Shown here piece by piece: positions 1 to 40,348 of a stretch of DNA of 40,348 bases. The notes under the pieces are model-generated. The model was not told the DNA's origin, searched no databases, and was given only the letters and a program-made list of their open reading frames with translations. Every line of letters begins with the position of its first letter. The first letter of the stretch is position 1. The stretch lies in assembly GCA_000934665.2 (NCBI GenBank), contig KZ538209.1:62001-102348 (forward strand). The letters run 5' to 3'. Made by a program: the position numbers and the translations under genes. Origin of the DNA: Catajapyx aquilonaris. Its lineage: Eukaryota.

Positions 1-2333
1 CTAAATTCTACAATCATTATGTAATAAATATTCGGCATTCTCACGTTCTGACTTTCAGTAAATCTGCTACTCTTTTTTAAACTAATGCTTAGGTAATAAT
101 GTTGGAAATAATAATAACGTGCAGTATATTGTGAATATAATATACCAGACAATCAGAATGATATTCGTTCCTGTTCACATGCAACTTTCTTACCCGAGTC
201 TTACATGACAATAACTTGAATGAAGATCCAGCACTGATGTCTTATTTTGTTCTACATTGCTATCTCATGAGTACTAAATTATCCGCACCAAATGTCAAGA
301 CCCTTCCCAGGCCTATATTTTGAACTTCTAGGAAGCGCATTTTCTATAGTGTACAGCACCAACTATGTGCAAGTTGCACGAAGTAGTTTCAGAATAATTG
401 ATCCAGACACAAGTCATGCCATGGTGGAACGGATATGCCATGATTTATTATTGTAGCGATAAATTCCACTTCTATATCAGTCGCATGCTGTCGTATGGTT
501 TTCGATAGAAAAATATGTACGGTTTCCCCGGCTATGTTTAGTCAAATGGAGCAATGTGCGACATGTGAAACATAGGTAATTGTCCTACCAACTGATAAGT
601 GACATGCAACAGTCTAGTGTACCATGAATGTCCTACTTTGACAAGTATCAAAACCTGCATATAAAAAAACGTCTGCGCAGTATTTCAGTATTATTGTCTA
701 GACCTAGTGTGTGAGAGCTATGGGCTATACTTTCAATATAACAGTAATGGCCCATATCCTTTATTGACACTGATCAAATGGCCACCAATATTATCAGTCA
801 GAATTATTACTTTGTAATACTTGCAACTTTATACTTGTACTGGTAACGGCATGTTTCTTTACATCATTCTGAAGTATTTATTGGAAGTTGGCTATTTTTT
901 TCATTTTTTTTTTCTTCAATCATATTTTTGCTGAGTTACTCATCTGGAAGAAAGGGGAGACTTACCTATTTTCCAGATATCAGCGCCGGCTAACAATCCT
1001 GTAGAACGATTGATAGAAAGAAAAAAACCAACCCAATCAACGCCCAACCTAACGCAAGGAAAATCCAGATGAAGTTGAATAATTTGTTAAAAGCTGAGTT
1101 TAAAATAATGTATTAAGGGCTGTACAGTGTAAAAAATAAGGGCTATCCAAATGTGGTAAAAGAATATAAGATAAGGTGTAATACCCATGGTGAAGTATAG
1201 AAGGGGTTTTTAGTGTAGAAAGACAGTAGTCCCAATCAATATAATTTTATTTTCGTATTTATGACCACAAACATGTTATTATTTGCTCCCAAAATCTTCA
1301 GAGAAGTAAAAAAAAAGTGATTCTGAAAAAGAAGAATGCAATGTCATATTTTCAGGAATAGGCTGGGTTGAATTTTTTCTGAAATTTTTGTGAGGGTTGA
1401 ACGGGGTCAAATTGTTGTTACATGACGTATATTTTTATTACTGGATCTGAAGTCCTTGTTAGGGAAGCTGCAGCCTTGTTTCAAAGAGGGATTTGGGGGG
1501 AAGAAAGTTGCAGTTCTTCTGAAAAGAGTCGCATCATTCAGTATTAATGACCATGTAATATTGCGATGTTGCCTCAACAATAACAATTTTTACTATATTT
1601 TGCACATGAATGCCCTACATTCTAATAGACACCTTCCAACAGTCTATTACATAACATAAATCACAAATACTGGCTAGAATCATCTACAAGCAGAGGACCA
1701 TCTGCAGTTTTGCAGGTTATATGGCAGTAAATGTAACAGGCATTTACACCAATTTCCAGTCAAGCCATTACTTGCAAAAAAAAATAATGATACTGAAGAA
1801 GTGAAGGACCTCATTTATGTCACAATTCCCTATAGCAACATACTAACTAATGCGTCAAATTGACCTTACTCCATGTAGAATAGGCTATTGGAAGGTTTGC
1901 TTTTGATAGCAAAACTGTCCTAATGTGCAGCTGTTTTTAGTTTGTGAATGCAGCACAATAACATCATCTGGGGTTCCGAATTAGCCTGTGGACTACCCAA
2001 AATAACACGGATCAATTTTCAGTGCCATGACACATTCTGGTGCCACCAAAATTTCCCTCCCCCCTCAAGCTTAGTCATGTGAACGCCATCAATAATCAAT
2101 ATATATCGTGAAAACTTGATTCAGGAGACCACTCTACTGTAGTGTCAGCTCATTATTACCATTGCATAATTATAATATGCTACATTACCTGCCTGCACTA
2201 CTAATGTGGGAACAAAATGGCCAGCACACACGTTATGTATTAATACTAAAGGCTGCAGTACACATTTTATGATGTATCAGTACGTATTTTATTTTATGGA
2301 TGTGTGTATATGTAGTGATGACGTACCAGCAGG

Positions 2334-2403
2334 CGCTCTCACCAGGAGTCGAACCCGGGACCTCCAGCTTTACGCTGTCGCTCTCCCACTGAGCTATGAG
2401 AGC
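2334..2403 (-). mobile_element. tRNA-derived repeat, copy 1 (tRNA-like cloverleaf with non-canonical 5-nt anticodon loop)
   Basis: Minus strand reads GCTCTCA-TAGCTCAGTGGGAGAGCG-ACAGC gtaaa GCTGG-AGGTC-CCGGG TTCGACT CCTGG-TGAGAGC-G. It has a perfect 7-bp acceptor stem and A-box and B-box. No oligo-T terminator follows. A homologous copy lies at 14704-14775. Confidence 0.75.
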
Positions 2404-3080
2404 AGTTTGTGGTAGCCTAATGAGTCTGTATCTCCATGGGCCCCCCTATGACAACGTACTGTACATCACAAACATGCCAGCAAAGCAAATAAAAATGATG
2501 CCATTTTGTCTCCCATACTGGTCCTTTCACTTAGCTCCAGTGAGCCTTTAAAGAGACCATAATTGCTCCTTTGATAAGGTAACAACAAAAAAAATCCTGT
2601 CCGGTCTCTCCCAACGTTGGTCTCGTAACAAGGCGGCTACAATGAGACGCTTCCGGGCCTTTTCATGCAATAATCCGGTCAGAACAAAGGGCTAGGTCCT
2701 TTTTCCAGTGGCACGCAATTAGGGCCTTAGGGGGATTTAATGATATTGGCCCTTCCTACAAGGGATCCGAGGAAATTCCATACCCTTGGTAATAGGCAAT
2801 CGGTAGATCGAATACACTCCGACAGTGACGCCATTGGGCAATCCGCGTACGAATTTTCGCTGACACCCCGATATTCTCATCCGCCTATACTACAAAATCC
2901 TCATGGGCCACATGACTAAAGCTTGAAACGGGTCCATACGAAAATGCTTCCGGAACCGCCAGATCAACATTTTGACAAAAGGAAAATCAAGTACAGACCT
3001 ACCTTACAACCCCGGCCCATCATCACGAATATTCTATCATCATATCATGATAGCGTCGAGTCGAGAGGAATCTGCGACTC

Positions 3081-3146
3081 GCTTTTGGCATTCACCGCGT
3101 GCCTTATGATATGAACACATCAAGGCCAACAGTGAACACGAAGAGC
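3081..3146 (-). ncRNA. mir-124: microRNA precursor mir-124 (mature 3p arm 3085-3106; star 5p arm 3118-3140)
   Basis: Reverse complement of 3085-3106 is TAAGGCACGCGGTGAATGCCAA, the canonical bilaterian miR-124-3p. The 5p arm CGTGTTCACTGTTGGCCTTGATG pairs with it across a short loop (TGTTCATATCA), and the basal stem continues GCTCTT/AAAAGC. An apical UGUG sits at the 5p-loop junction and a CNNC (CCTC) lies 17 nt 3' of the mature end. Confidence 0.98.
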
Positions 3147-4341
3147 AAAGTCGGGGGACTTTTTATTTCCTTGACTTCCTCTTCCTGCTCATCCTCAGCA
3201 TGCTGCGTCTAACTTATTGCGTTCTGGCCTACGGTTTGAAGAGTGGTGGTCTGTGCCGCAGCGAACCGAGAAGGCGTCACTCTCAGACAAGCTTTTACTC
3301 AGGTCTCCCTGAGGCACAGAGAGTTGTACGAATGATAACGAACGAACGAAACCAACGAACCAACGACTTAGACTATCATGCTCCGCCTATAAAATATATT
3401 CGGCCTATTTCACGATAACAATACTGGCAGTCACTATATCTTTCAGTGATTCGTGATTGGTAGTATTTATCGAAAGATCAAGTTTTAGAGGTAGCCATGT
3501 CTGGCTAATTAATAGTTAAAACAGAATGACTTACAACTCCAGTGATAGTTTTATTAGTGCAAATATGAATTATGAATTTCGTTAATCGAATGAAAAAAAT
3601 ATTGCACGGATTTGTGTCGGTGGAACGTTGGTGAAATACTTAACAACTTATCCCCATAAATGGTGAGAGTAATGATTGTATCTGATAAGAGGCAACATTG
3701 GGAAAGAGCCACGTTTTGTTAGGTTTTATTTAGACCCCATTCAACAAATTAGACGGTCCCATTGATGTTTGATTGGCTGCAATTTCCAAATTAGAACTGA
3801 TGTCAGCATGGTCAAATTTTTTTTCTTCATAAATTTACCGTACCTTGATTCGATGTACTGTAGTATGGAAACGTGCGAAGCAAGCAGTGCAGAAAATGAT
3901 TCCACGGTGCGAAGGCATCGTCTGCATCCTATAATAGGATTATTGATTATCTTCATTTAAGCCTTCACACCGGTTCTCACCCGGTTACATTTTTAGATAA
4001 TTGCATTATTTAAAGATCCATAGCCTCATGAAGCTAAGGACGTTGCTTATTAAATACTTGTACCTACACGTCTGTAAGAGTTGACTATTTGCGTGAAATT
4101 AGTGATTTAAATTCACATCTCGTATTAGTAGTACTCGTATGAACATCATGGCACGTGACATGAGAAATGCTTTTATATTAATAATTTTTATTGCACTATA
4201 GCAGCTACTATCAATCTGCCTTTTATCTTACGCTCAAAATTTATTTATATGGCAATTTTTGCCAAATATCGTCCCTTACATGAACCCTCACCCTGACTAA
4301 TATACTTCACATCCCGACTATATAATTTGGCAACCCTGAAA

Positions 4342-4721
4342 TGACGTCACTTTCCTTCCCCCCCTCCCACCCCTCCTTCATCCTAAAAACTCCTGCCGGA
4401 TTGTGAGGGTAAAATGGAGGCGTACACAAGCAAAATCCCGGGGAGGCCCGCAGGACAAAGAGCAGTGATAATGAAGCAGGGGACAAAGGCCCTCTTCCTC
4501 ATGCAAATGAGGGGCCAGCGCAATTAACCGCTCTCCTTTGTTTCCCCCAGCCCCTCCCCAAAGAGGGGTTGGCGCTCCCTCAAAAATCTGAAGCCAAACT
4601 ACGTCACATAGGAGTTGTGCAGAGGGGTGCGGCAACCCTCTTCTAGGGGAACCCCTCTTCCTACGAACAGATGCATTCCAGGGTATAGTCTCCATGGCAA
4701 CAGCCCCCAGCATCTATCGAT
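4342..4721. promoter_or_regulatory. Candidate neural enhancer/promoter 1.2-1.6 kb upstream of mir-124
   Basis: GC-richer island containing CRE TGACGTCA (4342-4349), Sox-type ACAAAG/CTTTGT (4455, 4483, 4536), octamer ATGCAAAT (4501-4508), homeobox CAATTAA (4521) and RFX X-box GTCTCCATGGCAAC (4688-4701). Function is inferred from motifs only. Confidence 0.45.
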
Positions 4722-6863
4722 CTATCTCAGGGTTACATAGCTGCCAACCTTCCCAAAAAATCATGCTTGCACTTACCTCAACCCCCCAAAGAACGTGCAA
4801 AAAATAGAACATGCCACGTTGCATAACTTTAAAGAGACGTTTTCCCCTACTAAAGGTTACTCGTTACTCTCAAAATGGCTCCCTTAAATGGTTCAATTAG
4901 AGTGTAATGGGCTATTTCAGCTTAGTCCACTAATATAGTGAGGATCAAAATGACCCAAGTCAGCAAATCTGATGTGAGATATCTAGTTAGAATAGGGGTA
5001 AAAATAGCGAATATTCGTGTCAACCCAAATATTGAACCGTAGGGGGTCCCACACATTGATCAACCCCAAAATGGAGGAGGTATGAGTCAGATGCACACAT
5101 ACGCATACAGCTTCACTTCTCCCCCCCCCTCCCCCCGCCCCCTATTTCCCCTCCTGTCACACACACCCCCGTGGATAATTTATTAGAAGTCCCCCACGTG
5201 GATCTAAGGGTCACTCCCAACCCCTCCCTGTGAGGCCTGCCAACTGGTTCGCAAAATCCGTCTACTTTCAACAACTTGCTTGAGTGCGTATGCCCATATT
5301 ACTGGCACGTGGCGTGTCTCATTAGACGATAGTTAGGCTAACTACCAAGCACGCTTTTGAAGAGTGAAACAAAGTTGTATGGCTTGTTATTGAATAGTAG
5401 TTGGTAAGATTGAAACTAATAATGCAAGAAAGATATTTTTGTAGCTATTGCTTGGCAATATTATAGAGTAATGAATTCATTTTGAGTTGTAGAACACCTA
5501 ATAGATGTTGGTCGAGTCAAGCGTGCAGATTATAATTTGCCACTATATATGCCTACTGTCAGCAGATGTTTGTTTACCTATCGTTGAATGGCAGATGTGA
5601 TATCATGCAACGCCTTCGATTTACGATATTCAGTCCTGCTACATTCATTGGTAGTACACTGCAGCCTTAGTTCAGACGCCATCAGATGTCCAGCATGTGC
5701 TTCACTTTTTATAAATTGGACTGGCCTCTAAAACATAAATTATTCCAGTTAAGTCGTATACATATAGATATTTATAGAGAGCTTTCAGAAAAATTTATCA
5801 TTAAGATATAACACGAAATACAATCTGTACGTACTTTTATCTACACATTATTTTGTTGTGCACTAATACAAATGCATTTGATGTAATAGATGAATTTATT
5901 TTTTGTAAGCAACCCCATCTGGTAATTCTGTTCCAGAACACCTGAACGTGTTAAACACAATTTACGTTAGGTCATATTATGTATTGGATGCTAAACATTT
6001 ACGACGATATAAATACAAATTTAAAAACAATTAGCACCGACAAAGCAGGAAACGTTAGGTGCCGCCGTTATTTATCCCGTACACTTTATGACAAGTATGA
6101 ATAACGCAAATTGTTGCAAAGCACAAGATAACCACAGCACTGCTAAAAAGACACTGATAGCGTAATTGAAAAGTAGCAATAAAGTGCGTGGCTGCAAAAC
6201 GATTCCAATATTACCTATAATATTTTGAAATACCACGATGCGTGAATGTTTTGCATGCTATTACGATGCTCTTCCCTAAAATCCGGGTAAACTACAAATT
6301 GGCCAAAATAATTAACACGAAAACATTAATGATAACGAAATACGTAACTCCCTGCCATAACAGTCATATTATACAGTACCCATCGTTTGGTTCGTCTGGC
6401 AACAAAGGACACGAGGTATAACTAATGATCAGGTGTGACGTTAGGTTCTGTAGTCACATTTTACTACCGATATCTCCAAAATTTTAAAGAACTACCCGAA
6501 ACCAGTCGAACACTATAGAGTTGACAGCAATAGTAAAATTTTAGAATAGTTTGGCAACGCTACCAAGCGAACTTCCGACCCTGAAACTTTCCAGGATCAA
6601 TATCAGATAATTCAATATCGTCATTACCATACATATTTACCCGCCGCTCTAATGTTACAAATCCCTCTAGGTTATGTGCCAAATCCCACATCTGACGACT
6701 ACTATTGTTCATCCTCATCCCCCTCTCATCTGAGCTCCCCATGTTCCCCAAACATTGACGTCGCCTTTCCATGGCGGGCATCCAGTTGATCTCCCTACTT
6801 CCTGTGTTTCTCAATTCCCCCCCACTCCCTGTAATAATGATCAGGGACGATGGGGGGGGGGGG

Positions 6864-6898
6864 NNNNNNNNNNNNNNNNNNNNNNNNNNNNNNNNNNN
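6864..6898. other. Assembly gap inside a poly-G tract
   Basis: Run of N flanked by G homopolymers on both sides. Confidence 0.97.
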
Positions 6899-7786
6899 GG
6901 GGGGGGGGGGGGGGGGGAAGCGTCTAGCTCCATCGCCTTCTATTCTCCTCAAATTACTGCTTACCCTGCGTGTCTTCGCAGGGGAAGACACCATTTTCCA
7001 CTGCTCTTCTGCCAGCATGTAACATTCAGGGTCTGCAGTCTCCCGCCTTCCCCTCCTCCCTCCCTTACAACAAAGAGTGTCCAGAACAAAGGGCACCCCC
7101 CCTCATCATTCCCACGATTCTTGCCAGGGACGGCGGACGACTAACCAAAAACTCCCTGGCCTAGGGAGGGGAGAGGGGAAGGTGGGGAGGGGGGGGGGGA
7201 ACTCTTTTTCATTGCGCGGGTCCTTTGTGCTTGAGCTCTGCTAACTGATGGTGTGTAGGGATAAGGATTTGGAGATCAGAACTTCCAATTAATGCATTCA
7301 GGGTGACATCATCGGGGCTGTCTATCTTTTTTTTGGGAGGGGTGTATAGAGGGGTGGAAATGAGTTTCCATATTCTGATCAAATCTTGTGCCTGCTTTTG
7401 ATGTGGATTTGCTTGTTTATTGAAGGTGATTGTTGGTTTTTTTTGTATAGGGTGGGGGAATATAAGAGATGTCTAATGTACAAAAACAGTGTTGATGAGT
7501 AATAGTTTGAACATTCTGATTAGTCAGCTTTCATTTTCAGCGAGATTCGAAAAAGTGAACTTAAAAGTTTCCCTTCATTATGAAGGGTTTCCTTGAAAGA
7601 TAATATTAGTGACTGTGAATTTTGATTCAGATTAATATTACTGACGGCACATCATGCTCAGGGGGCAGTCTAACATGATCATGATCATGGAGCAATATTG
7701 TTGTCGGGCATGGAAGTTTTTTGATGCTGCGATTTATTACATGTTGCGGTACGCTATTTTAGAATAGTTATATTATAAGGTACTAT

Positions 7787-7832
7787 TTATTTATTTATTA
7801 CATACCCCATTCTCTGACCTTTGGGTCAAGCT
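7787..7832 (-). mobile_element. Extremely 5'-truncated non-LTR retroposon (3' stem-loop plus (TAAA)n tail) with 16-bp TSD
   Basis: Direct repeat TATTATAAGGTACTAT at 7771-7786 and 7833-7848. The insert on the minus strand is AGCT-TGACC caaa GGTCA-GAGAATGGGGTATG-TAATAAATAAATAA. Confidence 0.75.
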
Positions 7833-7845
7833 TATTATAAGGTAC

Positions 7846-7884
7846 TATATCGCTCAAAAACATGAGACGATTTTGAGCGATATA
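7846..7884. repeat. Perfect 14-bp inverted repeat with 11-nt loop
   Basis: TATATCGCTCAAAA (7846-7859) and TTTTGAGCGATATA (7871-7884). Confidence 0.85.
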
Positions 7885-10655
7885 CAGTAGATACGGACGT
7901 GTAATATCACGGATTTTAATCATCATCGGAGAAGTCAATATGGGACGTATTAACAAATTTAAAACTTGGTTGGTGAAACTAGTGCTGCTATGTCGCTTCA
8001 AGTGAAGACGCATTTATTGTGACAAACGAGAAAATTTTCAAAAATATTCCACGACCTCCTATAAGGTACAATGTGAAAGCATTATTCAAACCTCCGATTT
8101 TAAAAACATGTCTGGACATCCAGTTTTATTCCTGACTAAAGTCATTTAATCCACTTAACTGCTGAATTAGTCCTGTAAGTGCTTCACTTCATGACAATCA
8201 TCTGAAATTAATGGAAGACACCATGCCCTGCAGGAAAGTGAATTTCTTTCAGATGTAATGTTCATGCCACTGCCATACCTGTCTCATCTCAAGTTTGAAT
8301 AGCCTAAGTCATATTTGTGCTATCACACCGTAAGTGACGAAATATTAAGATTAACTGGCAAGTTATAAAGCAGTTGGTTATAAGATTAATTCTTGCTATG
8401 GCAAAATGTTACCAATAATAAATAACTACCTGGTATATGCCAGGAATTCCAGGTATGTGAGATGTATGACTTTGAGACCAAATTAATTTATTTATGCACA
8501 TCCTCGAGGTAAATCTGCATTTTGTTAATTTCAAAAATATTGTCACGGAGTGATTTGACAAATGGAGTTGTTGGTCTCATAATATTTTGGCAAGACTAAA
8601 TGCTGTACTACAATATCAAGATATGATTGTTGCCAGCAGCCCTTATTAGCCAGCTTCACAAATGAGCCTATAATTAAATTTGTAATTATTTTATAGGAAG
8701 ATCAGTGTTTATCTCCATATCAATTATGGCTGCGATGAGAAGAGGTGGAGCAGTTGGCATATCACTTCACCACTACATCACGTAAGTGTGACGCCAAAGT
8801 TTAGCTGCTGAGATATAGTTAGGGTTACTACAGTTAGATTCAAAAACGCTTCTGCTTTCTGGGTCAGACCTTTTAAATCCACCTGAATGTTTGTGTGAAA
8901 AGTTTGTAACTAATGTCCTATGTCGCAAAGGGGTACATCATGGATCCTAACTGATAAACTAACAATATGGTTCACTCCAAGTTTTGATTACCAAAGAGAT
9001 TTTACTAAAGAGGACAAAGAGAAAATGTCTGCTTGCAGAACCAAACCTGACAACCATACGGTGGACTAAAGAGTGTATGTGAAAATTTTGAAATAACTTT
9101 TCTGAACATATGCCTTTATGTATTTATCGCCTTCGGAAAAAACCATATGCATTACATGACTACATTTCTTTCCCATTTCTCTTACGAATTGCTAGTAAAT
9201 TAATTATCTCAGTGATTAAATGTAAATTTGAAATTGATATATCCTCCAACACAGACTTTATAATTTGAGAATTAATTCATGTCACATTTAAGTAATTTCT
9301 CTGATGTTGCAATGAACAAAAATCTACATAAATAAATAGAATGATATTCACCGGCTTTTCCTTGCAAATTATAAGTTGTCTTTTATGTAGCTCAGTACAA
9401 TCATGATAGTATTACCTCATCTCACAGCAGAAGGATAGCAGCATAGAAGACGCCTGCTTTCATATTCTGTACCTATCTGATTCAGGAAAACTGAGTGCAC
9501 TTTCTTAGTATTACTGCTTTTAAGTAGGCCTAATTAGTTAATGCAGGTATTCAAGAACATTTAATAATATTGACTGCTGGATCTGGAAATGTAAAAGAGC
9601 ACAAAATAGGCAGTAAGTGACGATCTTCGTCGCAAAATTCAAATTACTGCTCTGTACTTTTAAATGAAATTATAAACTCAACAACTTGACAGGTTGTTAT
9701 TATTAATATTCACTTGCATTATGCTGTAGTGATACTTTATCAGAACTGATGAGTAAAACCTTGATTCAAGAGTGAGTGAAAATAATCTCAGTATGAAAAT
9801 GTATACTAATTTCTTCTTTTTTACCAGGAGTAAAATTAGAGACTTTTCCGCTTGAGATGTTACCAAGGCATACATTCTCCAAATATGATTATTTTCATCT
9901 ACATCATCAATATAAATTTTCATATCTTAGGATCATTTTAGTACTTCAGCATTATAGTGCCATTGACACTGGCCACGTGCAAACTGGACCTGTTCTGGAA
10001 CCTATCTCTATTATCATTTTAATTATTACTGAGGCAACAATATTAATATCGTTGGTAATCAGGATCAGCTCGTAACTGGGTGAGAACATGATTGTCTGAC
10101 TGCGCAACCGGATTAAGTTCCGGTTGTGTGAATGAAAGTGAAAGTTAACTTCGAGTAAGACTCCATGGAAACAATAGAAGTTATGAAAACAAAGGGTCAG
10201 TTCTCTGTCATACTTTTCACTATACTATTAGTGTTGAATGTACGAGTAGATAGGTAGTAAAGATTGTGCCGAAAACCGACCCAATCCTTGCAGTTTCTTT
10301 AGTTTATACATCTGGTTCGAAGTGGGTTGGTACTCAATATTAAGAAATTAAGCCCAAAGTTTTAAGGCACGTTCCTTGCATGATTAAAATGTACAAGGTT
10401 TAAAATTCAGAACACTTCGCCGGTGGTTTTATCTAAGCGTAAAAACTTTATATCCAAATGACTTCTCACAGTATATATATACATGCATACATACATAGAC
10501 TTCCCCAATACTATTTCTTGCGCAGGTACAATTTTTTTCAAGTCCCGAATTTATCATCATTATTATTTTCGAGCATATATCTTACTGGTCCATGAGTGAT
10601 ACCGAGTAGTAAGTGAAAAGAATGGTTTAAATATCTTAAATACCCTCAATCCGGA

Positions 10656-10740
10656 ATGCACAATATATTCTGAGACATACGGTACAAATAATTTTAATAC
10701 AAAACTCTTTGTACCGTATGTCTCAGAATATATTGTGCAT
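10656..10740. repeat. Perfect 33-bp inverted repeat with 19-nt loop (85-nt foldback)
   Basis: ATGCACAATATATTCTGAGACATACGGTACAAA (10656-10688) is the exact reverse complement of 10708-10740. Confidence 0.95.
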
Positions 10741-13104
10741 CTACAACTGGAGTCTACATCATTCTGGGTTATAATATTGACACATGCGCAGCTGGTTGAG
10801 TGCGTGTAATTAATGTGCAGCATATATGGTATGACGATAAACGATCGTATAATGAGGGACCCTACGAAGAAGTGAGTCTTATTTATTCCCTGTGTACTCA
10901 AGTCTTTCGACAACTCCCAGAAATCCGTTATCGTCGTACAGCCAAGTGTCATCGTGTTCGATCCAACACTAAATGAATAATTTCCTCACGAAAACCTACC
11001 ATGCAGTTATCTCATTTGTCACTACTGACAGAAACCAATTTTAAAAGTACCTCCAAATGTCAATTAATTTTATACTGTATATTATAAATCAAATAATACT
11101 GTACAAACAACGCCCATTCAGTACAGGCTATTGATAATGTTATAAAATATTGCTAAGCTCATATCCGACTCAGACAAACGATCCCGAAATTTGTCAATCG
11201 TTTCGTGTGCCTTTAGTAAATATTTCAGCACATGCTTAACCTTACCCCAAGTTGACAAACTTGACAAAGAAAAAAAAATCAATGATTCAAGTTCCCCCAT
11301 CTCCCTATACTCACACAAAACAAGTCCATAACCTTCCCTTATTAGCCAGAAACCAGTATAATAGTCCCATGGTCCTACGTTCCGTGTTGTTTTTCGATCT
11401 ATATCAGGTGCACATTTAGCACGAAATATTCTTGCAGGTGATATAGAAGGAAGTGGCGAAGGGTAGGGGGAATGAGGAGGGAGGGACAGGGGGGGGGGGG
11501 GCACGAATTTAATTTTTTAAATTCCCGGATTGATCCCTCAGGTTGTGATAAGAAAGGTGGGGAGAATTGTGCGTGACGTTTTGTTTACACGCTATCCAGA
11601 TCTATTTTTGGTGTTCTAATTTATGTGTGCGTATGGGGGGTTGTATGTGAATGACCTCGTGCGAATCACCCTGAAGTTGCCAATAATAATGTGTGTGAAG
11701 AGGAATAGTATATGGACTGGACGTTTGGTATCAGACAAGGTCAGGTAGATTTACAGCCATTTTACAGTGAGCTGGTTGTGTAATCTGAGTCATGCAACCA
11801 CGGTGCCATTTATCTAGGAATTTTATATTTAATATGGGATAATTGGGGGAGATAGTTAAATTATTGCTGGAGAATGCGATTATGTTTGTGCAAAAATTAT
11901 TGGCATGATGGCCGGTTTTGTATTAACGCATATTAAGGAAATATATTGGGTATTTTAAAATTGTTCCTTAACTTAATGCCTTTAGAGCGATATAATTTTT
12001 ATTATTAAAAATAATAGTTACACGTCAATTTATTACTGTTGTACAAAATATTTCCGACAATTTAAAACACTGCGCTCATCAAGCTTTACATCTTGACTTT
12101 AAATATTGAAATAAAATCCCGTCTCAAAAAATCCAGCTCCAAGAAATGTTAAAAAACTACTTTTATAAAAGACATAAGCGCCCTAATAATAGTCCCACAA
12201 CGACTGTAATTAAGTTCATCTTTATGGTATATTTGAATAAGCCTGTCTATTGAACTTTGCAGGGTTCACAGTTGCCATTTCGTGACGTTCACAAGAAGAC
12301 TCACAGTGACTATAACATCATGTATTTTCGACATTTTGCAATACGTAGGGCACAGAAAGGCAATGAAATAATAGGGAATAGTTACGAGGTCGATAGAATT
12401 TCACATTTTGGCCAAAATCAATTGTTGGCGGCAAATGATATCACTTTCTTGATACTGCGTCGCGTATCAAATGAATTGACAGTCAAAGGACGAAGACCTG
12501 AAATAATGAAACTGAAGGATCAGTCATACAGGAGAGATTTTGAGATATAGAGTGTTTGAAGTTTTAAAATTTCATTCTCACTTACGGGAAATATCATGAT
12601 CTTTCAAATCTTTTCTTATGGGACAGTAATTGGCTTTTAGCAGAAAACTTATTTGACCGTCAGACAGTGTGCATCGAGTACTACATCACAAAATGCCTAA
12701 CACAGTTTCAACCAAAATGTGACTCTGATCGTTCTGCATATCAGGATTTCAAATTAAATGGGTGCAATTAAGTATAAGGTATAGGTGACCAATAACATTT
12801 TAAAAATATAACCTTGAGTATGCAATCTACAAAAATCCTTTATATTTTCCAGGCGAAAGTTACTTAGGCTTACAATCACTCAATTGACGAAAATTAGTTA
12901 CCGGTATGTTTAAAATTTAATTAATAATTTAGAGAGCATATTGCGCTGGACTGTCCATGGCAAAGAATAATGTAAGTGAATATGGTACCATAAGTCTAGT
13001 GTCGCAGAAGGATTACGATTCGATACGCTGCATAGAGTTTGAGGATTTACGTTATATTGCGGATATACATGAAATGTGGAAAATTTAAATATGGAAAATG
13101 TTGA

Positions 13105-13209
<105 letters not shown>

Positions 13210-14703
13210 CGCAAATCTGAGGTTCTTTATAAGGACGGAAAATTCATGGTATGAGTGTACCGGTATAATGAGAGGTGTATTATACAGTGTGGTCTAAGTA
13301 TTGGGTTAGTTATCGCCACTTTCGCCCGAAGGTGTTATTTTTTTGTAGCTTTTTGTAACCTGATAGATGTGCTCAATTATTTCCAGCAGTTGCTGTATAA
13401 TTGGGCACCTCGATCAGGACGCAACAAGCTACAAAAAATTACTTTCGGGTGAAAGTGACGATAACTAAAAGGCCCCCTAATACTTGGAACACTTTTAATA
13501 CGAAAGCATAATTATGAACTCAAATGAAAATAATAGTTATCAGCCGTCATATCTGAGCCATAGCATTCATTGTAACATAGCATAACATAATAATAGCAAA
13601 GCAATATTCGAAAACGTTAATTTTACCAGTCGTGTTACTGATAATACCCATTTATATAAAATAAATTAATTAAATTTTATAATAGTTCAGTATTAGCTTA
13701 AAATCGATCATGAAATCATGCTTCTGCAGCATTGAAAGACGTGATTGGGCATCGACTGCAAAGATCGGATAGAGCATGGCAAAAGATGACGAACGTGATG
13801 TCCTGGACATCGATCGAGGTGTATCGTCTGGTACGGAAGTGTAGGTCTTGCGTGACGTCAGGAGGAGTTGGCGTCACGCTTCCTTCCAAAATAGGATAAC
13901 AAACAGCGCCTCCCGACGCTCGTAAAAATCAGAGACTGGCCTTTCACCCGCAGAATTGCGCGCCTCAAATTACCCTTTATCGAATATTCCCGGCCTTTAT
14001 GTAGGTCGGGGGCACCCATGACCCCGATATTGTACGAGTTGGCAAGCACATGGCAAGATGCAATGTATAACAATATCCCCTGACTTTTTAGTTACAATGT
14101 TAATGTTAATTTGGAAATTATTGTGCGATTATACGGCAAGAATGCTAAGAGTTTTTGGATAGCAACTTTTAAACGGTAATCTGCTCATTTATTACATTGT
14201 AACATTGTAACAAGTCTCAGTTCAACAATTTAGATTGAGCAGATTATTTTCAAAGGCACGGTGACATTACGAAAGTAGGTAATATTTTAATAATCAGTAA
14301 TATCGACCGGGATGTAACATGCGTTTTCTTTTTTAAAACTAACTTCAATTTCCATCTTTACTAATTAAAATTGCCATTTGAGAAATGTGATATTGGACAT
14401 GTAATTCTCCCAGAAGAGGCCACGCCTAAGCCTGATTATGTTACTCGATGAGAGGGATACGAATGTTTCCTGACAAAGGTTGAATGTATGGGTTGTAGAA
14501 TACTGTCGCATAACAGAAATAACCGAGTGCTGGCAATTTACCAGACCAATACAAGAGATATCTGTGACTACAAAGAGACATTTTGTTCTCAGTTAATCAG
14601 ACGCTCGATGGTTTGGTCGATTGTCGAATTTCTATCGCCCTTCGAATGAAATCGAAGTCGATGGTGATGCTGATCCTCTTCTTTATGTTGCACATGCCAA
14701 CAG

Positions 14704-14775
14704 CGCTCTCACCAGGATTCGAACCCGGGACCTCCAGCTAATAAGCTGTTGCTCTTCCAACTGAGCTATGAGAGC
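14704..14775 (-). mobile_element. tRNA-derived repeat, copy 2 (6-nt anticodon loop)
   Basis: Minus strand reads GCTCTCA-TAGCTCAGTTGGAAGAGCA-ACAGC ttatta GCTGG-AGGTC-CCGGG TTCGAAT CCTGG-TGAGAGC-G. It shares the 5' leader ACAAACT and a similar 3' trailer with copy 1. Confidence 0.75.
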
Positions 14776-15844
14776 AGTTTGTTGTGTGGCATTTTTGAGG
14801 GTGACAGGACTCTTGTTAGGATAGGGTATGGGGTGTGAAACCATTCATATGAATATGCATGAAGTAAGTCACAGTGTCTCCCATATTGGACTAAACTAAA
14901 ATCAAGCCATTTTTTTTCAAATCTACGAAACTGGTTTTATCTTGCGAGTAGTATACTACAAGCCCATATATTTAGACCGAAGGAAACCTTCGCGTGCAAC
15001 ACATCACATTTGGCATTTTCAAATATTGATTCTGTTCTCAGGTCGAGTCTTACAGACTTTCTTCCACACCCTTGCCGTATTTCCACGCATATTTTTTTTT
15101 TTTCTTAAAGGAGAGATTTACATTTCCCTTGCCCACAAGCTTAGCTGGGTCCGTGGGGGCCATCAGGGCGTTGCCTTCAGAGTTTTAATCGTGATACGAG
15201 GGCAGGCAAATCAGCCAAAGTAGTTTTCCAGCTCATAAATTCCTTCCTAATGTATATAGCTGCAGGTCGTTGGCCCTCCCTCAGGCTTATAATGAGACAC
15301 ACGATATCCATAAAGGGGGGTATGGGGAGGAGAAGGTGGTGAAGTAGGGGGAGAAAAAAAAATTATAGCTTTCTGAAGAACAAAGTCTTGAAACACCGTT
15401 ACAAACTAGACTCACCTTCGATAGGTGCCCTACATATGCCTCAAACTACGTCCAGCGTCGATACAGTAGTATACTTACCGTGTTTTGATGCCTCTCCGGA
15501 GAGACAGTCATGGCCGCCAAATACAATATCAACATGGCGCCTGCGCACCCCCCCGTATTTCACACGTGTAGGCTCTTTGAGACAATGTTTGTGAATACTA
15601 ACCCCTCCCCCCCTTTGACCGCACCCTCATACGCACACAATCCCCCTTCCCTGTGGATATACATAAAATAACAACTGGCCATGAGATTTTAATGCGGTAG
15701 GGGAGGTTTAAACAAGTACTAGGGCTAGGGGGAGGGAAGGGATGCAAAATTCCCAGAGAAGCTGCACTGTCAATCACTGTCGGCAAGACCCAGTTGGGAC
15801 AAGTTGCCACTTTACCCACCCTTCTGTCCCCCACCCCCCCCCCC

Positions 15845-16059
15845 NNNNNNNNNNNNNNNNNNNNNNNNNNNNNNNNNNNNNNNNNNNNNNNNNNNNNNNN
15901 NNNNNNNNNNNNNNNNNNNNNNNNNNNNNNNNNNNNNNNNNNNNNNNNNNNNNNNNNNNNNNNNNNNNNNNNNNNNNNNNNNNNNNNNNNNNNNNNNNNN
16001 NNNNNNNNNNNNNNNNNNNNNNNNNNNNNNNNNNNNNNNNNNNNNNNNNNNNNNNNNNN
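15845..16059. other. Assembly gap between a poly-C and a poly-G tract
   Basis: Run of N with a C-run before and a G-run after. Confidence 0.97.
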
Positions 16060-17472
16060 GGGGGGAAATATTCGCATAGTTCGCAAAATGTCTATTGTTA
16101 GATTGGATAGCAAATCAAAGGACACATTTGGTCCCCGATTGAGCTGTGAGTAACAGCTGGGCTAAAACTAGTTATGGTCGAAAAAAAAAGGGTCGGGGGA
16201 GGGTTTGGATAGGGGAGCTCCCCCTTTGCGATGCCTTTTGCCAATATGAATCCGGTGAACTAGGTGATTTTAGACGGTCTTGCCTCCACGGCCATTAGGG
16301 TAGCGCTATCTTGCCACGGTGATGTCATGGCTCGAATGCGAGATTGCCAATTAGGGCTTAATTATGGACGGTAACGAAGTCACCAGATGTTATGGAATTA
16401 AAAATAATTACACGGAGATTAATATCGAATTGCATCTCTCGCTTGAAAAAAAAACTGGGTGCGTCAATCGCGTTAGGTTAGTTAGACGATTGTTATGTTG
16501 GCAATTTTGAGAATTAGGCAACGCAGAAGGGTTGGTTGAATGGACAAGGGTGAATGGTCGTGAATGTGGGGAGTGCGTGACGTACCGTACGATGACGCCA
16601 ATATTATTCTCCCCCTCTCATACCTCACCCGATACATTGTTGCCAAATGGTTAGTTCAAAGGGTGACTCGCCAAAACCCCGAAATGGGTCAAACTACGAT
16701 ACCGGTTGTACACATTCGCTTTAAAAAAACGTCACGTATGATTTCCCCTACCTCATGCATACATGAAAGTGTTTTCCCCTCACTCGTCACAACAAACCCC
16801 CGTCTCTTGGAACAGCACGAGCAAATGACACGCAGACTAAAGTCACCCGCTATTAACGGATCCCTATCTCAATATTTACGTGAGCACCATTGCGACCCTG
16901 TGCCTATCACATTTTCCTCTAGTAGTCCTACATCAGCCTAATTCCTGTCAATCATATCGATCCAAAATGCTGCCGAGAGGGCTAAAGAGTCAAGTCTCGG
17001 AACCGAAAAGTTTCTTCCGGGTTGAATCGAACTGGCAACGTGGCTCGACATTAGAGTACAAACGGTCACGCCAAGTTAGAGGGCAGTTGGGGGTGCTGGC
17101 AGGTTCCCCATCGAGCAAAGAAGAATACCCCCAAACACGCCAGGTCACCCCATGCTGACTGATTGCATATTATAGTATGGCCTTGCTGTAAGGCCACTGT
17201 GTCCCGGGTACTGAACGTTGGATATCGAAGTGTCACTGCCCCACAGTACCCAACAGAAACAAAGTCCAGTTCCCCCCAAACACAAGTACAAAATAGGAGT
17301 TCTTACTAACTGGAAACAGCGTTGGGGGGTAGGCTGCCCGGTGGAAGATTGTCACTGGCATGGTTACAGGCGAGGCCCAAAACAGGACTTCCAACACCAT
17401 CACCGCACTGAGATACGAAGACTCCGAACAGTCGGAATTAAAGCGAGTCAAATAGCACCGCCTCTAGTCGCC

Positions 17473-17566
17473 GTCACGTGAGAAATGACGTCAAGAGCGA
17501 CTCCACCGCAACACTTTGTTCCCTCTCGGACTGCGCACGCGACCTGCGCAGGACAGGTGACGTCAC
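17473..17566. promoter_or_regulatory. CpG-rich promoter-like motif cluster
   Basis: E-box GTCACGTGA (17473-17481), two CREs TGACGTCA (17486-17493, 17558-17565) and two TGCGCA NRF1-like half sites (17532, 17545), all within 95 bp. Confidence 0.4.
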
Positions 17567-20080
17567 GAGGCAATAGCAAGCCACGCCCATCATCTCCCAC
17601 CCAACCACCCCATCTCGTACAAAAAAAAAAAAATGGCAAGGTGAAAAAAAAGGTGATATGCAAAAAGTTGTTAAAAAATGAAATATATGTGTATATATGC
17701 GATTATCAAGCACAAAGCGTAGCGCATGTTTCTAATGCAAGTGAACCTTACCTGGTCGATGAAATGTCGATGATCCTCAGGATCAATGCTCAGGTCACGT
17801 CATATATTTTTCACCTCACCACGGAGTCTATACCTAGACGCTCATTCCCAGAACACACCTGGCTTTTCTCGACAAGACTAAGTATATGTGTTCTCTACAT
17901 ATTGCAAATACTGATCTGAGCCCGGTTTCAGGCAAAAAAGAAAGAAAAAAAGTAAACGCGATCTAAGCATAACGTTCTAAGTTGCACACTTCCTGAGTTG
18001 TGCGAGAGTTCATTGATGTCATGTCTCCCCCTATGCGTGTTACTATGCGTTCTATTTTCACGTCACATGGTGGTTATTTTTTGCCCACTCTGGTTATTTA
18101 CACTCGGTGTAGAATGATAACAATGCAGTTTATGCCCACTCCGAAATATTTTCCTTCCGAGCATGCCTCAGGTTGAGCTATACACACGTATCCTCTGTTA
18201 ACTGTTAACTAAATCATCGACATAGTATGTACCGGTACAGCAACACACATCCGGAATATTATGCAAATATCAATTTTGTCCTCCCTATAACAAAACGTGT
18301 GTTCGGAGTTTCATCCTGACTGTTCGACAACCCGTCCTACACATCTGACCACGGGGTGTAAAGGGGGAACTGACGAAACATAAAAACCAGCACGAAAGTA
18401 GGACAATGAGCTCGGTGGATAATTTTCCTCGAGCCAGCTACAGGCCCACACGAAGCCCTTTATAGAAGCACTGATTATAGCCGGCAAGAGTCAATATCTG
18501 GGGCCTTTCCCGGGATAAACGAGTCCAGCAAAGGGGGAAAATATCAAGCAAAATGGCACCGGTTGGGAAAGAAAACTGTTTGCAGTCGATATAATAAAGT
18601 ATCGCTCAGTAATGTCACGATCTAACCAGAAAAAACAAACACCCAACACTGGTTTCCCCCGGATAGTCACGTGGTCACCTATTTGACTTACTGGATACAG
18701 GACCCCGTAAGAAATCAGTATTTTAAGGGTACAATTTGGAATCGGGGGGTTACCTCCAAGGATGAGTCAGAAACGCCGCCGCACAACACCCCCTCGAGGT
18801 TGAGGTCACGAACCTCTAGCAAGGGCACAATGTCCACCCGAGGGGACATGCGAAACACCCGCACCCGCCAGGGCGTCTGCTCCAGACCCACTCCCAGCAG
18901 CCCTACCACTATTACCACCACCCATCCCACCCACCTACCACCCTACCCCACCCAACCCCGCCCCACCCTCTCTCTCATTGTGCCAACGACGATCGATGGG
19001 GCATCTACTCGCCCATTGTCACAGGGCGGCGTCACCCTTAAAACCAAGGGTATGACCTATCTACCCGTGGGTACAGAGGGAATCACATGCAACACAAACG
19101 AAAAAACTACCCCTCGGATTTTTAATTGGTAGTTTTTTTCGTACCAGGCACATTGGGGTACCAACCGGAAAGGACCTCTTGCGGGGGTTTTCCTTATGCA
19201 GGAGAGACCTGCCAACCTACAGCACAAATTGTGATGGATTTGTCAGTTCAACTTATGGTTGGTCATACACCGAATCGATTTGTATCTAACACAAACGGGA
19301 CTCTTTCACAAAAAACCTGAAATACACCTATCTCACTGTGGTCAACACACGCGCTACGACAAGAAAAGCACAGGGTGCAACCAGATGTGTTTTATTGAAA
19401 AAAAAATAAATGAACCAAACAAACAGCACACTTAGCATGCCACTTTATTAAATACAAAAACAATGAAAACAACAATTAAACCAACAATACTAATCTATAG
19501 GAAATACACACTATAAAAATGAACACAATAAAACTGAAACAACGAGGTGTGAAGCAGTCTGAAAAGGTGAAAGTCTTACTACCTGTGGCAGGTGAGAACA
19601 CCGGATCATCGTCGAATACAACTGGGGGTGGGGGGTGGGGGGGGGGGGGTTTGGTGGGGGTTGTCGTAAAGGGGGTTTCGGGGAAGAGGCGGGCGACCTG
19701 GTCTGCTGTGCCCGCCGGTATAAGGCGCCGAATGCTGGTGCCGTCCGAGCGTTGGCTCTGCACAGCTCCATGGAATCGATGCGGGAGGCCCCGTAGCCAA
19801 CATCCACCACGCCTGCGCACATGGGACATACACGACCCAACCCAGGGGTGGAACTGGAATCGCGCATCTTGCTGCTCCAGATCGGGGGAAACTGGAAGTG
19901 ATGCTGCCACAGGATCATCACTATGAGATGTGGCCAGTTATCATTTATTTGTACTATCTGAACTATTCAACGACCAATGGCGTTTTATTGAGTTAGATGC
20001 GGGTGTTCTGAATGACAATTGCAATTTTGATTATTTTTATATTGTAAAGGCTGTTTGGGAAATTGATGGGAGTGGTGGGT

Positions 20081-20083
<3 letters not shown>

Positions 20084-20143
<60 letters not shown>

Positions 20144-20310
20144 GATACCCTGTGATAGGCCTCCTTGGGCCTCTTAGGGGATCATCCTTTATTTAACCGA
20201 CTTTAATCATTGCCTGCGCTGTGATGGATTTTGATTGTGGGAGGAAATGGCAGAACCCCGAGAAAACCAACGCGAACACGGAGAGAACTTATCGAAACTA
20301 TATCCACATA
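20084..20310 (-). mobile_element. 5'-truncated V-domain SINE (V-SINE-like) with (TTA)n tail and 13-bp TSD
   Basis: 20236-20310 (TGTGGGAGGAAATGGCAGAACCCCGAGAAAACCAACGCGAACACGGAGAGAAC...CCACA) resembles the reverse complement of the V-SINE central domain. A (AAT)20 tail occupies 20083-20142. Identical flanks AGTGGTGGGTTTA lie at 20071-20083 and 20311-20323. The tRNA head is missing. Confidence 0.8.
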
Positions 20311-20767
20311 AGTGGTGGGTTTATCGTTGCTAGCGCTAAATATTATAGAGATAGACAATGGTCGGATTAACAAATCGAATTGACTAATTGGATGGTTATT
20401 TAACTCACTGTTGTAGCTTGACAATATTCAAATTTTGAATCAAGAGAGTTCCTGTAACTAGCCATACACTTAACTGAATAGTGGTTGAAATTTACAATGA
20501 TATGGTCATGATATATTTTGGCGTCCATCTTTTATTTGCTAGAGTTTGGAGAAAATTGTTTCTAGCGCCCCCTGTCTTGTATACAAAATCGGCCATAGTA
20601 AGTGCATATCTCAAATGCGCTCAAAATGTGACGTGAATAGTATGTTAATAAAAAAATAACCAGCTGACTTTGAAGTAATTCCATTACAATTTGAATCAGC
20701 ATCGCCTATATTGCCAATCAATGAGGAGTAAATTTATGTGCACTAGTAACTTGTTAGAATACATTTT

Positions 20768-20900
20768 TCAAGGGGTTAACCACTCGACTGTAAAGTGTAC
20801 ACTGGAGTACCAGGGAGTACCAAAGAGTAAGGTACCCAAGGAGTACCTGGGAGTACCACTGCAGATGTACACCGGAGTACCGAAGTGGTTAACCCCTTGA
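20768..20900. mobile_element. Small TIR element (MITE-like) with TTAA-containing ends and internal GGAGTACC repeats
   Basis: Perfect 17-bp inverted ends TCAAGGGGTTAACCACT / AGTGGTTAACCCCTTGA. Five GGAGTACC copies and two TGTACACYGGAGTACC units lie inside. Confidence 0.7.
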
Positions 20901-22948
20901 CTTTTGTGGTAGTATTTGACATTGTGCCATAAGGAAAGGAAAACAAGAATTATTCTCAACTAACACAAATATTTGTCAATCTGAGTTTCTGACTATTCAA
21001 GCAAAGGTTTATGAGTTTTGGTGGGTTAAATGGTTGAGTTTGGACTTTGGATTTTACAGTGAGAGATATATCAAAATGAATAATAAATATTATGAAATTC
21101 GGAACAATACTACTCAAGAGCAATTATTTGAAACACTTGACCAGGATCAGTGATTCCCAAATTGAGATTTTTCCGACCACTACTGTCGCACCATGCTGAT
21201 ATTATTTTATACCAGAGATTTGTAGCTTCAAAGTCATGTTAGTAGTCCCTGTATAAAGTGTGGTGGTAATCCTCCGAAAATACAGGTGGCATCAAAATAC
21301 TCGTTGATTTCCTCCCTCCCTCTGAAATAATCAAAACCTTACACACTCGATTCAGATAATGTCAATCTCTTCAAAACCAAATAGCCCGCATGTGCCATAT
21401 CCCACGCTGCTCGCGTTAAACTTATCACCACTTTTCAATAACGATGAACCCGGAAAATATAGGAATGTCGCCAGTTATCACGCAGCAGCAAACACTGCTC
21501 TTAGAGATGCGCGACGGATTGAACATGTTGATTTGGTCCAATCGCGCTGATTTGACACTTCCACCTTACACTTGTCCACAAAAGAAGAAAAAAAAATGCA
21601 CATATGCATAGTCAGATGTAGATATGCATGAGGGTGGTAGGTGCGAGATGCAGAGACAGGCGCTGCATCCTCCCGCATGTAGATCCGCTTCAGCCCCTTG
21701 TAGCAACCCTAGTGCTCATGCGTAACCCGCGGATGCCATGATTGCTGCAGCCACCTTTGTCCGACGGCTAAGGTGCGAAAGGGTGACGGGTCTGCGTTGT
21801 CCATAATCCCCACCCTCCCCCTCCCATATTCCCATCATCTATCCGGACACATATTCCAGTCCAACAGCCACACCTTCTCCTCTTACATACCAAGCAATTC
21901 ATACTACATTTTGTATCATTTTCAGTCTAACCAGACCTGTCCGTTTGCATCGCTCGTAAAGTTGACTGACGGGATAAGTGCAAAGCCACACGGTGGACCT
22001 TTGGCTCAGAAACGGACTCAATTACCTAAATACCTACACAGCAGATCGTGCTTATTTATGCTGATTGCTACCGAGCATTGGAGTCCAGTCCAGTGAAAAA
22101 TTGGGCGCAATTGCAACTCGAATCAGATTAGGGCTTCCTAGAGCTGGGGAAATGAATTCTAACCCACTATGCACAACCCTCCCAACCCCCGGCCTTTGCT
22201 CCCAACTCTATTCTTCAATTAGTCATTGTCGCCCTGTGATATTGAACACTTAGTCCCCACGCTCTGCTTGAATCGGGGGCTAGAGAGAGAGGGGGGGGGG
22301 AGAAAAAAAGCCAAATGGGTCTAACTACATTACAGGAATCAGTGGGCACAACGGGGAGAATTCTCATAGGAATGATGTCGATATAGGGCAATCCTTGCTG
22401 TTGGGGGAACACCCGACATGCAGTCTAGGCCCTGGCGAGGATATTCAGTACTTATGCTGCATGCTGAGCAGCAAAGGAGAAGGATCAACAAAAACATTGA
22501 TCTCCTGTCGGGGAGGCTGCGCCTGGATTTCCCCAGGACAAACTTTCCCTCAGAGTACTGCAGGTGCAAAATCACATTTGTATTTTGGATTGCAGAACAC
22601 TGATTTTTTTTGCACTGTTCGCCTAGTTTGCACATGTCTGTAGCTATGTTGAAACACTGGTTAGAATTTTTTCTATTTGAATGGCAAGTAAATGAATCGG
22701 TTCATAGAATTGGCGTCACATTAATCAAAAATTTGATTAAAGTTTTTGCAAACGGATTTTTATTTCCTGCTGATTTGATCGGACTATTCACGTGTGAAAA
22801 GAATATGGTACATATTATAATTATTATCTAATAATTATAATAAAACATTACATGCCATGAACTACTAGAGAAGCCGATGATATTCTCTTGTTTAAGAATG
22901 CTGCCAAAATTCCCAAGTTAGAAACTATCTTTCAAGGGGGGGGGGGGG

Positions 22949-23076
22949 NNNNNNNNNNNNNNNNNNNNNNNNNNNNNNNNNNNNNNNNNNNNNNNNNNNN
23001 NNNNNNNNNNNNNNNNNNNNNNNNNNNNNNNNNNNNNNNNNNNNNNNNNNNNNNNNNNNNNNNNNNNNNNNNNNNN
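22949..23076. other. Assembly gap between a poly-G and a poly-C tract
   Basis: Run of N with a G-run before and a C-run after. Confidence 0.97.
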
Positions 23077-25630
23077 CCCCCCCCCCCTCCCTCCAACTTC
23101 CCGCTTTTCACGTGCGGTCATTTGAATCGGCAAAGTCGCCTTGGCTAATTTTCTTCCCGACTTCCCGAACATCCCGATGCAAGGCACCATGATAATCTAA
23201 CTCCCAATCTACACGACTAGGAGACCAAAATCCTGTTCACTGACTTGGACTCGAAACTTTCTGGACAGTCTAAATCTCAAGACAGCGTAGTTGTGAACAC
23301 CAATTGGACCAGAAGTCAACAAACTGTTCTACCTAATAATAGTAGTAAATATGGCCTAAAAATAACTGCTTAAAAATAAACAGCTTCCAAAATTAGACTG
23401 AATCTGTGCTCTCTATACAGCATTATTAGGTAAGCAATTACATATCAAATGTAAAGTTTGTTTGTTTGTCCCATTTTAATACCTATTTCATACCCATTTT
23501 ATAAACTTTGCTTCTATATGAGGAAAAGTCCAGTGGCAATCAATTACAGCTGGATTTAGGTAGAATTCAAGATGGCGCCCCTTGGGCACTTGCCTAATGC
23601 TCCTAATGCGTATTACGGGTGCCTGATTCTACCCGTGGGGCTGAGATTCGGCATTCTCTCTTCTGTCATTTGCTCGCCTTTCTCAAGAAGGGTAATATGG
23701 TAAGAGCACCTGCAGAGAGCGCAAAATTCAATTTGTCTTATTACATCCAAGAGATGGAAGACGTCTACGGAGCCCTGATGCCAGATGCTCGATAACAATA
23801 GTAAGGGATTATTTTTTTTGTTACATAACTTGAAAGCGATTTATAGTCAGGGCTTGTAATAGTTCTGAGTTTAATGGAAGTGGGAGGCGAAGGAACAAGA
23901 CTAATTACCTTGACGATAACGACTACATTCTCTGTCCGACCCCAAACTTCTGCGAACTGGGTGACAGGTATTTTTTTTTGTAGCGATGGCCACCCTTTTA
24001 ACATCTTTTGTTGCCAGCTAGTGGACATGGTTTTGGACCAGACTTTAGTTTGGCCCGACTTCAGCTCATTCAACCCCTGCCGAGCAACATGAGTTATATT
24101 TCATCCCCCTTTCCTTCCGAGCTCATGCCCAGCCCACAACAAACGCACCTGTTTTTGGAGAAAACGGGAACAATGGGAATGAGCCAAACTAATGTGTACA
24201 ACGGTGCACTTGAATTACTCTTGAAAGTTGTACGCTTGGCTACCTTTACTTATTTGTCTTTTTTGACCTAGGCATGTACATCGTGGCATAGGCTTAGTTG
24301 TGAAGTAATATATGAAATGTGTCTGGAAGTGTGATAATAATTTTTCATTAAACTATTGCAATATTTTTTCAGCAAGATTTTAAAATAAGGGATGAACAAA
24401 AGTTTTGAAAAAACATGTGTTAAAATGTAAATATATTTACAAAGTATTGCAGAATTTTCATGGTGCCTAAGGCAGGAAGCTGACGTTGTAAAACCCGTGT
24501 TTTTATTACTTTAATATCGAAATTAGTGTAAAAACAATTCAATATAACTACTTTCGAGCAATATATATTATTACCGGTAGATGTTCCTTATTTATTTGTG
24601 TCCTTTTTTTTCAAAATAAAATTGTATAGATTTATTTGCTAAGTAGCATGTTATCAAGCGCTGCAGCCAAGTCGACAGTTATCGTTTCTTCTCCTTTTCC
24701 TGTGGCACACGCACAAAAGCGACACCTTTCCACTTAATCCGGGCTCTTCCTCCGGGCCTTTCTTATTCGGTAATTGTTTCATCGGGTAGCAGGCCATCGG
24801 AGACCAATCCCATTGGCCCTTCTACCCACCAATTTCCTCTTGCCCTCTTCTCAAATCCCCAAAGCCGTCTTCTCTTCTCCTTTTCCCCTTCCCCCCTCTT
24901 TTACTTTCTTTTTTTTCCGGATCATTCTTCTCCCAGAATCCTTTTCTCGGAGCCAAAAGGAAGGAACTTCACACACTCAATCAGCTTTTCTTTTCTTACG
25001 ACATGCGATTTGTGTCGCCTCCAACTTTTGGGCCCCCTTTCACTTGTTGACTAATTCCGAACCTTTCTCGACTAACTTTACCTAAGACATGGTCTCAACA
25101 CAATTTGTACCATGTCAAAAAGTAGCAGATTTTGCTCCAACTTTGAACTCGATGAATTTCTTTGGAAAATTCGAAACAGTCGCTGTTTGTCTCTTATTTA
25201 TTTTGCAAATGTGTAAATGTGCTTTGCGTATATTTCAAATGAATTACTCAAAGGAATCAGTATACTGTCGAGCTAGAGAGAATGGCGGGCTATTATCCGG
25301 CTGTGATCAAGCCTAGGAAACGTTGCATTATTAATAGGCCTAACTGAACATGCTGTGAACAGTACATGACTGTGAGAATAATAGCATTCACTTCGGGATG
25401 AATCCTTTGAACAGAGCAGCCACGTTTCAACATCGTCTTGGAAATGACCCTGAGGAAAAGCTTCATCCTGTGCTCTCGCTAACCTATGCGCCACTTTTGT
25501 GTTGCCGGCCAACCTATTTACAGGGGCAAAAACAAGGTACACATTATTACCCTCTATACTTATAAGGTAGCATAAGATACTGCAATAATTATAATATATC
25601 AGTATTTCTAATACAAAATATTGTCTCAAT

Positions 25631-25740
25631 CAGGGATGGAAAAAGAACCGCTTCCTTCCAAGAAGCGCTTCTTTTTTCCATGTGCAGGAATGGAAAAAGA
25701 ACCGCTTCCTCCCAAAGAAGCGCTTCTTTTTCCATCCCTG
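25631..25740. mobile_element. hAT-type mini-MITE (110 bp, tandem dimer) with 8-bp TSD
   Basis: Perfect 17-bp TIR CAGGGATGGAAAAAGAA / TTCTTTTTCCATCCCTG. TSD GTCTCAAT at 25623-25630 and 25741-25748. An 8-bp TSD with CAGGG termini is characteristic of hAT elements. Confidence 0.88.
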
Positions 25741-26669
25741 GTCTCAATTAATTTTTAAACTTCTGATGTATTATAGAGATGAACACATGACTATTAGAAA
25801 CATTCCTCCCGAGAGTTTTCCAGTAATATATTTATAGGTGTAAAATATGTGCAGAAAAAACATGCGGCCTATAGCGGTCTATGTTATACAGGACGGTGCG
25901 GAGGGAAGTGAGAGGTTTTTTGTTGTTGGAAGCTTTTCCACGCGACACACATGCATAGGGTACGTGTTTAAACAACACGTTCTGGCTACAGCTATGTAAA
26001 CTGGGCGCTGTTAGCATAATTATGTGTGCTGATTGATACCTTGCCTCGCCTTCGCTTTGTAAAAGTATGGGTGAAAAAATTAATTTCGCGCTAATTTTAA
26101 AACATGGCATTTTTCTTGCATAATAAAAACGTGTGCGTGATTATGCAATTTTGGCATAATAATATGTTTACAACATTTTAGCAACAATTAATCGAAATCT
26201 TCAATATTCTACAGTCCTTCACCAACTAATGTTACTCAATCTCTGGCATTGTGCTCTCGGGAAGTGAGATATTGTATTTAGTGCAGTTGTATGAAACAAT
26301 AGTAATTGTTTTCACCTGTTTCAATGTTTACTTCATTCATACAGTACACAGACTTAGATATACAGCCACTCTCAGCCATTATTTCCTTTTGAAAGAGCAT
26401 ATTATGTACGCTGCACTATAACTTGTAACTAATACAGTACCATTTTAAATATTGATTCCCAGGACTAGTTTGGAAATTCACCCGCTTACTGTATGCTGGA
26501 AAGGGAGATTAAAAATTAAAACATTTCAAGTTTCTCCCAAAACTCGTTCTGCAATAAATTAATCAAAGCATGACAAGTAGTATGCCATACTACTGTAGAT
26601 AATGAATTAATAATTATTTTCTGCTCCAATATGGTACAACAGAACCTTTGTAATTTTGCCAATTAATTA

Positions 26670-26715
26670 GGGTAAAGCGGGGCAAGTTGACACATGGGGT
26701 AAGTTGAATCAAAGC
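26670..26715 (+). mobile_element. Probable left terminus of a pogo/Tigger-like Tc1/mariner DNA transposon remnant
   Basis: TA|GGGTAAAGCGGGGCAAGTTGACACATGGGGTAAGTTGA, with a duplicated subterminal GGGGYAAGTTGA. This resembles pogo-group termini. No intact right end was found. Confidence 0.35.
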
Positions 26716-28764
26716 TAATTACTCAAAAACTATCTCCCATCGGGATGTGAGAGCCTCTTCACATGCACTCCCTCTAGCACCTCCTCTCGCTCCCATCAAT
26801 TGTGATTTTGTTTCAGTGCAGTATGGTGCTTAGTTACGGAGAGAGGACCTGCTGGTTTTTCAGGTGCCTGTGTAAATTTTCTGATTTTGAATTTTTGGAA
26901 AGGGCCAGCCATGCAAATCCATGACATACTAAATGTATACTATAAACAGCATTTTGGCCTTACCAAAAATATTAAAATAAAAAGTTATAAATTGATGTGT
27001 ATTATGTGGCAATTTTTAATATCTCTGCAAGATAGGACAGTTTAAATCAATAGGATACGGATCCAGTTGGAGCATATGTTGTGACCAGGTGACAAGATAG
27101 ATACCGTATAACATAAATATGTTTTCAAAATATTAATGGCAAAAAATATATTGGAATCCCCTCTCAGATGGCCCCGAAGAAGACTCTATCTCTTAAACGC
27201 CAATCTTGTAACCCATGTTGTTCCATCGTCTGGTGGGTGACTGTGACTGCCAAGAAGGAACATTTATTTTTAGCGGGTTTTTTTTTTGCATGGGTGTGTC
27301 TGGAAGGGCGCGGTCAAACTTGCTATATATGAAGTGGGAGGATCATCGGGAACATGCCCTTGGCCAATCCTAGATCTAAGATGATTTAAGTGAAAAAATA
27401 TAATGAAGGATGTATGGTTGTACAGTACTGTACTGTATTACGTATAAGATAGTATAAAGACAGAGTGGGATAGTGAGCAAAGGTAAAACTACTATAGTTT
27501 CAGTTACTTACAAGGGGATTAAAAATCGGAAAATAATTTTACCCCTGCGGCAACAAATCCTGCTAAGATTGCCATTCTCTATCAATGTAGCAAGAGATTT
27601 TACCAGAACATTCTCTTCTCTTTTGTACGACGCACTACATCCACTCTCGTTATGTTCAACTTTCAATCTGTATATTTGAAGACAGACTCGCCCTGACTAC
27701 AATAACGAGCTCCCAGTTTAGTCCATAGCCTTCTGTACAGAATGTTCTTAAAAAATGAAGAGGAAAAAATCAAAAAAGTTCAGAAGGCTTGAAGAGTTGT
27801 CAAGGAACTCCCAAGAGAAATTAAGTTAGCCTAGATTGAAATCGGCTATCAAATTATGATTTCTCTTCAACTTAAAACTATGAAAGTATTTCAAAAGACT
27901 GGCAAAAGACTTTAAACATCATTTGAGTATTGTACACACTACCTGTTTACACAATCTCTGCACAGAATTACCTACCCTATAGTTATAAATTACTCAAAAC
28001 TTGATAGCGGAACTACTTTTTTGTAACATTGTAACAGAGCCTGCAGCACAAAAAAGTAATAAGCTTACATGCCCTTTTCTCGCAAAGGGATGAAGTCAGC
28101 GGCAGGCATTGTAACCCATCCTAGTGGAAAAGCGAACTTTCCTAATTATTCCGGGTTTAAAAAAAGGAAGAGTGTCGCTTTTCCTTTCGGAGATGCAATT
28201 TTGAAAGAAAAGGTCCGTAAGCAAGGAGAATTGCAGTGAGTTTTACTACCCCCAATCGGAGTCAAGTACCGCGCTTGTAAAATGACTCCCCGCGCAATCA
28301 CGAAACTCGAGCTTCTTCCAGATTGATCATATCTTCCGCTTCTCCTGCATCCCCAATGTTACACTCCCAGACCCTACCCATTTTTTTTCAGCCTGTATTA
28401 AGATTGTTCAGGCGTACTGCATACTTGTACTGTATACGTGGCATCGTATCTTCGAGCGACCGAACTTTTGTATCAGTAGATGAAATCCAGTGTCGTACGT
28501 ATACGCTCAATATGCAATCAGGAATCGAATCGATTTGTAAAAATGTACGCAATACACTTACGTAATTTTTATAAAAAAAATATATTTGAGTAGGTCACTA
28601 TCAAAACTATGCCATTTTTGACAAATATGTGTTAATTCCTGGTGATATTCATCAACTCAGGGCTTAATTAGTATTTCCAATATAATTATGGAATGTTTTC
28701 ACCTTGGAACTAACTCCCATTGGACAAGGTTACCTGGGCCGTGAAGAGACCCACTAATTCTTAA

Positions 28765-29421
28765 AGGGACACGCCACTCAAAAAAGAAGTTGGTCTCTAA
28801 AAATCAGGCAAAAAATCCTGATTCCGAAGGTATAAACAGTTTTTCTGAGAGACGAACGGTAAGGCCAGGGCGAGCCGTCAAAGTCTCAGAATTTGCGTCG
28901 TCTGCTCATGAGCTGCCCATCCCACTAGTCCGCGGCGCCACCGGGTACAGTACTGGCCAATAATCGAGGCAACGACTAGCGACATTTTCCCGAAGCGGCA
29001 GAAGAAGGAATCTTGCTCGCCCGGCTTGTAGCATGCTTATCTTCGATTCCTTCTTCTGCCGCTTCGGGAAAATGTCGCTAGTCGTTGCCTCGATTATTGG
29101 CCAGTACTGTACTAGGCGAAATTGGCTTGGACCTGAAAGTCGGGTCTGGTCGGGAGGTGGCCGGATGAAGACTGTGGCACGGACCAAAGATGGCGTCACC
29201 CGTGACATCGACCGGCATAGACCAAAGATGGCTGAGGATTATCCCAATTTCTGCCCAGACCCGGGAGAAGGCGCTGCTCTTTTGCGCCAGATTAGAATTG
29301 CCGAACTTTGACGCCTCACCCCCTTATCGTTCATCTCTCAGGAAAACTGCTTATACCCTCGGAATCAGGATTTTTTGCCCGATATTTAGAGCCCAACATG
29401 TATTTTGAGTGGAGTGTCCCT
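28765..29421. mobile_element. Kolobok/T2-type MITE with ~120-bp imperfect TIRs and TTAA TSD
   Basis: TTAA|AGGGACAC...GTGTCCCT|TTAA (TSD 28761-28764 and 29422-29425). Arms 28765-28884 and 29305-29421 are reverse complements with scattered mismatches. TTAA plus 5'-AG termini fits Kolobok rather than piggyBac. Confidence 0.85.
28948..29109. mobile_element. Tc1/mariner-type MITE (162 bp) nested in the Kolobok-type MITE
   Basis: TA|CAGTACTGGCC...GGCCAGTACTG|TA with TA TSD. Arms 28945-29012 and 29045-29112 are perfect 68-bp reverse complements around a 32-nt spacer. Confidence 0.85.
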
Positions 29422-30294
29422 TTAAATTCCAGTTTTTTGAATTGTTTCGACCAGAAGAATGTAGCCTGGTTTTGATAATGACCTACTCATGTTTCTCTCT
29501 CTCTTTACTATCAGGATGCCTGTCCTATTAGCGATATTGTCCAACGTACGTACATTTTCTAAAATCCATGTCATTAAAGCGCAATAATTCTTCATTGAAC
29601 ATTGATTCTATTTACCAGTTTGTTCTGTGCTATTCGTCATGACAAAGCAGCGTGTGGCAGACAGATAGGTGAAAAAAAAAGTTTGTGATTGAAGCATGAA
29701 CAGGCCACTGACATGACTCTGTTTGCGGCCAATTTGGCCCCACGTCAGAAGCACTGAAGAGTCTATTGGATTAGCGAGAGAAAAATAGTTGAATACACGT
29801 TCATTCCCCGGTTTATCGAAAGCTTGGGGATTATCAAAAGCTGGGAGTTTGTGCATCAGTGACTCTGTGAATGACTCTATCTCTCTCTAGCTCTTTTTTT
29901 TTTAGCTTATTTTGCTTTCTGACTAAGAGTTAAAATAAAAGCTCTGAGGGGAAAATGGCCCAATTTGTGCTAATGAAAGGTCCCGTGCTTAACAGTGGTG
30001 CTTCTGACACGCTGGCTAAACATTGTTGTGGCAGGGGCACAACTTCAACACATTTTTGAATACGCTTTTTTTTCTGGTTGAGAGGGAAGCGGAACATAAA
30101 TCAACCGCATGGAGCAATGAGTCCCTAATTTTGTGAAAGGTTATAAGCGACGAATCTATTGGCTTGAACGTTCGAGTAGAATTTAGGTACAAAACTGGAC
30201 AGTATGGGTATGAAAATATACGCCTGAAAACTGAGCTTTTGATGGATATTGGGGACTGGATACCTGAAAGTTACTGTCGGCATAGAAGAGAAAT

Positions 30295-30743
30295 CCACAA
30301 ATTCTGCCGTCCCAAGGAGAAACACCCTATCTGCAAAACTAGTAAGGGTGAAAGTCGCATGCATGCCCTACACTAATCCCCCTTGACTCCGGGGGGATTA
30401 GTGCATGGCATGCATGCGACTTTCACCCTTACTAGTTTTGGAGATAGGGTGTTTCTCCTTGGGACGGCAGAATTGTGGTTGTTATCAGTTGTTTACATCA
30501 CTAAGGCCGGGTTGCACCGACTCCCGGAAAATTTATCCGTCGAAAAAGAGCCATGATAGTTTATTACTGATTGTTGACAGCATTGTTGACAACAATCAAT
30601 AACAAACTATCCTGGCTCTTTTTCGGGCGGATAAATTTTCCGGGAGTCGGTGCAACCCGGCCTGATGTAAACAACTGATAACAGCCACAATTCTTCCGTC
30701 CCAAGGAGAAACACCCTATCTCCAAAACTAGTAAGGGTGAAAG
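30295..30743. repeat. Interlocking double palindrome (60-bp unit triplicated as direct-inverted-direct)
   Basis: The unit CCACAA(A)TTCTKCCGTCCCAAGGAGAAACACCCTATCTSCAAAACTAGTAAGGGTGAAAG occurs at ~30295-30354 (+), ~30420-30478 (-) and ~30685-30743 (+). Both spacers are themselves near-perfect palindromes, centred ~30386 and ~30581. Confidence 0.93.
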
Positions 30744-31510
30744 GTCATTTTTCTGCTGTATTTCCTAGTGAAGTTCATATGAGCCAGCAAGGGAGAATTT
30801 TCTGTCGAAACTATATTTCTTTTGTATATCCATGAGATTATATTCTAGGAGTGCCGGAAGCTCCCACTTCAACGTCTGATTGGAACAAAATCAAATTTCC
30901 CTCAGTGGATACCCTATTGGACATAGCTGTACTCTCACACTCCAGATAATTAGGTGCACCGTGGGGGGATTCACAGGGTGCCCCACAAATCGACGCTCTC
31001 CCAAAGCCAATCAAACCCGCTTGTAACGCAAACCGTATCGAGCATCTCCATATACAGTACTCCATCCCAAATCAGAGCCAATGAAATCTCAAATGACGCT
31101 CTAAACAGGCCAACAGCCAGATCACCGTTGCCAGGTGACCCCCACCCCTCCACTCTCCATCCCCTACCCCTTTGAAAAACCATGAGCTCGCTTAATCCCA
31201 AAAAAGCGATCCGCAGCTGAGTGGTGCAGAGTTGGAGATGAAAATATTGGAGATTCCCCCCCTAAAAGTAAATGGAATATGAACCCCCCCATCCTTCCCC
31301 CTCTCCCCCCCCATCCAGAGTAGGTATGATAATGAAGTGTAAAGTGCGCTCCCTTCCTTGGGCCCAAGGATTGTGGCAATGAGAGAGGGCGGAAATGGGA
31401 TGCGTCGCTCCACTCATTAGCAAGGCCTGCCGGGATGGAAAAAGACGGACTAAGCAGCAAATTGAATGAAGGCCCAATCGAATCCAGGCCANGGGGGGGG
31501 TTCTCTCGTA

Positions 31511-31578
31511 GGAGGGCGCTCAGTAGGGAGGACGCTTAGAAGCGGGCGCTGAGAAGGGAGGGCGCTGAGAAGGGAGGG
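31511..31578. repeat. Minisatellite, ~17-bp unit GGAGGGCGCTGAGAAG(G), about 4 copies
   Basis: Directly visible degenerate tandem copies. Confidence 0.8.
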
Positions 31579-31688
31579 GACTAATAATAAAGTGCTTTTA
31601 GAGGCTGGGAGCCAGGCTTTGAAGTCCATTTGAGGCCCTCTCTTCCAAGTAGGTAAAAAAGAGGGCAGTGAACAGGGGAGGGAAGGTA

Positions 31689-31729
31689 AGAGAGAGAAAG
31701 ATAGAAAGAGAGAGAGAGAGAGAGAGAGA
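31689..31729. repeat. (AG)n microsatellite
   Basis: Directly visible. Confidence 0.9.
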
Positions 31730-33870
31730 AAAATACTGAATCTTAATGGCGATGTCGATTAATTATGGATGCATTGAGCCCGGCTGGTTTTGAAATAAAT
31801 TACTACACTTCGATTCCACAAAAGGAACGAGCTTTTGGCGAGGGATATAGATTTGCTTTTCTCAGCGACAGGGCTTCCAACGTCTTGTCCAATTTGCATA
31901 TCTGGGGTTCCGGAAGCTCAAGGCGGCGGCCTGGAGATTTCTGCCTCATCTTTGTATAGAAAAAAAGGAGAGCTGAAAGAACAGTGGGAGGAAAAGAGGA
32001 GAAAATTACGAGAGTTTCGGTCCTGTCAGTATATTCTACAGTATAAGGGTGGGCACGAAAAGTCAGTGTAAGGAGTTGTGAAATTTTGTTGCAGAGAAAG
32101 ATAAAAATCGATGTAGTTACCAGTAATGTGGTGCAACAGCGTATTTGCATCCCATTGATCAAAGGTACACCAGTTATGACACACCTTATAAATTTCTGTT
32201 GTTTTTAACTCAAATTTGTCTACACTATAAGTTGTTAGTGATTTGGATATACAGTAATAAAAAACCTTTTTGATTTTTCATACGCAACCTCGTTCGTTGT
32301 ACTTGATTTATTGTGGATATACAAACACTAGTAGTGGGTACTTGTAGTTTAATTAGAACGTACAGTACGATTCTTTTGGTTGAGCAAACAAAACCTCTGA
32401 ATTATTTCATCTCATAATTCTCTAAGTACGTCATGTAGAGATCGATTTAACGAGATGTGGGTGGTTTTCAGTAGGTCTGGTTTTACTTAACTACACTTGG
32501 CTCCGTCGCCAGTTTTCTACCCTATACTGCTGCATTAGAAACTTGTTTTTGCTGTCCCATTCACTTATCGTTCTGCGCTGTAGTTTTGCCGATTACAAAA
32601 CTAGTGCAGTGAATATTATTTGGGGTTTTGCCAGCTGCCACAGTGGTTGCCATTTTGCCTCTAATAACCACACAAGGACATCAACGGTGTACAAAATTAT
32701 CGGAGGGGGGGGGGGGAGTTCATAGAATTAGGTGAAACAAGTAACAGCTATTTGGGTTGGGAATAAACCTATCCTCTTGACTGCGGAATGAAAAAGTGGC
32801 GATTAATGTCAAACTTTCTTCATTTGTGCAGTACGTCTCAAATCCGTAACAATGCTCGTCGGCTCAAAGTACTATCTGCTGATTACATTGACTAATCTGG
32901 TCTGATTGTTACACTAGATGATACTGGGTTGCTGTTTGTAGTCAGTAGGGCTGATTTATCCCCAAGTGGTGGGCTCTGAGCCTGATTTATTACTAATGAA
33001 TCATGTTGCAGTCTCAATTTTTCATTCTTCGCAGCCAACTCGTGTTGAAAAATTGATTAATCTGCGTCATAAATAATGCCTAACTGCAGTTAAAATTTTA
33101 ACAAAGTATGAAAATATGTCGACAAATGGTCGCACCTGATGGAAGTGTACCAAATCATCCTCCTCGATACGGAAGGCGAATATAAAGAGGTGTTTCCACT
33201 TGCTCCCCAGTTTCAATCCAGCAAGCGGTTTATTTGCTGAATATTCCCATGTTCATCGAAGCGCCCGAATGTTAGGACACGACTTTGAAACTACCACCTG
33301 GTAATTTACATGTAAATGAAGGTACAAGTATCATATCTTGAATTTTGACAACGAGGCATTTGCAGATGTGTTAAATAAAATAGTCGTATATTCATTGGTC
33401 AAATAATACCTGAAGCCTAAGGGATACCAAAATGGTGTGAGGTACTCTATGGTTTCGTTCTCAAAAAATCTCTCTCTGAGAGACCACCCCAGTTCTATAT
33501 GCTCCTGTTGAATGGAATAGCATCATGTGCAAAGGAGGGGTATCCTTCCAAATCTAATCAGTTGTTGGAGTATGAACGGAACCCCAATCTGTCCAATCAA
33601 ACTGCTAGTTGCTCCGTGAACAGTACACCAACAGAGCCACGAATGCTTCACACGAAGACTAATTAATCCCTTTCGAGGCTGGGATGCAATTGACAAGTGA
33701 GTCCAATCAGCCTGATAACACATGCGGAAATGAGAAAAAATCTTGACCTCATAACTCTAAAATGCGTCCCTTGATCATCTGGTCTGAACCTTTCACGAAC
33801 TGCTGTTTTATTCACCGTTGGGAAAAAAATCTGATGATATCTGGCTCTCAGAAGTTGATTTGAAGGTGCC

Positions 33871-33924
33871 TAACGGTCATAACGGTCATAACGGTCATAA
33901 CGGTCATAACGGTCCTAACGGTCA
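33871..33924. repeat. Tandem 9-mer (TAACGGTCA)6
   Basis: Six copies, one with a C variant at the last position. Confidence 0.95.
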
Positions 33925-36900
33925 CCTGGCGGTTTTTCCTGCTGAATAACCTCCATGATGTTTTTTTTTTTAATTCTCGGGATTCTTCTGTTTCCTCCCA
34001 CTCTTAAATTTCATTAGTGTACAATTTAGGTAGGCTATAATAAATAAAGCATATTAGACTATTTAGACAACAGAACTGGCACATGTATGACAGTATTGCA
34101 TTATTTAGAGTTGGTGATAATAAGTCTTGGTATCACATTATGCAGCACTCTCTCTACATGTGCTAAACATGGGGACATGCATGAAGTGATGACAATAGAA
34201 ACAACAATGACTCGGTTGCATTTTGTACAGTTAAATGTCATTATGGACATCACTTCTGGCTTCGCTAGCAGTGCCTTACAATGTTTAAATAGACCCTACT
34301 GATTCGTACTATCTGATTCGTTCCTGTCGGTTGAGTGAATATGGGCATTTCATTAGTGAGCGTTATGAATGTTTTTTTTTGCTCAAAAGTTTCAATATCG
34401 ATTCTTCTATTGCATTTCAAACGTACAGTTTTGTAGTCAGCATTGTGGCTTCCAATTCATACACAGCTGAATATTTTAACAATGGGGCTATGCAAAAAAA
34501 GGGTGTGCCTTGTACAAATCACAATAGCATAGCCGTTTGTGACACATCCTCTTATGAGTTGAGCAGCCCACTATCATCACATTTAAATGTTGGCCTGGAA
34601 CTGACTTAGACAATTTGACACTCATATTTTTCATCCCCAAAACGCATGTTTTCCCAGCTCCATATCAGGAGTGAGCCTGACTTATAAATGGGCACGATAA
34701 GTAGTCATTTAGAATGGCATAGACCTTGTGCTGCCAATTGCCAAAGCCCGATAACGACAAAGAATGGCGTCCTGAGTCTATAAAAGCCAAGTAATCGCCA
34801 CCTCCAGTTATCGACAGTCCTTTTTAAAAACGTCCCCTTTATTTCCCATTTCCTCCACATCCGTTTCACCTGGCAACCCTGCTTGTTTACCTCCTTATGG
34901 AAGCCACGGGGGCTTTTCCTCTTGGGTCCAAATATAATGAGTCTTCTAAGTTTGCAGCTCTTATACCTGTCTGCGAAATGTTCTGCTTGTTAACTTAGCC
35001 CGGCTGCGCTATCTGGATAATGAAGCCAATGCCGTATTGTGCAGCTCCAAAACTTGTCATATTAGGCATTCAAATTTCGAACCAAGATGTATACCTGGAG
35101 TGGGTGCCCTTCTATTCATTCCCAAGAGCTGAAACAGCGTGCTTCATGCTGTTTGTACTATAGCTAGGGTATGAAACCTAAATCAGTGGAAAATATTTTC
35201 TGTCAGAAACTGATTTTTTGGAAGATGATTTACAAACGGGGTGAAACGATGTAGATTCATATAATGACCTATTGTTGATGTGTATACAGTATGCAATAAG
35301 GGCCTATTTGTTGCTAGGGGCTTGGACAGTTGCCCTAGGCTATAATGTTATTGAATACGTATCCAAGAGCGACTGCTAACTATTTTGGTTGCTCATTCAA
35401 AGACCTTTAGAAGCAGTCATGGAGAGTGAATAAGGACAGAGTAATATTACCTTTAATCGGTTATAGAACATTCCCGACATGTCTGCGGTTAGCTGAGGGG
35501 CCTTGTGATTGCTGGCGTGAAATTAATGCTTCCCGTAACAGGACAATCTTTGCAACAGGTATTAACCTGCCTGAATTGTAGCCTACATTTTTACCAAATT
35601 GATCCGTATCATGAGAAAAATTTGCCATAATTTTCACATGTGTATAAACTAGTTTTTTTCCTTTAACAGCCCATATGCGGTGACCGTTTTTACTTATTGG
35701 GAGATAATTATTCTATATCTTTGTATATATGGACGATAATCGGACGTACTCTTATGTAGACACGAAATGTGTGCACCATGCGAGCATAAGAAGCTTCTTG
35801 AAGTTCATTTTAAGAAGCGTAGCACAACCGAAGTAACCAACTTTTAACTGCTATCGGGAATGATTGGAGTTTACATTTTGTGGAACTACTTTCAGACTCT
35901 TCCAGGAAACGTTACCTGTGATTTGCTCGGCAACGTTCACAAAAAGGTTTTACAGCATGTCTGCCTCCTCTTAGGGCCGGGTACACCACCGGCTGTAAAT
36001 GATATGGACCTATACGGCCAGTTTATGTCATGGCAAGTTTATGATGTAAACCGGCTGCAGTTCATCCGGTCCTTATTAATGAAATTACGGGACATATTTC
36101 TGGGGACTGCTCCAACATTCACATATTGTTTGTGCATGGTTTTACATTGATGTTGATTGACTTGCATCGTAGAAATGCCTAACAGACCCTGACAACCTTG
36201 CAGTAGAAATTAATTTAGCCTGCATATAGATCTAGTTTATTAATGAAAATTCACAGGGTCTTTTGCTGTGTTAACAGTGGCGGAATTAATATGCAAATAG
36301 TCAATGATAAAGCTTCACTTTTGTAGACATTTTAGCCTGCAGTATATAAAGAATATTAATTTTTAAAGCATCCAGTATTGGACCGAACAAATCCCCATCC
36401 CATCCACCCTCACCTGGTATTTCTATATTAATTTGTTGACTTTTTTACTATGCAATTATTATTCCTTCCCTCCAGCACATACTCATGTAGGCGCACATGT
36501 ATGTTGCAGTAACATGTCACCCCCCATCACAATATGACAGTACAGTAAATATTGACAGATCCAGCATTTTGCACGTCAACCATACACTGCAACCCACTCC
36601 TAACACCTACAATGCATCCATCGACATTTCCAACTCCCCAACCAACATTACCAACTCATCTCTGATTCAAAATTTGACTACCGCGACTGACGGCACCCGC
36701 TAAAAAAGAAGGATGGAACCTGATAAACTACCCATCCCCTTTTCCCTATTCCGAATTGGATCTAAGACAAAATGGCATCCGTCTCCAAGCCAGCGGGCAG
36801 AAGTAAGGGTTTCTCCCCCTTTTCTCCCCCTTTTCGCCCCCTTCTCTCCCCTTTTCTCCCCTGCACCCCCCCACAAGATTGTCCTCATTAACCATTCGGG

Positions 36901-39900
36901 CGGCATAAATTCAGGTGAGGCTCGAGTCCCAGGAGCACATCTCTTGCATTCCGGAGGTGGTTGGAGGGAATGGCAGAAGAGCAGAGCCGCAGGTGCAGAC
37001 TCCCACCACCCCCTCCCCAGTTTCCCTCCCTCCCTCACCGCCTGCCTTATGATTTAATGTGCCCGGCCTCTTGAGCCGCTGCTGTCACTTTCTGCCTCTC
37101 TGGCTTTATTCCGCTCTGATGGGCCTGAGGGAAAGCCCACCACCTTCTCCTCCATCCTCACCCTACCTCCTACCCCCTGCTCTCTTATTAGATTTATCCC
37201 GCACGCCGCCGCCCACTAAACGCCAACCATAATGACAGATCAGATTAAAGCCCAAGGAGTGCTGATTTTAATCATTCATAGCCATGTTTTTTTGGTGGTA
37301 CCTGAGGAAAGTTCGTGTGTGGTAGGAACTTCTCTGGTTGGATGATGCTGAGCTGGGCCTAACAGGTTTGAGTTCTTAATTGGTGAATTGGCTGAAGAAA
37401 AAAAATTGCGAATTAATAACACTGTCTCTAAGGCAAATTAGACATTACTTTGCATATGATTCAGCTCCAATATTTTTAGTTGTCACCGACGGCGTTTTTG
37501 GCTTGAAAATGTCTCTTTTGATTAGATGGAGATAGGTTACTAACCTCCATCTTTTCCATGACCATTACATTTCAAGTGTGAGCAATCTGATCTGACATTC
37601 ACGTCATGCAAATCCTCTTCCATTTTGGTAATCTTTTCCTCCGCAGTAAGAAAAAAAAGAAGGTAAGAGAGGGACCATATCTTCACATAAAACTTGGGGA
37701 ACATCACTTTTAGCACAAGACAAGAAAAGACCCTCCCATCGCCTGTGCCTTTAATCCTCCATTCATCACGTCTTTATCTCTTATTCATTACGACAGATAT
37801 TAAGCAGATGAATAATCAGTAATCTTCACTTTTTTAATAACCAGAAAAGCAAGAGGAACTGATCCGAATCCTGGAATCCATTCCTCGCAGAACATACCCT
37901 CCTAATTACGTTTCTGTCCGGAAACACTGCCAAATGGTAATACCCTTCCTGAGTACTTACAAGTATTCGTAGAAGAACTTGAATCAGATGTGACGTACCG
38001 GTATATCAAGGTTTTTTTGGATGCTCTTTTATCATGGTTTTTTGGCGTTCTCCTGTTTTTTGTGAAAATGGCTGGATTATACTTATTTTTGAATGTTGTC
38101 GTGTCATGTTGCCTGCCATTCACACCTGTAGGCAAGTGCCACAACTTCATTGAAGGGGATGAGGAGCTGAGGGGAGGTATAGTAGGGGAGGAGTGAAAAT
38201 TTTAGTTTTTTGCAGGAAACTTTCTCGTCGGTTGTGGTGACTTGTCATATGGGAAGGGACACGAAAATATGTTGCAGTGAGCAGCAAATTTATGAACAGC
38301 TGAGAGTGGCTGTGAAATAATAGCATCATTATCTGCAGAGCAATGTCAAAATGTTATCTAAGAGTGTGGGCAATATTGAGTTTTCATTCTTAATATTTAA
38401 AGATGATGATGGAATATCATGAGCCTTTATGGCCGGAAGGATTTTTTTTGATCCAGTGGAAGATTAGTGGGAGGACGATCTTGCAATCAACTATTTGTAA
38501 ATCTAAAAAATTGCATAACTGCATATCTGTCAATAAGGAAACGCTGGCATAATAATGTATTCATTTTAAATTGCTTTAGCTGTATTAGACATTTTTGAGA
38601 AAATTTAATAGTCTAATGTCTGCAGCAGATTGTCATATTCTAATGAATTAAATAGGCTATTAAAACTGCATGGAAGGAGTTCTTATCAATAATTATCTTC
38701 CACTTATAATTCAAAACCCAACAATAAGCAATATAAAACAAAACTAAATAATTATACTACATTCAAGCAACACTAACGACGAAAATCACTCGCCAACCTT
38801 TAATTAACTAAGCCACTTACATCTGTCTAAACAGCCTAGCCTCATGCATGGTGCTCTTGACACACGGAATCCGAGACTGAAGACTATACGAAACTGTACC
38901 AAATCAGTTTCGCTAAAAAATTGACATAACTCATTTTGGCATATTCCAATCTGGCTATCACTTTTTCAAACAGAAGTAATGCGAAACTTCCTCTAAGCCG
39001 AAAGACAGGTTAATGGATTCCTCGGAAAACAAATTGAACTTACACAACTGCACTTTTATAATTTACCGGGAGTTCATGGCACTGAAATATAAGTCAGTAC
39101 TACATGGCGTCTACATTCAAAAAAATTGCCACCTTGAATAATCATCACCATTACTCTAGACACATGCAATTTTTTGGATAAACCTCCCAGATTGGTTGAC
39201 AACCTGCAAGTTAAAAATCAATTGAAGTTTGCACACGTTTTGGCTTGCATCATATACTGAAATGCATAGCATGCACGAGTGTGACGAAACATGTTTATTT
39301 CATGATGGAGACGCTTGCTGGTGGCATCTGAAGTGTAGGGGCGGATGTTCTGTGACCTGGAACCTAACTCCCCCAAGAAGGATGCTATATGAAAGCTGAA
39401 GTTGTGGTGCCACTTAGGTCGAGGTAAGCAGGTAACACAGTCTCAGCCTGAGCTGTTACGCTCACTGTTGCACCTGTGTGCTCTCACTCCATCTAAGGGT
39501 TCTAAGCTATACGATTCCTACACAGTGCTCCAGAAGCTGATTTTCACTTTCGCTGTTTACGTAGAAGCCATAATGGATTTAACATATTTTTTAAAAAATA
39601 AAGTGGTTATAAAAATAGTTTGTGAATACTAGCGTATTTACTGGCATATATTGGCAGAAATGATATACGAGAGCTGGATGTTGGGAGGGAGGTGGCTCTA
39701 TCTAGGGAGACTTGTGATGCGTAAATGGTGGTGGGGATCGCAAATCTGTACACGCCTTTTAAAAATTAATGAGGTTCGGGAGTACCGGAGGCCGGACTGG
39801 TACTCCCTGGACACGAGATGAGAGACTCTTTCCCAAACCTTTACCGAACTGCAGCCCAGTGGTTTCCTGCATTTAAAAAAAAAATCCTCGCATGAAGTAT

Positions 39901-40085
39901 TTAAATGATTGGAAATTGCATGAATATATTAAAATAAATTACAGCATCTGCCTTTATACCGGATGAAGAGGGAGGCTTGTGTAAAGGAGGGAAAAAGGGA
40001 GGGAGGGGGGGGGGGTCCTTCGACAAGATTTAGGCCTGGAATCGATCGTAGAGGTGCGGCCTTCCTTACAAGGACAAGAAAAGGA

Positions 40086-40116
40086 GGAAGGAAGGAAGGA
40101 AGGAAGGAAGGAAGGA
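40086..40116. repeat. (GGAA)n microsatellite
   Basis: Directly visible. Confidence 0.9.
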
Positions 40117-40348
40117 CGGATGAATAGATAGATTACATGGGAATTCACATTTTCATAGGCATATTTTAATATTTTGTGCATTTTCAGGCATAAGGTACAG
40201 TCGTGCCATATATATTTTGCTCGTAACTGTACTGTACTGTCAAAATGACGTCATTGACCAATTATTAAGGTCTATTCTCATATCTGCGAATTGTCGAAAA
40301 ATCGCGGCGAATTTGGCTTTTCACGCGCCAAACTACTCTACTCGCACG

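Follow-up and report, generated by a model that had tools for sequence, protein, structure and literature searches.

The 40,348-nt window of the Catajapyx aquilonaris genome analysed here (contig KZ538209.1, positions 62,001 to 102,348 of the forward strand; GenBank assembly GCA_000934665.2) contains one mir-124 gene, not two. A 19-mer at 37035-37053 on the plus strand of this window, which an earlier sequence-only reading had flagged as a near-exact second copy of the miR-124 arm, is not a second microRNA gene. Instead, it is a real but isolated near-identity to the sequence at which mature arm and loop meet in the one mir-124 gene of the window, and on the reading that we tentatively prefer it would yield no small RNA. 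We infer, with a confidence that falls a little short of even, that 37035-37053 is without miR-124-related function and arose either as a fortuitous match or when a very short piece of DNA was copied.

The genuine gene provides the reference against which the 19-mer can be judged. Its precursor hairpin, the only mir-124 hairpin in the window, lies at 3080-3147 on the minus strand and matches the mir-124 family model RF00239 at E 2e-11, its score of 60 bits exceeding the gathering score of 49. The predicted fold has a free energy of -36.6 kcal/mol (z -4.65), and none of 200 shuffled sequences was as stable. The 20-nt mature miR-124 is set at 3087-3106 of the minus strand by the Rfam alignment. 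Termite-gut metagenomes contain insect-type mir-124 loci to which the hairpin shows 86.7% identity across 75 aligned columns, a resemblance suggestive of a protostome, and within the star arm the alignment with these loci has no gaps.

The resemblance between the 19-mer and this gene was recovered when both strands of the window were searched with the 19-mer at up to three mismatches. Only two matches were found, 37035-37053 and 3092-3110, as the sequence-only reading had reported (18 of 19 positions, same orientation), and two such matches were reached in none of 100 dinucleotide shuffles of the window. The sequences themselves, TCACCGCCTGCCTTATGAT at 37035-37053 and TCACCGCGTGCCTTATGAT at 3092-3110, both read on the plus strand, differ by a single base. 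In terms of the gene, which is 34 kb away, the 19-mer corresponds to miR-124 positions 15 to 1 followed by four loop bases; it therefore spans three quarters of the mature sequence (15 positions of 20), with 14 bases identical, and positions 16-20 are missing. Because the Rfam alignment places the mature miRNA at 3087-3106, the mismatch (3099 in the gene, 37042 in the 19-mer) falls at miRNA position 8, where C, read as RNA, is replaced by G, in agreement with the position assigned to it earlier. Also borne out was the statement that the match runs 4 nt into the precursor loop, since the bases at 3107-3110 (TGAT on the plus strand) are the first four of the loop and are included in the identity. 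As to its facts, the sequence-only reading was right throughout.

What the flagged site does not possess is a precursor structure. When 37010-37110 was folded on both strands, the minus strand gave -16.0 kcal/mol (z +0.41, with 130 of 200 shuffles as stable) and the plus strand -12.3 kcal/mol (z -0.01), so that the earlier suspicion of a hairpin too weak for processing was right and there is, in fact, none: 37035-37053 is not part of any stable fold of roughly 70 nt that would carry the mature sequence on a 3' arm. A covariance-model search of 36700-37400 returned no match to mir-124 at E<=10, although it did return 10 weak matches to other models, and the gathering score of RF00239 (49 bits) is reached nowhere in the window except at 3080-3147. 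Among the 25 longest of the 105 inverted repeats within 1.6 kb, none supplies a partner arm for the 19-mer. Having neither a hairpin nor a match to the mir-124 model, 37035-37053 is therefore not a miRNA gene, and this look-alike cannot be processed into a miRNA. Compared with the RF00239 family, it shares the 15 mature positions, the four loop bases and the orientation described above, but it lacks the hairpin, the star arm and any model match at E<=10; with position 8 altered and positions 16-20 gone, it also does not hold a complete mature sequence with the seed (2-8) intact.

These results bear directly on the idea that the minus strand of 37035-37053 encodes a working variant miRNA, the 'seed-edge variant' UAAGGCAGGCGGUGA... 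of the sequence-only reading, with the 5' end UAAGGCAGG; we consider it close to refuted. The 18/19 identity by itself, with seed positions 2-7 kept, speaks in its favour, as does a long G-rich imperfect hairpin that overlaps its last six bases. The inverted repeat in question, an imperfect one at 36952-37040 with arms at 36952-70 and 37022-40 (the hairpin spans 36951-37041 of the minus strand), overlaps only the first six bases of the 19-mer, however, and the minus-strand fold of 36940-37060 (-48.9 kcal/mol, z -1.48, 21 of 200 shuffles as good) is not significant. Moreover, in this fold the segment would sit at the foot of the 5' arm and not on a 3' arm, while a hairpin of the mir-124 type is absent at the site and both the star arm and the 3' end of the miRNA are missing.

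The variant base was also followed in metagenomes, in which a scan for the 19-mer with either base at the variable position yielded 25 loci, 16 with the C variant (the flagged form) and nine with the G variant. Six of the nine G-variant loci are full mir-124 hairpins, five of them of the termite-gut type and one other, and one more is cut by the end of its contig. Not one of the 16 C-variant loci scores for RF00239; since the C variant is never found in a mir-124 hairpin, the position-8 variant is not a known form of mir-124 in this metagenome collection. The other 18 of the 25 loci have unrelated contexts and include no orthologue of 37035-37053, and within the seven animal metagenome loci, each comprising 1.3-2.6 kb of DNA, no second near-copy was present at up to four mismatches.

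Nor does 37035-37053 look like a uniformly decayed hairpin. The sequence-only reading had leaned towards a relic mir-124 duplicate, and, taken as a decayed whole hairpin, this proposal has the observations against it: the identity has sharp edges, the 3' bases of the miRNA are gone, and neither a star arm nor any enrichment of shared k-mers accompanies it. Outside the 19-mer, identity to the gene is at the random level (7 of 30 positions to the left and 16 of 60 to the right), and gapped local alignments scored within the shuffle distribution, at its mean, whether the flanks compared were 40, 80 or 150 nt long. A search of 35000-39500 for a remnant of the star arm found none, the best match having 9 mismatches in 23 positions, which equals what is found elsewhere. 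Blocks at 2-4 kb and at 36-38 kb shared no excess of k-mers, since 12 of 210 block pairs were as high at k=11 and 72 of 210 at k=12. The GGCC..TGAG echo of the star arm that had been noticed after the match does exist (37065-37068 and 37072-37075, to be compared with 3124-3127 and 3133-3136 in the gene), but its register is off by two bases, and over its whole length the flank on the right aligns no better than shuffled sequence. With one change in 19 bases lying beside saturated flanks, uniform decay is impossible, and descent from the gene would need either a copy of about 20 nt or cuts on both sides. An ancient segmental duplication was likewise ruled out by the flank alignments, the k-mer block counts and the star-arm search. 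The lesson is that an 18/19 match is insufficient for a paralog call when identity ends abruptly at both of its edges.

To put a figure on coincidence, we computed chance expectations for this window from the composition of 500-nt blocks, allowing up to one mismatch. The expected number of matches is 4.9e-6 when only the flagged 19-mer in its observed orientation is counted; it rises to 8.4e-5 when every 19-mer with at least 15 mature-arm bases is admitted on either strand, and to 8.8e-4 when all 19-mers from the 68-nt hairpin are, again on either strand. For whole genomes of the window's composition, the flagged 19-mer would be expected at up to one mismatch 0.05 times in 0.2 Gb, 0.24 times in 1 Gb and 0.72 times in 3 Gb. 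The 500-nt block in which the 19-mer lies has, of all blocks, the composition most favourable to it, and the probability is still tiny. At an expectation of 8e-5 to 9e-4 per window, coincidence is thus not a comfortable answer.

A census of short matches across the window shows how exceptional the pair is. Partners at one mismatch or fewer exist for 70 of 3,958 random 19-mers drawn from the window, nearly all of them in microsatellites and transposon-like repeats. There are seven isolated direct pairs, six of which consist of homopolymer, microsatellite or local tandem repeats; the pair formed by 37035-37053 and 3092-3110 is the only complex, non-local 18/19 pair in direct orientation in the whole window. 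Ungapped matches scoring at least 15 numbered 130, of which 68 were no longer than 30 nt, and only four of these combined complex sequence with a separation of more than 200 nt. Known repeats account for two of the four (a tRNA-like element pair and a MITE-like element), and the remaining two are the 19-mer pair and an inverted 15/15 match between 2497-2511 and 36765-36779. By our own estimate, uniform composition would produce some 0.3 pairs at 18/19 and some 1.5 exact 15-mers; the inverted match was rejected as a link between the two regions, being within the chance number and not collinear. Because nothing else of this kind occurs in the window, a mechanism that disperses short copies here is not indicated.

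It is possible, though we think it doubtful, that 37035-37053 is a fragment copied from the mir-124 locus and now inert, whether as the last piece of an old local duplicate that has been cut on both sides or as a break-repair patch of about 19-21 nt. A copy of this kind would carry the match across the boundary between mature arm and loop, and the four bases beyond that boundary are not required by selection for miRNA pairing; the orientation, which is that of the gene, and the low chance expectation are consistent with it as well. The change of one base in 19 beside flanks of about 25% identity is incompatible with uniform decay of such a fragment, however, and the very parts that are most conserved in functional copies, positions 16-20 and the star arm, are gone. 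The two neighbourhoods share nothing else above background, and the window has no general excess of short copied patches, holding two complex isolated matches outside known repeats. Extra copies of mir-124 do exist in invertebrates: a report on the spider Parasteatoda tepidariorum (PMC4987109) gives three, a parallel in so far as mir-124 duplicates arise outside vertebrates, but these are reported there as gene copies, whereas 37035-37053 is no more than a 19-nt fragment.

A different origin for the match, which we rate as rather unlikely, is that 37035-37053 is a candidate miR-124 site in an RNA transcribed from the plus strand, such as a lncRNA or a long 3' UTR with its coding exons beyond the window, and is one of four clustered sites between 34.26 and 37.75 kb. 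In this scheme miR-124 made 34 kb away would bind and repress the plus-strand RNA, and pairing at positions 9-12 might also allow slicing of that RNA, or titration of miR-124. The sequence-only reading had described the pairing correctly: within the 19-mer, TGCCTTA at 37043-37049 (+) forms a 7mer-A1 seed match, with Watson-Crick pairs at positions 2-7 and an A opposite position 1, and is joined by pairing to miRNA positions 9-15. The predicted duplex has an energy of -24.2 kcal/mol, as against -39.7 kcal/mol for a perfect complement of miR-124, and ranks third among 19,918 scanned 28-nt windows. Ahead of it are the antisense of the gene itself and a plus-strand site at 34258-34278, where an 8mer seed match (34271-34278) is combined with predicted 3'-half pairing, such that 19 of the 20 miRNA bases pair (two as G:U) around two target bulges and the energy reaches -25.1 kcal/mol. 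Apart from the gene's own antisense, the two strongest miR-124 duplexes of the window both lie on the plus strand, 2.8 kb apart, and two duplexes of -24 kcal/mol or better were seen in none of 14 shuffled windows. Since a single duplex of that strength was seen in five of the 14, such an energy alone is not rare.

Scanning for seed sites added two 7mer-m8 matches on the plus strand, at 34505-34511 and 37745-37751, giving four canonical sites in 3.5 kb of plus strand where 0.68 are expected (local shuffle P 0.005). The three neighbouring sites may lend weak support to a miR-124 target, and a sponge or decoy RNA would be expected to carry multiple sites for one miRNA on a single transcript, in excess of chance. 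Once corrected for the scan, however, the cluster is marginal, with 22 of 300 whole-window shuffles reaching four sites in 3.6 kb (P about 0.07), and real 8-mers of equal site count cluster as tightly in 1.9% (n=5) to 4.6% (n=6) of cases. The four matching loop bases are, in addition, left unexplained by pairing. A host transcript with a coding portion also finds little to build on, as no recognisable coding sequence or exon emerged from a Pfam scan of 18 of the 56 ORFs of at least 90 aa together with 78 of the 105 ORFs of at least 45 aa at 30-40 kb. The only two matches were sub-threshold (EABR, 19.3 with a cut-off of 25; Collagen, 16.8 with a cut-off of 27.2), and with nothing better from the scanned ORFs we rejected a coding gene whose 3' UTR holds the sites.

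The putative site can be compared with three kinds of extensively paired miRNA partner. Near-perfect sites of the slicer type pair contiguously from position 2 to about position 16, including positions 10-11; the duplex predicted at 37035-37053 has positions 1-7 and 9-15 paired, a mismatch at 8 and no pairs past 15. Triggers of target-directed miRNA degradation (TDMD), such as Cyrano for miR-7, combine seed pairing with extensive pairing of the miRNA 3' end. The candidate site is like them in joining seed pairing to unusually extensive complementarity, possibly in a non-coding RNA, but of positions 16-20 only 18 could pair, and as pairing ends at position 15 the site is without the 3'-end pairing typical of TDMD triggers. 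Among 10 of the 69 papers matched by a literature search, no title or abstract describes a TDMD trigger for miR-124. The third comparison is with the 'compound' sites of Hall et al. 2025 (PMC12529927), who report that AGO-miR-124 gains affinity through pairing to the 3' region, and that sites with both seed and 3' pairing give stronger repression. A 7mer-A1 seed with added contiguous pairing at 9-15 on the plus strand resembles this arrangement; according to the same paper, however, effective 3' pairing is at least 10 nt long and is stronger if distal, and shorter contiguous 3' stretches give no binding alone, whereas the pairing predicted here is central, comprises only seven bases and ends at position 15.

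Copying and targeting might also have acted in succession, in that a short piece of mir-124 was copied over 34 kb in the same orientation and its plus strand is today included in a non-coding RNA with three other miR-124 sites, making it a cis-linked, highly complementary target or decoy born from the miRNA gene. We regard this scenario as a long shot. In plants, miRNA genes can arise by inverted duplication of their targets, and the hallmark of common descent is that a miRNA locus resembles its complementary site past the limits of the mature miRNA. It is this similarity beyond the mature miRNA that 37035-37053 has in common with the plant genes; it differs from them in that the genome is that of an animal, the copy would be direct and not inverted, and the extra bases are only four. 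If true, the scenario would extend to an animal the connection that duplication creates in plants between a miRNA and its target, with possible local feedback on miR-124. Were the site conserved, expressed and derived from the miRNA gene, it would reveal a new route by which an animal miRNA can acquire a highly complementary partner to which it is genomically linked.

No single reading explains everything, and a part of our confidence is allotted to none of them. Chance accounts for the sharp edges and for the absence of function-related structure, not for the location of the match. Descent accounts for the location and for the loop identity, and requires a very short copy. Selection for a miR-124 target could account for the location and for the neighbouring sites, not for the loop bases. 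The view that we prefer, that of a probably non-functional sequence, must itself contend with the low chance expectation (8.4e-5 to 8.8e-4), with three other same-strand sites within 3.5 kb, and with the fact that a single complex match falls on the window's only miRNA, which it leaves as an unexplained coincidence.

Finally, the setting of the 19-mer is unusual in composition. It lies in a gene-poor stretch, within a GC-rich, CpG-poor and pyrimidine-rich patch of low complexity at 36700-37250, and it starts at the end of a CCCT-type tract, on the 3' edge of a (CCCT)n-like sequence. The patch is 54.6% GC, compared with 40.9% for the window, which places it in the top 1.1% of 550-nt windows. 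The earlier description of a GC-rich, regulatory-looking island is therefore accurate as to GC content, but the patch is a C/T-rich low-complexity sequence and not a CpG island, its observed/expected CpG ratio being 0.49 across 36700-37250. A CpG-island promoter was ruled out on the same grounds (observed/expected 0.33-0.49). The pyrimidine bias is marked around the 19-mer itself, reaching 73% at 37000-37199.

Within the window, the strongest predicted miRNA:target pairing for miR-124, once the antisense of the mir-124 gene itself (3080-3147, minus strand) is set aside, falls at 34258-34278 on the plus strand, where an 8mer seed match is accompanied by predicted pairing of 19 of the 20 miRNA bases (-25.1 kcal/mol). 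This site lies 2.8 kb upstream, on the same strand, of the miR-124 look-alike at 37035-37053 (+), a 19-mer that matches 3092-3110 (+), within mir-124, at 18 of 19 positions.

At least four G-runs (GGGAGGGAGGGAAACTGGGGAGGGGG) occupy 37007-37034 on the minus strand, directly 3' of the look-alike on that strand, and by their sequence make up a motif of the G-quadruplex type. Tandem units resembling CCCCCTTTTCT are found at 36810-36875 (+), and a 16-nt inverted repeat (37231-37246 and 37584-37599; AATGACAGATCAGATT and AATCTGATCTGACATT) has arms that are 94% complementary and 337 nt apart. The stretch that holds this inverted repeat also carries several TAAT/ATTA and TGACAG motifs, and might represent a candidate regulatory module.

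The neighbourhoods of mir-124 and of the look-alike are also connected by an inverted exact 15-mer (2497-2511 and 36765-36779). Known repeats aside, this 15-mer and the 19-mer pair are the only isolated short matches of complex sequence in the window. The number of such matches is no higher than expected by chance, and the 15-mer shows no collinearity with the 19-mer pair.

Two minus-strand tRNA-like elements, at 2332-2403 and 14703-14775 (Rfam tRNA, 51.5 and 55.3 bits, respectively), share an exact 23-mer (2388-2410 and 14760-14782); ARAGORN assigns the first as tRNA-Leu(TAA) and makes no assignment for the second. Both may represent either tRNA genes or SINEs of tRNA origin. The first is located ~680 nt from mir-124.

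Other repeats include MITE-like inverted repeats at 28761-29425 and 30300-30743, with arms of 104 nt (88% complementary) and 81-83 nt (96-98% complementary) and an accompanying 55-nt direct repeat, together with long microsatellites of the (ATG)n/(ATT)n and (AAT)n types at 13088-13219 and 20072-20152, in opposite orientation and separated by 6.9 kb. Runs of N (6864-6898, 15845-16059, 22949-23076 and 31492) are probably assembly gaps at tracts that are difficult to sequence. ORF translations through them yield runs of Gly or Pro codons, indicating G- or C-rich flanking DNA, and the run at 22949-23076 is spanned by a 77-nt palindrome (22935-23088).
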